A stretch of DNA of 62,944 bases, filler included. It is 7 parts of 7 records of this genome, joined end to end, with 100 filler letters (N's around TTAATTAATTAA, not from the genome) between each part and the next. Parts side by side here need not be neighbours in the genome. Positions count along the whole stretch, not along the records: positions 1 to 8,840 come from SRR31156797_12416; 6 more parts are not named here. One strand, given 5' to 3'. The position numbers and the translations under genes were made by a program. Under the pieces are notes generated by a model. It worked only from the letters and a program-made list of their open reading frames with translations, was not told the origin of the DNA and ran no database searches. This document shows positions 1 to 62,944 of this stretch, piece after piece (the first letter of the stretch is position 1; each line of letters starts with the position of its first letter).

Positions 1-252
1 AATAAGATCCTCCATCCTGGCGTACTTCAGCATCACCAGGTTCCGTCCTTCCTCCCCGGCCCGTTCCAGATCCTCCCTGTAGCTGAGCAGAGTGTCCCTG
101 GACCAAAGCGAATACATGCAGCCTCTGTAGAACCTGAAATCATCCGGCCGCTCCTGGCATGAGGCGGTTTCCCGCGCATTGACGGAAAGGAACATCTCAA
201 GCTCTCTCTCCAGAATCTCATCAATGACCGTATCCCTGCTTATCCCGCCCAT
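1..252 (-). CDS. DUF4125-family protein, N-terminal part (truncated by window edge; absent from ORF track)
   Basis: Manual translation from ATG at 252: MGGISRDTVIDEILERELEMFLSVNARETASCQERPDDFRFYRGCMYSLWSRDTLLSYREDLERAGEEGRNLVMLKYARMEDLI. The ASCQ, WS..L.SY..DL and GRNL...KYARM motifs are typical of DUF4125. The start overlaps the end of the DUF4037 gene. Confidence 0.75.
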   Translation of the reverse strand, partial: MGGISRDTVIDEILERELEMFLSVNARETASCQERPDDFRFYRGCMYSLWSRDTLLSYREDLERAGEEGRNLVMLKYARMEDLI

Positions 253-1166
253 ACATTGATTCCCCGTATCTCTTTGTCTTCGATCCGCTTCTGGATCTCC
301 GGCCCGTGGTCGGGAAGGAAATCGCTGTCCGAGTCGCTGAGCCCGGCGTCCTTCAGGCAGGCGATGATCCGTCCGGCGCAGCTCTCCATCAACTCCCCCT
401 TCCCTTCTCTGGAACCTGTACCCGTCAGCTCCGAAATCAGCTCATAGCTGTACGATCCCAAAACAGGCAGTTCCCTGACGGCGCGGTGGGCCCATTTGTA
501 GAAGGGCTTATACCTTCCGTTCAGGAGGAAGACAATGGAAAGGGCGTCCTCCAGAAACTTCATCCCCGCCTGGTCGGCGGCATAGAGCTCCTTCCGCCGG
601 AGGCTTCTGGCATAGTTATACTGCCCTTCCCGGCCTGCGCTCATACAGCGGGCGGCCAGTTTTTTGAGCCTCACATCCTCTGGATAGAAGGCAAGCAGCC
701 TGTCGCGGATAGAGGCGAAACGACTCCCCGAACCGTAAAAAATCTTGCCGTTGCAGGCCGCCGCCAGGGCGTCCTCCGGAATCCTCAGCCAGCCGAACAG
801 GCTGTCCGGTATACCGGGAATGCCCAGAAATCTCCGGTAATACCTATCCGTTTCCAGTACGCCGACCCGGCCCTCTCCCCAGGCGCTGGTCTTCCTTGCC
901 CGGTAGCCGCCAAAGCTCGCGGGGAGCGAATCGTAGAGCCCCTGCAGCTCCGGCCCCAGGGCAGCGAAGTCATCCCCGTCAAGCCAGATGCAGAATCCAG
1001 GCCCCCAGTCATGGTCCTGTGAGTATTCGTCGTCGAATCCGAAGCACTCCGAACCGTCTCCCGCCAGGCCGATGGCCATCTTCTTCAGATCTACGGCGAA
1101 CTCTCTTTCCAGCACGGGCAGGGCGCAGAGATGGAAATAGTTTTCGCACAGCTCCATTCCCTTCAT
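240..1166 (-). CDS. DUF4037-domain protein (putative nucleotidyltransferase-fold N-terminus plus helical domain)
   Basis: GDGSECFGFDDEYSQDHDWGPGF resembles the GS...DxD NTase signature. C-terminal YPEDVRLKK and PFYKW motifs are typical of DUF4037. Confidence 0.75.
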   Translation of the reverse strand: MKGMELCENYFHLCALPVLEREFAVDLKKMAIGLAGDGSECFGFDDEYSQDHDWGPGFCIWLDGDDFAALGPELQGLYDSLPASFGGYRARKTSAWGEGRVGVLETDRYYRRFLGIPGIPDSLFGWLRIPEDALAAACNGKIFYGSGSRFASIRDRLLAFYPEDVRLKKLAARCMSAGREGQYNYARSLRRKELYAADQAGMKFLEDALSIVFLLNGRYKPFYKWAHRAVRELPVLGSYSYELISELTGTGSREGKGELMESCAGRIIACLKDAGLSDSDSDFLPDHGPEIQKRIEDKEIRGINVWAG

Positions 1167-1331
1167 CAGAAAAGCTCCCCCCTGTTCCGCCTTCAGATTT
1201 ACCGGCTCTGTTCATAGATGAGCCTGTTTAATATATAGCCCCCAATCTGCGGGCTGTCAATTTTCACTGGAGTATCATTATTCCATTCCGGGCCTCTGTT
1301 CGCAGATCATCATCCATGGCATAGTGGGGGC

Positions 1332-2261
1332 ATGAAAAAGACCGGAACTTCCATAGCCTACGCGGCCCTTCTAACGGCGATGATCGTATGGGGCAGCTCC
1401 TTCATAGCCCTGAAGATCGCCTTCTCCCAGTACGATCCGATGTTCGTCATATTCGGAAGGATGGTTCTGGGTCTGTTATTCTTTGTTCCGATTCTGGCAA
1501 GGGACGCCGGAAAGATCAGAAGGCAGGATATCGGACTTATCCTGCTGATGGCCTTCTTCGAGCCCTGTCTCTACTTCGTATTCGAAGCCAAGGCGCTTAC
1601 CCTGACCACCGCCAGCCAGGCCGGTATGATCACCTCCACGCTCCCCCTGATCGTAGGCGTCACGGCCTATTTCATACTGAAGGAAGAGCTGAACAGGACC
1701 ATGCTCCTGGGCTTCTTCCTGGCCATCGCAGGAGTTATCTGGCTGACCCTCGGCGGCAGCGGATCGGAGGATGCGCCCAATCCGATGCTGGGCAATATGA
1801 TGGAACTGCTGGCCATGGTCTGCGCCGCCGGTTACACCCTGAGCCTGAAGCGCCTGAGCTCACGCTACTCCCCCTTCTTCCTGACGGGAGTGCAGACCCT
1901 GATGGGCGCCCTCTTCTTCCTTCCCCTGGTCCTGCTCTCGGATGCGGGCTTCCCCTCCCACTACACGGTCAAGGGCAGCCTGGCGGTCGCCTACCTGGGC
2001 ATAGCGGTCACCCTGGGGGGATACGGGCTCTATAACTTCGGAACCAGCCGCATCCCCGCCAGCAAGTCCTCGGCCTTCGTCAATCTTATCCCCGTCGTTT
2101 CTCTGATCCTGAGCATCGCCATTCTGGGAGAGAAGGTGGGGGTTCATCAGCTTCTGGCCTCGGCCCTGATCCTCTGCGGGGTACTGGTCAGCCAGATCAA
2201 TCCTGACAAAAGCTCCCGTTCCGGAGCGTCCCGCTCGGTTCCCGACTACAATCCCGGTTAG
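1332..2261 (+). CDS. DMT/EamA family transporter
   Basis: About 10 TM segments, an N-terminal WGSSF motif and two EamA-like repeats (..ILKE.. / ..ILGE..). Confidence 0.9.
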   Translation: MKKTGTSIAYAALLTAMIVWGSSFIALKIAFSQYDPMFVIFGRMVLGLLFFVPILARDAGKIRRQDIGLILLMAFFEPCLYFVFEAKALTLTTASQAGMITSTLPLIVGVTAYFILKEELNRTMLLGFFLAIAGVIWLTLGGSGSEDAPNPMLGNMMELLAMVCAAGYTLSLKRLSSRYSPFFLTGVQTLMGALFFLPLVLLSDAGFPSHYTVKGSLAVAYLGIAVTLGGYGLYNFGTSRIPASKSSAFVNLIPVVSLILSIAILGEKVGVHQLLASALILCGVLVSQINPDKSSRSGASRSVPDYNPG

Positions 2262-2425
2262 GGTATCGCATGCTGCGAACAGGCAGTGATCTTCAGTTCC
2301 TCATACCGGCTGTAAACCAGACTCCGGTCCTTGTCCCTTGAAATACAACGGGGTTCCGTTGATCCACGGCCCCTCCAGGGGAAAGGAAAGCCATCAAAAC
2401 CGTCGCCGGCCACACGCCGGAGGCC

Positions 2426-3778
2426 CTAATTCTTAAAACTGTGGATGGGCGCCGGGATTCTACCGCCCCTGTTGATGAAACCGGCGGAGCTGAACTTGCT
2501 TACCGGCAGGATGGGAGCGTAACCCAACAGGCCGCCGAACTCCACCGTTTCGCCCACGCCCTTGCCGTGAACCGGAATGACCCTGACGGCGGTGGTCTTG
2601 TTGTTGATGACGCCGATGGCCGCTTCGTCGGCGATCATACCGGAGATAGTGGTTTCGGGGGTATCCCCGGGAATGGCGATCATATCCAGTCCCACCGAGC
2701 AGACGCTGGTCATGGCTTCCAGCTTGTCGAAGGTCAGGGCGCCGTTCCGAACGGCTTCGATCATCCCTTCGTCCTCGCTGACGGGGATAAAGGCGCCGCT
2801 GAGTCCTCCCACGGAGGAGGAGGCCATGATGCCGCCCTTCTTGACCGCGTCGTTCAGCATGGCCAGGGCGGCGGTAGTCCCGTGGGCGCCGGCCGCTTCC
2901 AGCCCCATCTCTTCAAAGATCCTCGCCACGCTGTCGCCCACCGCGGGAGTGGGAGCCAGGGACAGATCCAGGATTCCGAAGGGAACGTCCAGCCTCTTTG
3001 AGACCTCGTTTCCCACCAGCTGTCCGGCTCGGGTGATCTTGAAGGCGGTCTTCTTGATGTTCTCCGCCACCACCTGAATGGGTTCCCCCTTAACCTTCTC
3101 CAGAGCCCGCTTGACCGTTCCCGGTCCGCTGACGCCGACGTTGATCACCGCTTCCGGTTCTCCCACGCCGTGAAAGGCGCCGGCCATAAAGGGATTGTCA
3201 TCCACCGCATTGGCGAAGATCACCAGCTTGGCGCAGCCGATGGAGTCCCTGTCCCGGGTCAGATAGGCCGCGTCCTTGACGATCTTTCCCATCAGCTTGA
3301 CCGCATCCAGGTTTATACCGGCCCTGGTGCTGCCCAGGTTCACCGAAGAGCACACCCGTTCGGTCTCGCACAGGGCCTGGGGAATGGAATCGATGAGGAC
3401 ACGGTCTCCCCGGGAAAATCCCTTCTGAACCAGGGCGGAGAATCCCCCGATGAAGTTAACCCCCACCTCTTTGGCGGCCCTGTCCAGGGTCCGGGCGTAG
3501 GCCACGTAGTCCTTGTCGCCGCTTGCCGAGGCGATCAGGGACAGGGGAGTGACAGAGATCCGCTTGTTGATAATGGGGATGCCGAATTCCGTTTCGATCT
3601 GGTCTCCCTCTTTTACCAGATTTTCCGCGTACCTTGTAATCTTGTCGTAGATCCTGGTCCGGGATTTCTCGCCGTCTGAATCGATGCAGTCCATCAGGGA
3701 GATTCCCATGGTGATGGTCCTGATATCGAGCTTCTCTTCCTCAATCATGCGATTGGTTTCGATGACTTTATTCTTCAT
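2426..3778 (-). CDS. UPF0210/DUF711 PFL-like family protein
   Basis: [31 protein letters not shown] and [12 protein letters not shown] motifs; paired with an ACT protein as usual. Confidence 0.9.
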
Positions 3779-3810
3779 AAACGCTGTGATCCTCCGCTGC
3801 CCTTGTCGTC

Positions 3811-4086
3811 CTAGATTTCATTCATGTAGTCGAAGATCTCTTCCCGCTGGATCTTGACGGACAGCCCCAGTTCTTTCCCCAGGGCCTCCAGCGTATTCTG
3901 CAGCTCGATAAACTCGCAGCTGACCTCTGACAGGTTCACCAGCATCATCATCGTAAAATAATCCTGAAGTATGGTCTGACTGATGTCCTCGACGTTAACG
4001 CTCTTCTCCGCCAGAACCTTGGTGACCGAATAGATGATACCCACTTTGTCTTTACCGACAACCGTAATAATAGCTTTCCCTTTCAA
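3811..4086 (-). CDS. ACT-domain protein (UPF0237)
   Basis: [14 protein letters not shown]...NVEDISQT motif; lies directly upstream of UPF0210; TTG start with a GGAGG RBS. Confidence 0.9.
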
Positions 4087-4345
4087 CTGGTGCCTCCCGA
4101 AGTATCCTTCATTTATAGAAAATCCGCGCCTTTACGTCTAGTCAGAACACGGGGGAGTGCCATCTTCAGTGGCCGGCGGCCCTGCCTCCTCCTGTGGCGG
4201 GCTCGATTGCGCCGTACCTGTCGGGAGGAACGAAACGAGCTCTCCGGAGAGGGATTTCCCGTCCCTGGAAAGAATCCGGCCGCTCGGAAGGGATTTCCTT
4301 ACATTTTCTTTGCGTCCTTCAATTTATTGGACCATAATAAAAAAC

Positions 4346-4720
4346 ATGAACATCCTGATCATAGACGACTCCGGTGTTATGCGGCGGATCCACAAGAACA
4401 CCCTCATTGAGAATCAGATTCCCGAAGAGAGCCTTATCGAGGCGGCCGACGGAAAGGAAGCTCTCCAGAAGGCCAATGACAATGAGATCACCCTCTTTCT
4501 GGTAGACTGGAACATGCCCAAGCTGGACGGACTGGAATTCGTCCGGAGGCTCAGGGGGACGACCAGGTACAAGACCACCCCCATCATCATGGTCACCTCG
4601 GAAGCGGCGAAATACAATGTCATCCAGGCCATCAATGCGGGGGTCACGGATTACGTGGTCAAGCCTATCAAAGGCAATGTCCTTTGGGAGAAAGTGGCGT
4701 CCTATCTGATCAAAGGCTGA
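4346..4720 (+). CDS. cheY: CheY-like single-domain response regulator
   Basis: MNILIIDDS...LVDWNMP...MVT...YVVKP; start reassigned to ATG 4346. Confidence 0.85.
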   Translation: MNILIIDDSGVMRRIHKNTLIENQIPEESLIEAADGKEALQKANDNEITLFLVDWNMPKLDGLEFVRRLRGTTRYKTTPIIMVTSEAAKYNVIQAINAGVTDYVVKPIKGNVLWEKVASYLIKG

Positions 4721-4726
4721 TTGAAA

Positions 4727-5185
4727 ATGAAAGCGAAGTTTATCAATCCGTTTATCAACGCGGCTCAGAGGCTCTTCAAGGAGTATATGGAACTGGACGT
4801 CCACGCGGGCAAGCCCTACCTCCTCGGGGATCCCCAGAATCTGGAAGGGGTTTCGGCCATCATAGGCCTGGCGGGAGATACCACGGGAGCGGTGGTCCTG
4901 ACCTTTACGAGGGAGACGGCCATCGCCATGGTGTCCCGGCTGGAGGGCAAGACCTATGTCGCCCTGGGAGCTGAGATACTGGACGGCGTGGGGGAGATGG
5001 TGAATATCATCGCGGGGAATGCGAAGAAGGATCTGCTGGAATACAAAATCGTCATATCCCTGCCGGGGATCATTACGGGGCACGATTACAAGATCAACTG
5101 GCCCCAGGGGATCCCGGTCATCTCCATCCCCTATGAATCGGAGTTAGGCTCGTTCGCCATCAACGTTTCCATCAAGGAGGAGTAA
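4727..5185 (+). CDS. cheX: CheX chemotaxis phosphatase
   Basis: FINPFI N-terminus and the GEMVNIIAGNA (ExxN) catalytic motif. Confidence 0.9.
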   Translation: MKAKFINPFINAAQRLFKEYMELDVHAGKPYLLGDPQNLEGVSAIIGLAGDTTGAVVLTFTRETAIAMVSRLEGKTYVALGAEILDGVGEMVNIIAGNAKKDLLEYKIVISLPGIITGHDYKINWPQGIPVISIPYESELGSFAINVSIKEE

Positions 5186-5186
5186 G

Positions 5187-7391
5187 GTGCGCTTCAGGTC
5201 CATCCAGGTCAAGATCGTCTCGGTTCTCCTGGCGGTTCTCACCGTAGGGGTCAGCTTTTCCATCTCCTTCTCTCTGAGGAATCAGCAAAAAAATCTGATA
5301 GAAGCCTCACAGCAGACCCTGGCCCTGAACACCCAGGTTCTGAACCATACCATCAACAACATCATGCTCAGCGGGGAAGCCCCCCTGGCCAACAGAACCA
5401 TGAACGACCTGAGGAACATGCCCGAGTTCCTGGAGTACGAGATCTACAGACGGGACGGCACCATAGCCTTCAGCGACTACGAAACCCTGGATTTCGTCAA
5501 CCGCTTTCAGGACAGGTTCATGTTCGAACAGACCCCGCGGATCGACGGCACCATGCTGGAGGACCAGGGCTTCAAAGAGGTGCTGAAGTTTTCCACCCCC
5601 TATGTGTTTCTGGACGAGGGGGCCCAGGAGATGGAGTACTACTTCCCTATCCTGAACTACGCCGACTGCCGGAGCTGTCACGGCGACGACCACTTCATCC
5701 GGGGGATCTCCCATTTCAGGATCAGCCTGGCCGATATCTATGCCAAGGTCGGCGCCGCAAGGCAAACCCTCAGCCTCTTCTTCCTGGTCATCGGTTTGCT
5801 TATCTTTGCGGGCATCACCCTGGTGCTCCGGAGGATCATCATCGCCCCCATCCTGGGGATAGGCAGCATCGTCTCCCGCGTGGGGGAAGGGGACCTGGAG
5901 GTCTCGGTCGACCTGAGGCAGAGGGACGAGCTGGGAGTCCTGGCGGGCCGGATCAACGATATGATAAGGGGACTCAAGGCCAGCAAGGAACTGGAGCTGG
6001 AGAACACGAGGATAGAGGCCAGACTGGACGAAAGCCGGAAGTATCTGGACAACATCAACGAGGGCCTGCTGCTCCTGGACCGGGATTTCCGGATTACCAG
6101 CGAGTACTCAGCCTTCCTCACTTCCCTGTTCGAGCAGAAGGATCTGGGAGGAAAACCCTTTCCCGAGTTCATCTACCCCGACGAAAAAGAGAGTCAGGAA
6201 GCCCGGGAAGAGATGGAGGGATTTCTGAGGATCATGTTCAACAACAGCACCGCCGCCCTGAGCATGATCATGGATATCAATCCTCTGGCGGAGAAGGAGA
6301 TCATCCTCCCCAGCGGGCGCAAGATCATCGTCAGCGCGGCCTTTCAGAGGATCATGGAAGACGGGGAAGTCAGGAACCTGATGGTCCTGTTCCAGGATAT
6401 GACAGGGATCATCGAATCCAGAGAGGCCCTGGAGGCGGAGCGGCAGATCCATGAATCCGAGCTGGAACAGATCGCCGCCATCCTGAAACTGGGCCCCCGT
6501 ATCTTCGAGGAGTTCGTCGCCTCGGCGAGGGAGGTGTTCCACTACATCCGGGAGAACAGGGATAACTTCGGCCGTCAGGAGATCCTCAACAAGGCCTTCC
6601 GGGACACCCACTCCCTCAAGGGGACGGCCCGCTATCTGAAGTTCAACGTCATGGAGCAGCTGGCCCACCGGATGGAAAGCGATTTCGCCGCTCTGAGGGA
6701 CAACGCCGGCAGCGATCCCCCTTTGCCCGAACTGGATGAGCGGCTGGAGAGCCTGGAGGAGGAGCTGAAATCCATAGACGGCATCATCGAGCGCTTCCGC
6801 CAGTTCTCGCGGGGAGGAGAAAGCGAAGCCCCGGAGATGGATATCTTCCGCCTCCGCCTGGAGGAGATGTGCGACGACCTTTCCCGGGAGCTGGAGAAGG
6901 AGGTGCGCCTGGATTTCCACTCCGACTGGGACAGGCTGCCCGGTCTCCCCAGGGTTCAGTCCTCGGTGTTCCACCTCCTGCGAAACGCCATGGATCACGG
7001 CATTGAGGACTCCTTTGAACGCCTGGCCGCTGGCAAAGAGGAAACGGCCAGGCTCTCCCTCTCCTTCCGGAAGGAGGAGGGAGACATGATGCTTGTGGAA
7101 CTGAAAGACGACGGGCGGGGACTGGATTTCCAGGCTCTGGAACAGCGTGCCCTGGAAACGGGCCTGCTCAAACCGGGCAAACACTTCCCCTCACAGATCC
7201 TCAAGACCCTGTTTATGCCGGGCTTCAGCAGCCGGGACCAGGCGGACAGCATCTCGGGCCGGGGCGTCGGCCTGGATGCGGTAAGAGCCGATATGCAGGC
7301 TCTGGGAGGAAAGATCAACGTGAAAACCGCCAAAGGCAGGGGAACGAGCTTCAGTCTCCTGATCCCCCTGGCGTCTCTGGAGGCAGAATGA
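5187..7391 (+). CDS. Membrane-anchored CheA-like histidine kinase: TM, periplasmic CxxCH heme-c domain, TM, HAMP, PAS-like, HPt, CheA-type HATPase; no CheW/P5 domain
   Basis: Two TM helices flank CRSCH (5667-5681). HAMP: GDLEV...DELGVLA. HPt: FRDTHSLKG...AHRMES. CheA-type N/G1/F/G2 boxes: HLLRNAMDHGIE, DDGRG, FMPGFS, SGRGVGLD. The protein ends right after the ATPase domain. Confidence 0.85.
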   Translation: MRFRSIQVKIVSVLLAVLTVGVSFSISFSLRNQQKNLIEASQQTLALNTQVLNHTINNIMLSGEAPLANRTMNDLRNMPEFLEYEIYRRDGTIAFSDYETLDFVNRFQDRFMFEQTPRIDGTMLEDQGFKEVLKFSTPYVFLDEGAQEMEYYFPILNYADCRSCHGDDHFIRGISHFRISLADIYAKVGAARQTLSLFFLVIGLLIFAGITLVLRRIIIAPILGIGSIVSRVGEGDLEVSVDLRQRDELGVLAGRINDMIRGLKASKELELENTRIEARLDESRKYLDNINEGLLLLDRDFRITSEYSAFLTSLFEQKDLGGKPFPEFIYPDEKESQEAREEMEGFLRIMFNNSTAALSMIMDINPLAEKEIILPSGRKIIVSAAFQRIMEDGEVRNLMVLFQDMTGIIESREALEAERQIHESELEQIAAILKLGPRIFEEFVASAREVFHYIRENRDNFGRQEILNKAFRDTHSLKGTARYLKFNVMEQLAHRMESDFAALRDNAGSDPPLPELDERLESLEEELKSIDGIIERFRQFSRGGESEAPEMDIFRLRLEEMCDDLSRELEKEVRLDFHSDWDRLPGLPRVQSSVFHLLRNAMDHGIEDSFERLAAGKEETARLSLSFRKEEGDMMLVELKDDGRGLDFQALEQRALETGLLKPGKHFPSQILKTLFMPGFSSRDQADSISGRGVGLDAVRADMQALGGKINVKTAKGRGTSFSLLIPLASLEAE

Positions 7392-7903
7392 AAAAAGCGG
7401 CCGGCCTGATCGGAGCTCTCTTGCTCCTGCCCTCCTGCGCTCCCCGGCAGGAAGAGATCGTCCTGACTCATCTCAAGGCGGATGAGATCAGCGGGGAAAG
7501 GCTCTGGGAGAGGATCGGTTCCGAATCGCCCTACCAGACATACGGAGAGTGGCCGGGACACGAGGGCCTCCGCCCGGGCCAATCCCCACACGGGGTCTGG
7601 CACCGGGTCTATACCAACCAGGCGCTGCGTCAGGCCCTTCCGATCAATGACGGCGAGGCACCCATCGGAACCATTATCGTGAAGGAGAACTACACACCCG
7701 CCAGAGAGCTGGACAAGCTGACGGTGATGGCCAAGGTAGGGGGCTACAGCCCCGAAACCGGTGACTGGTTCTGGGCGATGTACAGCCCTGACGGAGAGGT
7801 CCTGGCAGAAGGGAGCCCCAGGGGATGCGTATCCTGCCATAGCGGCAAGGGGTACAACGACTATATCATCATAAAGAACCTGGATGAGCCTCTGGGCGAA
7901 TAG
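7388..7903 (+). CDS. Cytochrome P460-family c-type heme lipoprotein
   Basis: Lipobox-like LLLLPSC (Cys17), RVYTN, GTIIVKENY, MAK...GDWFW and a C-terminal CVSCH (7826-7840). ATGA overlap with the kinase stop. Confidence 0.8.
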   Translation: MKKAAGLIGALLLLPSCAPRQEEIVLTHLKADEISGERLWERIGSESPYQTYGEWPGHEGLRPGQSPHGVWHRVYTNQALRQALPINDGEAPIGTIIVKENYTPARELDKLTVMAKVGGYSPETGDWFWAMYSPDGEVLAEGSPRGCVSCHSGKGYNDYIIIKNLDEPLGE

Positions 7904-8075
7904 ACGGCATAAGAAACGATCATAAATACCCTTTATCTCGCTATGCTCTGAGGATTTCGTCCTCAAAACAGAGGCAGTCCTTCTCCCAGCCCGGACAGCG
8001 ATTCGATCAGGTTCATGCGTTCCGTCGTTCAATGTCATAAGTCAGCGGATTGATATCGTTATTTAAATATTTAAA

Positions 8076-8104
8076 TTGCAACCATTAGGATGTCCTAATA
8101 AAAT
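8076..8104 (+). promoter_or_regulatory. sigma70-type promoter with a palindromic operator in the spacer
   Basis: TTGCAA (8076-8081), 17 nt, TAAAAT (8099-8104); inverted repeat ATTAGGA-tg-TCCTAAT at 8084-8099. Confidence 0.55.
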
Positions 8105-8135
8105 TTATACTAATTCAATTCGTACGGGAGGAATC

Positions 8136-8840
8136 ATGAAAAAGATTCTCGGTATTTCAGTTCTTTTTCTTTGTCTTTCTTTTCCCCTCGCAGGACAGAG
8201 CGCTGCAGGCATTACGACAAGAGATATAAGCTATGAAGTGGATGGAAAGGAATTTATCGGATTCATCGCCTATGACGCGTCGCTCAAAGCTCCCCGGCCC
8301 GGCGTCATTGTCGTGCACGAGTGGAGGGGGATCAATGATTATGCCAGGAAGAGGGCCGTCGATCTGGCCCTGGAGGGTTATGTCGCCTTCGCCCTTGATA
8401 TGTACGGAGACGGCGAAGAGCTGTCCTTGGATATGGCCAGATCCATGTCCCGCAGCATCGGTTCCGATTTCCCTCTCCTCGAAGAGAGATTCAACGCGGC
8501 CCTGAAGGTTCTTCATGACCAGGATATGGTCGACCGGAAGAGAACGGCGGCCATCGGGTATTGCTTCGGAGGCGGAGTCGTCCTGAACATGGCCAGACTG
8601 GGAACCGGCCTGAACGGAGTCGTCAGCTTTCACGGCTCTCTCAATACTGGCCTGGACGCCCGAAGAGGCGATATAAAGACCAGGATACTCGCCATTCAGG
8701 GAGACGGGGATCCCGTTGCTCCAGCGGAAAAGCAGAAAGCCTTCAAAAAGGAAATGGAAGACAGCGGAGCCGAGTTCGAGTACATTATCTACAGAGATGT
8801 GGCTGCTCATAACTTCACCAATCCCGAAGGAAGGACCTAC
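8136..8840 (+). CDS. Dienelactone hydrolase family protein, exported (3' truncated)
   Basis: Signal peptide, VHEWRG, nucleophile motif GYCFGG, SFHG and AHNFTNP; start at ATG 8136 after GGAGG. Confidence 0.9.
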
Positions 8841-8940
8841 NNNNNNNNNNNNNNNNNNNNNNNNNNNNNNNNNNNNNNNNNNNNTTAATTAATTAANNNN
8901 NNNNNNNNNNNNNNNNNNNNNNNNNNNNNNNNNNNNNNNN
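8841..8940. other. Artificial contig spacer
   Basis: 44 N + TTAATTAATTAA (stops in all six frames) + 44 N. Confidence 0.98.
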
Positions 8941-9186
8941 ACCATGAGTTCCTATGACATGGGCACCATATTAGGACTGAAAGGCTTTTGCGCCGCCATG
9001 ATAGGAGGTCTCGGCAGTCTGTGGGGAGCCTTTGCAGGCGGCATCCTTTTGGGGGTTTTGGAATCTTTGGGTGCAGGCCTGATTTCCTCGGGACTCAAGG
9101 ATGCAATTGCCTTTATCCTCCTCCTCCTGATTCTCTATGTGCGCCCTGGCGGACTGTTTTCGGCTAAAGAGGCAAAACGGTTCTGA
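8941..9186 (+). CDS. livH: Branched-chain amino acid ABC permease, LivH-like (5' truncated)
   Basis: KGFCAAMIGGLGS...RPGGLF C-terminus. Confidence 0.85.
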   Translation, partial: TMSSYDMGTILGLKGFCAAMIGGLGSLWGAFAGGILLGVLESLGAGLISSGLKDAIAFILLLLILYVRPGGLFSAKEAKRF

Positions 9187-9187
9187 T

Positions 9188-10144
9188 ATGGATGACAACA
9201 AAATTAAAAACAGAATAGAACATGCTGTTTTCATCTCCATAATACTGATTTTAGGTCTTTTTACTCAAAACACCTATTATCTCCAGATAATGACATTTAT
9301 CGGCATCAACACCCTGCTGGCCTTAGGGCTCAACATGCTTATTGGATATGCTGGTCAAATCTCTTTAGGGCATGCTGCATTCTATGGTATCGGGGCCTAT
9401 ACAACCGCCATTCTTTCAGGGACCTTCGGGATATCGCCCTGGTTGTCCCTGCTCTGCGCCATCGGTGGAGCTGTATTCATTGCGTTTGTGGTGGGGCTGC
9501 CCACCCTGCGCCTATCAGGATACTACCTGGGCATGGGAACCCTGGGATTCGGTATGATCGTCAATATTTTGTTCAGAGAGTGGAGCAGTGTCACGGGCGG
9601 CTCCTCGGGTTTTGTCGGTATTCCTGTTCTGGAGGCAGGAAAGGTTACATTTATGTCCGGGCAAAATTATTTTTTCCTGGTGTGGGGAGTGGTACTGGGA
9701 GCCATTCTTATGTGCCGCAGGATCCTTGCCTCACGCATGGGCAGGGCGTTGCGTTCCATCCACGACGGAGAAAAAGCCTCACTGGCAGTGGGAGTCAACA
9801 CCCACTTTCTCAAACTACAAATTTTCATGTTTTCAGCCGCATTGGGAGCCGTTGCTGGATTTCTCTACGCCCATTTCGTCCTCTTCATCAGCCCTGAATC
9901 ATTTGGTTTCATGGTGTCTGTAAAAATGGTGACCATGGTGGTTATAGGCGGCATGGCAAGTGTGTGGGGGGCTCTGCTGGGTGCCTCTCTTCTCACCTTG
10001 CTGCCAGAGGTCCTCCACGGATTTGCCGAGTACGAAATGATTGTATTCGGTCTGATCCTCATGGTGGTGATGATTTTTATGCCCCAGGGGCTTACCCGGG
10101 GATTTCTGGATATGTATGAAAAGGCAAGGAAAAGAAGGAAATGA
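9188..10144 (+). CDS. livM: Branched-chain amino acid ABC permease, LivM-like
   Basis: GYAGQISLGHAAF, LRLSGYYL, TGG..G and MPQGL motifs; start at ATG 9188. Confidence 0.9.
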   Translation: MDDNKIKNRIEHAVFISIILILGLFTQNTYYLQIMTFIGINTLLALGLNMLIGYAGQISLGHAAFYGIGAYTTAILSGTFGISPWLSLLCAIGGAVFIAFVVGLPTLRLSGYYLGMGTLGFGMIVNILFREWSSVTGGSSGFVGIPVLEAGKVTFMSGQNYFFLVWGVVLGAILMCRRILASRMGRALRSIHDGEKASLAVGVNTHFLKLQIFMFSAALGAVAGFLYAHFVLFISPESFGFMVSVKMVTMVVIGGMASVWGALLGASLLTLLPEVLHGFAEYEMIVFGLILMVVMIFMPQGLTRGFLDMYEKARKRRK

Positions 10145-10929
10145 TATCCCCTGAACCCGGACAACACAACAAGCCGATACTTGCGGTAAACTCCCTGACA
10201 AAAATGTTCGGGGGGGTCAAGGCCCAGGACAATATCTCCTTTTCCATTAAATCCGGTATTGTCTGCGGCCTTATTGGACCCAACGGGGCGGGAAAGACCA
10301 CCCTTTTCAACCTGATAACAGGTATCTATTCCCCAGACCAGGGCCAGGTGCTGTTCAATGGCAAAGACACCCGGAAGATGACAGTAGATCAACGGGTCAG
10401 GGCTGGCATTGCCCGGACCTTCCAGCATGTAGAACTGTTTGGATCCATGACCCTCCTTGAGAATGTGCTAGTTGGCATGCATGTGCGAACCAGGTCTGGA
10501 TTTTGGGGTGCCGTAACCCGCTTACCCTGGGTCATCCGAGAGGAAAAAGAAGCGGCTGAAAAGGCCGAAGCCCTTCTTGAATTTACCGGCCTTATGGACT
10601 ATGCCCATCACCCAGCAAAAGACCTGCCCGTGGGAAGGCAGAAGACCGCTGAAATTGCCAGGGCTCTGGCATCAGACCCTTTACTTCTGCTTCTTGATGA
10701 ACCGGCTGCAGGTTTAAATGCAGTGGAGACCGAGGCTCTTGGTAAACTCATTGAACAGGTCAAGGAAAGAGGCGTGACCATGATGCTGGTAGAGCATGAC
10801 ATGAGCCTTGCCATGGGTATTTGTGACAAAATGATTGTTCTTGATCAGGGCAGTAAGCTGGCCGAAGGCACTCCCAGGGAAATCCAAAACAATGAAGCGG
10901 TCATGGCGGCTTACCTGGGACAGGGATAA
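10141..10929 (+). CDS. livG: ABC ATP-binding protein, LivG-like
   Basis: GPNGAGKT, ARTFQ, LDEPAAGL, VEHDM, AYLG. Confidence 0.9.
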   Translation: MISPEPGQHNKPILAVNSLTKMFGGVKAQDNISFSIKSGIVCGLIGPNGAGKTTLFNLITGIYSPDQGQVLFNGKDTRKMTVDQRVRAGIARTFQHVELFGSMTLLENVLVGMHVRTRSGFWGAVTRLPWVIREEKEAAEKAEALLEFTGLMDYAHHPAKDLPVGRQKTAEIARALASDPLLLLLDEPAAGLNAVETEALGKLIEQVKERGVTMMLVEHDMSLAMGICDKMIVLDQGSKLAEGTPREIQNNEAVMAAYLGQG

Positions 10930-10932
10930 CTA

Positions 10933-11679
10933 ATGCTGAGAATACAGAACTTAAAATGCAGCTACGGCAGTATTACTGCGGTTCATGGAGTCAGCCTTTC
11001 CGTCAAGGAAGGTGAACTGATTTCCATTATCGGTGCCAATGGTGCAGGGAAAAGCTCCTTGCTGCTAGCCATTTCCGGCCTGCTGAAAAACTGGTCAGGG
11101 GAGATCCTTTTCCAGGAAGCGCCCTTAAAAGGCATGTCCCCCCCCGCGATTGTCCGCTCCGGCATCAGCATGGTGCCCGAAGGCAGGCAAATTTTTGCCC
11201 CTCTCAGTGTTATGGATAACCTGAAGATGGGGGCTTACACAATGTATCGGAAGGGTATGAAACCTGAGGTAGAAAAAGACCTGGATATGATCCTGGACAT
11301 GTTTCCCATCCTGCATGAAAGGGTGGATCAACTCGCGGGAACTTTGTCGGGTGGGGAACAACAAATGCTGGCCATCGGCAGGGCCCTCATGGCCAGACCG
11401 AGACTGTTGATCCTTGATGAACCTTCCATGGGGCTGGCACCCAAGATAGTGGATCAGATTTTCAATACCGTAGTAGGTTTGAGAGAGCAAGGGGTAACCA
11501 TCCTGCTGGTGGAACAGAATGCCCGGGCCGCGCTAAAAATTGCCGACCGGGGGTATGTGTTGGAGACCGGCAAAATGGTTCTCCAGGGAAGTTCTGAAGA
11601 ACTCCTGGTGGACGACGATGTCAAACGGGCCTACCTTGGGCAGGATTATGGTGATTTTTATGATGGGAGGAACCAGTAA
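10933..11679 (+). CDS. livF: ABC ATP-binding protein, LivF-like
   Basis: GANGAGKS, VPEGRQIF, LSGGEQQM, LDEPSMGLAP, VEQN. Confidence 0.92.
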   Translation: MLRIQNLKCSYGSITAVHGVSLSVKEGELISIIGANGAGKSSLLLAISGLLKNWSGEILFQEAPLKGMSPPAIVRSGISMVPEGRQIFAPLSVMDNLKMGAYTMYRKGMKPEVEKDLDMILDMFPILHERVDQLAGTLSGGEQQMLAIGRALMARPRLLILDEPSMGLAPKIVDQIFNTVVGLREQGVTILLVEQNARAALKIADRGYVLETGKMVLQGSSEELLVDDDVKRAYLGQDYGDFYDGRNQ

Positions 11680-12926
11680 TGGTGGAAATGCAAATGTCTG
11701 AATTCAGCATGGAAGAAAAAGAACAGCTCAAACTGGAAAGACTGCAGAGCACATTAAATCGCGCATATAAGAATGTACCCTTCCACCGCAATCGCTTCCT
11801 GGAACAACAGCTCTCTCCCCAAGACATAATTTCCCTCAAGGATATTGAAAAACTGCCGTTTATGGACCGAGCCCACCTGGCCACCCACTACCCTTACGGC
11901 CTTTTTGCCGTTCCTTTAAGGGATATTGTTCGTATCCACACCGCACCAGGAACAGGTGACCGGCCCTCCATCAGCGGATACACCAAGGCAGACCTGTTAA
12001 TTTGGAAAAAGCTTGTTGCCAGAAGTCTTGAAGCTGCCGGAGTTACCGAAATGGATATTGTCCAGATCCACCTGCCGCCGGGGCTTGCCAACTGGGGCCG
12101 GGATTATAAAAACGGCGGGGAAACCGTCGGCGCCAGCGTCATCCCCAACTCCCCCCTCTCCCTGTCCAAAACACTCATGGTACTGAGGGACTACAAAACC
12201 AGCACCCTGGTGACCACCTTAGCCTTTGCTGAACAGCTCATGGACCATATGTTTGCCCAGGAGCATAATCCCAACGAGCTGAATCTGAAACGGGTCATCC
12301 TGGTGGGTGAGCCTGTGGAAAGAGATCTCGCGAAAAATATTGAAGACCACCTTCATGTTGATGTTTGGCTCAATTACGGTCTCAGCGAAATTCCCGGACC
12401 CGCCATTGCCCATGAATGCGAAAGTCACTGTGGACTCCACATCAATGATGACCATATTCTTCCGGAGATCATCGATCCGGTCACAGGTCGTCCGGTAAGT
12501 CCTGGAGAAAAAGGGGAACTGGTACTTACCACTCTCTCCGCCCGGGCCTTTCCCCTTATTCGTTTTCGTACCGGTGATATGGCTCAATTTGTAACTGAGA
12601 CCTGTTCCTGTTGCTCACATTTTACAAAAATGATCTGGCACAGAGAAAGGGCTGACAATTACATTATCATCTCCGGCATCAAGGTCTCTTTGGATCAAGT
12701 AAAAATCGACCTCAAAGGCGCCCTGAGTATACCTTCCCCAAATTGCGAAATGAAAAAAATCCGCCAGGGCGGCATAGAGATCCTTAAGATATCTCTTGTG
12801 GTAGACAACCAACTTTTTTCCGATGAAATAAAAGACCTGGAAAGACTCATGTACCGCACCGAAGAGATATTAAGCGAGCGTGTCGGGGTTCCCATAAAAA
12901 TCCGACTTATGCAAAGTCAACCATAG
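11679..12926 (+). CDS. Phenylacetate-CoA ligase (PaaK)-like protein with a degenerate P-loop
   Basis: YPYGLFAVP, YGLSE and PLIRFRTGD are retained; the P-loop reads IHTAPGTGDRP instead of IHxSSGTTGKP. Confidence 0.8.
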   Translation: MVEMQMSEFSMEEKEQLKLERLQSTLNRAYKNVPFHRNRFLEQQLSPQDIISLKDIEKLPFMDRAHLATHYPYGLFAVPLRDIVRIHTAPGTGDRPSISGYTKADLLIWKKLVARSLEAAGVTEMDIVQIHLPPGLANWGRDYKNGGETVGASVIPNSPLSLSKTLMVLRDYKTSTLVTTLAFAEQLMDHMFAQEHNPNELNLKRVILVGEPVERDLAKNIEDHLHVDVWLNYGLSEIPGPAIAHECESHCGLHINDDHILPEIIDPVTGRPVSPGEKGELVLTTLSARAFPLIRFRTGDMAQFVTETCSCCSHFTKMIWHRERADNYIIISGIKVSLDQVKIDLKGALSIPSPNCEMKKIRQGGIEILKISLVVDNQLFSDEIKDLERLMYRTEEILSERVGVPIKIRLMQSQP

Positions 12927-13177
12927 AAAGACCAGGGAAATCGAACCAAGCTGTATTGTTGGATAAATGGGTATATCGAGTTATATTTCTCCTACCCACC
13001 CAACAGGCCGTCCTCTTTTTCCCCAGCTCTCCTTACAGGATTCTTTTTTAGGGTTGAAGGCACCTTGAATCTGCCCCCAGAGATGGTATAGTCTTCTGCA
13101 ACATACAATACCGCTGTCCCGACTAGTTACCCCTTGTTCTCTTGTGGTAACCCAACCTTTTGCAGATACATCTTTCT

Positions 13178-14452
13178 ATGTCATTTTCTTCGCTCGGACT
13201 CTCAAAATCCATCCTCCGTGCTCTCGATGAAAAAGGGTATACAACCCCCTTTCCAATTCAGATCAAGGCGATCCCTGTCATTCTTTCCGGTAAAGATGTG
13301 ATAGCTGCTGCCCAGACAGGCACAGGAAAAACTGCTGGTTTTACCCTGCCATTGCTTCACCGACTAACCCCAGGCCCGCGAGTTAAATCCAACCACATTC
13401 GTGCTCTTGTGCTTGCCCCAACACGGGAACTTGCAGCTCAGGTTGGCGAGAATATAGCAATATATGGCAAGCATCTGCACCTTAAGTCTGCAGTAGTGTA
13501 TGGTGGAGTAAAAATCAACCCCCAGATGATGAAATTGCGAGGAGGGGTTGATATATTGGTTGCAACACCCGGCCGATTACTAGATCTCTTCCGGCAGAAT
13601 GCTGTCAAGTTTGGACAAATCGAAATGCTGGTCCTGGATGAAGCTGACCGGATGCTCGACATGGGCTTTATCGAAGACATCAAAAAAGTCATGAGTCTAT
13701 TGCCGAGAAAACGTCAAAACCTTCTTTTTTCTGCAACCTTTTCAAGTGACATCCGCACTCTCACCAAAAAAATATTTCATAATCCTGTGCTCATTGAGGT
13801 CAATCCTAGAAATTCTGCTGCTAAAAGTGTCAAGCAATGGGCAATTGAGGTGGATAAAAGTAGGAAACCGGCTTTACTGAGCCACCTGCTGCGAAATAAC
13901 AACTGGGAACAGGTGCTGGTCTTCGCCCGCACCAGGAAAGGAGCAAATCGCCTGGTTCAGCAACTGGCAGGTGCCGGTATTTCAAGTGATGCAATCCACG
14001 GTGATAAAAGCCAGGGAGCGCGTAATCGGGCCCTTGCAGATTTTAAAGCGAACACGATTCGTGTACTGGTAGCCACCGGCATCGCCTCTCGGGGCCTCGA
14101 TATAAATGAACTTGCCGCAGTTATCAATTTCGATTTACCTCAAGTCGCTGAGGACTATATACATAGTATTGGCCGTACGGGTCGAGCAGGTTCAAAGGGC
14201 GTGGCAATATCTTTGGTGAGCGCTGACGAAGTTAAACTTCTCTCCGCCATTGAGACTCTTCTCGGTCAAACGCTGGTACGCGAAGTTGAGAACGGTTATA
14301 TTCCAAAACATAGTGTCCCGTTAACCCGTCTGGTAAAAGCAAAGCCAAAGAAGCCCAAAAAACATAAACAGCCACAGCAGAAGACCCCAAATAACGCAGT
14401 GTCAACAAAGGCAGGGGCAGCACATAAAAATAAAAAAAGGTATAAAAGATGA
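13178..14452 (+). CDS. rhlE: DEAD-box RNA helicase, RhlE-like
   Basis: [41 protein letters not shown] and a basic C-terminal tail; start at ATG 13178. Confidence 0.9.
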
Positions 14453-14649
14453 CTGACGGAACCAAACGAGCCGATATTCAAGCCGGTGCAAAAGTTTCCA
14501 TTGTTTTGAAGCAAGACCAGCGATCCGGAAAGCTCACCCAAGGCACAGTTAAAAATATTCTCACAAAATCTCCCACCCACCCCCACGGTATAAAAGTCCG
14601 GCTGGAAAGCGGGCTTGTCGGGAGAGTTAAGGTAATTCAGGCCCAATAA
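14449..14649 (+). CDS. YwbE/DUF2196 family protein
   Basis: [36 protein letters not shown]. Confidence 0.9.
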
Positions 14650-14712
14650 GGAGCACCTTTTTACTTTTTCGCCCTCTTTGACCAACATCAAAAAACAGGA
14701 CAAAACCTGACC

Positions 14713-15357
14713 ATGACTATTTTTGCTAACCTGATCCAACAAAGTGCCGCGATAGCTCCTCCTCAACCGCAGGTATTAGGTATCGGCGGCAGCCCCAGAA
14801 AAGGGGGCAACTCCGATGTTATCCTCCAGCAAATACTTGCCGGTGCAACCAACCAGCAACTCCCAATAGAAAGTCTTCATTTGCGTGATCTACAGTACCA
14901 AGGCTGTATTGGCTGTGAGCGGTGCAGGAAAGATAAAATCTGTACTGGTCTGCGAGACGGCATGTCGTTTCTCTATCCAAGCATCATTGAGTCACAAGGC
15001 CTGGTCCTTGTCTGCCCTACCCACAATTATAATATTACCGCCTGGATGAAAGCCTTTATTGACCGGCTCTACTGTTTTTACAATTTTACAAATGACCGTC
15101 CCAGAAACTGGTCAAGTCGTTTGGCAGGTCAGGGACGCAAGGCAGTAATTGCAGCCATTTGTGAGCAGGAGAACAAAGAAGACATGGGATTTACCATGGA
15201 TGCCATGCGTCTTCCTCTTCAAGCAATGGGATATGAAATCGTGGGAGAGCTACCGGTATTCAGAGTCTTTGATAAAAAGAAGGTTAAAGAAAACGAAGAA
15301 GTCATGCTCCAGGCTGAGAACCTGGGCTCTGAACTTGGCAAATCCATAAGGCAATAA
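14713..15357 (+). CDS. Iron-sulfur flavoprotein / flavodoxin family
   Basis: GSPRKGGNS, CIGCERC-x5-C cluster motif, MKAFIDR. Confidence 0.85.
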   Translation: MTIFANLIQQSAAIAPPQPQVLGIGGSPRKGGNSDVILQQILAGATNQQLPIESLHLRDLQYQGCIGCERCRKDKICTGLRDGMSFLYPSIIESQGLVLVCPTHNYNITAWMKAFIDRLYCFYNFTNDRPRNWSSRLAGQGRKAVIAAICEQENKEDMGFTMDAMRLPLQAMGYEIVGELPVFRVFDKKKVKENEEVMLQAENLGSELGKSIRQ

Positions 15358-15548
15358 TTGTTTTAGGGGAGGATCGTGTCACTGCTGCGATCCAGTAGTA
15401 ATACTTGCCAGTAGGCGAGGAATAGGGGTATCATCTTGTGCATCAAAAAACTAAATTTTTCTAATGCAGCCCCCTTGCATAGCGCTCGAATCAATGAAAC
15501 AGGGAACTGCTTAGTGTCTCGACATATCTTTTATCCATAAGGAACATC

Positions 15549-15887
15549 ATGAGTGAATTACCCAACTGTCCGAAGTGTAACTCGGAATACACCTACAACG
15601 ACGGCAGTCTTTATGTCTGTCCTGAATGCGGACACGAATGGTCCATGGACAGCACTATTGAAGAAGAAACGTCTTCGGTTATCAAAGATGCAAACGGTAA
15701 CCCCCTCCAGGATGGCGATACGGTAACGGTGATAAAAGACCTCAAGGTCAAAGGGTCATCAACCGTCGTTAAAGTCGGCACCAAGGTGAAAAACATCCGC
15801 CTTGTGGACGGCGATCACGATATTGACTGCAAGATCAGCGGAATCGGTGCAATGAAGCTGAAGTCTGCCTTTGTAAAGAAAATTTAA
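15549..15887 (+). CDS. yjdM: PhnA/YjdM zinc-ribbon protein
   Basis: CPKC...CPEC zinc ribbon, DANGN.L.DGD, VKNIRL. Confidence 0.9.
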
Positions 15888-15941
15888 ACAGGCTCCTCCA
15901 GAGCCCTGTGCCCCTTATATCAAATATGTATGAGGTCCTTT

Positions 15942-16481
15942 ATGCTTATCGATCTACTCAGAAAAAGAAGAAGCATTCGCCGTTTCCAAGACAAACCGGT
16001 CAGCCAGGAAGATATTGACCTGCTGCTTGAAGCTGCACTTCGTTCCCCTTCCTCCAAAGGGATAAATCCCTGGGAATTTATAGTGGTCCAGGATAAGGAA
16101 CTGATCCAGAAGCTTGCCGTTGCTAAGCCTCATGGTGCTACCTTTTTAAAAAATACCCCTCTAGCCATTGTTGTCTGTGCTGACAGCTCGAAAAGCGACG
16201 TGTGGGTCGAAGATGCCTCCATTGCTTCGCTCATTCTCCATCTTGCTGCTGCAGACATGAGCCTTGGTTCCTGCTGGGTCCAAGTCCGACTCCGCGAACA
16301 TAACGAGCAGCAGTCATCCCAGCAGTACGTGGGCAACGTGCTTAACTTACCGCAAAACATCCAGCCGATAGCCATTATCGGTATCGGTTACCCGGTAGAG
16401 GAAAAAGAGGGCCATGCTGCCGAGACCCTGCTCCATAACCAGGTGAGCTACGACCAATTTGATAACAGGCGGATACCTTGA
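15942..16481 (+). CDS. Nitroreductase family protein
   Basis: RRSIRRF, SPSS...PWEF, LGSCW; ATG 15942 follows GAGG. The stop codon lies inside the left TIR of the MITE. Confidence 0.9.
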   Translation: MLIDLLRKRRSIRRFQDKPVSQEDIDLLLEAALRSPSSKGINPWEFIVVQDKELIQKLAVAKPHGATFLKNTPLAIVVCADSSKSDVWVEDASIASLILHLAAADMSLGSCWVQVRLREHNEQQSSQQYVGNVLNLPQNIQPIAIIGIGYPVEEKEGHAAETLLHNQVSYDQFDNRRIP

Positions 16482-16625
16482 AAAATTAGCTTTTTCGATC
16501 AAGGTCAGGTAAGCGAAGACTCCGAGACGCACGATGCATTTCACCACAGGCATACGCTTGATATTCAGAGGATAAAATTCATCGTGCAACACCGAGATTG
16601 GAAGAAAAAACAATTTTTCAAGGTA
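16474..16625. mobile_element. MITE-like palindromic element
   Basis: Perfect 14-bp inverted ends TACCTTGAAAAATT (16474-16487) / AATTTTTCAAGGTA (16612-16625), i.e. a 12-bp TIR plus TA on each side. Internal IR GCACGATGCATTT (16529-16541) / AAATTCATCGTGC (16575-16587). Non-coding. Confidence 0.65.
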
Positions 16626-16663
16626 GCCAGGCTTGATCCGACCACTTTCAACAAAGAACCCCG

Positions 16664-17002
16664 ATGGAAACACTTACGGAGAAAAACAGTACCCGGCTCG
16701 CCCTGATAGAAAAACTGCGCAAAGAACTCCCTGAAATAATGGAGCTTGATACAGCCAAGTGGCAAGCAACCTACAAAGACGGTGCGCTGAGTAGAAAGAC
16801 GAAAAGACTTATGGCCCTTGCCATTGGGTTACGGGCCGGTTGTGATAACTGCATCATCGCCCAAACCATGCACGCAATTGATGCTGGTGCAACCAGGGCC
16901 GAAATCATGGAGACCATCAGTGTAAATATGGTAATGAGCGGGACCACCGGGGTTGGGGAAGGATTGAAAGTGATCCAGCTGCTTGACGAGTTAGGCCATT
17001 GA
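16664..17002 (+). CDS. Carboxymuconolactone decarboxylase / AhpD-like protein
   Basis: DGALSRKTKRLMAL...CDNC...GATRAEI.E. Confidence 0.85.
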   Translation: METLTEKNSTRLALIEKLRKELPEIMELDTAKWQATYKDGALSRKTKRLMALAIGLRAGCDNCIIAQTMHAIDAGATRAEIMETISVNMVMSGTTGVGEGLKVIQLLDELGH

Positions 17003-17080
17003 GACGATCGCTAATATATATAGTCGCTCATCGGCGGGAAGAGTTACCCTCCTTCCACTGTTCCACTGCAACTCGAAAAA

Positions 17081-17836
17081 ATGAGTAACGAACGTTTTTT
17101 CAAAAACCAAAAACTTCCCTTTGTGGAAGGGCGTCATACCCAGCACAGCTCCCGCCTGTTCAAGCCGCACATGCATCGTCGTTTTTCGGTTGGTGCGGTC
17201 AGCGAGGGTTCCCTCTGCTTCAAAATTGGCAGCGAGGAAGTACCCTTGAAACAGGGAGCACTGGCCGTAATTAATCCAGAAACACTCCATAGCTGTAATC
17301 CCCAGCCGATATCGGCCCGTAGCTACTACATGCTCTACCTTGATACAACATGGTGTCTGCAGGTACAGCAGACACTGTGGCAGACTGAAACCTTTGTACC
17401 GCTGCAAAGCCCCATATTGGAAAATCGGAAACTCTACGATCTCTATATACAAACCATGGAGCAACTCATGGATGATCGGTATGAGCTGCTGGAAAAAGAA
17501 CAATGTCTAGTAGAGCTGGCAGAAGTACTCTTTATAAACGGGTGCAACCCCCACAGACTGGCAAAACAAAAGCAGCAAAGCAAGGTAAATGACTTGAAAC
17601 AACTCCTGGAAAGTGACTTGGGGCAGGATTTCACCATGGCTGCTGCAGCTCAGCAATTGCACGTCAACCCTTACACAATGCTGCGCCAATTCAGTAAGAC
17701 CACAGGTATCACCCCTCATGCCTATCGCATGAACTGCCGAATCGAGGAAGCACGTATTATGCTGCAACGTGGAGAGGATATTACAGACACAGCCCTTGCC
17801 TGCGGATTTTACGACCAGAGCCACTTCCACCGCCAT
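17081..17836 (+). CDS. AraC family transcriptional regulator (3' truncated)
   Basis: Cupin-type N-terminus (HMH...H) and C-terminal HTH (GITPHAY...RIE.A...GFYDQSHFHR). Confidence 0.92.
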
Positions 17837-17936
17837 NNNNNNNNNNNNNNNNNNNNNNNNNNNNNNNNNNNNNNNNNNNNTTAATTAATTAANNNNNNNN
17901 NNNNNNNNNNNNNNNNNNNNNNNNNNNNNNNNNNNN
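17837..17936. other. Artificial contig spacer
   Basis: 44 N + TTAATTAATTAA + 44 N. Confidence 0.98.
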
Positions 17937-18386
17937 TTCACGCTGCAGCCGATCTGGTACTAATAGATTATTATCGAGAACTATGCTTAACTCATCGTCG
18001 GGGATCCGGTTGGTCAGCAATTTCGCATCAGCAAGAACGCCAGCCCGTAAAAGTGGGAATAGTGTTTCCGACCATTTACTGATGTTTGAACGCCCCCTTT
18101 TTCCTTTCTTTGCCAGTAACCAGTCAAGTGATAAGCTGAGATCGGCACGTTCAGGATCGACAGTGAACTTGACTTGCCGTACAAGGTATCGACCATCACT
18201 TTGTCTTTTCGCAATGATATCGTCCAAAGCACTAAACTGAATATTGTCGCTCGGTCCATCGCTGTCGAGTGTCACCCATTCGTAGAGTGTTGGATCACGA
18301 TAAAATTCAATTAATAGCTTAACTCCATGAAGGTCCTGATAATCGAAACCCACCCGTGTAATAGCTGCTTTTTTAAACATGATCAT
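17937..18386 (-). CDS. N-terminal PD-(D/E)xK (Cap4/Mrr-like) nuclease domain of a probable defence protein (3' truncated)
   Basis: GFDYQD...LDDII...QVKF arrangement followed by LLTNR; the ORF runs into the spacer. Confidence 0.65.
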
Positions 18387-18923
18387 TGGTTCAGCGAATC
18401 ATAAAAGGCTTTTCCTATGTGGACTGGCATAAGATTATATTCGGAAGAGCTATCCAAATATACACTTTCACTGGCTTTCATTGCCTAATCCCCCTTACAG
18501 AAGGCTTCCCCTTACGTATGAGTAGATTTTCTCAAAAAAACTCAACTGTTTCAAGAAAATCGTCCTTTTATCCTATCAGTTGCTTTCTTTTTTCTAACGG
18601 AATGGCCCGAACTATCCCGGATTTACTCAAGTTCGTAAAAAGAATTTCTGGTGTAACCGTCAGATATCATAGAAAATCGCAGGGGCGAAGATGGAATTAG
18701 TCTACCTTTGGCGGATTTGAATACGCCTTCGGCGCACAATTCCGTGATATGCTATTTACGATTTTTCTTAAGCCTATTATTGCGCGTGGTTGAAATTAGT
18801 TTAGTAATTGATTTTGATGGTAATTTTCTATTCTCAGGATAACTCTGCTTTCCATCTTCACCCCAATATTTACCGGGAAAACGTAGCCAAATAGTAGTGA
18901 AACGATTACATCATGCCATACGG

Positions 18924-19130
18924 CTATGATATTTTATTTTTAAATTCGTTAAGTTCATCAATAGTATTTAGAACACAAATAGTATCTGGTTGTGCATCAG
19001 TATATTTTTCTTGAATAGTTATTGCTTCACCTTTTTCGATAGCTGCTTTCATGTGTTCAAATAATTCGTCATATAAGTCGTCTTTACTCAATTTTTTAGC
19101 ATCGTAAAGGTCATCAATATAAAATATCAT
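18924..19130 (-). CDS. Small acidic hypothetical protein (68 aa)
   Basis: AT-rich ORF MIFYIDDLYD...; ATG 19130 is preceded by AAGGGG. Confidence 0.5.
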   Translation of the reverse strand: MIFYIDDLYDAKKLSKDDLYDELFEHMKAAIEKGEAITIQEKYTDAQPDTICVLNTIDELNEFKNKIS

Positions 19131-19321
19131 TGTTTTCCCCTTTTCATGGTATATGTTATCCACTTGACATACAATAATAATAAAGAAACATGTTAATATG
19201 TTTAGAAAAAGATAAATTTTGTTTAAATATTACTTGACATGGTCGAAGGTTAAGAAAAAATCCGCCGCATGGCAATAACTATTTATAAAATTATAGGGAA
19301 CAGGGAGCTTGGAAAATTAGC

Positions 19322-19765
19322 ATGACAAAAGACTTGGATAAAAAAAAGATACTGTTTTTGTGCACGGGCAATTCCTGCCGGAGCCAGATGGCGGAAGGCT
19401 TTACCAGACATTTAAAAGGAAATATTTTCGACGTTTATTCAGCCGGTGTAATTGCCAAGGGTCTGGACCCGCGGGCCGTAAAGGTCATGGCGGAAGCGGG
19501 CGTTGATATTTCCGGTCATAAGTCGAAAATTATCGATGATCTCCCGGAATCGGATTTTGATTATGTGGTGACAGTATGCAATAATGCCAAGGAATCCTGC
19601 CCTTTTTTTCCGGCAAAGACCAGGGTTTTACATAGGGGATTCGACGATCCGCCCGCTTTGGCCGCGGGTATTGAAGACGACGGCGAAGCCTTGAAGCACT
19701 ATCGAAGGGTCAGGGATGAAATCAGGGCCTTTGTGGAGGGCATGCCGGAAAACCTGGATTCCTGA
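19322..19765 (+). CDS. arsC: Arsenate reductase, thioredoxin-type (LMW-PTP fold)
   Basis: CTGNSCRSQMAEG P-loop, TVC..A.ESCP, FDDP. Confidence 0.9.
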   Translation: MTKDLDKKKILFLCTGNSCRSQMAEGFTRHLKGNIFDVYSAGVIAKGLDPRAVKVMAEAGVDISGHKSKIIDDLPESDFDYVVTVCNNAKESCPFFPAKTRVLHRGFDDPPALAAGIEDDGEALKHYRRVRDEIRAFVEGMPENLDS

Positions 19766-19810
19766 TTTTGCTGAAACAAACAATTTAATCGAGAATGGGG
19801 AGCGCCTTGT

Positions 19811-20782
19811 ATGACAGAGCAAAATACGGCAAAGACTCCGGAAGAAAAAGATATAAGAGAAGCCGCCTCCAGGATAGCCGCACATGCCCGCCGCACGCCT
19901 GTAATGACGTGTGGAGGCCTTGATGAGAGAATCGGGGCGAATCTTTATTTCAAGTGTGAAAATTTCCAGAAGGTAGGCGCCTTCAAATTTCGGGGCGCTT
20001 ATAACGCGGTATCCTTGTTGTCGGCTGATGAAGCCCAAAAAGGGGTGACTACGCATTCTTCGGGCAACCACGCCCAGGCCCTGGCGCTGGCCGCCAGGCT
20101 TTTTGGAATTAAAGCCCGCATCGTCATGCCGGAAAATGCACCCAAGGTGAAAATAGCCGCGGTAAAAGGTTATGGCGCAGATATAATATTTTGCCGGCCC
20201 GAACTTGAATCCAGGGAAAGCACGGTGCGGAAGGTCATGGAGGATACGGGCGCGACCCTGGTTCATCCATACGATGATGTGCGAATCATCGCCGGACAGG
20301 GGACCTGCGCCATGGAGCTTTTGGAGGAAAGACCCGACCTGGATATTGTCATGGCGCCGGTTGGCGGCGGCGGGCTCCTCAGCGGGACGGCCCTGGCGGT
20401 GAAATATTTTTCAAAAGGGGCCAGGGTTATCGCGGCGGAACCCGAACTGGCCGATGACGCCCGCGAATCGTTTTATACCGGGAAATGGCAGCCTCCCAGA
20501 CCGCCGATCAGCATAGCCGACGGATTGAGGACCGCGCTGGGCGAGATTACTTTTCCCATAGTTCTGGAGCATGTTCACGACATAGTGACGACAAGCGAAG
20601 AAAACATAATTTCGGCCATGAAACTGATATGGGAAAGAATGAAAATTATTGTTGAGCCGTCAGCCGCGGTTCCCATGGCCTGTTTAATGGAAGGAAAAAT
20701 CGATGCGGCCGGAAAGAAAATCGGGATAATTCTGTCCGGCGGCAACGTGGACCTTGAAAAATTGCCCTGGATGGTCTCCTAA
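19811..20782 (+). CDS. PLP-dependent serine/threonine dehydratase / serine racemase family
   Basis: KCENFQKVGAFKFRGA (PLP Lys), SSGNH, GGGGL, SGGN. Confidence 0.9.
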   Translation: MTEQNTAKTPEEKDIREAASRIAAHARRTPVMTCGGLDERIGANLYFKCENFQKVGAFKFRGAYNAVSLLSADEAQKGVTTHSSGNHAQALALAARLFGIKARIVMPENAPKVKIAAVKGYGADIIFCRPELESRESTVRKVMEDTGATLVHPYDDVRIIAGQGTCAMELLEERPDLDIVMAPVGGGGLLSGTALAVKYFSKGARVIAAEPELADDARESFYTGKWQPPRPPISIADGLRTALGEITFPIVLEHVHDIVTTSEENIISAMKLIWERMKIIVEPSAAVPMACLMEGKIDAAGKKIGIILSGGNVDLEKLPWMVS

Positions 20783-20880
20783 GAAACAAAGCATGGTCTG
20801 ACTGCGGGTGACACCCCAAAAGTTTTGTTGCTTCAATATGTTAGCTACACTGTAAATGTAGCTCGGCTACTCGTAACAAT

Positions 20881-22413
20881 TCAGCGTATGAGAGTTGAAG
20901 CATTTTTAGGCAGGCGTACTTGAAAGCGGGCGCCCCCGCCCGGTTCGGACACGGCGGTAACGCTGCCGCCGTGTTGCTGGACCACGTTTCTGGTAATAAA
21001 AAGCCCTAGCCCCGTTCCTTTTTTTCCTTTTGAAGAATAAAACAGCCTGAAGGCGTTATCCAGTTCCTCTTGTTCCATGCCCGGCCCGTTATCCGTGATT
21101 TCAAAAATGATTCCGTCTTCGCCTTCCGGCCTGACGATAAATTCGATCCTGTGTTCCATTTTCGTGTAATCTTCTATGCAGGCCTCCATGGCGTTTTCCA
21201 GGATATTAACGAGGGCGGTCAGTATTCTTTCCGTGTCTATTTCGAACTGTCCAAGATCCGGGTGATACCGGGGTGCAAACGTTATATTGGCGCCCCGAAT
21301 CCTGGTTTCAACATTGGCGGCCACATCATTGGCGAACTGAAGGACGTCCACTGTTTGAGGCTCCAGGTCTCTGTCCTTGGCATAATAAAGAACGTCGAAA
21401 ACGAGTTTCCTGAGACGATCGACCATCAGCTTGGCCGTGTCCAGTCCTTCTTCGATTCGGGCGGGCTTGTCTCTGTAGAATCCGGTGTCAATAAGGTACA
21501 GGCCGGCGTCGAGTCCGGTCAGGCAGCCCTTGAGGCTATGGGAGACGGCGCCGATCATGAGCCCCAGGGATGAAAGATTGTGTTGAAGCTGGCGAAGACG
21601 GGTGATGTCCATGAAATACCCGATGGAGGCTCTCTGCCCCCGAAATTGTATGGTTGAGACTGTTTCCATGATCCATTTTATTTCGCCGGACTTGTTGATG
21701 ACGCAAAATTCGTACGGGGCCGTTCTTTCGCCCTTGAGCATCTGCACGGCATTTTTTCGCACATATTCCTTGTAATCCTCATGAACGAGGTTAAAGGAAT
21801 CCGTTCCGATCAACTCGTCGTAATTATACTGGGTGATTCTGGTAAATTCGGGATTGACGTACCTAAACTTGCCTCCCTGCACAATGTAGCTGCCGATGAG
21901 CGCTTTTTTCCGGCTGGCTTCAAGTTCGACATCAGCCATTTTCCGGTCGGTGGTGTCCCTGATAAAGCCTTCAACGGCAATGGCCTGTTTGTTTTCATCG
22001 CGAATGACGATCCAACGGTCATGCATCCAGCGAACGGCGCCCACGCCGGTGGTGATGCGGTATTCTACTTCGCCGCCTTCATTTGCAGCGGCCACCGAGT
22101 CGGCCATATTTTTTCTGACCTTGGCTCGGTCTTCCGGATGGATGTGGCGGTAAAGGCTGTCCAGGGTTAACTCTTGCAGGTTTTCAACGTTCGGTCCATA
22201 CAGTTCAATAAATCTCTTATTTATATAGATGAAACGGTTGGACCTGAGATCAAAATGGTAAATGGCGTCCTGTGACCGGTCGGCAAGTCTTTTGAAATTG
22301 AGGGAAATAGGTTCGGGTGCGGTTTCAGGCTTCCCTTCGTCGTATTCCACGAACCCGGATTCAAGTTTCCGGATCCTTTCTTCCAATTCTAGATAGGTTG
22401 GTTTGCGTTTCAC
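20881..22413 (-). CDS. Cytoplasmic PAS-PAS sensor histidine kinase
   Basis: Two PAS domains (HIHPEDR; LVHEDY), H-box SHSLKG, N-box NILENA, DNGPG, GTGLGL. Confidence 0.9.
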   Translation of the reverse strand: MKRKPTYLELEERIRKLESGFVEYDEGKPETAPEPISLNFKRLADRSQDAIYHFDLRSNRFIYINKRFIELYGPNVENLQELTLDSLYRHIHPEDRAKVRKNMADSVAAANEGGEVEYRITTGVGAVRWMHDRWIVIRDENKQAIAVEGFIRDTTDRKMADVELEASRKKALIGSYIVQGGKFRYVNPEFTRITQYNYDELIGTDSFNLVHEDYKEYVRKNAVQMLKGERTAPYEFCVINKSGEIKWIMETVSTIQFRGQRASIGYFMDITRLRQLQHNLSSLGLMIGAVSHSLKGCLTGLDAGLYLIDTGFYRDKPARIEEGLDTAKLMVDRLRKLVFDVLYYAKDRDLEPQTVDVLQFANDVAANVETRIRGANITFAPRYHPDLGQFEIDTERILTALVNILENAMEACIEDYTKMEHRIEFIVRPEGEDGIIFEITDNGPGMEQEELDNAFRLFYSSKGKKGTGLGLFITRNVVQQHGGSVTAVSEPGGGARFQVRLPKNASTLIR

Positions 22414-22559
22414 TCAAACCGCCTCCAACGGATTAATCGCGCAAATGAAAAACAATAGGGACGTCTTAAAGGTCCTAATAATTATAATATACAAGGACTG
22501 ACAATTATTTCGATATCGCCCTGAAAGAATATACTATTATTAAATGATCCGGTCCGGTT

Positions 22560-23906
22560 TTAAAGAAGCCATTCCAGGAGGTCTCCGACCGAAGAGACGC
22601 CGATGGGCTTGAGCCTGGTTTTTCCCAGTCGTTTTACTTCGTTTTTGGGCAAAACAGCTCGTTTGAATCCCAGTTTGTAAGCTTCCCTGAGTCTCATGTC
22701 CAAGCGGCTGACGCCCCGGACTTCTCCGGCAAGCCCTACTTCGCCGATAAAAACCGCTTCATAATCGACGGGGCGGTCATGGTAACTGGAAGCCACGGCC
22801 GCTACAAGACCCAGGTCGGCGGCCGGTTCGACAACTTTAACCCCTCCGGTAACATTAACGAAAACGTCCCGGTCATACAACCGTATGCCCATTTTCTTTT
22901 CCAGCACAGCGGTCAGAAGGGACAGGCGGGCCTGGTCTATTCCGAGGGCCTGCCTCCTGGGCATGGCCAGGCCGCTGGCTGAGACCAGGGCTTGCAATTC
23001 AACCAGTATCGGCCTTGTTCCTTCCATGGTGGGAATGACCACGGATCCGGGTGCGTCGGTCGGTCTTTCCGCCAGGAAAAGGGCAGAGGGGTTTTCGACT
23101 TCGCTGAGTCCGTTGTCTTTCATTTCAAAGACGCCGATTTCGTTTATGGAGCCGTACCTGTTTTTAAACGAACGGAGCACGCGCAGGTTGAAGCCTCGTT
23201 CGCCTTCAAAATAAAGGACCGTATCGACCATGTGCTCCAGGACTTTTGGGCCGGCGATCGAGCCTTCCTTGGTGACGTGCCCGACAAGCCAGACCGGGCG
23301 GTTAAGTTTTTTGGCCAGATTGATAAGCTGGCCGGTTGCTTCCCGAATCTGGGTCACGCTGCCCGGCGCCGAGGATGCTTCATAGCTGTTTATGGATTGT
23401 ATGGAATCAACGGCCAGACAGTCCCATTGCCTGCTTTCCGCAACAGCTTGTATGGATTCCAGGGAGGTTTCGGCCAGGACGAGGAGCCTGGACAGGTCCA
23501 GTTCCAACCTTTCGGCGCGAAGTCGGATCTGGGCCGGGGATTCTTCGCCCGAAACGTATAACAGTCGCCGGTTTTTGTCAGCCATGCCCGAGGCGGCCTG
23601 GAGAAGCAGGGTGGATTTGCCGATGCCGGGTTCGCCGGCCAGTAAAACTACCGATCCGGGCACCACGCCTCCGCCGAGCACACGGTCGAGTTCACTCAGG
23701 CCGGTGGGCAGGCGGTTTCCTTCTTCTATGGGCACGGAGTCAAGGGTGATCGGTTCCGTGACGGGGGCCTTGGCTTTATGGGCGGGACCGGATGAAATTT
23801 CTTCGGTAAAGGAATCCCAGGACCGGCAATCGGGACATCTGCCGAGCCATTTGGGGGTCCGGTGTCCGCATTCCGAACAAACGAATGTTTTCCTGCTTTT
23901 AGCCAA
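22560..23906 (-). CDS. radA: DNA repair protein RadA/Sms
   Basis: CSEC..CPDC zinc finger, GEPGIGKS, KNRYG motif, Lon-like C-terminus. Confidence 0.97.
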   Translation of the reverse strand: MAKSRKTFVCSECGHRTPKWLGRCPDCRSWDSFTEEISSGPAHKAKAPVTEPITLDSVPIEEGNRLPTGLSELDRVLGGGVVPGSVVLLAGEPGIGKSTLLLQAASGMADKNRRLLYVSGEESPAQIRLRAERLELDLSRLLVLAETSLESIQAVAESRQWDCLAVDSIQSINSYEASSAPGSVTQIREATGQLINLAKKLNRPVWLVGHVTKEGSIAGPKVLEHMVDTVLYFEGERGFNLRVLRSFKNRYGSINEIGVFEMKDNGLSEVENPSALFLAERPTDAPGSVVIPTMEGTRPILVELQALVSASGLAMPRRQALGIDQARLSLLTAVLEKKMGIRLYDRDVFVNVTGGVKVVEPAADLGLVAAVASSYHDRPVDYEAVFIGEVGLAGEVRGVSRLDMRLREAYKLGFKRAVLPKNEVKRLGKTRLKPIGVSSVGDLLEWLL

Positions 23907-24013
23907 TCTCCATCCCTACACGATCGGGCGAAAAGCCCTGAAGTACGTTATAGTTGACATAAATGGAATTAACTTGTATATCTTATTTCAATAATTTGCA
24001 CAAGGAGAACCCA

Positions 24014-24343
24014 ATGGCTGGCGAAAAATTACTCCAAGTGACTGACAGCGAATTCGAGTCCACGGTATTGCAATCGGACAAACCGGTTTTAGTAGATTTT
24101 TGGGCTGCCTGGTGCGGTCCCTGTCAGGCGATCGGCCCGACGGTCGAAGAGCTGGCTGATGAATATGAAGGCAAGGTCACCGTGGCCAAGATGAATGTGG
24201 ATGAAAATCCAAAAACTCCGGGTAGATACGGGATCAGGGCCATCCCGACGCTGATCGTATTTAACGGAGGAGAGGTTGCCGAACAGATAACCGGCGCTGT
24301 AGCCAAATCTCAGATTGTCAAGGCTTTGGAAAAGGTTCTTTAA
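24014..24343 (+). CDS. trxA: Thioredoxin
   Basis: WCGPC; ATG 24014 after AAGGAG. Confidence 0.97.
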   Translation: MAGEKLLQVTDSEFESTVLQSDKPVLVDFWAAWCGPCQAIGPTVEELADEYEGKVTVAKMNVDENPKTPGRYGIRAIPTLIVFNGGEVAEQITGAVAKSQIVKALEKVL

Positions 24344-24345
24344 TT

Positions 24346-25281
24346 TTGACCGATACATATGATGTAGTGATAATCGGTGGAGGACCGGCGGGAATGACCG
24401 CCGGTCTTTATACCGGTAGGGCCTTGTTAAAGACCCGCCTTTTGGAAAGGCTTGCCCCTGGCGGCCAGATGCTGAACACGGACTGGGTTGACAACTACCC
24501 TGGTTTCCCCGAAGGCTTGTCCGGCTTCGAACTGGTGGACCGTATGCGTAAGCAGGCGGAACGATTCGAAATTGAGATAACCACGGATGAAGTCGTCTCA
24601 CTGGAGCGAAACGGGGATTATATCAGGATTAATACGGCAGAGGGGCAGTTGACTGCGAAAACGGTCGTTATAACGTCCGGCGCTCACCCGGTCAAGCTGG
24701 GCGTCCCGGGCGAACTGGAACTGGCCGGCAAGGGCGTGTCTTATTGCGCCACCTGCGACGGACCTTTTTATCGCGGCGTTGAAACCGCGGTGGTAGGCGG
24801 CGGCGATTCAGCGGTTGAAGAAGCCATATTTTTAACCAGGTTTTCATCAAAGATTCACCTTTTTCATCGCCGGGACGAATTGCGCGCCACAGGTCTTTTG
24901 CGTCAAAAGGTTTTAAACGAGCCAAAGATCGAAATCCACTGGTCATCCGTACTGACCAACATTAAGTCGGATGACAGCGGCATGGTTAATGGCTTGACGT
25001 ATAAGGATCTGAAAACCGGGCAGGAATCCGATCTCGCTGTTGAAGGCGTATTCTTTTTTGTCGGCCAGAAGCCGAATTCCGACTACCTGAAAGGTTTTGT
25101 GGATCTGGATGAGGCCGGGTATGTCATTACGGATTCGGAAATGGCGACATCCGTCCCGGGCGTCTGGGCGGCTGGGGATGTCCGGGCCAAAAAACTGCGT
25201 CAGATATCCACGGCTGTCGGCGAGGGCGCCACGGCCGGCTGGTGCGCTGAAAAGTATATAGAAGAACATTTCAGCGGATAA
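24346..25281 (+). CDS. trxB: Thioredoxin-disulfide reductase
   Basis: GGGPAG, CATCDG, GGGDSA, AAGD. Confidence 0.97.
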   Translation: MTDTYDVVIIGGGPAGMTAGLYTGRALLKTRLLERLAPGGQMLNTDWVDNYPGFPEGLSGFELVDRMRKQAERFEIEITTDEVVSLERNGDYIRINTAEGQLTAKTVVITSGAHPVKLGVPGELELAGKGVSYCATCDGPFYRGVETAVVGGGDSAVEEAIFLTRFSSKIHLFHRRDELRATGLLRQKVLNEPKIEIHWSSVLTNIKSDDSGMVNGLTYKDLKTGQESDLAVEGVFFFVGQKPNSDYLKGFVDLDEAGYVITDSEMATSVPGVWAAGDVRAKKLRQISTAVGEGATAGWCAEKYIEEHFSG

Positions 25282-25360
25282 AAAACTATTTGCCCCGGGG
25301 CATGCTCCGGGGCGCCTAATCCCTGGTTTTTACTAAACCGGTGGATAATAAAGCATATTT

Positions 25361-26164
25361 ATGAAATCTAAAATACAGATTCTCGTCCTGGCCGCACTTG
25401 TACTTACGCTACTGCCGGGATGCGGCGCTTTAAGCGGCCTTTTCGGCAAAAGCGGGGAAGAAATAGAGTCGACTCCCCAGACCATGGCCTATGAAGGCAT
25501 TGAAAGCATGAACAAGGGGAATTACAAGACCGCTGCCGAAACATTCAGTAATCTTAAGGACAGGTATCCTTACAGCCGCTATGCCATACTGGCCGAGCTC
25601 AAGCTGGGCGACGTCCTATACCTGGAAAAAAATTATATAGAGGCCGCCGCCGCCTATGCGGATTTTGAGCGTCTACATCCCAAGAACGAGGCCGTGCCTT
25701 ATGTTATCTATCAACAGGGCATGTGCTATTTCGTTCAGATGTCGACGCCGGACAGGGATCCCATACCGTCGGTGAATGCCATACAGACTTTTGTGCGTTT
25801 GCAGGATTTGTATCCTGACAGTCAATATGCTTCCATGGCCAATGCCAGGCTTGTTGAAGCACAGAACATCCTGGCCGGCCATGAATTTTTCGTTGGGGAA
25901 TTCTATTTCAAGATGGATGCTTACAAGGCGGCTTTAGGCCGTTTTATGAGCCTGATCAAGAATTATCCCGACACCGGGTACCATGGCCGGGCCCTGGATT
26001 ACATTAAAATTTGCAGAATCAAAATCGCGGAAAAAGAAGCTGAGGCGAAAGCGGAAGCCGCTGACGAATCGGAAAAGAAGAAGAAAAAGAAGAAAGAATT
26101 TACCGACAAACAATTGTCGCCCGAAGGGGACATCAGCGTGCCCAGGGAAAATATTCCTTTCTAG
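25361..26164 (+). CDS. bamD: Outer membrane protein assembly factor BamD
   Basis: Lipobox LPGC, TPR-like repeats (YPYS, HPKN, YPDS), LAGHEFFVGEFY. Confidence 0.9.
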   Translation: MKSKIQILVLAALVLTLLPGCGALSGLFGKSGEEIESTPQTMAYEGIESMNKGNYKTAAETFSNLKDRYPYSRYAILAELKLGDVLYLEKNYIEAAAAYADFERLHPKNEAVPYVIYQQGMCYFVQMSTPDRDPIPSVNAIQTFVRLQDLYPDSQYASMANARLVEAQNILAGHEFFVGEFYFKMDAYKAALGRFMSLIKNYPDTGYHGRALDYIKICRIKIAEKEAEAKAEAADESEKKKKKKKEFTDKQLSPEGDISVPRENIPF

Positions 26165-26190
26165 GGGCTGTCATTTCGACCGGATTATTC

Positions 26191-26216
26191 AAGGGGCCGT
26201 TTGGGGCCCCTTTTTT
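26191..26216 (+). terminator. Intrinsic terminator between convergent bamD and purH
   Basis: AAGGGGCC-gtttgg-GGCCCCTT followed by a T tract. Confidence 0.75.
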
Positions 26217-26234
26217 CGTGGATGAAACTTTAAA

Positions 26235-26837
26235 TTATTCGGGTTTCTCTATCCCGGCCAGATATTTTGTTATGGCGCCGTCATAAGCATGGGTGAGGGC
26301 GTATACTTTCTTGGCCAGTGCAAACCTTGTTTCAAGGCTGGTTTTTCCGCCCGATTCTTTCATTTCTTCGATCACTTTTGAATAATCCGACGGGTCTACC
26401 ACAACCGTAACCGAGTTGTAGTTCTTGGCTGCAGCTCTTAAAAGAGTGGGTCCGCCGATATCAATGTTTTCTATGGCTTCTTCCAGGGTAACTCCTGGTT
26501 TGGCCACCGTGGATTCAAAGGCGTATAGATTTACACACACCAGGTCAATCGGGGCTAGATGATGGTTAGCCATCTGGTCGATATGGCTTCCGAGATCCCG
26601 GCGAAACAGAATTCCAGCGTGAATTTTCGGATGCAGGGTTTTGACGCGTCCGTCCAACATTTCCGGGAATCCTGTAAAATCTGCTACTTCAACCACTTTA
26701 ACGCCGCCGTCGCTCATGGCTTTGGCGGTCCCGCCCGTGGAAAGAATTTCCACGCCCATCTTGTTCAGTTCACCGGCGAATTCAACTATTCCGGTTTTGT
26801 CGGTTACGCTGATTATGGCCCGTTGTATATGGTTCAT
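26235..26837 (-). CDS. purH: Stand-alone IMP cyclohydrolase (PurH N-terminal MGS-like domain)
   Basis: [38 protein letters not shown]; stops at 200 aa without the transformylase domain. Confidence 0.9.
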
Positions 26838-27009
26838 TATGACCTCCTGAGAATACTACTTGATCATGCATTACTTTAATATCATATATGAGGCTTGTTA
26901 TTATTAATACTAAAACCCAATATTTTTTACTTAGCGTCTGTCCATAATGGAGTAGTTTCTTGAAATGCTGTATCGTCATATTACCATGAAATGAATCGGA
27001 GGGGTAAAG

Positions 27010-27744
27010 GTGAAAGGACCTATAGACACCCATGTTCATCTGGACATGTTGCCGGATGTGGATAAAGCAATTGAGGCGGCAGGCAAACGGGGAGTATCCG
27101 CCGTGGTCGGAGTCGGCATGAACCTGGATTCCAATCGCAGAATTCTGGAAATAGCGGCTAAGCATCCGGAAATGGTCCGCCCGGCCCTGGGGGCTCATCC
27201 GTGGGCCGTGGATGAAAACTGGCCTGATAACATAAGTTTTATCGAGTCAAACCTGGATAGCGCCGTCGCCCTGGGCGAGGTCGGCCTTGATTACAAGGTT
27301 AAAGTAAAAAAGGAATTGCAGCATCGGGTGTTAAACGAAGGGTTGCGACTGGCGGCGGATAAAAATAAGCCGGTTCTTTTGCACGCAAGGTATTCTCAGG
27401 AGCGCTGCCTGAAAATGCTAAGGGAAGCCGGAATAGAGCGGGCTGTTTTTCATTGGTACAGCGGGCCGCTTGATATGTTAAAAAAAATAATCAATGCCGG
27501 TTATCATGTTTCTGCTACGCCGGCCCTGGCTTACAGTCCTCCGCACCGGGCCGCCCTGTCAGAGGCGCCTTTGGGTAGAATACTGGTTGAAACCGATGCG
27601 CCGGAAGAATACCAGGGCAAGGCGTCTAAGCCGGCGGATGTTTTCTCGACTATTGAGTTATTGGCGGAGTTGAGGGGTATTGACGTTGAAGACGCCGCAC
27701 GGGCAACACTGGAAAACGCTATGGAATTTTTCGGATGGAGATAG
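27010..27744 (+). CDS. tatD: TatD family DNase
   Basis: DTHVH, GAHP, GEVGLDY, LHAR, FHW, ETDAP. Confidence 0.92.
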   Translation: MKGPIDTHVHLDMLPDVDKAIEAAGKRGVSAVVGVGMNLDSNRRILEIAAKHPEMVRPALGAHPWAVDENWPDNISFIESNLDSAVALGEVGLDYKVKVKKELQHRVLNEGLRLAADKNKPVLLHARYSQERCLKMLREAGIERAVFHWYSGPLDMLKKIINAGYHVSATPALAYSPPHRAALSEAPLGRILVETDAPEEYQGKASKPADVFSTIELLAELRGIDVEDAARATLENAMEFFGWR

Positions 27745-27795
27745 ACAGGCTCCAGAGATAATTATCTTCTAAATTAATATAATTTAACATAATTG

Positions 27796-27823
27796 TTGAC
27801 TAATAAGGTGAAAGCATTATAGA
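27796..27823 (+). promoter_or_regulatory. Putative sigma70 promoter upstream of the ftsK leader
   Basis: TTGACT (27796-27801), 16 nt, TATAGA (27818-27823). Confidence 0.45.
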
Positions 27824-27992
27824 ATCGACAATTGGGAGGGGTGTTTACACCTATAGAGCAATGCGTCCTGGAGCGGACCGGAATCCGTTCCGGGCGCACA
27901 TGCCGTGTACATATGTACACTTTTTGACGGCGAGGGGGCCGAGCCGCCTTTAGCCGTTTATTATAGATTATCAGTCATTTGGAGTCTAGGGA

Positions 27993-29675
27993 ATGGCCAG
28001 GAAAAAGAGCGAAAAAGAACCTCCCGCAATCGGCGGCTATATTACCAGGGAGATTCCCGGCCTGATCTGTCTTTTTCTGGCTGTAACGCTGTTTTTGGCT
28101 CTTATTTCCCATCACCCCATGGATCCGTCCTTTTCGTCGTATTCAACAGCGGAAAATCATGATTATGTGAGCAATTACATTGGATTGGCCGGGGCGTACA
28201 CATCGGCTGTCTTTATTGACCTGTTAGGCTTATCGTCTTTCTGGGCTGTTTTGGTGTTATTGGTTGTTTCATGGAGGTTTTTCCGAGGGCGACCATTTGT
28301 TCATCCATGGCTGGTAGTTGTCGGTATTACTCTACTGTTGTTGGATTCGGCCGCTTTTTTTTCCATGGTTTTCCCCCGGCTTGAACTGTTTTGGGCAAAA
28401 ACACCCGGCGGCGGGGTATTGGGGGATATTTTGGCCCGCAACCTTGTCTTGTCCTTTAACAAGGTCGGGGCGGGCCTGGTTGTGGCCGCGTTGGGTTTAA
28501 TGGCCCTGATCCTGGCCACGGGGTTGTCTATAATCAGGTCCGGAGCGGCTTTGTTAAAAGGGCTGTCCAATGCCAAGGCGGGGTTGGACGCGGCCCAGGT
28601 AAAAAAGAAGGAAAGAGCGGCCAGGGCCAAGCGTCTGCACCAGGTTCTGGAGAAACAGCAAGGAAGGGAGGCCCCCAAGATTAAGGAAAAGAAAACCGAA
28701 CAACAGCCCAAGCCCAAGCAGGAAACATTCGAGTTTGTACAACCGGAGGGTCCTTATAAACTTCCGCCGCTGGATTTGTTGGACGAAGTTGAAAAAGGCA
28801 AGGGGGGCATGTCCCGGGACAGCCTGATGGCCAACGCCCGCCTTGTCGAGAAAAAGCTGTCCGATTTCAATGTTGAAGGCGAAGTCAGTGAAGTTTCATC
28901 CGGGCCGGTTATAACCATGTATGAATATCAGCCGGCGGCCGGAATAAAGATCAGCAAGGTGGCCGGACTATCGGATGATCTTGCCATGAACATGCGGGCC
29001 GCGGCCATTCGTATTGTGGCGCCCTTGCCTGGAAAAGCTGCCATCGGCATTGAAATCCCCAATCCAAAACGTGAATTCGTGTTTTTAAAGGAAGTTGTTT
29101 CAGCGCCGGTTTTTGAAGAATCGAGTTCTCTGCTTTCACTGGTCATGGGGGTTGACATAATGGGCCGGCCGGAAGTGGCCGACCTGCAGAAGATGCCTCA
29201 TTTATTGATCGCCGGCGCCACTGGTTCGGGTAAATCAGTGGGATTGAACGCGATTATCATGTCCATACTTTTTAAGGCGCGGCCCGAGGAAGTTCGTTTT
29301 CTCATGATTGACCCCAAGAGAATCGAACTGACTTTGTACAAGGATTTACCGCACTTGATTTATCCGGTTATTTCGGAACCGGCCGACGCCAACCAGGCTT
29401 TGAAGTGGGCGGTGGCGGACATGGAGCATCGTTACCAGTTATTGGCTGAAAAGGGCGTCCGCAACATCGAGGCCTATAACAAGAAAATATTAAAGGAAAG
29501 GGCCCAGTTCAAGCCTGAAGAGTCGTCCGCGCAATCGGAAAATGATCCGGACGGGGAAGGCGCCGAGGAAAAGCCGGCGCCGCCGGAACCTTTGCCTTAC
29601 CTGGTTATAATAATTGACGAGTTGGCGGACCTGATGATGGTTTCGGCCAAGGAGGTTGAAACGTCCATCACGCGA
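27993..29675 (+). CDS. ftsK: DNA translocase FtsK (3' truncated)
   Basis: N-terminal 4TM domain, GIEIPN, PHLLIAGATGSGKS, IDPK, IIIDELADLMM. Confidence 0.97.
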
Positions 29676-29775
29676 NNNNNNNNNNNNNNNNNNNNNNNNN
29701 NNNNNNNNNNNNNNNNNNNTTAATTAATTAANNNNNNNNNNNNNNNNNNNNNNNNNNNNNNNNNNNNNNNNNNNN
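29676..29775. other. Artificial contig spacer
   Basis: 44 N + TTAATTAATTAA + 44 N. Confidence 0.98.
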
Positions 29776-29997
29776 TGATGGGATACTCCATATGAAAACC
29801 TCCGGCGGATCGTTGAGGGTTTGTATGGATGAAACAACTATATTTGGGGGATCATATTGGAAAGACAGGGAATGTCAAGAAGAATTGTTTGGGTGGCGCC
29901 ATTCACAACAAACGGCTATGCCGACAAACCCTCCGTCATGGCCTTTACCAGGATAATATTCTTCCAGGTAATCAACTGAAACCCTTTTTGCCGACGT

Positions 29998-30783
29998 TTA
30001 TCTCTTTTCCAGAGCCAGCTCGGCCAAAAACTCGAAAACTTCCATCCCCTGAAGATCTGCTGTTTTCTCACCCCGGAGATATGGTTCCAACCTCTCCAGG
30101 TCCGGATCGCGTTCCGGCGAAAAGATGCCTTTCTTCAGCCCTAGCAACAGGTTTTTTTCATCGAACAGGATAAGAGACTCGAATACGGGGACAGCACCGC
30201 CGTTGGAATATGGTCTGGCAAATAGCCCTAAATCATGGCCCGCCGGCCCAAAAAACACGGTTTGAAAATCCAGTAGTTCAAAAAAGAGATGCAAGCATTC
30301 CTGTATCTGCACAATGGATTTCCGGGCCAGACCATGGCGGGCATCTTCAAGGAGCAGCGCCATGTCGTCTCGAGTATAAGTGAAATCGAGCAGTGCCAGG
30401 GCATCTGCATGCAATCTCTCAAGTGACGCCTTCCCTTTACTTATGATGACATCCTTATCATTCATGATTTTCCGGATATTTCTAATGCTGACCATTTCAT
30501 GCCAGCAAGGGCTTTTGCGCATGACGACATCTTTCACCGTGGTATGGTAAATGGGCAACTCATTGTCCAATACCAGCACCTCCATGGTGTCACCCGCCGG
30601 GGAACGCACGTAGAGTTGGAGATCCCTAACCTTCTCATTCTCAAAATCGGTCATATGGAGAAGTTCCTCTGTGAGGACCTTGTCCAACCACCACCTTCCG
30701 GGGGGCTCTTTCATTGTGGAAACGAGCTTTTCATATAGCTTGTCGAGCTTCATTTTGGACTTTAGATTTTCTTTTAATGACAT
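29998..30783 (-). CDS. Hypothetical protein (261 aa)
   Basis: Long ORF with a GGAG RBS and natural amino-acid composition; no family recognised. Confidence 0.7.
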   Translation of the reverse strand: MSLKENLKSKMKLDKLYEKLVSTMKEPPGRWWLDKVLTEELLHMTDFENEKVRDLQLYVRSPAGDTMEVLVLDNELPIYHTTVKDVVMRKSPCWHEMVSIRNIRKIMNDKDVIISKGKASLERLHADALALLDFTYTRDDMALLLEDARHGLARKSIVQIQECLHLFFELLDFQTVFFGPAGHDLGLFARPYSNGGAVPVFESLILFDEKNLLLGLKKGIFSPERDPDLERLEPYLRGEKTADLQGMEVFEFLAELALEKR

Positions 30784-31099
30784 GGCGACAAACTCCCTTC
30801 AACCCGGTGCCCTCAAAACGACTTTAACCCTTCCCAATTTATTTTATCACACGGTTATTTATTATCCATCATGAATGTTCCCATATTAATATAGTTATTT
30901 GGTGAACGCAATCGAATCATCTGTGATCGGCTTTCCAACCGCGATCCTCCTGGTGCAAGCGAGGCCAAAAAGTCTCTCCCACCGATACTGAAGACCACTA
31001 AATTTCCTTGACTGCAAACCGCTGTTTCCCTATAGTCCCTTCATATTCCACTTAATAAACAAGTTCTTATCTCTCAATTGAGCAAACTGATTTTCAGCC

Positions 31100-32629
31100 A
31101 TGCCCCTGAGTCTGAAAGAATTCCACCACACTTACCGCTCCCGGATTATTGACGAATGGGTGGACAGGCTGAAGGAAAACGCAGGGCCCCTGTACGCCGC
31201 CAGACCCCTTGGAGAGCTTGTGGGAACCATAACGCAGGCTTTCGAGGCCAATTACCATTTCCTGGTCGAAGGGCGGATGGGTCCCATCAACCGGTTCATT
31301 GATAAAATCTGTAAAAAGCGCCTTGAAACCGGGTTTCTCCTGTCGGACGTTCAAACGGCGTTCGAATTCTACCGGATCATCGTTATCCCGATCCTGGCGC
31401 AACAGTGCTCCAACCGGGATTTTGTCCAGGCAGTGGAAAAAATCAACTGCTGCCTGGCCTATACCATTCGCCGTTTCAGCGAACATTTTCAAGATATGCA
31501 CGAGAAAAAAATTCTGGACCATAACCGGCAGTTGGAAGACCAGGTTCGGACCAGGACGAGGGCGCTTCGGGAATCGGAATTACGCTACAAAATACTGGTG
31601 GAAGAGATCAATGACGGGTACTTTGTCATCCGGGACCGGATAGTTGTCTTTGCCAACCGCGCCTTCTGCCAGATGCACGGATATCTGCCGGAAGAGGTCC
31701 TGGGCAAGAAATTTTATAACTTTTTGGCCCCCGTGGACCGAAAAAGCGTCATCGATATTTACAAAAAAAGCATTGAAAATCAACCCAGTCCCGCCATATT
31801 CGAATACATGCGTCTGACCAAGGACGGAAAAGAATATCCCACGGAAATCAGGGCGAATACAGCGGATTATGATGGCCGGTTGTCCAACATCGGCATCTGC
31901 AGGGACATGACTGAACGGGTAAAAATGGAAAGAAAGGTCAGGGAGTCGGAACGGATGGCCTATATCGGCCAGATCACCACCTCCCTTTCCCACGAAATTC
32001 GAAATCCTCTCTCAACCGTCAAAATGAATCTTCAGATACTGGAGAAAAATCCGGACATTCTGGGGAACGATAAACGCCGCGTCAAGATCTCCATTCGGGA
32101 AACGACCCGGCTGGAACGGATTCTCAACCAGTTGCTCGATTTTGCCAAACCTCTCCAAGTGGAATTTTCACCCGTTGACCTCAATGGGGTCCTGAACATC
32201 TGCCGGGAAACCCTTGACGTTAAATTCAAGGAGAAGCGCTTGAGGGTCACGGAGAATTTTGATGAGACGGCCCCTCTTCTGCAGGGCGACGCGGGTAAAT
32301 TGGAGCAGGCCTTTTTCAATCTTTTCTTCAATGCCGTGGATGCCTCCGCCCAGGGCGGCCGCATCCACATTAAAAGCCTTTACCATGACGATTCAGAAAA
32401 CCCCCATATGGAAGTGGTCGTCAAGGATGAGGGGCACGGCATTGAATCCGAAGTGATGAAAAAAATCTTCAAACCCTTTTTTTCCACCCGAACCAAAGGG
32501 GCCGGTCTCGGTCTTTCCAACGTTAAACGGATTGTTTGGGCCCATGGCGGTTCTGTCAGAGCTGAAAACCGAAGATCCAAAGGCGCGACCTTCCGCGTAA
32601 CCCTCCCTTTAGGCAGAAGACATGGCTAA
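31100..32629 (+). CDS. Sensor histidine kinase (RsbRD_N-like N-terminus, PAS, HisKA, HATPase)
   Basis: IIDEWVDRL helical N-terminus, PAS (FANRAF..MHGY), SHEIRNPL, NAVDA, DEGHG, GAGLGL. Confidence 0.88.
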   Translation: MPLSLKEFHHTYRSRIIDEWVDRLKENAGPLYAARPLGELVGTITQAFEANYHFLVEGRMGPINRFIDKICKKRLETGFLLSDVQTAFEFYRIIVIPILAQQCSNRDFVQAVEKINCCLAYTIRRFSEHFQDMHEKKILDHNRQLEDQVRTRTRALRESELRYKILVEEINDGYFVIRDRIVVFANRAFCQMHGYLPEEVLGKKFYNFLAPVDRKSVIDIYKKSIENQPSPAIFEYMRLTKDGKEYPTEIRANTADYDGRLSNIGICRDMTERVKMERKVRESERMAYIGQITTSLSHEIRNPLSTVKMNLQILEKNPDILGNDKRRVKISIRETTRLERILNQLLDFAKPLQVEFSPVDLNGVLNICRETLDVKFKEKRLRVTENFDETAPLLQGDAGKLEQAFFNLFFNAVDASAQGGRIHIKSLYHDDSENPHMEVVVKDEGHGIESEVMKKIFKPFFSTRTKGAGLGLSNVKRIVWAHGGSVRAENRRSKGATFRVTLPLGRRHG

Positions 32630-33977
32630 AATTCTGATCATTGACGACGAGCATTCCATTCTGGAATCCCTGGACATGTTTCTGGGGGAAAAAGGTCACA
32701 GCGTATTCAAGGCGGATAACGGTAAAGACGGGTACACCATTTTTGCCCGGGAAACGCCGGAGGTGGTCATCCTGGATATTCGTCTCCCCGACATGAACGG
32801 TCTGGATGTGTTGGCGCGAATCCAGGAGAACCCGTTACCCACAAAGGTTGTCATGATGACGGCCTTTCAGGATATGGAAACAACCATTGAAGCCATGAAA
32901 CGGGGCGCCTACGACTACCTCCATAAGCCCCTGGATGCGGAACTGGTGGAGAAAACGGTCAATCGCGCCTTGCATATCCTGAGGGTTGACCGTGAAACAC
33001 CCCGCATGAAAGAGGATGCCCCTCCGCCCAACAAGGACGTGATCATTGGAAAAAGTGAAAATATGCGGTCGATTTTCAAAATGATCGGCCTGGTGTGTCA
33101 AAACCGGGCCACCGTTCTCATTGAAGGGGAAACGGGAACGGGCAAGGAACTGGTTGCCAGGACCATCCACCGCAACTGCCCCTTTAAGGAAGAACCCTTT
33201 GTTACCATGGATTGCTCATCCACGGTGGAAACCCTTTTGGAGAGCGAACTTTTCGGACATGAAAAGGGGGCCTTCACCGGCGCCACAACCACCCAGAAGG
33301 GGCGGATCGAGCTGGCCGGAAAAGGGACCCTTTTCCTGGATGAACTGGGAGAATTACCCCAGCAGCTTCAGAGTAAATTCTTAGGGTTTCTTCAGCGTCG
33401 CGAATTTACGCGGGTGGGAGGTCACCAAATACTCAAATCCCGCTGCCGCATCATCGGCGCCACCAACCGGGATTTGACCGCCATGGTGCGAAAGAGAGAA
33501 TTCAAGGAGGATCTTTACTACCGCCTGCGCGTGGTCACCCTTCATGTGCCCTCCCTACGGGAACGGTTGTCGGACATTCCGGAACTGGTGAAGCATTTTC
33601 TGCAAAAGATCAACCATGAACTGCACACCGAGGTTACCAAGCTGCAGGCGGGCGTCATAGAAAGGCTCATGGCCCACCCGTGGACGGGGAATGTTCGCGA
33701 ACTGGAGAACTGCCTGGTGGAAGCGGTGGTGCGGGCCATAGGAAATGTGATCCTTTTGGATGACATGGAAGATATTCTTGACTCCGACAGCGGCCTGGAC
33801 TCCGAAGGCCTGTGCGGATATTCCCTCCCCCGCATGGAAAAGGAACACATCGAAAAAACCCTTGGCCGCCTGGCCTGGAATCGCACCCGGGCGGCCCAAG
33901 CCTTGGGGATCTCGCTCCCCACCCTGCGCAGCAAAATCCGAAAATACCGTATCACCGTGCCATCCCTCCGATGGTGA
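32622..33977 (+). CDS. sigma54-dependent response regulator (NtrC-family bEBP)
   Basis: Receiver domain, GETGTGKE, ESELFGHEKGAFTGA, WTGNVREL, C-terminal Fis HTH. Confidence 0.95.
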   Translation: MAKILIIDDEHSILESLDMFLGEKGHSVFKADNGKDGYTIFARETPEVVILDIRLPDMNGLDVLARIQENPLPTKVVMMTAFQDMETTIEAMKRGAYDYLHKPLDAELVEKTVNRALHILRVDRETPRMKEDAPPPNKDVIIGKSENMRSIFKMIGLVCQNRATVLIEGETGTGKELVARTIHRNCPFKEEPFVTMDCSSTVETLLESELFGHEKGAFTGATTTQKGRIELAGKGTLFLDELGELPQQLQSKFLGFLQRREFTRVGGHQILKSRCRIIGATNRDLTAMVRKREFKEDLYYRLRVVTLHVPSLRERLSDIPELVKHFLQKINHELHTEVTKLQAGVIERLMAHPWTGNVRELENCLVEAVVRAIGNVILLDDMEDILDSDSGLDSEGLCGYSLPRMEKEHIEKTLGRLAWNRTRAAQALGISLPTLRSKIRKYRITVPSLRW

Positions 33978-34008
33978 TCCGTACCAACATGGCGCAGGCC
34001 CGGTCACG

Positions 34009-34041
34009 GAAAGAAATTTTCCATGCCTGAAAATTTCTTTC
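34009..34041. promoter_or_regulatory. Putative bEBP upstream activator sequence
   Basis: Perfect 13-bp IR GAAAGAAATTTTC-catgcct-GAAAATTTCTTTC, about 130 bp upstream of the sigma54 promoter. Confidence 0.6.
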
Positions 34042-34152
34042 AGCGCTGCTCAAAAGTGTAAAACCGGCTTCCCTCTCCAAAATATCTTATTTTACCCATA
34101 ATATATACAGGTTACACAAATGGTTTTTCCCTCGGATTCCTGGAAAACCTGT

Positions 34153-34168
34153 TGGCACCAATCTTGCT
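34153..34168 (+). promoter_or_regulatory. sigma54 (-24/-12) promoter
   Basis: TGGCAC-caatc-TTGCT, an exact match to the TGGCAC-N5-TTGCW consensus. Confidence 0.85.
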
Positions 34169-34201
34169 ATAGACCGGGCAATCAATGTAAAAGGATCGGA
34201 A

Positions 34202-34366
34202 ATGGACCTCAAAACGCTCAACGCCATGGAAAAGGAGCATCTTCGGACGGTCCTGGAAAAAACGGGTTGGAATATTGAAAAGGCTTCCCGACTTTTGAAA
34301 ATAACGGTGTCTCAGGTGAAACGGAAGATCCGGACCCACGGTTTGAAACCGCCCCGGTCTTCCTGA
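34202..34366 (+). CDS. Stand-alone Fis-type HTH (HTH_8) microprotein, 54 aa (not in ORF track)
   Basis: MDLKTLNAMEKEHLRTVLEKTGWNIEKASRLLKITVSQVKRKIRTHGLKPPRSS; AAGGA RBS; aligns with the C-terminal HTH of the adjacent bEBP. Confidence 0.8.
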   Translation: MDLKTLNAMEKEHLRTVLEKTGWNIEKASRLLKITVSQVKRKIRTHGLKPPRSS

Positions 34367-34408
34367 AATAGACTCATCTCTTTTTAAACCTTTAAGGAGG
34401 AACAAAGA

Positions 34409-35560
34409 ATGAACACCCAAAACCGACTGATTCCAACCATTATTTTATTTCTATTCTTTCTGGCATTTCCCATCACGGCTTCCCTGGCGGCGGAACCCAT
34501 CAAACTGGGGGCGCCGCTCTCAACAGCCTATCTCTACGGCTGGGATGCGGAGAGGGGTATCAAGCTGGCCGTTGAGGAAATCAACGCTCAAGGCGGCGTC
34601 AATGTGGGGGGTGAAAAAAGGCCCTTTCAGGTGGACGTCATCGACACCCGGGACCTGGAACCGGGGGTTCCCGTGAGCGAAGCCCTCATGGCCATGGAAA
34701 AACTCATTCTGGCAAAGAAGGTCCATTTCATCATCGGCGGTCCGGTCCGCTCCGAAGCGGCCCTTGCGGCCATGTCCCTTCTGTCCAAGCATAAGGTGGT
34801 CTCCATTCTCACCACCGGCGCTTTGAGCCCCAAGTATCATGCCATGGTGGAGAAGAAATACGACAAGTTCAAATATTGCTTTCGGATTCACGGCGAGGCC
34901 AAATGGCTGGTCAAGGAAATTCTCACCTGTTTAACGGAAATCAAGGAAAAATACGGCTTTGATCGACTCTTCATCATGGTTCAGGATGTGAGCCATGCCC
35001 GGGCCGCGGGCAAAATCCTGGGCAAACTGGCCAAAAAAATGGGCTGGGACGTGACGGGTACCGAGATATACCCCACCGGCACCAGCGACTTTTCCATGGG
35101 CCTCATCAAGGCCAAAAAGACCAACAGCGAGGTGCTTTCCATCTGGATGGATATGCCGGAAAGCTCCATTTTACTGAAACAGTGGTATGACATGAAAATT
35201 CCGGCCCTCCCCTTCGGCTCCACCCTGGCCGCGGCCGAACAGCCGGGCTTCTGGGAGGCCACCAAGGGGAAGGGTCAGTATTGCCTGGCCAACGTGGTGA
35301 ACGCCGGCAACGCACCCAGCAATGCCACCCCATGGACCATGAAATTCTACAACGCCTACAAGGACCGCTGGGATATCGAGCCGGAAGGCCTGGGGAGCGC
35401 CAGCAGCTACATGGCCGTCTACGTGTTGAAAGACGCCATTGAGCGCGCCGGGGCCCTGGATCCCGACAAGGTGGTGGCCGCCCTTGAAAAAACCGACATC
35501 ATGGGCGTCTACGGCAGACTCCGCTTCTCTCCCAAAGGGCACCAGGTTATTCCTTCCTTT
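34409..35560 (+). CDS. Branched-chain amino acid-type ABC substrate-binding protein (3' truncated)
   Basis: Signal peptide, IKLG, LAVEEINAQGG and DAIERAG..D...AALE motifs; AAGGAGG RBS. Confidence 0.88.
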
Positions 35561-35660
35561 NNNNNNNNNNNNNNNNNNNNNNNNNNNNNNNNNNNNNNNN
35601 NNNNTTAATTAATTAANNNNNNNNNNNNNNNNNNNNNNNNNNNNNNNNNNNNNNNNNNNN
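35561..35660. other. Artificial contig spacer
   Basis: 44 N + TTAATTAATTAA + 44 N. Confidence 0.98.
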
Positions 35661-35766
35661 TGCGTCAACCTATAGCATGAACTGACAGTTTGAAAAAGAA
35701 ACCTGAAACTTGAAACTTGAAACAAAAGTATCTTTTCTTACCTTTGAGTATCTAAATTTAATTAAT

Positions 35767-36192
35767 ATGAAGCTAGTTATTATCAACGGCCCTAATTTAA
35801 ACTTGTTAGGTCAACGTGAACCTGAAATATATGGAAATGAGTCTTTTGAGAGTTACCTCAATAAACTAATTGCACGATTTTCTGCACACGATATTGATTA
35901 TTTTCAATCTAATTCAGAAGGAGAATTGATTGATTTTATTCAAAAAGTAGGATTTGACGTAGATGGTATTGTTTTTAATCCTGCCGGATATTCACATACT
36001 TCAGTTGCTATCGCAGATGCAGTTGCTGCCGTTACGGCGCCTGTAATTGAAGTTCATATTTCGAATATTTATGCACGTGAATCTTTCAGACATAAGTCAG
36101 TAACAGGCAGTAGTGCAAAAGCTGTAATTACTGGTGCAGGTCTCCAGGGTTATAGTCTGGCTATTCAGCTTCTGACCAATCCGGAAGATTAG
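35767..36192 (+). CDS. aroQ: Type II 3-dehydroquinate dehydratase
   Basis: NGPNLNLLGQREPEIYG, QSNSEG, EVHISN..ARE.FRH; a Bacteroidota -7 motif TACCTTTG lies at 35739-35746. Confidence 0.95.
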   Translation: MKLVIINGPNLNLLGQREPEIYGNESFESYLNKLIARFSAHDIDYFQSNSEGELIDFIQKVGFDVDGIVFNPAGYSHTSVAIADAVAAVTAPVIEVHISNIYARESFRHKSVTGSSAKAVITGAGLQGYSLAIQLLTNPED

Positions 36193-36709
36193 TCATTTGA
36201 TGCAATTCTTTGACAGCATTTTTTATCCTTGACATTCCATCACCTTTTACTATTGCAAAAGGTTTCTCAAGTGCTTTTATTTCTTCTTTGTATTTGTAGA
36301 ATAATACTTTGCGCATTTCACCACCATTTTCTCTTACTGGATCTGCAATCCACGGAAGGTCATAATAGCAGAGTAAAAAAGCATCAAAGTCCATTTGCTT
36401 AAGCCAGGTATTTATTTCATTCGGTTTTTCACCAAAAACTACATCAAACCAAACCTTGGTAATTATCATTTCTGTATCAAAGAAAATGGGTCGAGGGTCA
36501 TCTTTTATATTTTCATACGTCTCTAGTAGCCATTTAGCAATATGTTTCACGTCATCATAGGTATAGGCTCTTTCCAGGTTTTCGATATATCCACGTGCAT
36601 ATTCTTTGATCCAATCGCCTTGATAATATTTAGCAAGGTACTGTGCAAGAATACTTTTCCCGGTTGATTCCGGCCCTAGAATTGCTATGCGTAATCCCTT
36701 GCTTTTCAT
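36161..36709 (-). CDS. NadR-like nicotinamide riboside kinase / AAA_28 ATPase
   Basis: GPESTGKS, EYAR.Y, FDT, LPW.ADPVRE; coupled to pnuC. Confidence 0.85.
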   Translation of the reverse strand: MKSKGLRIAILGPESTGKSILAQYLAKYYQGDWIKEYARGYIENLERAYTYDDVKHIAKWLLETYENIKDDPRPIFFDTEMIITKVWFDVVFGEKPNEINTWLKQMDFDAFLLCYYDLPWIADPVRENGGEMRKVLFYKYKEEIKALEKPFAIVKGDGMSRIKNAVKELHQMTNLPDWSEAE

Positions 36710-37341
36710 GTTGATAAGGCTTTTCTTTTAAGTCCTGTGGAAGTAAGTATTTGTAAAACCGGATGTTTTTTATAATCTTTTAACCATTCAATATAACCAA
36801 TAACAGCCATACTTGTGTATACAAAGAACAATATGGCAGTGGGATAGAGGCCTTTATCGATGTAAAGTATAAGTGATACAAAGTCGATTAAAACCCAAAA
36901 AATCCAGTGTTCTTTAATTTTTCGAGCCAGCATCCATGTGGCGACTACACTTCCGGCAGTTGTAAATCCATCGCCAATTGGCACTTCGGAGTCGGTCAGA
37001 TAATTAAGAAACGCCCACATAGCTATCCAAAGAACTCCCCATGATATTAATAACCAGCTCATCAATACCTTTCCGGATGCTGTAACTGGCAATTCTTTTT
37101 GACTATTGCCACCTTTTTTCCAGTGAATCCAGCCATAAATACTAATTACGACGTAATATGCCTGCAATGACATATCTGCGTAGAATTTTGAAACCAGAAA
37201 AACATAGATATAAAGCGCACTTGTTAACAATCCAAACAACCAAAGTAAAATATTTTGTCTGATGGATAAGAACAAATAAATAATGCCTAACGTGGCAGCA
37301 GTAATCTCAACCCAATTTCTAACGATCCATTCTAAAATCAT
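36706..37341 (-). CDS. pnuC: Nicotinamide riboside transporter PnuC
   Basis: YGWIHW, D.FTTA.S, W..W..ID motifs; multi-TM. Confidence 0.9.
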   Translation of the reverse strand: MILEWIVRNWVEITAATLGIIYLFLSIRQNILLWLFGLLTSALYIYVFLVSKFYADMSLQAYYVVISIYGWIHWKKGGNSQKELPVTASGKVLMSWLLISWGVLWIAMWAFLNYLTDSEVPIGDGFTTAGSVVATWMLARKIKEHWIFWVLIDFVSLILYIDKGLYPTAILFFVYTSMAVIGYIEWLKDYKKHPVLQILTSTGLKRKALST

Positions 37342-37377
37342 TCTGCAACTTTCTTCTCAGTTTCTCAATTTAAAGAT

Positions 37378-38976
37378 TTAGTTGGCTGTCAGAATCTCTT
37401 CAAATTTTTCATCATTGGTAATGATTTCAACAGCTTTATTGAAAATTGGATCAAGCTTATTGATTAATTCAAAAAACTCACTGTATCCATATAATGATCT
37501 TGCATAAAGGGCTTCTAATTGAATATATATAGCTTCTTTTGAACGCTCAATATCTCCATCCTTGGGTTCCACTTTTTGATCTTTAGCATAATTCATAAGG
37601 CCTTCGTAAATCTCATCTGAAACTTCAAATTTCTTTTTAAATGATTCGAAATCTGAATATTTCTTCAGCAGACTTTTTCTGTTTTTGTTTACTTCAGTTA
37701 AAACGTATTGGTAAAAAACACCTTTACGGATTAAGTCACGATAAAAATCAGTATAATAAGAAGTATCAATTGGAACAAAAACATCAGGCATAATTCCTCC
37801 ACCACCAAAAACTGTTCGCTTATTTACCAGTGTTTGATATTTTAATGAATCTGGAAAATCTATACTATCTGCACTCATTAATTCTCCACTCTCATATCGT
37901 TTGATTAAGTCTCTGTGGTAGTCTTTTACCCCTTTATCATAAGGTTTCTGAATTACTCGCCCGGTGGGGGTGTGATAACGCGCTACAGTTAGTCTCATAG
38001 CTGACATACCAGGAAGCGGGAATTGCTTTTGCACTAAACCTTTTCCAAACGATCTACGACCAACAATTACACCTCTATCCCAATCTTGAACTGCTCCACT
38101 AACAATTTCACTGGCTGAAGCTGAACCCTCATCAATCATTACAACAACTTTTCCTGTCTCAAATTGCCCAATGCCAGTGGCTTTAAGTTCCTCTTTTGGT
38201 GCATTAAGTCCCTCAGTGTAAACGATCATTTTGCCTGATTCCAAAAACTCATCTGCCAGACTTTCAGCGGTTGAAAGGTAACCTCCACCATTATTTGTAA
38301 GATCAAGAACAAGGTTGTTGACTTTCTCCGTTTTTAATTTCATCAAGCTTTGACGGTATTCAGTCATTGTGGTTGCTGAAAAACGGTTTATTTTTACATA
38401 TAAAGTATTTTCATTAATTAGATAAGCTGCATCAAGCGAGTTAATTGGAATTTTATCACGAGTTATTGTGAAATCCAATAGCTTTTTTACACCATTTCTT
38501 TTAATCTTGAGATTAACTTTGGTGCCTTTTTTCCCTTTAAGATATTTAAAAACATCATTGTTTTTTAATCCTATTCCAGCAATATTTTCATCATCAACCT
38601 CAATGATCTGGTCACCAGCCATTAATCCAACTTTTTCAGAAGGACCACCGGTAATGGTCGCTACAACTAATAGTGTGTCTCTAAGTATATTAAACTGGAT
38701 GCCAATTCCTTCAAAACTTCCTTCTAGTGGCTCATTCATTTTTTCAATTTCTTCTTTTGAAATGTAAATTGAATGGGGATCAAGATCCTGCAACATTTTA
38801 GTGATGGCAGATTCTACCAATTTTTTATCATCAACAGAATCTACGTAATATTTATTTACAAGATTGAAAGTTCGCATAAATTTACCAAGTTCTTCGCTAA
38901 ATAGCTGTCCATTAGAAGTTTGTATTCCAATTGCAAATAAGGAAATGAGTAATAAAACGAGATTTTTTATTTTCAT
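37378..38976 (-). CDS. S41 carboxyl-terminal processing protease
   Basis: LDPHS, GIGI PDZ entry, DL..NGGG, SASASEI, SFGKGLVQ. Confidence 0.93.
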   Translation of the reverse strand: MKIKNLVLLLISLFAIGIQTSNGQLFSEELGKFMRTFNLVNKYYVDSVDDKKLVESAITKMLQDLDPHSIYISKEEIEKMNEPLEGSFEGIGIQFNILRDTLLVVATITGGPSEKVGLMAGDQIIEVDDENIAGIGLKNNDVFKYLKGKKGTKVNLKIKRNGVKKLLDFTITRDKIPINSLDAAYLINENTLYVKINRFSATTMTEYRQSLMKLKTEKVNNLVLDLTNNGGGYLSTAESLADEFLESGKMIVYTEGLNAPKEELKATGIGQFETGKVVVMIDEGSASASEIVSGAVQDWDRGVIVGRRSFGKGLVQKQFPLPGMSAMRLTVARYHTPTGRVIQKPYDKGVKDYHRDLIKRYESGELMSADSIDFPDSLKYQTLVNKRTVFGGGGIMPDVFVPIDTSYYTDFYRDLIRKGVFYQYVLTEVNKNRKSLLKKYSDFESFKKKFEVSDEIYEGLMNYAKDQKVEPKDGDIERSKEAIYIQLEALYARSLYGYSEFFELINKLDPIFNKAVEIITNDEKFEEILTAN

Positions 38977-39057
38977 AATTAAAATATTTAAAACGCTTTA
39001 AGGGTCTGTAGTAATAACTAACAAAAATAATACTATAATGTATTTAAAACGGCAATT

Positions 39058-40089
39058 TTAGAGCTTTTGTTTGTTTTCTTGGAAATCCATGTACAAATGA
39101 TTAATAAGATCCTGTAGTGCGAAAAACTCAAATTTTGCCTTTTTAGGGTTTACAGTCCATATGATTTCCTGGTTTTTGTGTTCAATTTCAATTTCAGGAC
39201 CGGAGCATGTGTTGTCAACTTTTATGTGCAGTCGGTCTAAAGCTCTCTCTGTCCATTTGTAAAGTGATCCACTGCCAAGCAATTTTACACAAAAATTATA
39301 TTTTCGCTGAATTCTAAATTCATTATTTTCAGCATCAAAATAAACTTCAGAATGACGGAATAGCTCATTAATGGTATCTTTTAAAACCATTTCTTCTGGT
39401 AAGCCCTGAAGAATTTTTTTATTGTCTATAAACCATAGCAAATCTGCAGTACCTAACACAATCTGTAAATCATGAGAAGAGAATAGAATGATTTTGCGCT
39501 TTTCATGGGCTAATCTTCCGAGTAAATGTAGAATCTCAAATTTGTTTTTTACATCAAGAAACGCGGTAGGTTCATCCAATAATATGATGTCAGTGTCCTG
39601 GGCTAAACTGCGGGCAATTAATACTCGTTGTTTTTCCCCATCAGAAATTTCACTAATAAATGCATCTCTTAGATGAAAAATTCCCGTGTCATGCATTGCC
39701 TTGGTAATGATTAACTTATCTTTATATTGCAGTTGACCTAATATGTTGGTGTAAGGATATCTACCGTAACTTACTACCTGATGAACACGCATCATGGCAT
39801 GCATATCATAGTGTGTGCCCACAAAGCTGAGTTTTTCAGCTAGTTCATGACGGTTATAACTATGCAAGTTCTTGTTTTCAATGGTAATTTGTCCTTTAAT
39901 TGGAGGCTGTAATCCTGCTAAGGTTCGTAATAACGTACTTTTACCACTTCCATTTGCACCAACGAGTGCAATTAAATGACCTCTGGATGCTTCTAAATCA
40001 ATATCTGGAATTATAGTTCTTTTGTTCCGACCTGATTCGTAACCAACAGATAGGTTATTAAGTTTGATATGTACATCGTTACTTACCAT
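39058..40089 (-). CDS. Iron-siderophore/cobalamin ABC transporter ATP-binding protein
   Basis: GANGSGKS, GRYPY, ISDGEKQR, LDEPTAFLD, SHDL. Confidence 0.9.
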   Translation of the reverse strand: MVSNDVHIKLNNLSVGYESGRNKRTIIPDIDLEASRGHLIALVGANGSGKSTLLRTLAGLQPPIKGQITIENKNLHSYNRHELAEKLSFVGTHYDMHAMMRVHQVVSYGRYPYTNILGQLQYKDKLIITKAMHDTGIFHLRDAFISEISDGEKQRVLIARSLAQDTDIILLDEPTAFLDVKNKFEILHLLGRLAHEKRKIILFSSHDLQIVLGTADLLWFIDNKKILQGLPEEMVLKDTINELFRHSEVYFDAENNEFRIQRKYNFCVKLLGSGSLYKWTERALDRLHIKVDNTCSGPEIEIEHKNQEIIWTVNPKKAKFEFFALQDLINHLYMDFQENKQKL

Positions 40090-41114
40090 TAAAATACCTG
40101 ACTTAAATTACGATTTCGGAAAATAATCCATACTACAATTGGAATTCCAAGCAATGCAGTAATGCTATTTATTGGAAGTATCCGGTCTGATCCGGGTAAA
40201 TGTGCGACAATATCACTTAGTAGTAGAATTGCAGCTCCCATGAATAGAGTTCCCGGAACCAGTATAAAATGATTGGTTGTTTTAAAAATGAGTCGAGCGA
40301 TATGTGGCACAGCGATTCCTATGAATCCAATTGGCCCGCAAAAGGCTGTTACACTACCGGCCAATAAACTTGTTGCTACAAAAATTAAAAGTCTGAATTT
40401 GAAGATATTAACTCCCGTAGTTTGAGCATATTGCTCTCCTAAAAGCATAATATTTAGTCCTTTACCACTTAATAGTGTGATAATTATACCAATACCGATA
40501 GTGATCCAAAGAATGGATAATTGATCGCCAGTCACGCTACCTAAATTACCCATTGTCCATATTACGTATGATTTGAGTGCACCTTCAGGAGAGAAATATT
40601 GTAAAATGCTTACTAATGCCGAGACTGAACTACTAAATAGAATACCAAGTATTAATATGGTCATAATATCTTTTACACGAGTCGAAACCATGAGTAGTAT
40701 AAGCAGTAATAATCCACTTCCAATTAATGCAGCCACAACAATTGCCCAGTTGCTGAGCATTGTAAATGCGCCGAACCAACCAAATGCTTGAAATCCAATA
40801 ATAACCAATGCAACTCCCAGACTTGCACCACTGCTAATGCCCAATACAAAAGGACCGGCTAGCGGGTTTCTAAACACCGTTTGCATGATTAATCCACTAA
40901 CTGATAAGGCCATTCCGGCTGCTACAGCTGTTAATGCTCTTGGTATACGGAAGTTAAAGAGAATTTTATGTAAATAAGTTTCTCCATTTTGTGATTGAAG
41001 CAACTCCCAAAAATCTTGTAGAGGTATTATAACCGAACCCAATAATAAATCAGCTATAAAAAGCATTATAGCTATAAGAACTATGATCAACATTTTATGG
41101 ATCGGTTTCAACAT
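40089..41114 (-). CDS. FecCD/BtuC-family ABC permease
   Basis: RIPRA, MQTVFRNPLA.P..LGISSGA, GPIGFIG..VPH. Confidence 0.92.
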   Translation of the reverse strand: MLKPIHKMLIIVLIAIMLFIADLLLGSVIIPLQDFWELLQSQNGETYLHKILFNFRIPRALTAVAAGMALSVSGLIMQTVFRNPLAGPFVLGISSGASLGVALVIIGFQAFGWFGAFTMLSNWAIVVAALIGSGLLLLILLMVSTRVKDIMTILILGILFSSSVSALVSILQYFSPEGALKSYVIWTMGNLGSVTGDQLSILWITIGIGIIITLLSGKGLNIMLLGEQYAQTTGVNIFKFRLLIFVATSLLAGSVTAFCGPIGFIGIAVPHIARLIFKTTNHFILVPGTLFMGAAILLLSDIVAHLPGSDRILPINSITALLGIPIVVWIIFRNRNLSQVF

Positions 41115-41372
41115 GCCACAAAGATGGTAAATTTTTCAGTAATGATTAGGATATATTTATTTCCTGTTTAATGTTTTTCCAAATTTGTGCAGCTGGTTAC
41201 ATTTTATTTGAATACTATTAATTTGCATATATAAAAAATCAGTGAAAATCTATGTCTATAATTTTGTTTACCATAATCTTCTTATAAAACGCTGATTTGA
41301 CTGATTATTTTTTTATTTCAAGTCTGATAACTTTGCATACGATAATTAGTGTCTCAACAAAGCTTTAAAGGA

Positions 41373-42482
41373 TTATCTAAGTTTTTGATAATAATACAAG
41401 CCAATAGAATCTTGATTAATAATATGAATGAGATCTTGAAGAATTAATTGCGGCTTGACAACCCCACTTTCCATGTAATCAGATCCTCCGCCAGGCACTG
41501 AACGAAGATTATTATTATAAACATTTTTATGTTTAAATGCATTGAATAATGTCAACCGTTCATCCATTCCTTTTATATCATTTAATTTAGATGCTGATCC
41601 GGTATTAATCCAATAATCAGCACTGGCTGCTTTTTGGTAAACTATTTCCATATCATATTGATAATTAATAGAATTGGTATCATCTTGAAAAACATATTCT
41701 CCACCCGCATCATTGATTAGTTGTGCAGTGTATGTTTTACCTCCGGGAGTGTGCCAGATGTCATTCCATGGTAATCCTGTGAATACAATAGGTTTGTCTG
41801 CTTTGTTTGCTTGGTGTTCAGCTAGAGATTCATAACTTTTCGAAATATCTTCAAAGTATTGGTTAGCAACATCTCTTTTGTTGTAAATAGCTCCAAAAAC
41901 TTTAATCCATTCAGCTTTGCCAAGGGGATGCTGCTCCATATATTCACCAATCATAACAGGAATTATTCCTGCACGCATAAGTTTTTTTCGTAGGGGTTCT
42001 ATTTCATTGGAAATACCGTATAGAAAAACAACAGAAATATTTAATTCCAGCAGTTTTTCAATGTTTAAATTAGTGTCAAAACCAACCTCGATAATTTCAT
42101 TTTGCTTGTCTAGCTTATGAAATGCTTCGCTATACACATATTGTTTAGATGATACCGCTTTTAGGTTTTTTAATTCATCAATTGTTTCTAAAAATGCAAT
42201 ATGAGTGGTTGAAATAGCTGCTATTCGTTCTGGTGTAGAGGGTAATAATTGAGCATTTCTTGGAACAGGAATTTTTTTGTTTTTGGGAATTGCATATTGG
42301 TATTGAATATTTTGGGCATCAACCCATGGGTTTTTTATGGTGATTAGGGTGTAATCAGGATTTTCGTTTATAATAAAGTGGTTAGCGTATTGGTTGTTGG
42401 TGGCAATCTCTTGCTTATGAGTGCTTTGTTGGCAAGAATTTAATAGTAATAGAACTGTGGCAATAAATATTATAGCTCTCAT
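41373..42482 (-). CDS. Iron/cobalamin ABC periplasmic binding lipoprotein
   Basis: Lipobox LNSC, RIAAISTTH, EYME.HPLGKAEW, DAGG, ESG..KP..IL.DL. Confidence 0.85.
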   Translation of the reverse strand: MRAIIFIATVLLLLNSCQQSTHKQEIATNNQYANHFIINENPDYTLITIKNPWVDAQNIQYQYAIPKNKKIPVPRNAQLLPSTPERIAAISTTHIAFLETIDELKNLKAVSSKQYVYSEAFHKLDKQNEIIEVGFDTNLNIEKLLELNISVVFLYGISNEIEPLRKKLMRAGIIPVMIGEYMEQHPLGKAEWIKVFGAIYNKRDVANQYFEDISKSYESLAEHQANKADKPIVFTGLPWNDIWHTPGGKTYTAQLINDAGGEYVFQDDTNSINYQYDMEIVYQKAASADYWINTGSASKLNDIKGMDERLTLFNAFKHKNVYNNNLRSVPGGGSDYMESGVVKPQLILQDLIHIINQDSIGLYYYQKLR

Positions 42483-42507
42483 GGTTTTAATTTATAAAGT
42501 AAAATTA

Positions 42508-42537
42508 ATAAATAAAGGCCGACTTTTCAGCCGGCCC
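42508..42537 (-). terminator. Intrinsic terminator downstream of the TlpA gene
   Basis: Minus strand reads GGGCCGGCT-GAAA-AGTCGGCCT followed by TTATTTA. Confidence 0.65.
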
Positions 42538-42566
42538 ACTGGGAAAATAGTTAATTGCTAATTGGA

Positions 42567-43661
42567 TTAATTATATATTTCCTCCAGTTTTTCTTTTAAC
42601 TGTTCGTGAGTGAATTTGTTCATGATAATTTTACCATCAGGATCAACCAATACGGTATGTGGAATACTGTTAACGCCGTAAATTTGTCCGGCAGCATTTT
42701 TCCAACCCTGTAAATCTGATACTTGTGTCCATGGTAATTTATCATCATAAATTGCTTGCATCCATTTCTCTCTTGATTGATCAAATGATACACCAAGTAC
42801 CTGGAATCCTTTTGGATTAAATTCGTTGTATATTTCAACCACATGTGGGTTAGCTCTGCGACATGGTCCACACCATGCAGCCCAAAAATCAATCAATGTA
42901 TAGTTTCCTTTGAAATCTGATAATGAAACATCCACACCGGCAGTATCTTTCATGGTAAAATCAGGTGCCATACTACCAACTTTTGTTTTTTCAAGTTTTG
43001 CTAAATGCTCTGTTAAATAGTTGTAGTATTCATTATCTTGATTGGCTTCAGGAACTTTTGCTAGTGCTTCGTTTAGGTCATCATAAGACATGTTGTAAAC
43101 TAATTTTCTACGTACAATGTGCAATCCCACAAGGTTTTCCATGTTTTTCATGGCAAACTCCTTTGAGAATGCTTGTTCCTCTTCGTATACGGTTTCTATT
43201 TTGGCTCTTACAGCTTCTTGCATTTCTGTGTCACCACTTTTTCCAGCTTCTTGATATTCAGCGTATAATTCATTATTTGTTACACTAAACTCATTGGCCT
43301 TATTAAGATATTCTTCATAAATATCATTTATAGCACTTCCTTCATAATCTATTTTTAGAGGATCATCAGCATTGGCAGACATTTTAATCTTTTCGTTACT
43401 AATGAAAAACTCAGTGCGATCATTTGTACCTTTAATATTGAAAACTGCCCACATTGGTTTTTCAACCGAGCCGGTGAAAACATAACCATTATTAAATTCA
43501 GCAGAGTCGAATGGCTGAAGCGCATTGTTCTCAACTTTAAGTAAGTAAGCCATTCCTTCAGTATTGTTGGCAAGTTTTACTGTTACTTCATATCCTTTTT
43601 TTTCTTTTGCACAGGCACTTAGGATTATTGCCAATACGAATAGACCAATAATTTTATTCAT
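42567..43661 (-). CDS. TlpA-like thiol-disulfide oxidoreductase lipoprotein (DUF4369 + AhpC/TSA domain)
   Basis: Lipobox LSAC, APDF, IDFWAAWCGPC, IPHTVLVDPDG. Confidence 0.9.
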   Translation of the reverse strand: MNKIIGLFVLAIILSACAKEKKGYEVTVKLANNTEGMAYLLKVENNALQPFDSAEFNNGYVFTGSVEKPMWAVFNIKGTNDRTEFFISNEKIKMSANADDPLKIDYEGSAINDIYEEYLNKANEFSVTNNELYAEYQEAGKSGDTEMQEAVRAKIETVYEEEQAFSKEFAMKNMENLVGLHIVRRKLVYNMSYDDLNEALAKVPEANQDNEYYNYLTEHLAKLEKTKVGSMAPDFTMKDTAGVDVSLSDFKGNYTLIDFWAAWCGPCRRANPHVVEIYNEFNPKGFQVLGVSFDQSREKWMQAIYDDKLPWTQVSDLQGWKNAAGQIYGVNSIPHTVLVDPDGKIIMNKFTHEQLKEKLEEIYN

Positions 43662-43733
43662 TTCTATAGCGTTAAATTAATATTCTGATGGTAAAAATAG
43701 TAAAACATATGGCTCAAAAAAAACTTTGTAAAT

Positions 43734-43804
43734 AGATATTGGATTTAAGATATTAGATATCAGACTTCGCTATACTAAATCTAAGATCTATAATCTAATA
43801 TCTT
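43734..43804. repeat. Imperfect palindrome made of heptamer repeats
   Basis: AGATATT/GGATTTA/AGATATT/AGATATC facing AAATCTA/AGATCTA/TAATCTA/ATATCTT. Confidence 0.5.
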
Positions 43805-43850
43805 TTATCCATTTACTTTTTTAACTTTGTCTTTTCCTAACCATAAAATC

Positions 43851-44453
43851 ATGATGAGTACGAAATCGGTCATTGTTTTTGATAATTACGATTCATTTAT
43901 ACATAATTTGTTGCATCTATTGCAAGAAGTTAGACCAGATTATATTTATCATGTTATAAGAAACAACGATAAGTCTATTTTCAAATATCGCCCATCAGCA
44001 TTGATAATTGGTCCAGGACCAATGACTCCATCGGAAACTGGTTTGCTGGATGAATATTTCTCTCAAGTAATAGAACCTGCTAGTATTCCTGTGCTGGGTG
44101 TATGTCTTGGAATGCAGTTTCTTGCATTTAGAAGAGGAATTTCAATAACCAAATCCACTTTACCTGCACACGGAGCCGCTGTTGAAGTTAAGCATTATGA
44201 AAAGGAATTATTTCTGGGAGTTAATAAAAGATTTAAGGGTGCAAGGTACAATTCTCTTGAGGTACAGAAAGAGAAAATAGTAGCAGATGATGAACTTGAA
44301 TTAATAGCGTTTGCTTCTGAGAATGATGCAGCAATGGCTTTTCATTATAAGCAAAAACCCTGGACCGGTGTGCAATTTCATCCAGAGAGTTTTCTTACCA
44401 CAGATGGGGCATTGATTATTGATAATTTTTTCAAGCAATATGTTGAAATTTAA
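43851..44453 (+). CDS. pabA: Aminodeoxychorismate/anthranilate synthase component II (glutamine amidotransferase)
   Basis: DNYDSF, GPGP, GVCLGMQ, QFHPES. Confidence 0.85.
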   Translation: MMSTKSVIVFDNYDSFIHNLLHLLQEVRPDYIYHVIRNNDKSIFKYRPSALIIGPGPMTPSETGLLDEYFSQVIEPASIPVLGVCLGMQFLAFRRGISITKSTLPAHGAAVEVKHYEKELFLGVNKRFKGARYNSLEVQKEKIVADDELELIAFASENDAAMAFHYKQKPWTGVQFHPESFLTTDGALIIDNFFKQYVEI

Positions 44454-45735
44454 TTATATAGAAACTCAGATAAAAAGAGCTTGGGATCTGGATACTGCAT
44501 TAAGTATGGTTGATAAGTGGGATGGTACTTTGCTATATAGTAGTCCTGATTCTGCATCGGACGGTCAGATTATTTTGGGCTTAAATCCGGTTTTTGAGGC
44601 GAGTGATATTAGTTGCAATACACTGGAGATGGTTGATGCACTCTATGAAATGAATAAGCATTTAGATTTTCCATTTTTGTTTGGTTATGTAGGTTATGAT
44701 GCTAAGCATTTATTTGAAGAAAAAGGCATTTACAAAAATTTGGTTGAAAAAGAGTTTAATCAGTTTGCTTTTCATGTGTATCAATTCGTAGTCGTTTTTA
44801 ATGCTAGTTGGGACTGTAGCCAAATATTCAGTTTGCAATATGATGGTCGCAATTTGATTGATATTGAAGAATTAAGATCTTTTGTCAGCATTGATTATAA
44901 TTCATTCAAAGTAAATTATATAAATTCGGACCTTTCCAAAGAGGAGTACCTGGATGGAGTTAAACGGATTCAAGAATATATAAAAGCAGGAGATGTTTAT
45001 CAGGTGAACCTGACACGAAAAATCAAATGCAGTTTTGAAGGAGATGTGTTGAATGCAGCAAAATCGCTGATTGAATCCAATCGCATAGAGTTTGGAGTAT
45101 TTTATAAATCAGGCGATAATTACCTGATATCAACATCTCCAGAACGTTTTTTCTATGCAGAAAATAATAGAATTTTGACTTCACCTATAAAAGGAACAGC
45201 CGGACGCGGCGAAAATGATGAGCTGATTAAGCAGGATTTGTTAAATGATACCAAGAACCTGCGTGAACTGGCTATGATAACAGATTTACTTCGAAATGAT
45301 ATTTCTCGAATTTGCAAGCCTGGCACTGTTAAGGTCAAAGGATATCCAATCTTAAAAGAATTAAAGAATGTGTACCATTTAGTTTCTGATGTGGAAGGAG
45401 AGTTGACCACAGATTGTTTTAGCGAAATAATTACTGCCCTGTTTCCGGGGGGATCAATTACTGGTTGCCCAAAAATCAGAGCATGTCAAATTATAGAGGA
45501 GTTAGAGAAAAAGGGAAGAGGACCTTATACTGGTAGTTTTGGTTACATCTCAGGCAATGGTCAAATGGATTTCAATATCTTAATTCGTTCTGTATTTATT
45601 CAAAACAATCAACTTTCCTTTAATGTGGGCGGTGGTATTACTTTATTATCTGATCCTGACGATGAGTATTTGGAAACAATCCATAAAGCTAGAAATATAG
45701 TAGAGGCACTCAAAGTAACGAATTTTCAGATGTAA
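44440..45735 (+). CDS. pabB: Aminodeoxychorismate synthase component I (chorismate-binding)
   Basis: GDVYQVNL, SPERF, PIKGT (PabB-type), DLLRND, FPGGSITGCPK, GGGI. Confidence 0.85.
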   Translation: MLKFNYIETQIKRAWDLDTALSMVDKWDGTLLYSSPDSASDGQIILGLNPVFEASDISCNTLEMVDALYEMNKHLDFPFLFGYVGYDAKHLFEEKGIYKNLVEKEFNQFAFHVYQFVVVFNASWDCSQIFSLQYDGRNLIDIEELRSFVSIDYNSFKVNYINSDLSKEEYLDGVKRIQEYIKAGDVYQVNLTRKIKCSFEGDVLNAAKSLIESNRIEFGVFYKSGDNYLISTSPERFFYAENNRILTSPIKGTAGRGENDELIKQDLLNDTKNLRELAMITDLLRNDISRICKPGTVKVKGYPILKELKNVYHLVSDVEGELTTDCFSEIITALFPGGSITGCPKIRACQIIEELEKKGRGPYTGSFGYISGNGQMDFNILIRSVFIQNNQLSFNVGGGITLLSDPDDEYLETIHKARNIVEALKVTNFQM

Positions 45736-45933
45736 TTTCATTTTTCTGACATTTTACTCAAGAATTAACAATAATATAACCTTTCATGCAAACGTTTTCT
45801 AAGGCTTAAGTATTTGTTTTACAGTTTTTTAAAACTATTTAGATTTATTCTTAAAAAACAAAATAAAATACTAAATTTGTACTCCCAAATTTTTTGAAAT
45901 TTAAGTTTTATACAATCATAAAATCGATTAATT

Positions 45934-46398
45934 ATGACTAAACACGTTTACACCTTCGGTGACGGAAAAGCAGAAGGTAAAGCCGACATGAAAAACTTGT
46001 TAGGTGGTAAGGGAGCAAACCTTGCAGAAATGAACCTTATTGGAGTTCCTGTACCTGCAGGTTTCACAATTACTACTGAAGTTTGTACTGAATATAACCG
46101 AATTGGAAAAGATGCAGTGGTTGAAATGATCAAAGCTGAAGTTGAAGCTGGTATTGCTGCTACTGAAAAAGCAATGAATGCGAAATTTGGTTCTAAAGGA
46201 GAGGCTTTCCCATTATTACTTTCTGTACGTTCAGGTGCCCGCGTTTCAATGCCAGGTATGATGAATACTGTATTGAACCTTGGTATGAATGACGATGCTG
46301 TTAAATTAATTGCAGAAAAATCAGGAAATGAGCAATTTGCATATGATTCATATCGTCGTTTTATTCAAATGTATGGTGATGTGGTAATGGGTGTTGAA
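45934..46398 (+). CDS. ppdK: Pyruvate, phosphate dikinase (3' truncated)
   Basis: [34 protein letters not shown]; Bacteroidota -7 motif TAAATTTG at 45872-45879. Confidence 0.97.
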
Positions 46399-46498
46399 NN
46401 NNNNNNNNNNNNNNNNNNNNNNNNNNNNNNNNNNNNNNNNNNTTAATTAATTAANNNNNNNNNNNNNNNNNNNNNNNNNNNNNNNNNNNNNNNNNNNN
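46399..46498. other. Artificial contig spacer
   Basis: 44 N + TTAATTAATTAA + 44 N. Confidence 0.98.
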
Positions 46499-46640
46499 TC
46501 CTGGCTGATCGACAAGAAGGAGCCCAAGGTCGACTTCCTGCTGATGAGCGTGGGGCTCTGAAGAAAAAAACGCCACTCCCCGCAATGCGGGGAGCGATTC
46601 CCCCCTGACAATCCCGCGTTCAGGTCCTATACTGGGAAAC

Positions 46641-47861
46641 ATGAGCAGCGACGAGCGGGAGTTCACAGAGGAAGAGGCGGCGGCGAGGCTAAAGCTGCCC
46701 CGCCCCACCCTTTCCTATTACAGAACCCGAGGCCTCCTCTCTCCCCTGAAAAGGGGGAAGGCCTTTGTCTATACCCCCGACGACCTCAAGCGCTTGAGGC
46801 TGATCCTCCTTCTTAAGAATGCCCGACTGAGCCTGAGCGATATAGCGGCCCTCCTGGAGCTGCCGGAAGAGGAGTCCCGCCGCGAGATCGGCCGGATCAG
46901 ATCCGAAAGGCTGGAAGAGATCGGCAGGCTCCGCGGGATGATCGCGGAAGGGATAGCCGGGCTTCAGAAACAGCAGCCCGGGAAGCAACCGGAACACCCC
47001 GGACTGCCGGCCTCGCTTTTCCATATGCTCCGCTGTCCCCGCTGCGGCTCGCCTGTGGATCTGGTGGATAGCGCCATCAGCGGCAACAGGCTGAAATCCG
47101 GGAGGCTGCGCTGTCCGGCGGATAGCCTGGAGTACAGCTTCGATCGGGGCATACTCTTTCAGGAAGAGGCCAGCTACGACATCAGCCTGACCCATGAACG
47201 GGAACCGGACGCCGTCATCAAGGGGCTCAATCACGACATCGTCAGCTCCGTCCTCGGCTGCGCCCGGATGATGATCGAGCGCAACAGGGAAGATCTGCGG
47301 GGCTGCGGCAGTTTCATCCACTTCTGGTGCGATATAGACTTCTATCTGCATTCTCTGTTCAGAGAGCTGGAGGCCCCCTCCACCCACTTCATCCTCTATC
47401 CCAACAGGGAGGAAGCGGCCTTCGTGATGGACGAGTACCCTTCCGATCCCGGCGAAGCCGAGGCCATGGTCATCATAGGCAGGGAAGAGCTTCCCCTGGG
47501 CCCGTCATCCTGCGACGCGATCTTCGATGTTTTCGGTTCCTACTATCTTATGAATATGGAACAGGAGGACGACCTTCTGCCTCCGGTCCTGAATGAACTG
47601 AAGGAGGACGGTCTGTTCATAGGCTTCGGTCTGTACATAGCCGAAGAGCGGGAGCGCTATCCCGGGCTGACGGAAAAGCAGAAGACCCTCTGCACCCTGG
47701 AGGGTTACAGGGAGAGACTGAAGTCCCTGGATCTGGAGGAGTTTCGTTTCCACAAGGGCGTAAGCGTGGAAGACGGCGGTCCCTGGGCCGTTTTCCGTCC
47801 CGAAGGCAGTGCGATCACCCCCTTTTTCATAACGGCGAGGAAGAGAAATGCTCAGTCTTGA
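46641..47861 (+). CDS. MerR-family regulator fused to a Zn-ribbon (Trm112-like) and a methyltransferase-like domain
   Basis: N-terminal TLSYYRTRGLL.P...Y...L...LSLSDI, central LRCPRC...LRC, C-terminal LPL...DAI...LKEDG alpha/beta domain. Confidence 0.65.
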   Translation: MSSDEREFTEEEAAARLKLPRPTLSYYRTRGLLSPLKRGKAFVYTPDDLKRLRLILLLKNARLSLSDIAALLELPEEESRREIGRIRSERLEEIGRLRGMIAEGIAGLQKQQPGKQPEHPGLPASLFHMLRCPRCGSPVDLVDSAISGNRLKSGRLRCPADSLEYSFDRGILFQEEASYDISLTHEREPDAVIKGLNHDIVSSVLGCARMMIERNREDLRGCGSFIHFWCDIDFYLHSLFRELEAPSTHFILYPNREEAAFVMDEYPSDPGEAEAMVIIGREELPLGPSSCDAIFDVFGSYYLMNMEQEDDLLPPVLNELKEDGLFIGFGLYIAEERERYPGLTEKQKTLCTLEGYRERLKSLDLEEFRFHKGVSVEDGGPWAVFRPEGSAITPFFITARKRNAQS

Positions 47862-48165
47862 CGCCTTCGCCGGGAAGCACGGCCTGACCAGGGACACGGT
47901 CTACTACTATATAAAAGAGGGGATCCTGAGCCCCCGGAAAAAGGGGCAGTATATCTTCGAAGAGGATTCGGATGAGGATATCCGCCTTGTGAAGTTTATG
48001 AAGCAGATAGGGTTGTCCATGGATGCGATAAAAAAGATCGCCATAGCCCGCAGGATACTGGGCCCCTCCCATCCCATACTCAGAAACTACCTGACAGGCT
48101 GTTACCGGGAAAGGGAGGAAGCCCTCCGGGCCGAAGAGGAGGAGTGGAACACCCTGCTCATATGA
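47848..48165 (+). CDS. Short MerR-family HTH protein (possibly a truncated paralog)
   Basis: FAGKHGLTRDTVYYYIKEGILSP..KGQYIF...MKQIGLSMDAI. Confidence 0.7.
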   Translation: MLSLDAFAGKHGLTRDTVYYYIKEGILSPRKKGQYIFEEDSDEDIRLVKFMKQIGLSMDAIKKIAIARRILGPSHPILRNYLTGCYREREEALRAEEEEWNTLLI

Positions 48166-48328
48166 ACGCGACCGATGATCATCCCCTCCGATATTCAGAG
48201 CTCCCGAACCGGATTCGTTCAGGGAGACGCCGTTTCTATCGGGATGAGCAATACTTTTCATTTCCGTCTTTACAGAATAAGATACGGCCTATAGGATTGA
48301 AGCGCTTAGAGATTTAAATTGCGCCAAG

Positions 48329-48342
48329 CTTAAACGTTTAAG
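48329..48342. promoter_or_regulatory. LacI-type operator, copy 1
   Basis: Perfect palindrome CTTAAACGTTTAAG upstream of the HAD gene. Confidence 0.75.
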
Positions 48343-48373
48343 TACAACTCTGAAACACAATGAGGTTACTGCC

Positions 48374-49147
48374 ATGAGTCTGAAATCAGTCTTTTTCGAT
48401 TTCGGGGGTACAATCGATACCTATCCGGAGATCTACAACAACGCCCTTGAGGCAATGGAGAAAATAATAAAACTCTTGAGGGATAACGGCGTCGGCCTGC
48501 CTGATCAAATCTCTCCGGAGTCGTTCCTTCGGCACCTGGACAGTGCTTCAAAGCGCTACAAGGCCTGGAGAAAAACCACACTGATCGAGGTATCAACTAT
48601 TGACTTCTGGAACAAGTACATCCTGCCTGACATAAGTACCGGCAGGATCCTTGATCCGAAGCTGTCGGAGGAATTGACCTACCTGATTGAAACTGGACGT
48701 TATACAAGATCTGTCCGACCGGAAATGATATCCGTAATGGAGCGACTCACAACGTCGACGTCCCTTAACTTCGGTATCATCAGTAATATTATCAGCAAAA
48801 CACAGGTGCCTCGGTGCCTTGAAGAATACAAGCTGGAACAATACTTCACTCAAGTCATCCTCTCTGCCGAATTCGGAAAAGTCAAGCCGGATGCATCCAT
48901 CTTCCATCATGCCGCAGATCTATACGGATGCCGGCCTGATGAGTGTCTCTATGTGGGGAACAGCCCCTCCAAGGATGTGGAAGGAGCTAAAAATGCAGGC
49001 TATATGGCGGCTGTGCAGATTGAATACTCCGACGACGCAGAGGACGCGGCAGCTTCCGGTTGCTCTCCAGATTATTATATAAAATCCATGAACGAGCTCC
49101 CGGCAATAATCGACACTCTTCTTCAATCAGAAGCAAGGGAGAAATGA
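48374..49147 (+). CDS. HAD-superfamily hydrolase
   Basis: FFDFGGTI, ISN, KPD..IF, YVGNS..KDVEGA. Confidence 0.9.
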   Translation: MSLKSVFFDFGGTIDTYPEIYNNALEAMEKIIKLLRDNGVGLPDQISPESFLRHLDSASKRYKAWRKTTLIEVSTIDFWNKYILPDISTGRILDPKLSEELTYLIETGRYTRSVRPEMISVMERLTTSTSLNFGIISNIISKTQVPRCLEEYKLEQYFTQVILSAEFGKVKPDASIFHHAADLYGCRPDECLYVGNSPSKDVEGAKNAGYMAAVQIEYSDDAEDAAASGCSPDYYIKSMNELPAIIDTLLQSEAREK

Positions 49148-49225
49148 GACTGCAGGGATTTATTCAGGACACATGGAAAAAAAATAGAATTAATTAGACA
49201 TATCCCTTAATGGCTGATATCATCA

Positions 49226-49239
49226 CTATAACGTTTAAG
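49226..49239. promoter_or_regulatory. LacI-type operator, copy 2 (overlaps the lacI RBS)
   Basis: CTATAACGTTTAAG, 12/14 identical to copy 1. Confidence 0.65.
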
Positions 49240-49248
49240 GAGTTTTTC

Positions 49249-50253
49249 TTGAGAGTAACGATAAAGGATATTGCGAAGCATGCGGGAGTCTCTGTCGCCG
49301 CAGTATCAAAGGCTCTCAACGACCAGCCTGATATCGGGTTGAAAACAAAGGAAAGGATCAGGCGGATCAGTAGAGAGATGGGATATACCCCCAATGCGGT
49401 CGCCCGGAATCTGGTAAAAAGGGAGAACAAGACCCTTGGCGTTCTTATCCCTGATATATCTACCCCGATCTATCCTGCCATATACAAAGGGATCAACGCC
49501 TGCGCCATAGATTACGGCTATACGCTGCTACTCGGTGATATGAACCGCAGCCTTGAATATGAAAAACAGTATGCCCGTACCATGGTGGAGAACCGTGTCG
49601 CCGGTCTCATAGTCAGCCCTATCAGCAATGATACAAGCCATTTGGAGGAGGTCATAAACGGGCAGATCCCGATCATCTATTTCGGTGGAAAGGTAAACCA
49701 AAATATGGATTACTTCGTCGGAATCAACAACGTTCTCGGAGCCTCCCTGGCGACAGAGCATCTGATAGAACAGGGGCATCGGGATATTCTGATGATGAGT
49801 GACAGAAACGATACGAAAACGCGTCTGGACCGTATTCTGGGTTATGAAACGGTTATGAAGCGGAATGGTCTGGAACCGAGGGTTCATGTTCACAGTTCCG
49901 GCGCGATGGGCAGAGACTGCGGCGTTGAGGAGATGGAAGGCCTTCTGAAAAGAGGAAGGGACTTGCCTTCGGCGATATTCGCCCTGAACGATTCAATGGC
50001 GATTGGCATCATGGGAGTATTGATGAACCATGGGATAAGGATTCCCGAAGATATCGCCGTTATGGGCTATGACGATATCCCTTTTGCCTCCCTGCCCATG
50101 ATAAGCCTGTCCACTGTCTGGCAGCCGAAATACGAAACAGGAGAAGCGATTATTCAACTGATGCATGAAATCCTTACGAGCAATGGAGTGATCAGGCAGA
50201 AGAATATCATTCTGGAGCCCCATCTCTGCTTGAGATCTTCAACAGCAGTTTAA
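49249..50253 (+). CDS. LacI-family transcriptional regulator
   Basis: VTIKDIAKHAGVSVAAVSKALN, GYTPNAVARNL, ND.MA.G, IPEDIAVMGYDD; TTG start at 49249 after AAGGAG. Confidence 0.95.
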   Translation: MRVTIKDIAKHAGVSVAAVSKALNDQPDIGLKTKERIRRISREMGYTPNAVARNLVKRENKTLGVLIPDISTPIYPAIYKGINACAIDYGYTLLLGDMNRSLEYEKQYARTMVENRVAGLIVSPISNDTSHLEEVINGQIPIIYFGGKVNQNMDYFVGINNVLGASLATEHLIEQGHRDILMMSDRNDTKTRLDRILGYETVMKRNGLEPRVHVHSSGAMGRDCGVEEMEGLLKRGRDLPSAIFALNDSMAIGIMGVLMNHGIRIPEDIAVMGYDDIPFASLPMISLSTVWQPKYETGEAIIQLMHEILTSNGVIRQKNIILEPHLCLRSSTAV

Positions 50254-50269
50254 TTTTTTTCGAAAGACA

Positions 50270-50283
50270 CTTATACGTTTAAG
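50270..50283. promoter_or_regulatory. LacI-type operator, copy 3
   Basis: CTTATACGTTTAAG, 13/14 identical to copy 1, immediately upstream of the PHP gene RBS. Confidence 0.75.
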
Positions 50284-50296
50284 TAAGGAGGAATTG

Positions 50297-50989
50297 ATGA
50301 GCTATAGGTACGAACTGCATGCCCACAGTTCAGAGGTCAGTCCCTGCGGATCTGTCAAAGCGGCCGATCTCAGCGCCCTCTACAAATCCAGAGGCTACCA
50401 GGGTCTGGTCATGACAGACCATTATCATGATGAGTTCTTTTCGTCTCTTGGAAACATCCCCTGGGAAAGGAAAGCGGATCGCTTTCTCGAAGGCTATAGG
50501 TCGGCCAGGGAGATCGCCTCTGCCCTTGACTTTGATGTGTTCCTGGGTTTTGAGATCCGATTCGCGGATAGCGGAAACGACTTTCTTGTTTTCGGCATCG
50601 ACGAGGATTTTATCTACAGATATCCGGAACTTTATAAGCATGATCTCAAGCGGCTGCATCAGACTGTCAAAAGCCACCCGGACACATTGATCATCCAGGC
50701 CCATCCCTTCCGGAAGGGATGCAGTCCCCGCGTCGACTCGGGTCTCTTGGACGGCATTGAAGTCTATAACGGCAATCCCAGGCATGACTCCCGTAACGAT
50801 CTGGCTGTTCAGCTGTCCGGGAATCATGATCTTATTGAAATATCAGGTTCGGATTTTCACCGCATTGAAGATCTTGGAAGAGGAGGTATTCGCCTGTCGA
50901 AAAGGATAAGAACAGCAAAAGAACTCGTTGATGCCCTGACGACTTCAAACTACGAAAGTCTTATATGTCAGGAGTCCCGGTGTCCCTAA
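50297..50989 (+). CDS. PHP-domain phosphoesterase
   Basis: ELHAHS, TDH, G.E, QAHPFR, IEVYN, GSDFH. Confidence 0.9.
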   Translation: MSYRYELHAHSSEVSPCGSVKAADLSALYKSRGYQGLVMTDHYHDEFFSSLGNIPWERKADRFLEGYRSAREIASALDFDVFLGFEIRFADSGNDFLVFGIDEDFIYRYPELYKHDLKRLHQTVKSHPDTLIIQAHPFRKGCSPRVDSGLLDGIEVYNGNPRHDSRNDLAVQLSGNHDLIEISGSDFHRIEDLGRGGIRLSKRIRTAKELVDALTTSNYESLICQESRCP

Positions 50990-51025
50990 TCAAGATACCG
51001 TCTGTAAAAAAAGGAGGATAAAGAA

Positions 51026-52864
51026 GTGTTCATGAATTCCACTACAGGTGGAGAGCTCTATGGGATAAACGGGCCGCGCCGCTGGTTTCACAGAGGACTC
51101 AATACCCTGAAGCAACCGAATAATCTGATCAGTATGATATCTATCGCCGTACTTGTGTATCTTATAGCCCTCCCCCTCTGGGAGATATTCACGACGACGT
51201 TCCAGATGCAGTATCGGGAAGCCGTGAAGACCGGCGGAACAGAAGGAGCCTTTACTCTGGCCTACTGGAAAGCGACGTTTGCTTCTCCCATAAGCCGGGC
51301 CATGTTCTATAAACCCCTGTTCAACTCCCTGAGCATTGGCCTCAGCGTCTCAGTATTCGCCATTCTCATCGGGGGAGTGCTGGCATGGCTTATCACCAGG
51401 ACAGATATTCCCTGTAAAAAGTTCCTTTCCTTCATCCTGGTCGTCGCCTATATGGTTCCCTCATGGTGCAAGGCACTGGCATGGCAGGTTATCTTCAAGA
51501 ACGACCGCATAGGCGGATACCCGGGAATGTTCCAGTCCGTTTTCGGGATCAGTCCCCCGAACTGGGTGTCCTATGGCTTCTTCCCCATCGTGGTCTCCCT
51601 GTCTCTCCACTATTTCGTGTTTTCCTTTCTGCTGATATCGGCGGCATTGCACTCCATCGGCGGAGACCTCGAGGAGATGGCGGAGATTACGGGAGCCAAG
51701 CGCTCTACCATACTCAGGAGGATAACATTCCCCCTGGTTCTCCCGGCGATTCTATCCTCATTCATTCTGACGTTCTCGAAATCACTCGGATCGTTCGGAG
51801 CGCCGGCCTTCCTGGGGCTCAAGGTGAACTACTACACCCTTTCCACTATGATCTATGCGAACATCCGGAACAGAATGACCACACAGGCGTTCACCCTGGG
51901 AATCGTGCTGATGCTCGTCGCAAGCCTGACGGTCTATCTCAACCAGAGAGCCATAGGCAAAAGGAAGAGCTTCACAACAATAGGCGGTAAGAGCACAAGA
52001 ACCAATCTCATTAAGCTTAAGAAATGGAAGCCTCTCATTACGGGGGCAGTCATCCTCTTCGTTCTGATAGGAGTCGTTCTCCCCTTGTTCACCCTTGTCA
52101 TCCAGAGCGTAATGCTCAAGCCGGGGTCCTACAGCCTGGACAACCTGACCCTCCACTTCTGGGCGGGAGACAGCGATCCGGCCATAGCGGAAGGGGAAGC
52201 GGGGATCTTTTACAATCCCAGAATCTGGGCGGCCCTTGTCAATACGCTGAAACTGGTCTTCATCGTTTCATTCCTGGCAACGATGGTAGGGCTGATCCTG
52301 GGCTATCTGGTCGCCCGGGGCAGGAAGACGCTCTCGGGACGGTTTATCGAGCAAATATCCTTTACCCCCATGCTTATTCCGGCCATTGCCCTGAGTACGA
52401 TATACCTTTCCATGTTCTCAAAACCGCAGCTTTTCATCCCCGTTCTGTACGGAACGTTCGCCCTGCTGGTCCTCATCAGCGTTGTTAAATATCTGCCCTT
52501 CGCGGTGAGATCCGGAACAAGCAGCATACTGCAGATCAGCAACGAGCTAGAGGAAGCGGCCAAGATAGAGGGAAGCTCCTGGCTTCGTTCGTTCTCAAAG
52601 ATAATCCTGCCCCTGTCCAAGGGCAGCGTCTTCAGCGCTTTCCTTCTGATTTTCATCAGCGGTATGAAAGAGCTTGCCCTGATCATGCTTCTTGTAACGC
52701 CGAAGACGGCCACCCTGACGACCCTGACCTATGCGTATACGGAGTCAGGATTCGAACAGTTTTCCAATGCCATCACCACATTGATCATTTTCATCATCAT
52801 TTCAGTTAATTTCATTGCCCGGAAGGTGGGCAAGGTGGATATCTCAAAAGGAATCGGAGGTTGA
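51026..52864 (+). CDS. FbpB/AfuB-type ABC permease (two fused permease modules)
   Basis: RTDIP, two EAA loops (LEEMAEITGA; LEEAAKIEGS), about 12 TM. Confidence 0.9.
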   Translation: MFMNSTTGGELYGINGPRRWFHRGLNTLKQPNNLISMISIAVLVYLIALPLWEIFTTTFQMQYREAVKTGGTEGAFTLAYWKATFASPISRAMFYKPLFNSLSIGLSVSVFAILIGGVLAWLITRTDIPCKKFLSFILVVAYMVPSWCKALAWQVIFKNDRIGGYPGMFQSVFGISPPNWVSYGFFPIVVSLSLHYFVFSFLLISAALHSIGGDLEEMAEITGAKRSTILRRITFPLVLPAILSSFILTFSKSLGSFGAPAFLGLKVNYYTLSTMIYANIRNRMTTQAFTLGIVLMLVASLTVYLNQRAIGKRKSFTTIGGKSTRTNLIKLKKWKPLITGAVILFVLIGVVLPLFTLVIQSVMLKPGSYSLDNLTLHFWAGDSDPAIAEGEAGIFYNPRIWAALVNTLKLVFIVSFLATMVGLILGYLVARGRKTLSGRFIEQISFTPMLIPAIALSTIYLSMFSKPQLFIPVLYGTFALLVLISVVKYLPFAVRSGTSSILQISNELEEAAKIEGSSWLRSFSKIILPLSKGSVFSAFLLIFISGMKELALIMLLVTPKTATLTTLTYAYTESGFEQFSNAITTLIIFIIISVNFIARKVGKVDISKGIGG

Positions 52865-52865
52865 T

Positions 52866-53990
52866 ATGAGCCGTATCGAATTATGCAAAGTCAATAAATA
52901 CTATGACAAAGTCCATGTTCTGAAGGACGTGGACCTGACGATTGAGGAAGGAGAGTTCATGACGCTCCTCGGCCCCTCGGGCTGTGGAAAGACGACAACC
53001 CTCAGGGTGATCTCCGGTCTGGAAAATCCTCAGTACGGCACTGTCGTGATTGATGGCTCATCCGTTGCCGAACCGGAAGCGGGCCTCTTCGTTCCCCCCT
53101 CCAAACGGAATCTGAACCTGGTCTTTCAAAGCTATGCCCTCTGGCCGCATATGACTGTTTTCGACAATGTTGCCTTCGGCCTCACCGTCAGGAAAACACC
53201 GAAGGATGAGATCAGGGGCATGGTCTTGAAGGCGCTGGAAACAATGCAGATAGAAGCGTATGCGGAACGCTACCCCTCTGAGCTGTCCGGAGGGCAGCAG
53301 CAGCGGGTGGCTATCGCCCGCGCCATTGTGTCCCAACCCAGGATCCTGTTGCTTGACGAGCCTCTTTCAAACCTGGACGCTAAACTCCGTGTGGAAATGA
53401 GGGCCGAACTGAAGCGTCTGCACAAAGAACTGAAAACAACCATAGTCTATGTCACGCATGACCAGGTGGAAGCTCTTACCATGTCCTCCAAGATCGCCGT
53501 CTACTTCGATGGAGTCCTCAGCCAGTGCGCCCCCCCGGATGAAGTGTATAGCAACCCTGCAAACCTCCAGGTGGCCGAGTTCATTGGGAATCCGAAAATC
53601 AACTTTATAGAAAGCCAGGTGTCCGATGCGGCAGACCTCTCTTTCAACCTGAATTGCAGCTTCGGAGAAGTGAAGCTCAGCTCGGTGGAAAACAGATTGG
53701 TGGACAGCCATGTCCCACCCGGAGAGAGGGTGACTCTGGCGGTCCGCCCGGAACATATACATGTGTCAAAGATGGAGCTGAAGGGGGGCTTCGGCGCTAC
53801 GATCTCTTCCATACTCCCTGCCGGTTCGGAAACCCTTCTGGAGGTGGAGCTGGGAGGGCATACTCTAATGGCCAAAGAGATCGGCCAGCAGAGGTATGAG
53901 GTCGGAGACAGTATCTGGATTCGCTTCGAAGAGGAAAAGATGAACCTCTTTGACCAGGAGAGCGGGGAAATACGGATCCTCGCCGTTTAA
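52866..53990 (+). CDS. ABC ATP-binding protein (FbpC/AfuC/PotA type)
   Basis: GPSGCGKT, FQSYALWPH, LSGGQQQR, LDEPLSNLD, YVTHDQ, TOBE tail; ATG 52866. Confidence 0.93.
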   Translation: MSRIELCKVNKYYDKVHVLKDVDLTIEEGEFMTLLGPSGCGKTTTLRVISGLENPQYGTVVIDGSSVAEPEAGLFVPPSKRNLNLVFQSYALWPHMTVFDNVAFGLTVRKTPKDEIRGMVLKALETMQIEAYAERYPSELSGGQQQRVAIARAIVSQPRILLLDEPLSNLDAKLRVEMRAELKRLHKELKTTIVYVTHDQVEALTMSSKIAVYFDGVLSQCAPPDEVYSNPANLQVAEFIGNPKINFIESQVSDAADLSFNLNCSFGEVKLSSVENRLVDSHVPPGERVTLAVRPEHIHVSKMELKGGFGATISSILPAGSETLLEVELGGHTLMAKEIGQQRYEVGDSIWIRFEEEKMNLFDQESGEIRILAV

Positions 53991-54055
53991 TTTGGGCAAT
54001 CGGACCGGGCCGTCTGGCTCGGCCCGATAAAATAATCACTCGAAAGGAGAATGTT

Positions 54056-55213
54056 ATGAAGGGTAAAGGATTTTGGTTTTTTCTACTGTGCGCCTTATTT
54101 GCAGTCAACGGGCTGAGCGCCAACGGCCAGGCTGAAGCCGGGGGAAAGACGGAAGCCAGCTGGGCGGATGAAGTGCAGATTCATCAGGAACTCTCTGAGG
54201 ATGAGCTGTACGAACTAGCGAAGGCTGAGGGAAAGGTTGTTATCTACTCCATGTCCAGCCGTGTGAAAAAGGATGTTTTCGAGGCCCGGTACCCCGGTGT
54301 TGAGCTGGAGGTATACGATATGCGCGAAGCGGAAATCCTGGAAAAATTCCAGAGGGAACATGAGGCCGGAATCAGGAACGCCGACGTCATTTTCGTTAAA
54401 GACGCTCTCGGCGCCGTGCAGATCGAGTTCGTAGACAGGGGGCTTCTCCACCAGTATCTCCCTTCCGATATGATGTCTACGGCCCCCGAAGAATTCCAGA
54501 GCGGCTCCTACAGCCCCTATTTCGAGATGAAGCAGATCTTCTACAATACGGAGATACACAGCTCCTCGCCCGTGGACAACTGGTGGGATCTGACCCGCCC
54601 TGAGTATTCCGGAAAAATCATGATGAGGAATCCCCTGGACACAGCTACCAATATGAATCTTTTCCTGACCATGGTCCGGTATCACGAGGAGATGGAGAAG
54701 GCCTATGAGGTCGAATTCGGTGAAAAGCTGGTCCTGAACGGTACGGAAAACGCAGGATACGAGTTTATCAAGCGCCTTGTGGAGAACGACCTGGTTCTGA
54801 CGACTTCCGACGGCGATATCATTGATGCCATCGGAGCTCCCGGCCAGACCAATCCTCCTATCGGCCTTGTGACCTCAAGCAAGATGCGCAAGGCCGATGA
54901 CGATATGCTCATCGGCGTAGCCGAGTCCATGATCCCGAGAATGGGTAACCTGGATCCGGCCTTCCTTTTCATAGCAGACAAAAGCGAGCATCCCCATGCC
55001 GCCAAACTGCTGGTTCGCTGGATAGGCGGAGAAGCCGATGGGAAGGGAAAGGGCTTTGCCCCCTTCCATGTCAGAGGGTCATGGCCCACGAGAGCCGATG
55101 TCGCGCCCATAGAAACCCAGGCTCTGGAGACTCTTAACGTATGGGAGAGGGATCCAATGTATTCCTACCAGAATCTGGATACCATCCGAAACTACTGGCT
55201 GTCTCTGCAGTAA
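54056..55213 (+). CDS. ABC substrate-binding protein (FbpA/AfuA-like)
   Basis: Spirochaete-style signal (ANGQAE), LYELAKAEGKVVIYS, ADV, NWWDLT.PEY.GKI, HPHAAKL. Confidence 0.85.
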   Translation: MKGKGFWFFLLCALFAVNGLSANGQAEAGGKTEASWADEVQIHQELSEDELYELAKAEGKVVIYSMSSRVKKDVFEARYPGVELEVYDMREAEILEKFQREHEAGIRNADVIFVKDALGAVQIEFVDRGLLHQYLPSDMMSTAPEEFQSGSYSPYFEMKQIFYNTEIHSSSPVDNWWDLTRPEYSGKIMMRNPLDTATNMNLFLTMVRYHEEMEKAYEVEFGEKLVLNGTENAGYEFIKRLVENDLVLTTSDGDIIDAIGAPGQTNPPIGLVTSSKMRKADDDMLIGVAESMIPRMGNLDPAFLFIADKSEHPHAAKLLVRWIGGEADGKGKGFAPFHVRGSWPTRADVAPIETQALETLNVWERDPMYSYQNLDTIRNYWLSLQ

Positions 55214-55223
55214 TACCTGAACA

Positions 55224-55263
55224 CTGCGGAAGCCTTCCGAACACAGGCGCTGGGCTTCCGCAG
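55224..55263 (+). terminator. Stem-loop after the binding-protein gene (terminator or mRNA stabiliser)
   Basis: Perfect 11-bp IR CTGCGGAAGCC / GGCTTCCGCAG; no clear U tract. Confidence 0.45.
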
Positions 55264-55310
55264 GATTCATAAGAAAAGTAAAAATGAAGACTTAGCATAG
55301 AGGGTAAAAC

Positions 55311-56174
55311 ATGAACAGTATCGGAGCGTCTCTTCCCTGGGATTATTTGAGCGGGAAGGGGGTAACAGGTGAAGCTGAAATGACAAAGGCGGTTCTCGGC
55401 GAAGCGGAGGAGGGCTTAGCCTTTCTGAAGCAGATCGGGGTCAGCAGCATAGAACTGAGGCACCTCCATCATTCGTTAGGAAAAGAGGATATGAAAAAAG
55501 CCTTCGGCGCTCTGGGAAAGGCCGGCGTCACAATAACCATACACAGCGAAGATCCTCCCGACTCGGAAAACTGGTCCATACCTGATCTCTTCCCCTGGTT
55601 CAACATCCTTGAGAACGATCATCTTATTGAGCAGAAGGATGTTGTCATAGCCTTGCATCCCCTTACCAAAAAGGATGAGGGCACAGTGGAGGAGATGCGC
55701 GAGGGGACAATAAAGATGATCAGCAAGCTCATGAGGAAGCGGGCGGACTGGCATCACAACTACCATTTTGCCCTGGAGAATCAGAGAGAGAAAGGGCTGA
55801 TAGATCCCTGTACGTCATTCGATACGGTTCTTGCCGTATGGCAGGCCGTGGGGCAGCCTGATTTGGGAGTATGCTGGGACTTTGGCCATGGCTTCGCCAA
55901 CCACCTCAAAAACGGGCATCCTCTGATTCCCTCTGACGACTTTCTGAAGCTCACGACACATACTCATATCCATGATCTCGGTCCGGAGGGACAAACACAC
56001 TGGCCCTTTATGACTGACCAAGTCCCCCTTGACCGCTTCATCGGGCTGCTGCAGGATTACGGCTATCAAGGAACATTCAATCTTGAACTGAGCTTCGATA
56101 GGTACGCAGGCATGGACAATATTAAAGAGCTTCTTGAGCGGAGTGTCACTCGGATTATGAGGTTAATGGACTAG
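55311..56174 (+). CDS. Sugar phosphate isomerase/epimerase (xylose-isomerase-like TIM barrel)
   Basis: IEL, ALEN, CWDFGH, HTHIHD, H.P and LE metal-ligand pattern. Confidence 0.8.
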   Translation: MNSIGASLPWDYLSGKGVTGEAEMTKAVLGEAEEGLAFLKQIGVSSIELRHLHHSLGKEDMKKAFGALGKAGVTITIHSEDPPDSENWSIPDLFPWFNILENDHLIEQKDVVIALHPLTKKDEGTVEEMREGTIKMISKLMRKRADWHHNYHFALENQREKGLIDPCTSFDTVLAVWQAVGQPDLGVCWDFGHGFANHLKNGHPLIPSDDFLKLTTHTHIHDLGPEGQTHWPFMTDQVPLDRFIGLLQDYGYQGTFNLELSFDRYAGMDNIKELLERSVTRIMRLMD

Positions 56175-56224
56175 ACGGAACCTGAAATAGGCAATGGATA
56201 AGATATACAAAACAGGATCATGCC

Positions 56225-56353
56225 TTGTCCTTACAGAAGGCGAGGATGGAGCGGAACGTGCTCCCCGCACCAGAGTACCCGGGGCCCAAGGGCGAGCCAC
56301 AAGCGCTGCTTGTGACCAGCCGACCTGAGCCTGATAACGCCGAATAAGGACAA
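56225..56353. repeat. Inverted-repeat-bounded non-coding element at the contig end (REP/MITE-like)
   Basis: TTGTCCTTA (56225-56233) / TAAGGACAA (56345-56353) enclose a GC-rich non-coding segment; the contig ends 3 nt later. Confidence 0.4.
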
Positions 56354-56356
56354 AAG

Positions 56357-56456
56357 NNNNNNNNNNNNNNNNNNNNNNNNNNNNNNNNNNNNNNNNNNNN
56401 TTAATTAATTAANNNNNNNNNNNNNNNNNNNNNNNNNNNNNNNNNNNNNNNNNNNN
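56357..56456. other. Artificial contig spacer
   Basis: 44 N + TTAATTAATTAA + 44 N. Confidence 0.98.
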
Positions 56457-56612
56457 AAAAACCGGGTCGGCATAAGCATTTTTATGATCTAAAACTTCTC
56501 CATCGCTTCCCAGCTCCAAAAAAGCCTTTATCGATGCATCAAAATCAAGATTTAGTAAAACTTTCCCCAAATCAAAAATGATGTTTTTTACATCCGTAAG
56601 GTCTACCTTCAT
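56457..56612 (-). CDS. HAD-family phosphatase, N-terminal part (3' truncated)
   Basis: MKVDLTDVKNIIFDLGKVLLNLD (motif I). Confidence 0.8.
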
Positions 56613-56730
56613 TTTTATTATTTTAGTCCACGAAATTAACCATTTCAGGCAGAATGATTTTAAATTCACGTTAAACTTAAAAATTAACAAAAGAAGAAAC
56701 AGAAACATTCGGTTTCCTTTCAGGTTCATC

Positions 56731-57840
56731 ATGAAAATTCAAAACAAACATTACCATACCATTTGGGTAAATTCAAACAACAATAAAATTATTGAAGTTA
56801 TTGACCAGCGAAAACTACCATTTCATTTTGAGATCTTCAAAATACAAACTGCTGATGATGCCTTTTTTGCCATAAAAGAAATGGTTGTTAGAGGTGCTCC
56901 GCTAATTGGAGTAACCGCTGCATATGGCATGTACCTTGCACTGGTTAACATCAATAAAAATAATATCGAAGAAGAGTTAAAGGAAAAAGCTTGTTTTATA
57001 AAATCGTCGCGCCCAACAGCTGTAAATCTGGCTTTTGCTGTTGATGAGATGTTCCATTTTATACGAAAACATAAATCAGACCCAAACCTGGAAACGAAAG
57101 CTTTACAAAAGGCAGATGAAATAAAACAGGATGAAATAGACTTCGGCAATAAGATTGGTAATTTTGGAGTAAAACTAATCGAAGATATTTATCGAAGAAA
57201 AGGAGAAACGGTTAATATTCTTACCCATTGCAATGCCGGCTGGCTGGCCTGTATCGACTGGGGAACAGCAACTGCTCCTATTTATAAGGCACACCTTAAA
57301 GGTGTTCCCGTTCATGTTTGGGTAGACGAAACCCGACCTCGCAATCAGGGAGCCCGGCTTACAGCATACGAATTGGGTGAAGAAGGTGTGCCACATACTG
57401 TAATCCCGGACAATACAGGGGGACACTTGATGCAACACGGAATGGTTGATCTTATTATTGTAGGCAGCGATAGAACCACAATTACCGGCGATGTGGCAAA
57501 TAAAATTGGAACTTATTTAAAAGCTCTTGCGGCATATGACAACAATGTTCCTTTTTATGCTGCTCTCCCCTCATCAACAATCGATTGGAAGATGCATGAT
57601 GGACTAAAAGAGATTCCAATAGAGCTACGCGATGCTAGAGAAGTTGCAGAAATTGAAGGTTGGAACAACGAAAGCATACAAAATGTACGATTGATCCCGG
57701 GAAATTCTCCTGTTGTCAATTATGGTTTTGATGTAACCCCCGCCCGACTTGTTACCGGATTAATTACTGAACGAGGATTATGCCGGGCAAACAAAAATGA
57801 CATATTAAAATTATTCCCAGAAAAAAAGAAAACAGAATAA
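56731..57840 (+). CDS. mtnA: S-methyl-5-thioribose-1-phosphate isomerase
   Basis: IDQRKLP, MVVRGAP, RPTAVNL, THCNAG, ETRP..QG, NKIGTY, FDVTP; ATG 56731. Confidence 0.95.
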   Translation: MKIQNKHYHTIWVNSNNNKIIEVIDQRKLPFHFEIFKIQTADDAFFAIKEMVVRGAPLIGVTAAYGMYLALVNINKNNIEEELKEKACFIKSSRPTAVNLAFAVDEMFHFIRKHKSDPNLETKALQKADEIKQDEIDFGNKIGNFGVKLIEDIYRRKGETVNILTHCNAGWLACIDWGTATAPIYKAHLKGVPVHVWVDETRPRNQGARLTAYELGEEGVPHTVIPDNTGGHLMQHGMVDLIIVGSDRTTITGDVANKIGTYLKALAAYDNNVPFYAALPSSTIDWKMHDGLKEIPIELRDAREVAEIEGWNNESIQNVRLIPGNSPVVNYGFDVTPARLVTGLITERGLCRANKNDILKLFPEKKKTE

Positions 57841-57842
57841 CT

Positions 57843-58592
57843 ATGGTAAAAATTGCAATTATTGGTGGATCAGGACTGGAAGATCCAGGTATACTTAATA
57901 ATCCGGAAGAAATAAAAGTAGAGACTCCTTATGGAGATCCTTCATCATCTTTTAAATGTGGTAAGATTGGTGGAGTTGATGTTGCCATTCTTTCCAGGCA
58001 TGGTCGCGACCACTCCATACCGCCTACACAGGTAAATAACCGTGCTAACATCTGGGCCATCAAAGAATTGGGGTGTACTCACATTTTGGTTACTACTGCT
58101 TGCGGAAGTCTTCGGCAGGAAATAGGTAGAGGAGAATTGGTAATACCAAGCCAGTTTATTGATTTTACACGCTTTAGAACAATTACTTTTTTCGATAAAT
58201 TTGAAAAGGGCACATTAAATCATGCTCCAATGTCGGATCCGTTTAACTGGAACCTGCGACAACGAATAATTGAAAACGCAAGAGATCTTAACCTCAGGTT
58301 TCATAAAACCGGAACTATTGTAACCATAGAAGGGCCACGTTTTTCAACCCGTGCCGAATCAAACATGTTCAGACAGTGGGGTGCTGATATTATAAATATG
58401 TCGACTGCCCCCGAATGTATTCTTGCGAATGAACTTGGAATACCTTACGCAGCCATTGCTTTGAGCACCGATTACGACTGCTGGAAGATCGATGAAGAAC
58501 CTGTAACCTGGGAAGCTGTTTTAGAAGTTTTCAACCAGAATGTTAAGAATGTAATTACTTTACTTGTTAAAATAATTTCATCTTACGCATAA
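57843..58592 (+). CDS. mtnP: S-methyl-5'-thioadenosine phosphorylase
   Basis: IIGGSG, RHG..H, ACGSL, EGPRFSTRAES, INM, TDYDCW. Confidence 0.93.
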   Translation: MVKIAIIGGSGLEDPGILNNPEEIKVETPYGDPSSSFKCGKIGGVDVAILSRHGRDHSIPPTQVNNRANIWAIKELGCTHILVTTACGSLRQEIGRGELVIPSQFIDFTRFRTITFFDKFEKGTLNHAPMSDPFNWNLRQRIIENARDLNLRFHKTGTIVTIEGPRFSTRAESNMFRQWGADIINMSTAPECILANELGIPYAAIALSTDYDCWKIDEEPVTWEAVLEVFNQNVKNVITLLVKIISSYA

Positions 58593-58624
58593 AATATTGC
58601 TTTCTGATAGGAAATTGAGATTTT

Positions 58625-58639
58625 TGGCATAGCATTTGT
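58625..58639 (+). promoter_or_regulatory. Putative sigma54-like promoter
   Basis: TGGCAT-agcat-TTGT has correct -24/-12 spacing, but the -12 GC is replaced by GT. Confidence 0.45.
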
Positions 58640-58649
58640 TTAACGATAA

Positions 58650-58773
58650 ACAACTGCTTTAAAGCCATGAAACGCAGTTTTAGTACCGTTCAGTTAGCAC
58701 TATATAATTCAGCCAACCTGCTTTGTTTGGCTATTCAGTTTCCAGCGGCGTCTCTACCAGGTGCCGCTTTTTT
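58650..58773 (+). ncRNA. Candidate small RNA (about 125 nt)
   Basis: Lies between the sigma54-like promoter and an intrinsic terminator (AGCGGCG...TGCCGCT + T run, 58744-58773); two further hairpins at 58652-58679 and 58711-58732. Confidence 0.4.
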
Positions 58774-59090
58774 ATGTCCTACATTAGCTTGCTTTTATCA
58801 GAATACGTTTTTACAGTTCAGTAACTGTAAATAAATACAGATAGTTTTGAATTTAACTTACAATTTTGGCTGCATACAACTGTTCGTTTTAACACAAAAA
58901 CAATGAATTCTGAGATTTTTTCGAAAGCCAATAAAAAACGAATCTGGGCAACGACTCGTTCAATTCTCGAACTCGATAATTTAAAGCACAAAAAGAACGG
59001 AAAAAGAAGTCATAGTCATTGGGGTACTTTTGAAAAGTTACTGAGTTTTGTAACTTTCTTTTTGAAAATTACAGGATTTAGCAAGGCAGG

Positions 59091-59126
59091 AAAAAGAAAA
59101 TGGCGCAGGTTATTCCTCCTGCGCCA
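59091..59126 (-). terminator. Intrinsic terminator of the dodecin gene
   Basis: TGGCGCAGG / CCTGCGCCA 9-bp stem followed on the minus strand by TTTTCTTTTT. Confidence 0.75.
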
Positions 59127-59133
59127 CACTCCC

Positions 59134-59343
59134 TTAACCCTCGTACTTAAACGATACTTTAAGTTTAACACGGTAACATTCGATCTTCCCATCGTTTAAA
59201 TGCATGTCCATCTGACAAACCTCAGCAATTCGTAAATCGCGTAACGATTTTGATGCTTTAACAATGGCATTTTCTGCTGCTTTTTCCCACGACTCGGGAC
59301 TACTTCCAACCAATTCAATGATTTTATAAACACTATTAGGCAT
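59134..59343 (-). CDS. Dodecin family protein
   Basis: VYKIIELVGSS.ESWE.A..NA...ASKSLR...YRVKLKVSF. Confidence 0.92.
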   Translation of the reverse strand: MPNSVYKIIELVGSSPESWEKAAENAIVKASKSLRDLRIAEVCQMDMHLNDGKIECYRVKLKVSFKYEG

Positions 59344-59455
59344 GGCTTGCTATTTTTGGTGAATATTAAGATAATAGTGTTTCTTTTTACGTACTTTGTA
59401 CCAAATTGTTATAAAAGGGAAATTATGTTGATTGAGAGCTGGTGTTAAAAAAAAT

Positions 59456-59836
59456 CTAACCTACTTCCTTAGATTGCAAAATAAACCGGCCAATAACAAC
59501 GATTGCCAACAATACTATCAATACAACGTTGGTTATTAAATCTGCTTTCTCGCCACGTTTCTTATGCAGTACTATGGCCAAGCCCATAATTACTACAAGC
59601 CCAATAGCTGCTAATGGAATTAATACCTCTGCAATATCATAAACTCCCGGAAGAAATAATCCAAGCCCTCCCAATACTTCAAACGCTCCTATAATTTTTA
59701 ACTGTACTTGCGAAAAGTCATCAATCCATTCAAATGCACTTTCCAGTTTCTCTTTAGGTAAAACAAGTTTTAACGAACCGGTAGTAAGAAAGATTGCGGC
59801 TAAAATTATTTGTATTATCCAAAGTGCAACATTCAT
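59456..59836 (-). CDS. DoxX-like membrane protein
   Basis: LWIIQIILAAIFL..G..K, IG..EVLGGLGL.LP, M..AI..H; start at ATG 59836. Confidence 0.85.
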   Translation of the reverse strand: MNVALWIIQIILAAIFLTTGSLKLVLPKEKLESAFEWIDDFSQVQLKIIGAFEVLGGLGLFLPGVYDIAEVLIPLAAIGLVVIMGLAIVLHKKRGEKADLITNVVLIVLLAIVVIGRFILQSKEVG

Positions 59837-59923
59837 AACATCATTTTTTATAAAACGCTCATGCGCAAAAATTGTTATTCGCAGCAAATTAAACTTATAT
59901 TTAAAGCTGTTTAAACTTACAAA

Positions 59924-60469
59924 ATGTTATTAAAAGATTTGTTAAGCGTACGTCAAAGTGTTCGAAGTTATAAAAATAAACCGGTTTCGCGAGATGTTAT
60001 TCAACAACTTATTAATGCTGTACACATTGCTCCTTCGGCATGCAACTCGCAACCATGGAAGCTTATAATTGTTGATAACCATGAACTAAAAAACAAGGTT
60101 GCACGGGCGACCTACAATAAGGTTGTATCGTTTAATAAGTTTGCCAAAGATGCTCCCGTAATTACCGTTTTTGTTATTGAGAAAGCAAAGTTAGTTGCCC
60201 AAGTTGGCGGAACAATAAAAAGCCAGGAATATCCACAATATGACATTGGGATTGCAGCTGAACATTTTTGCTTACAAGCAACAGAATTAGGACTTGGCAC
60301 CTGCATGCTTGGCTGGTTTAACGAGAAAATGGTAAAAAAACTCCTGAACATTCCTAAAAACAGGAAGATAGGTTTACTCGTAACATTGGGCTATGCTCCG
60401 GACGATTACAAACAACGAAAAAAAATCCGTAAACCAAAAGACGAAATTTACAGATTTAATTCTTATTAA
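59924..60469 (+). CDS. Nitroreductase family protein
   Basis: RQSVRSY, APSACNSQPW, DIGIA, LGLGTC.LG. Confidence 0.92.
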   Translation: MLLKDLLSVRQSVRSYKNKPVSRDVIQQLINAVHIAPSACNSQPWKLIIVDNHELKNKVARATYNKVVSFNKFAKDAPVITVFVIEKAKLVAQVGGTIKSQEYPQYDIGIAAEHFCLQATELGLGTCMLGWFNEKMVKKLLNIPKNRKIGLLVTLGYAPDDYKQRKKIRKPKDEIYRFNSY

Positions 60470-60477
60470 ATTTCTTA

Positions 60478-61620
60478 TTATTTTCTGTACACCCAAACTT
60501 CAGATCCGGAATTTTGTTCCAGGTATTGTACTTTAGCTTTCTCTGCTTCTGCAAAACTATTATAGGTACCTATACCAACAATATAAAAACGCCCTTTCAT
60601 CCCAACATGAAATGCGTCAAATCCTTTCGATTTTAGCTCATTCAGGTAATTGTCTGCGTTCTCTTTAACCGAAAAACTTCCTCCCACCAAATAATACTTG
60701 GGTCCATTATCATTTTGAATTTCCTCGGTTTGAATTTCCGGCGTAGCAACTGAATCGATAACAATGGTAGTATCAACAGCGTTCGTACCAACTGAATCTT
60801 TCAGAACAGAATTTTGAACAAGTTCCTTTTCTGGCTCCTCTGGTTGAACAACTATGTCGTTTTCAATTCTGTTCTTATCTGATTTACCATGATCAAATCC
60901 ACGCAAAAAAACAAATACTGAAATCCCAATTAAAGGAACCAGAACCAACAATAACAACCAACCTCTTTTTTTCTTTTTTTCATCATATTCTTGCGCATCA
61001 ATACCGGAAGGTGTTGTTATAACTTTTTCTTTATCAACTACATTATCTGCTTCTGCTTCCTCCAGAATTAAGACTTTACTTTCCTCAAATTTTTCTTCTC
61101 CGCTACTATCAGCAACCAACTCCTCTTCTGGTTCGTATTTTTCGTCATGGGCAGAATTTTCAACTACAATAACCGACTCTGACTTTACGGACTCTTCCTG
61201 TTCTTTTTCTTCATTAATTATTGTTGTTTCAAGACCAAACGAATCAAGCAACATATTTTCTTCAAACCTTGCATTAAATCCTATCGATCCGTCTTCGTTA
61301 TGGAATAGTACACCTACCTCGCTTATTTCTACCTTTTCTCCACTATCCAGTTTATATAGAATTTCTTCTCGTTCCTTCTCAATTTTTTTTAAAGCATCAA
61401 AATGTGAAATACGCTGTTTTTCTGCAACATATCCCACCAGCAATCCATCATTATTCCGAATTTGAGGATTAAACGAAATCATTTTTGACGGTGGTTTTAT
61501 TTCATCGCTGTCTTCAACTATTTCTGCTGGCTGATACGTCGATATAAAAGCACCAAAACCGGGAATAATAACGACTTCGTTCTCAAGTAGCAGCGTATGT
61601 ATATATTTTCCGAAATTCAT
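60478..61620 (-). CDS. SPOR-domain membrane protein with N-terminal HU-like (CCDC81-type) domains
   Basis: VIIPGFGAF, PPS..I.FN...NDGLL, acidic linker, one TM, YYLVGGSF...NA SPOR domain. Confidence 0.85.
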   Translation of the reverse strand: MNFGKYIHTLLLENEVVIIPGFGAFISTYQPAEIVEDSDEIKPPSKMISFNPQIRNNDGLLVGYVAEKQRISHFDALKKIEKEREEILYKLDSGEKVEISEVGVLFHNEDGSIGFNARFEENMLLDSFGLETTIINEEKEQEESVKSESVIVVENSAHDEKYEPEEELVADSSGEEKFEESKVLILEEAEADNVVDKEKVITTPSGIDAQEYDEKKKKRGWLLLLVLVPLIGISVFVFLRGFDHGKSDKNRIENDIVVQPEEPEKELVQNSVLKDSVGTNAVDTTIVIDSVATPEIQTEEIQNDNGPKYYLVGGSFSVKENADNYLNELKSKGFDAFHVGMKGRFYIVGIGTYNSFAEAEKAKVQYLEQNSGSEVWVYRK

Positions 61621-61934
61621 TTGTTTATAGAAAACCTAAAAAGTTTATAATTCTGCCCATTGCAATGCCTTGTTCTTTTTCAAACCATGTACATAAGCAG
61701 ATGGAATTCGCATTACAAAGTTATTCACATTCCAACCGAATAACTCAGTCCTTAAACAATAAGGTGTTAGAATGCTCATTTCAATGAAAAATTTTGGCTG
61801 TAAAATTAAGAAACCTACGGGAATTACGCTAATCTTCATAAATTTAAGTTTTTACAAATCGTTACGCACGAAACATAAAAAGATGACTTTTATGAAGTGA
61901 TTTTTCCTACATTTACGATTCAAACCAAAAAGAA

Positions 61935-62944
61935 ATGACAAAAAAAATCTTAGTTACTGGAGGAACCGGATATATTGGTTCGCACACAGTAGTAGAATTA
62001 CAGGAGTCGGGCTATGAAGTAGTTATTATCGACGACCTTTCAAACTCAAGTATCGATGTTCTGGATAACATTGAAAAGATAACAGGAATTAAACCACAAT
62101 TTGAACAGTTCAACCTGGCCGATAAAGAAAAAACCACTGACTTTTTCAAACGAAACAAAGAAATTGAAGCCATTATTCATTTTGCGGCATTTAAAGCTGT
62201 TGGTGAATCTGTTGACATTCCTTTGGGCTATTACCGCAACAATTTGGTATCGCTTATGAACCTTCTGGACTGTCAGCGCGAATTCAATGTGCCAAATATT
62301 GTATTCTCATCATCCTGTACTGTTTACGGACAACCCGATAAATTACCCGTGACAGAAGCGACTCCTCGCAAAGATGCGGAATCTCCTTATGGTAATACCA
62401 AGCGAGTTAGTGAGGACATCTTGTGCGATAGCGTTGCTGCTTATCCTGATATTAAAGCCATTGCTTTGCGCTATTTTAATCCAATTGGTGCGCATTCATC
62501 AGCTCTAATTGGCGAACTTCCGCTTGGTGTTCCACAAAACCTTGTGCCATTTATTACACAAACGGCTGCAGGTATACGCCAGGAACTTAAAGTTTTTGGT
62601 AACGACTACAATACTCCTGACGGATCAGCTATCCGCGACTACATTAACGTGGTTGACCTTGCCAAAGCTCATGTTATTGCAATTGAGCGCTTGTTGAAAG
62701 GCAAGAACAAGGAAAACTATGAGATTTTTAATTTGGGAACAGGTAATGGTTTATCGGTACTACAGGTAGTAAATGGTTTCGAAAGATCAACAGGTATTAA
62801 GTTAAATTACAAAATTGTTGAACGCCGTTCGGGAGATGTGGAACAAATCTGGGCCGACACAACATATGCCAATGAAGAATTGGGCTGGAAAGCAGAAAAA
62901 GGTCTGGACGAAACTTTACTTTCGGCCTGGAACTGGGAGAAAAA
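61935..62944 (+). CDS. galE: UDP-glucose 4-epimerase (runs off the window end; absent from ORF track)
   Basis: Manual translation: MTKKILVTGGTGYIGSHT..., HFAAFKAVGES, FSSSCTVYG, YGNTK, LRYFNPIGAH. Confidence 0.95.
   Translation, partial: MTKKILVTGGTGYIGSHTVVELQESGYEVVIIDDLSNSSIDVLDNIEKITGIKPQFEQFNLADKEKTTDFFKRNKEIEAIIHFAAFKAVGESVDIPLGYYRNNLVSLMNLLDCQREFNVPNIVFSSSCTVYGQPDKLPVTEATPRKDAESPYGNTKRVSEDILCDSVAAYPDIKAIALRYFNPIGAHSSALIGELPLGVPQNLVPFITQTAAGIRQELKVFGNDYNTPDGSAIRDYINVVDLAKAHVIAIERLLKGKNKENYEIFNLGTGNGLSVLQVVNGFERSTGIKLNYKIVERRSGDVEQIWADTTYANEELGWKAEKGLDETLLSAWNWEK

Follow-up and report, generated by a model that had tools for sequence, protein, structure and literature searches.

How can a CheY and a CheX be served by a kinase in an operon that encodes no chemoreceptor, and what is a cytochrome P460-family protein doing beside them? 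This question is raised by four co-oriented genes on the + strand, the strand of all features described here. They lie within a window, i.e., the whole stretch of 62,944 nt that was analysed, which consists of seven contig pieces joined by N44-TTAATTAATTAA-N44 spacers. The operon is located on the piece at positions 1–8840. As the window joins separate contig pieces, nothing past position 8840 is genomic context of the operon.

Direct reading places cheY at 4346–4720 (ATG to TGA), cheX at 4727–5185 (ATG to TAA) after a gap of 6 nt, and the kinase gene at 5187–7391 (GTG to TGA, with AAGGAGG 5′ of the start) after a gap of 1 nt. The gene for the P460 lipoprotein (7388–7903) starts with the ATG of an ATGA sequence and overlaps the kinase gene by 4 nt, which suggests translational coupling of the two genes. 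A sequence-only reading had described this layout together with the lack of MCP, CheW, CheR and CheB genes in the operon, a periplasmic CxxCH in the kinase and a second CxxCH in the lipoprotein. The gaps and the overlap were confirmed by reading the frames and junctions, and a Pfam search found no MCP, CheW, CheR or CheB domain on the whole piece 1–8840. Both haem motifs were also borne out. The kinase motif, CRSCH (residues 161–165), is located between hydrophobic segments at residues 3–21 and 188–225 and therefore faces the periplasm, and the lipoprotein carries CVSCH at residues 147–151.

The same four genes were found in the same order in a Spirochaetota genome (G382) and on many metagenome contigs, so the arrangement is not due to chance. 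An independent DNA run (X2) yielded a contig of 14,411 nt which contains the whole stretch of the locus with 13 differences. Contigs from three RNA libraries also map on the locus, one of which (X6 record 7; 4687–5295) runs from the last part of cheY across cheX into the kinase gene; as DNA carry-over is possible in these libraries, they are a weak sign of expression.

Sensor, core and partners of the kinase

The kinase of 734 amino acids is composed of a transmembrane segment, an sCache_heme sensor, a second transmembrane segment, HAMP, PAS, HPt, a linker and a CheA-type ATPase. About 100 full-length homologues were found, and all of those with a source name carry one beginning with Spirochaet. 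An AF2 model, Foldseek and a PDB profile search describe the periplasmic part (residues 31–192; 5277–5762) as a haem-c Cache domain. The model (pLDDT 88.6) retrieved 3B42 (GSU0935) as top match and 3B47 (GSU0582) at rank 4, with further matches to the sCache domains of WalK, TlpB and DcuS. In the profile search 3B47 scored an E-value of 6.3e-6, 3B42 of 0.0086 and 5B82 (Tll0287) of 0.094; on PF21563 the domain reached 17.1 bits, which is under the cut-off of 27. Judged by modelled fold and profile, the sensor thus is of the GSU0582/GSU0935, Cache_heme type, and the idea of a sensor of unknown kind was rejected. Its CRSCH motif (Cys161, Cys164, His165; 5667–5681) is shared without exception by the 22 full-length homologues and the 49 sensor domains compared. 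The predicted distal axial haem ligand Met60 (codon 5364–5366) is likewise invariant in all 49 sequences and aligns with Met60 of GSU0582 when the numbering offset is taken from His143. For the Geobacter domains, extracts of PMC8396549 describe the distal Met60 as a redox-linked switch, with the ligand being displaced by redox change and NO, and binding of NO and CO by domains of this type and of the Cache_heme type is published (parts of PMC12889525 and PMC8396549).

GSU0582 and GSU0935 are MCPs of Geobacter sulfurreducens with the same kind of periplasmic domain and the same TM-sensor-TM-HAMP layout. They are the best matches in fold and sequence, with aligned CxxCH and Met60 positions at an identity of 11–19%. 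However, they are chemoreceptors that act through CheW and CheA, whereas the operon sensor is fused straight to a CheA-type core, and the literature extracts on both proteins report no P460 partner. A second relative is the group of Cache_heme (sCache_heme, DUF3365/Tll0287) receptors, such as the one from Pseudomonas azotoformans, in which a c-haem Cache domain with HAMP forms an NO-binding input (PMC12889525; 10.64898/2026.05.25.727664). Like the operon sensor, this receptor has a separately encoded partner in its own operon, on which it depends; this partner, however, is a Ser/Thr kinase of the cytoplasm which attaches to HAMP (PMC12889525; 10.64898/2026.05.25.727664), while the sensor described here is accompanied by a haem protein of the periplasm and has its output fused to it. 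The main texts of these two preprints and of a later version never mention the term P460.

Behind the second transmembrane segment follow HAMP (residues 213–264; 5823–5978; Pfam 2.3e-8) and a cytoplasmic PAS-like domain (residues 292–406; 6060–6404), whose PAS_9 match (E 0.0016, 19.1 bits) is under the cut-off. The PAS-like region is kept in kinases with other inputs, where the matches begin near residue 275. The P1-like HPt domain (6501–6761; Pfam Hpt 4e-11) contains the putative phospho-acceptor His475 (6609–6611) in the motif RDTHSLKGTARY, and none of the 22 homologues deviates at His475, Lys478 or Gly479. The P4-like, CheA-type ATP-binding domain (6963–7373; HATPase_c 7.6e-14) has N, G1 and G2 boxes with the invariant residues H596, N600, D603, H604, G605, D641, G643, G645 and S690–G695. 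NCBIfam CheA models match residues 557–729 (1.5e-37 and 2e-33) under their whole-protein cut-offs. With its HSLKG phospho-His motif, the three boxes and these matches the core is CheA-like. Pfam revealed neither a P2 nor a P5/CheW domain, HATPase_c stopping 5 residues before the end of the protein, and no P3 dimerisation domain was detected by profile search. As a CheW domain was present in 100% of the CheAs surveyed in PMC10782961 (in extract), the kinase falls outside that definition.

The 124-aa product of cheY is a single-domain receiver (Response_reg 5e-25) with Asp7, Asp8, Asp54, Thr84 and Lys106 all present; its best NCBIfam match is CheY PRK10610 (93.8 bits, under the cut-off of 189). 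CheX (152 aa; Pfam CheX 1.6e-22) is a homologue of CheY-P phosphatases and scores 68.9 bits with CheX_Thtogales, under the cut-off of 280. It contains Glu90-x-x-Asn93, the ExxN motif of CheC/CheX proteins. The orthologue genome G382 encodes a cytochrome c assembly gene, separate canonical CheA and CheW genes and six CheX-family places, i.e., five other paralogues, and the cheX of the operon is a dedicated one. As in the CheA-CheY-CheX core of spirochaetes and Thermotoga, the HPt histidine, a CheA-type ATPase, a single-domain CheY and CheX are encoded together; unlike there, P2, P5/CheW and any CheW or MCP gene are missing, and the kinase has its own transmembrane sensor, HAMP and PAS.

CheY and CheX travel with this kinase core whatever its input. 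cheX is directly upstream of the kinase in 27 of 27 metagenome loci of this kinase type with upstream DNA, joined by cheY in 25 of them, and cheY is upstream in 13 of 13 genome loci. Both genes also accompany the same core in all 12 loci where the N-terminus is polytopic or otherwise different and lacks CxxCH. Together with the missing CheW domain, these counts support the earlier proposal of a self-contained circuit.

The P460-family lipoprotein and its neighbours

The last gene encodes a lipoprotein of 171 amino acids with a Cytochrome_P460 match (PF16694; E 3.5e-10, 40.8 bits, cut-off 27). Its N-terminus, MKKAAGLIGALLLLPSC, is a signal peptide with a lipobox-like Cys17. A lipobox-like Cys was found in 25 of 30 distinct homologues and a signal anchor in the other five, so that tethering to the membrane is predicted throughout. 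All top 25 Foldseek matches of its AF2 model (pLDDT 89.0) are cytochromes P460 or c′-beta. The CVSCH motif (Cys147, Cys150, His151; 7826–7840) is invariant in 31 of 31 sequences, as is the distal cap residue His68 (codon 7589–7591), which aligns with Phe29 of TtCP-beta and Phe32 of McCP-beta. Lys99 (codon 7682–7684; Lys in 30 of 31) occupies the position of the haem-Lys cross-link of true P460s and aligns with Phe61 of 7EAD and McCP-beta, the c′-beta position that corresponds to Lys70, Lys78 and Lys106 of P460s in Table 2 of PMC11928373. The position of the distal carboxylate is Thr112, with Thr in 27 of 31 sequences and not Glu or Asp. P460s without this carboxylate (NsP460) do not oxidise NH2OH (PMC11928373, Table 2). 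As the lipoprotein lacks it, the classical oxidation of hydroxylamine, which the sequence-only reading had considered, appears unlikely.

The protein shares its fold and the C-terminal CxxCH with known P460 and c′-beta proteins (NeP460 2JE3, McP460 6HIU, NsP460 6AMG, McCP-beta 6HIH, TtCP-beta 7EAD) at 17–29% identity. It resembles P460s in its Lys at the cross-link position, and NsP460 and c′-beta in lacking the carboxylate. Unlike the known proteins, it has an invariant His instead of Phe or Arg as cap and is apparently lipid- or membrane-anchored, and its gene accompanies that of a signalling protein in an organism that is no nitrifier.

To whom this gene belongs was surveyed in 401 Spirochaetota genomes and metagenome contigs. 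In the neighbourhood check, set beforehand as a possible refutation of the proposed circuit, every one of the 16 metagenome loci that continue beyond the kinase had P460 downstream of it (14 of the sequences are distinct; P460 shares the strand of the kinase in 15 and is convergent in one, L170; the other 13 loci of the kinase type are cut), as had G382, the only full orthologue among the 401 genomes. Sensor-HAMP-cyclase genes have P460 immediately upstream in 9 of 13 genome loci and 12 of 21 assessable metagenome cyclase loci, and in 22 of the 36 further P460 places fetched the gene comes immediately after a sensor-cyclase of a second, more distant clade. PF16694 was found at 50 places in 43 of the 401 genomes; since P460 adjoins class III cyclases at 33 places besides the kinase locus of G382, 34 of these 50 are beside such a haem sensor. 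In contrast, P460 was next to none of the 12 same-core kinases with another input. P460 is thus linked to the haem sensor domain whatever the output or gene order, and because it follows this domain even where the output is a cyclase, its link to the haem domain of the kinase is strengthened. The operon joins two modules, the P460 and haem sensor as input and the kinase core with CheY and CheX as output. The sensor-domain tree is compatible with a single as well as a repeated origin of the kinase fusion.

Sensors of the same clade also occur without adjacent P460, namely at 4 of the 13 genome loci, at 9 of the 21 metagenome cyclase loci that could be assessed and at the one HD-GYP metagenome locus, and in three draft genomes with such a sensor (G142, G143, G209) no PF16694 match was present anywhere; the partner is therefore not obligatory. 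Conversely, the same His/Lys/Thr subtype of P460 is also present outside the Spirochaetota, in the phylum to which G403 belongs (its record bears the title uncultured Geobacter sp.), where none of the 30 best loci has a sensor domain within 1.5 kb, which points to a life of this subtype outside signalling.

Proposed signal flow and competing explanations

The order of the genes, their domains and folds, the conserved motifs and two independent linkages in the genomes were observed directly. From these we propose a periplasmic NO or redox input with two haems which acts on the CheA-like kinase and thereby on CheY, with reset by CheX; we consider this reading to have an even chance of being correct. 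The Cache domain would carry a covalent c-haem with predicted His165/Met60 ligation as in GSU0582/GSU0935, and the membrane-tethered P460 a haem with a predicted Lys99 cross-link and distal His68, but no distal carboxylate. Both proteins would act jointly on the periplasmic side of the inner membrane. The P460 haem, open and five-coordinate, may be the primary site for a small molecule, most likely NO, possibly oxidants or O2, and might relay ligand or redox state to the sensor haem, whose coordination or redox state it would set through contact or electron exchange. Displacement of Met60 would then move TM2, HAMP and PAS, the core would autophosphorylate His475 of HPt and pass the phosphate to CheY, and the dedicated CheX would strip it off again, giving a fast and reversible signal. 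The kinase might be controlled in either direction, and CheY may act on the flagellar switch or on another target. As the kinase would be its own receptor, no chemoreceptor, CheW or methylation system would be needed.

A different role is conceivable if the P460 works as an enzyme that gives electrons to the sensor c-haem or takes them from it. Substrate turnover would then be the signal, which would be read from the oxidation state of that haem, with Met60 on or off, and not from direct ligand binding to the sensor. P460s of the same subtype in the G403 phylum adjoin membrane redox-type partners (of the 20 loci scanned, 7 with DUF4079 and 4 with a cytochrome c fusion of DUF2231 or DUF6529), two sensor-less spirochaete copies (L247, L249) adjoin a cupredoxin, and a pentahaem cytochrome gene is directly upstream of five cyclase-P460 pairs (L256, L259, L260, L268, L270). 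The redox-linked Met60 switch published for the Geobacter domains (PMC8396549, in part) would also fit, as would the pocket residues, which are identical in sensor-linked and sensor-less P460s. Yet no substrate is known for P460s without the distal carboxylate, the need for which is taken from Table 2 of PMC11928373, the haems of P460/c′-beta proteins are high-spin and of low potential and hence not typical electron carriers, and the 8.8-kb piece of the window contains no pentahaem or other cytochrome gene. Such a relay is thus possible, although we regard it as rather unlikely.

The P460 might also take no part in signal input and only scavenge or buffer NO or an oxidant near the membrane, its co-expression with the sensor reflecting a stress to which both respond. 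A stress effector would, however, be expected downstream of the pathway and not joined to the sensor gene, and with a single-domain CheY as its end point a phosphorelay has no evident means of inducing the gene. The adjacency moreover recurs in two sensor clades, with a kinase as well as a cyclase as output and in either gene order, and stop and start codons frequently overlap. NO buffering and defence are proposed roles of cytochrome c′ proteins (extracts of PMC11928373), and sensors without partner as well as partners without sensor would suit a protector; taken together, this role appears improbable. That the P460 oxidises NH2OH to NO, which would then be sensed by the Cache haem, is very doubtful: the conserved Lys, the activity of classical P460s on NH2OH (PMC11928373, in extract) and an invariant distal His that could in principle accept protons would agree with it, but Thr stands at the position of the carboxylate, NsP460, which lacks it too, does not oxidise NH2OH, and the spirochaete P460s that have Lys plus Glu (L235, L236, L237, L239) are not found beside sensors.

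The proposed two-haem input to the kinase resembles known pairs of haem protein and signalling enzyme. In pairs such as H-NOX with HnoK and NosP with NahK, a stand-alone haem sensor of NO governs the kinase or cyclase encoded next to it. As in the operon, a small haem protein is encoded beside the signalling enzyme that it is thought to set; in contrast, H-NOX and NosP carry a cytoplasmic b-haem (10.64898/2026.05.25.727664, in part) and their kinases no haem, while the operon has two predicted periplasmic c-haem proteins. No description of a chemoreceptor-free circuit of haem-sensor kinase, P460 and CheY/CheX was found in the literature, and the operon suggests that compact gas or redox sensing may work without chemoreceptors. 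The spirochaete sensor-cyclase loci with P460 have the same input pair, with a class III cyclase (cAMP) as output, whereas the output of the operon is a CheA-type phosphorelay with dedicated CheY and CheX.

Gene order of the operon and its conservation

All four genes of the operon lie on the plus strand of the window, within positions 1-8840. They encode a CheY (4346-4720; Pfam Response_reg, 5e-25), a CheX (4727-5185; Pfam PF13690 (CheX), 1.6e-22), a 734-aa membrane sensor kinase (5187-7391; Pfam HAMP, Hpt and HATPase_c) and a 171-aa P460-family lipoprotein (7388-7903; Pfam PF16694 (Cytochrome_P460)), here termed the partner. Direct reading of the ORFs and junctions confirmed the co-oriented arrangement described in the sequence-only reading, with gaps of 6 nt between cheY and cheX and of 1 nt between cheX and the kinase gene, and with an ATGA common to the kinase stop and the P460 start. 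The kinase start codon is GTG, with AAGGAGG ahead of it.

The window is built of seven contig pieces, with spacers of the form N44-TTAATTAATTAA-N44 that contain six-frame stops (8841-8940, 17837-17936, 29676-29775, 35561-35660, 46399-46498 and 56357-56456). The drop in G+C from about 0.59 on the first piece to about 0.46-0.51 on the second indicates that pieces standing side by side in the window are not genomic neighbours, and the genomic context of the operon was taken from positions 1-8840 only. The remaining genes on this piece encode DUF4037, EamA and DUF711 proteins, an ACT-domain protein and a dienelactone hydrolase; no chemotaxis- or nitrogen-related gene was found among them. A promoter and terminator scan identified no site resembling a terminator, and the region ahead of cheY gave nothing informative.

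A search with the kinase in 401 Spirochaetota genomes gave 39 matching places. Fetched and compared by tblastn with the four window proteins were 26 of them, namely the one full-length match, all 13 matches confined to the N-terminus and the 12 best of those confined to the C-terminus (13 weaker C-terminal matches were left out). The full orthologue is that of G382, a genome whose cheY, cheX, kinase and P460 genes follow one another as in the window. The N-terminal matches are all sensor-HAMP-cyclases by Pfam (13/13), and a P460 homologue is located immediately upstream of nine of them. For the 12 best C-terminal matches, cheY and cheX were found immediately upstream in every case and a P460 in none; these kinases have polytopic or other N-termini without CxxCH.

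A scan of metagenomes with the sensor-domain alignment yielded 59 loci. Among the 29 kinase-type loci, a P460 gene follows the kinase in all 16 whose DNA extends beyond the kinase (14 distinct sequences; one of the loci is convergent). Likewise, cheX lies directly upstream in all 27 loci with upstream DNA, accompanied by cheY in 25, the other two being cut inside cheX. Conservation of P460 beside kinase homologues, a point on which the sequence-only reading could have failed, is thereby borne out by every readable metagenome locus and by G382, and both predicted adjacencies, P460-kinase and cheY-cheX-kinase, hold in genomes as well as in metagenomes. The assessable metagenome cyclase loci (n = 21) comprise 12 with a P460 directly upstream and nine without, six of the latter carrying a sensor that shares no more than 34% identity with the query. 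The sole HD-GYP locus has no P460.

In the reverse test, PF16694 matched 50 places in 43 of the 401 Spirochaetota genomes. Twelve of these had already been seen, and 36 of the other 38 were fetched, two fragments from genome G012 being left out. At 22 of the 36 places the P460 gene comes directly after the gene for a CxxCH protein of about 480 aa, in many cases overlapping it by 4 nt. This protein, a HAMP-cyclase in the Pfam annotation, gives E values of 1e-10 to 1e-71 against the sensor profile. Overall, 34 of the 50 P460-family genes in these genomes adjoin a haem-sensor signalling gene (33 cyclases, one kinase). One P460-adjoining sensor-cyclase (L254:2570-3978, in genome G284) is split into overlapping ORFs of 176 aa (sensor) and 306 aa (HAMP-cyclase); either the split stems from a frameshift or an assembly error, or the gene is a pseudogene.

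The predicted haem-c sensor domain and the P460-family partner

A CRSCH motif is found at residues 161-165 of the kinase, within its periplasmic domain (residues 31-192) and flanked by hydrophobic segments at 3-21 and 188-225. CxxCH is present in 49 of 49 sensor-domain sequences, and the haem motif and Met60 are both invariant in the 22 aligned full-length kinases. The AF2 model of the domain (49 sequences; pLDDT 88.6) has GSU0935 (3B42) and GSU0582 (3B47) as top Foldseek matches, followed by the sCache domains of WalK, TlpB and DcuS, and the family profile finds 3B47 (E 6.3e-6), 3B42 (0.0086) and Tll0287 5B82 (0.094) in the PDB. Sequence membership in the Cache_heme/GSU0582 type was judged by a score above the cut-off on PF21563 or PF11845; on PF21563 (cut-off 27) the window domain scores 17.1 bits and its homologues reach 28.1 and 27.3 bits. 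Fold model and profiles argue for a haem-c sensor of the GSU0582/Cache_heme type, with a strictly conserved CxxCH in a predicted periplasmic Cache fold.

The profile alignment to 3B47 superposes the CxxCH motifs and pairs the invariant Met60 with Met60 of GSU0582 (numbering of the latter derived from His143 being chain position 109). PMC8396549 describes this Met of GSU0582 as the distal ligand of the reduced haem, which is displaced by NO or CO and released upon oxidation, a switch that is proposed to be the signal. The preprint PMC12889525 assigns the Cache_heme family to the Cache superfamily, and one signalling member is reported there to bind NO.

In a tree of the sensor domains, built by a quick method from 59 rows and 161 columns, the kinase-linked domains are intermixed with the cyclase-linked ones, and its starred branches force at least three changes. 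As 28 of the 56 inner branches are open and the resolution is poor, the number and order of fusions are left unclaimed. Comparing P460-linked (31) with P460-less (7) sensor domains gave seven differing columns, all of which follow one subclade. The most suggestive of them, Glu64, is Lys in the P460-linked loci L126 and L132 too, and the comparison pointed to no sensor-partner interface.

The partner begins with a signal peptide ending in a lipobox-like Cys17 and carries CVSCH at residues 147-151. Membrane tethering is conserved: of 30 homologues, 25 have a lipobox Cys and five a signal anchor. The partner scores 40.8 bits on PF16694 (cut-off 27), the 25 best Foldseek matches of its AF2 model (31 sequences; pLDDT 89.0) are all cytochromes P460 or c'-beta, and its family profile aligns best with the c'-beta of T. 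thermophilus (7EAD, E 1.4e-9) and with McCP-beta. Table 2 of the P460 review PMC11928373 lists Phe61 in c'-beta proteins and Lys70, Lys78 or Lys106 in P460s at the cross-link position. By alignment only, this haem cross-link position corresponds to Lys99 of the partner (Lys in 30/31). The invariant His68 stands at the cap position (Phe29 and Phe32 of c'-beta proteins), and Thr112 (Thr in 27/31, Asp in 1/31) at that of Gly82, Glu96 and Asp102. Catalytic P460s have Glu or Asp at the latter position, and a carboxylate is needed for NH2OH oxidation, as stated in the same review. Aligned to this table, Lys99, His68 and Thr112 predict a P460-type haem with a cross-link and an unusual distal His, and without the carboxylate on which NH2OH oxidation depends.

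The same pocket occurs in a more distant cyclase-linked P460 group (His 20/20, Lys 20/20), and none of the four spirochaete P460s with Lys and Glu (loci L235, L236, L237 and L239) adjoins a sensor. A complex prediction for sensor domain and mature partner gave a score of 0.02 with alignments unused, which speaks neither for nor against binding.

The CheA-type core and its CheY and CheX

The kinase contains an HPt/P1 domain (Pfam Hpt, 4e-11), whose phospho-acceptor His475 lies in an HSLKG motif and is invariant in 22 of 22 aligned homologues. NCBIfam CheA models match residues 557-729 (1.5e-37 and 2e-33), staying under their whole-protein cut-offs, which points to an ATP-binding domain (HATPase, P4) of the CheA type; its N, G1 and G2 boxes are invariant in the 22 aligned members. 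A 67-residue linker is present. The P3 dimerisation domain (H-kinase_dim, PF02895) gave no match up to E 10, with a model that is of low sensitivity according to PMC10782961. The kinase has no CheW domain: Pfam gave no match for the P5/CheW-like domain (PF01584), and the protein ends 5 residues past HATPase_c. No longer homologue or fused form with the sensor region was found, a result that is weak as evidence.

N-terminal to the HPt domain the kinase has its own input domains (TM, periplasmic domain, TM, HAMP and PAS). The CheA survey PMC10782961 reports a CheW domain in 100% of CheAs and CheA without a sensor, whereas the window kinase lacks the former and has the latter and thus departs from these CheAs in both respects. 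As judged by its domain content, the kinase is CheA-like at the phosphotransfer step, but a classical sensor kinase in build. A generic CheA motif scan of the contigs found ordinary CheAs only. About 100 full-length homologues (39-66% identity) were obtained, with named sources that are all Spirochaetales, Spirochaetaceae, Spirochaeta or Oceanispirochaeta, and in other proteins from the same search the N-terminal 270 residues are joined to class III cyclases or to an HD-GYP domain. The loci L134-L145 encode CheA-like kinases (PAS, HPt, CheA-type ATPase, no CheW) with their own cheY and cheX ahead in all 12 genomes examined; their N-termini are 4-6-TM domains, and in one case a periplasmic domain of about 380 aa with HAMP.

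CheY is a single receiver domain in which D7, D8, D54, T84 and K106 are all present; its score on the NCBIfam CheY equivalog is 93.8, below the cut-off of 189. CheX, which does not reach the cut-off of the NCBIfam CheX equivalog, has E90-x-x-N93, in line with the catalytic Glu-x-x-Asn motif of CheX proteins. In G382, used as a stand-in for the host's other chemotaxis, cytochrome-maturation and nitrogen genes, CheW domains were located at five places, of which two are in CheA-sized frames; CheX matches occur at six, and there is a cytochrome c assembly gene. These counts suggest that the CheX of the operon is a private paralogue and that the unit coexists with ordinary chemotaxis. On another contig piece of the window (31100-33977), a PAS-HisKA-HATPase kinase is followed by an end-overlapping receiver/sigma-54 activator/HTH_8 regulator, an NtrB/NtrC-like pair.

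Three RNA libraries have contigs on the locus, which is weak as evidence for expression since DNA can be present in such libraries. The contigs of library X6 are 93-97% alike, lie on cheY, cheX and parts of the kinase gene (one spans 4687-5295) and probably originate from a relative. Library X13 covers 6951-7153 with zero differences, and library X14 covers 6735-6871 and 7873-7990.

Signal input and competing readings

A two-haem periplasmic input that sets the state of the sensor haem, and thereby controls the CheA-type core, has in our estimate about an even chance of being correct. The input would comprise two haems, the open, ligand-reactive P460-type haem of the partner and the c-haem in the Cache domain of the kinase, and would set the His165/Met60 state of the latter. 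This state could act via HAMP and PAS on the core, after which His475~P would be handed to CheY, with CheX as the reset. By analogy with published relatives, NO is the most likely ligand, redox state or oxidants being alternatives. Of this model, the anatomy, the folds, the motifs and the two gene linkages come from the analysis itself, and all of the biochemistry is inferred.

The surroundings of related P460 genes bear on a different reading, in which the haems exchange electrons. Outside the spirochaetes, the same His/Lys/Thr subtype is found in 48 of 301 genomes of the phylum of genome G403 (pocket His 31/31, Lys 30/31, Thr 29/31), with no sensor domain within 1.5 kb of the P460 at the 30 best loci (L272-L301). 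At 20 loci of this phylum annotated by Pfam, a DUF4079 membrane protein directly follows the P460 in seven, a fusion of cytochrome c with a DUF2231 or DUF6529 membrane domain is found in four, and a DsbH-like thioredoxin is a neighbour in four. Five Spirochaetota genomes have a pentahaem cytochrome gene directly upstream of the cyclase-P460 pair (L256:1250-2569, L259:1260-2561, L260:5948-7264, L268:5946-7259 and L270:1210-2523; 433-439 aa, five CxxCH, weak PF13435 (Cytochrome_C554)), so that pentahaem protein, sensor-cyclase and P460 make up a predicted three-haem-protein cluster. A cytochrome c assembly gene lies beside three spirochaete cyclase-P460 pairs, and the sensor-less spirochaete P460s L247:2582-4218 and L249:3634-5337 have a DUF5777 beta-barrel protein on one side and a small cupredoxin on the other. 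The neighbours in both phyla suggest that the gene for this P460 subtype regularly accompanies one for a membrane-bound redox or haem protein, which in spirochaetes is a sensor, and this pairing keeps electron exchange alive as a reading; a true electron relay appears rather unlikely to us.

It is also improbable that the two haems form an enzyme-coupled wire. Here, an oxidant or a nitrogen oxide would react with the His-capped, Lys-cross-linked P460, which would pass an electron to, or withdraw one from, the Cache c-haem. The resulting Met-on/Met-off switch would gate the CheA-type core directly, as it would an adenylate cyclase in sister loci. If true, this would be the first physiological role of a P460/c'-beta protein beyond nitrogen-cycle specialists, and a natural array-free control of a CheA core through HAMP and PAS. 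A partner that acts as a bystander scavenger is quite doubtful. Two thirds of the P460-family genes in the 401 Spirochaetota genomes stand beside a haem-Cache signalling protein, which points to a sensory role for which two small soluble domains would suffice as test material. An NH2OH-to-NO conversion is very improbable given the missing distal carboxylate. The sequence-only reading is partly supported: its genomic predictions stand, and its hydroxylamine option is unlikely.

The three parts of the system (Cache_heme sensor, CheA-type core, P460-family protein) each belong to a known kind. CheA cores are not known to be controlled outside receptor-CheW arrays. A natural family that carries HPt and CheA-type ATPase on its own TM-HAMP-PAS sensor, with private CheY and CheX, may offer a minimal system in which to study the switching of that core. 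We also know of no settled physiological role of cytochromes P460 and c'-beta beyond nitrifiers and methanotrophs. With one input pair wired to either cAMP or a phosphorelay, a natural swap experiment on input versus output function is at hand. Outside subscription journals, no published work joining cytochrome P460 with histidine kinase sensor domains was found, and for sensor-fused CheA-like kinases the literature search found nothing relevant. The main texts of the Cache_heme preprints (PMC12889525 and 10.64898/2026.05.25.727664) and of a later version do not mention P460. In PMC11928373, 'sensor' occurs in reference-list entries only, and 'operon', 'lipoprotein' and 'gene neighbo' are absent.

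For the P460 family itself, a threshold of E<=0.001 gives 3,668 cluster representatives and one of E<=1e-30 gives 177. Tandem P460 domains in two or three copies are found in proteins of 340-685 aa (P0245, P0246, P0248, P0255 and others). At L236:3936-5696, a 672-aa ankyrin-repeat protein is followed by a classical-type P460 (Lys and Glu in the pocket), which is tail to tail with an MCP-signal-domain protein of 376 aa.
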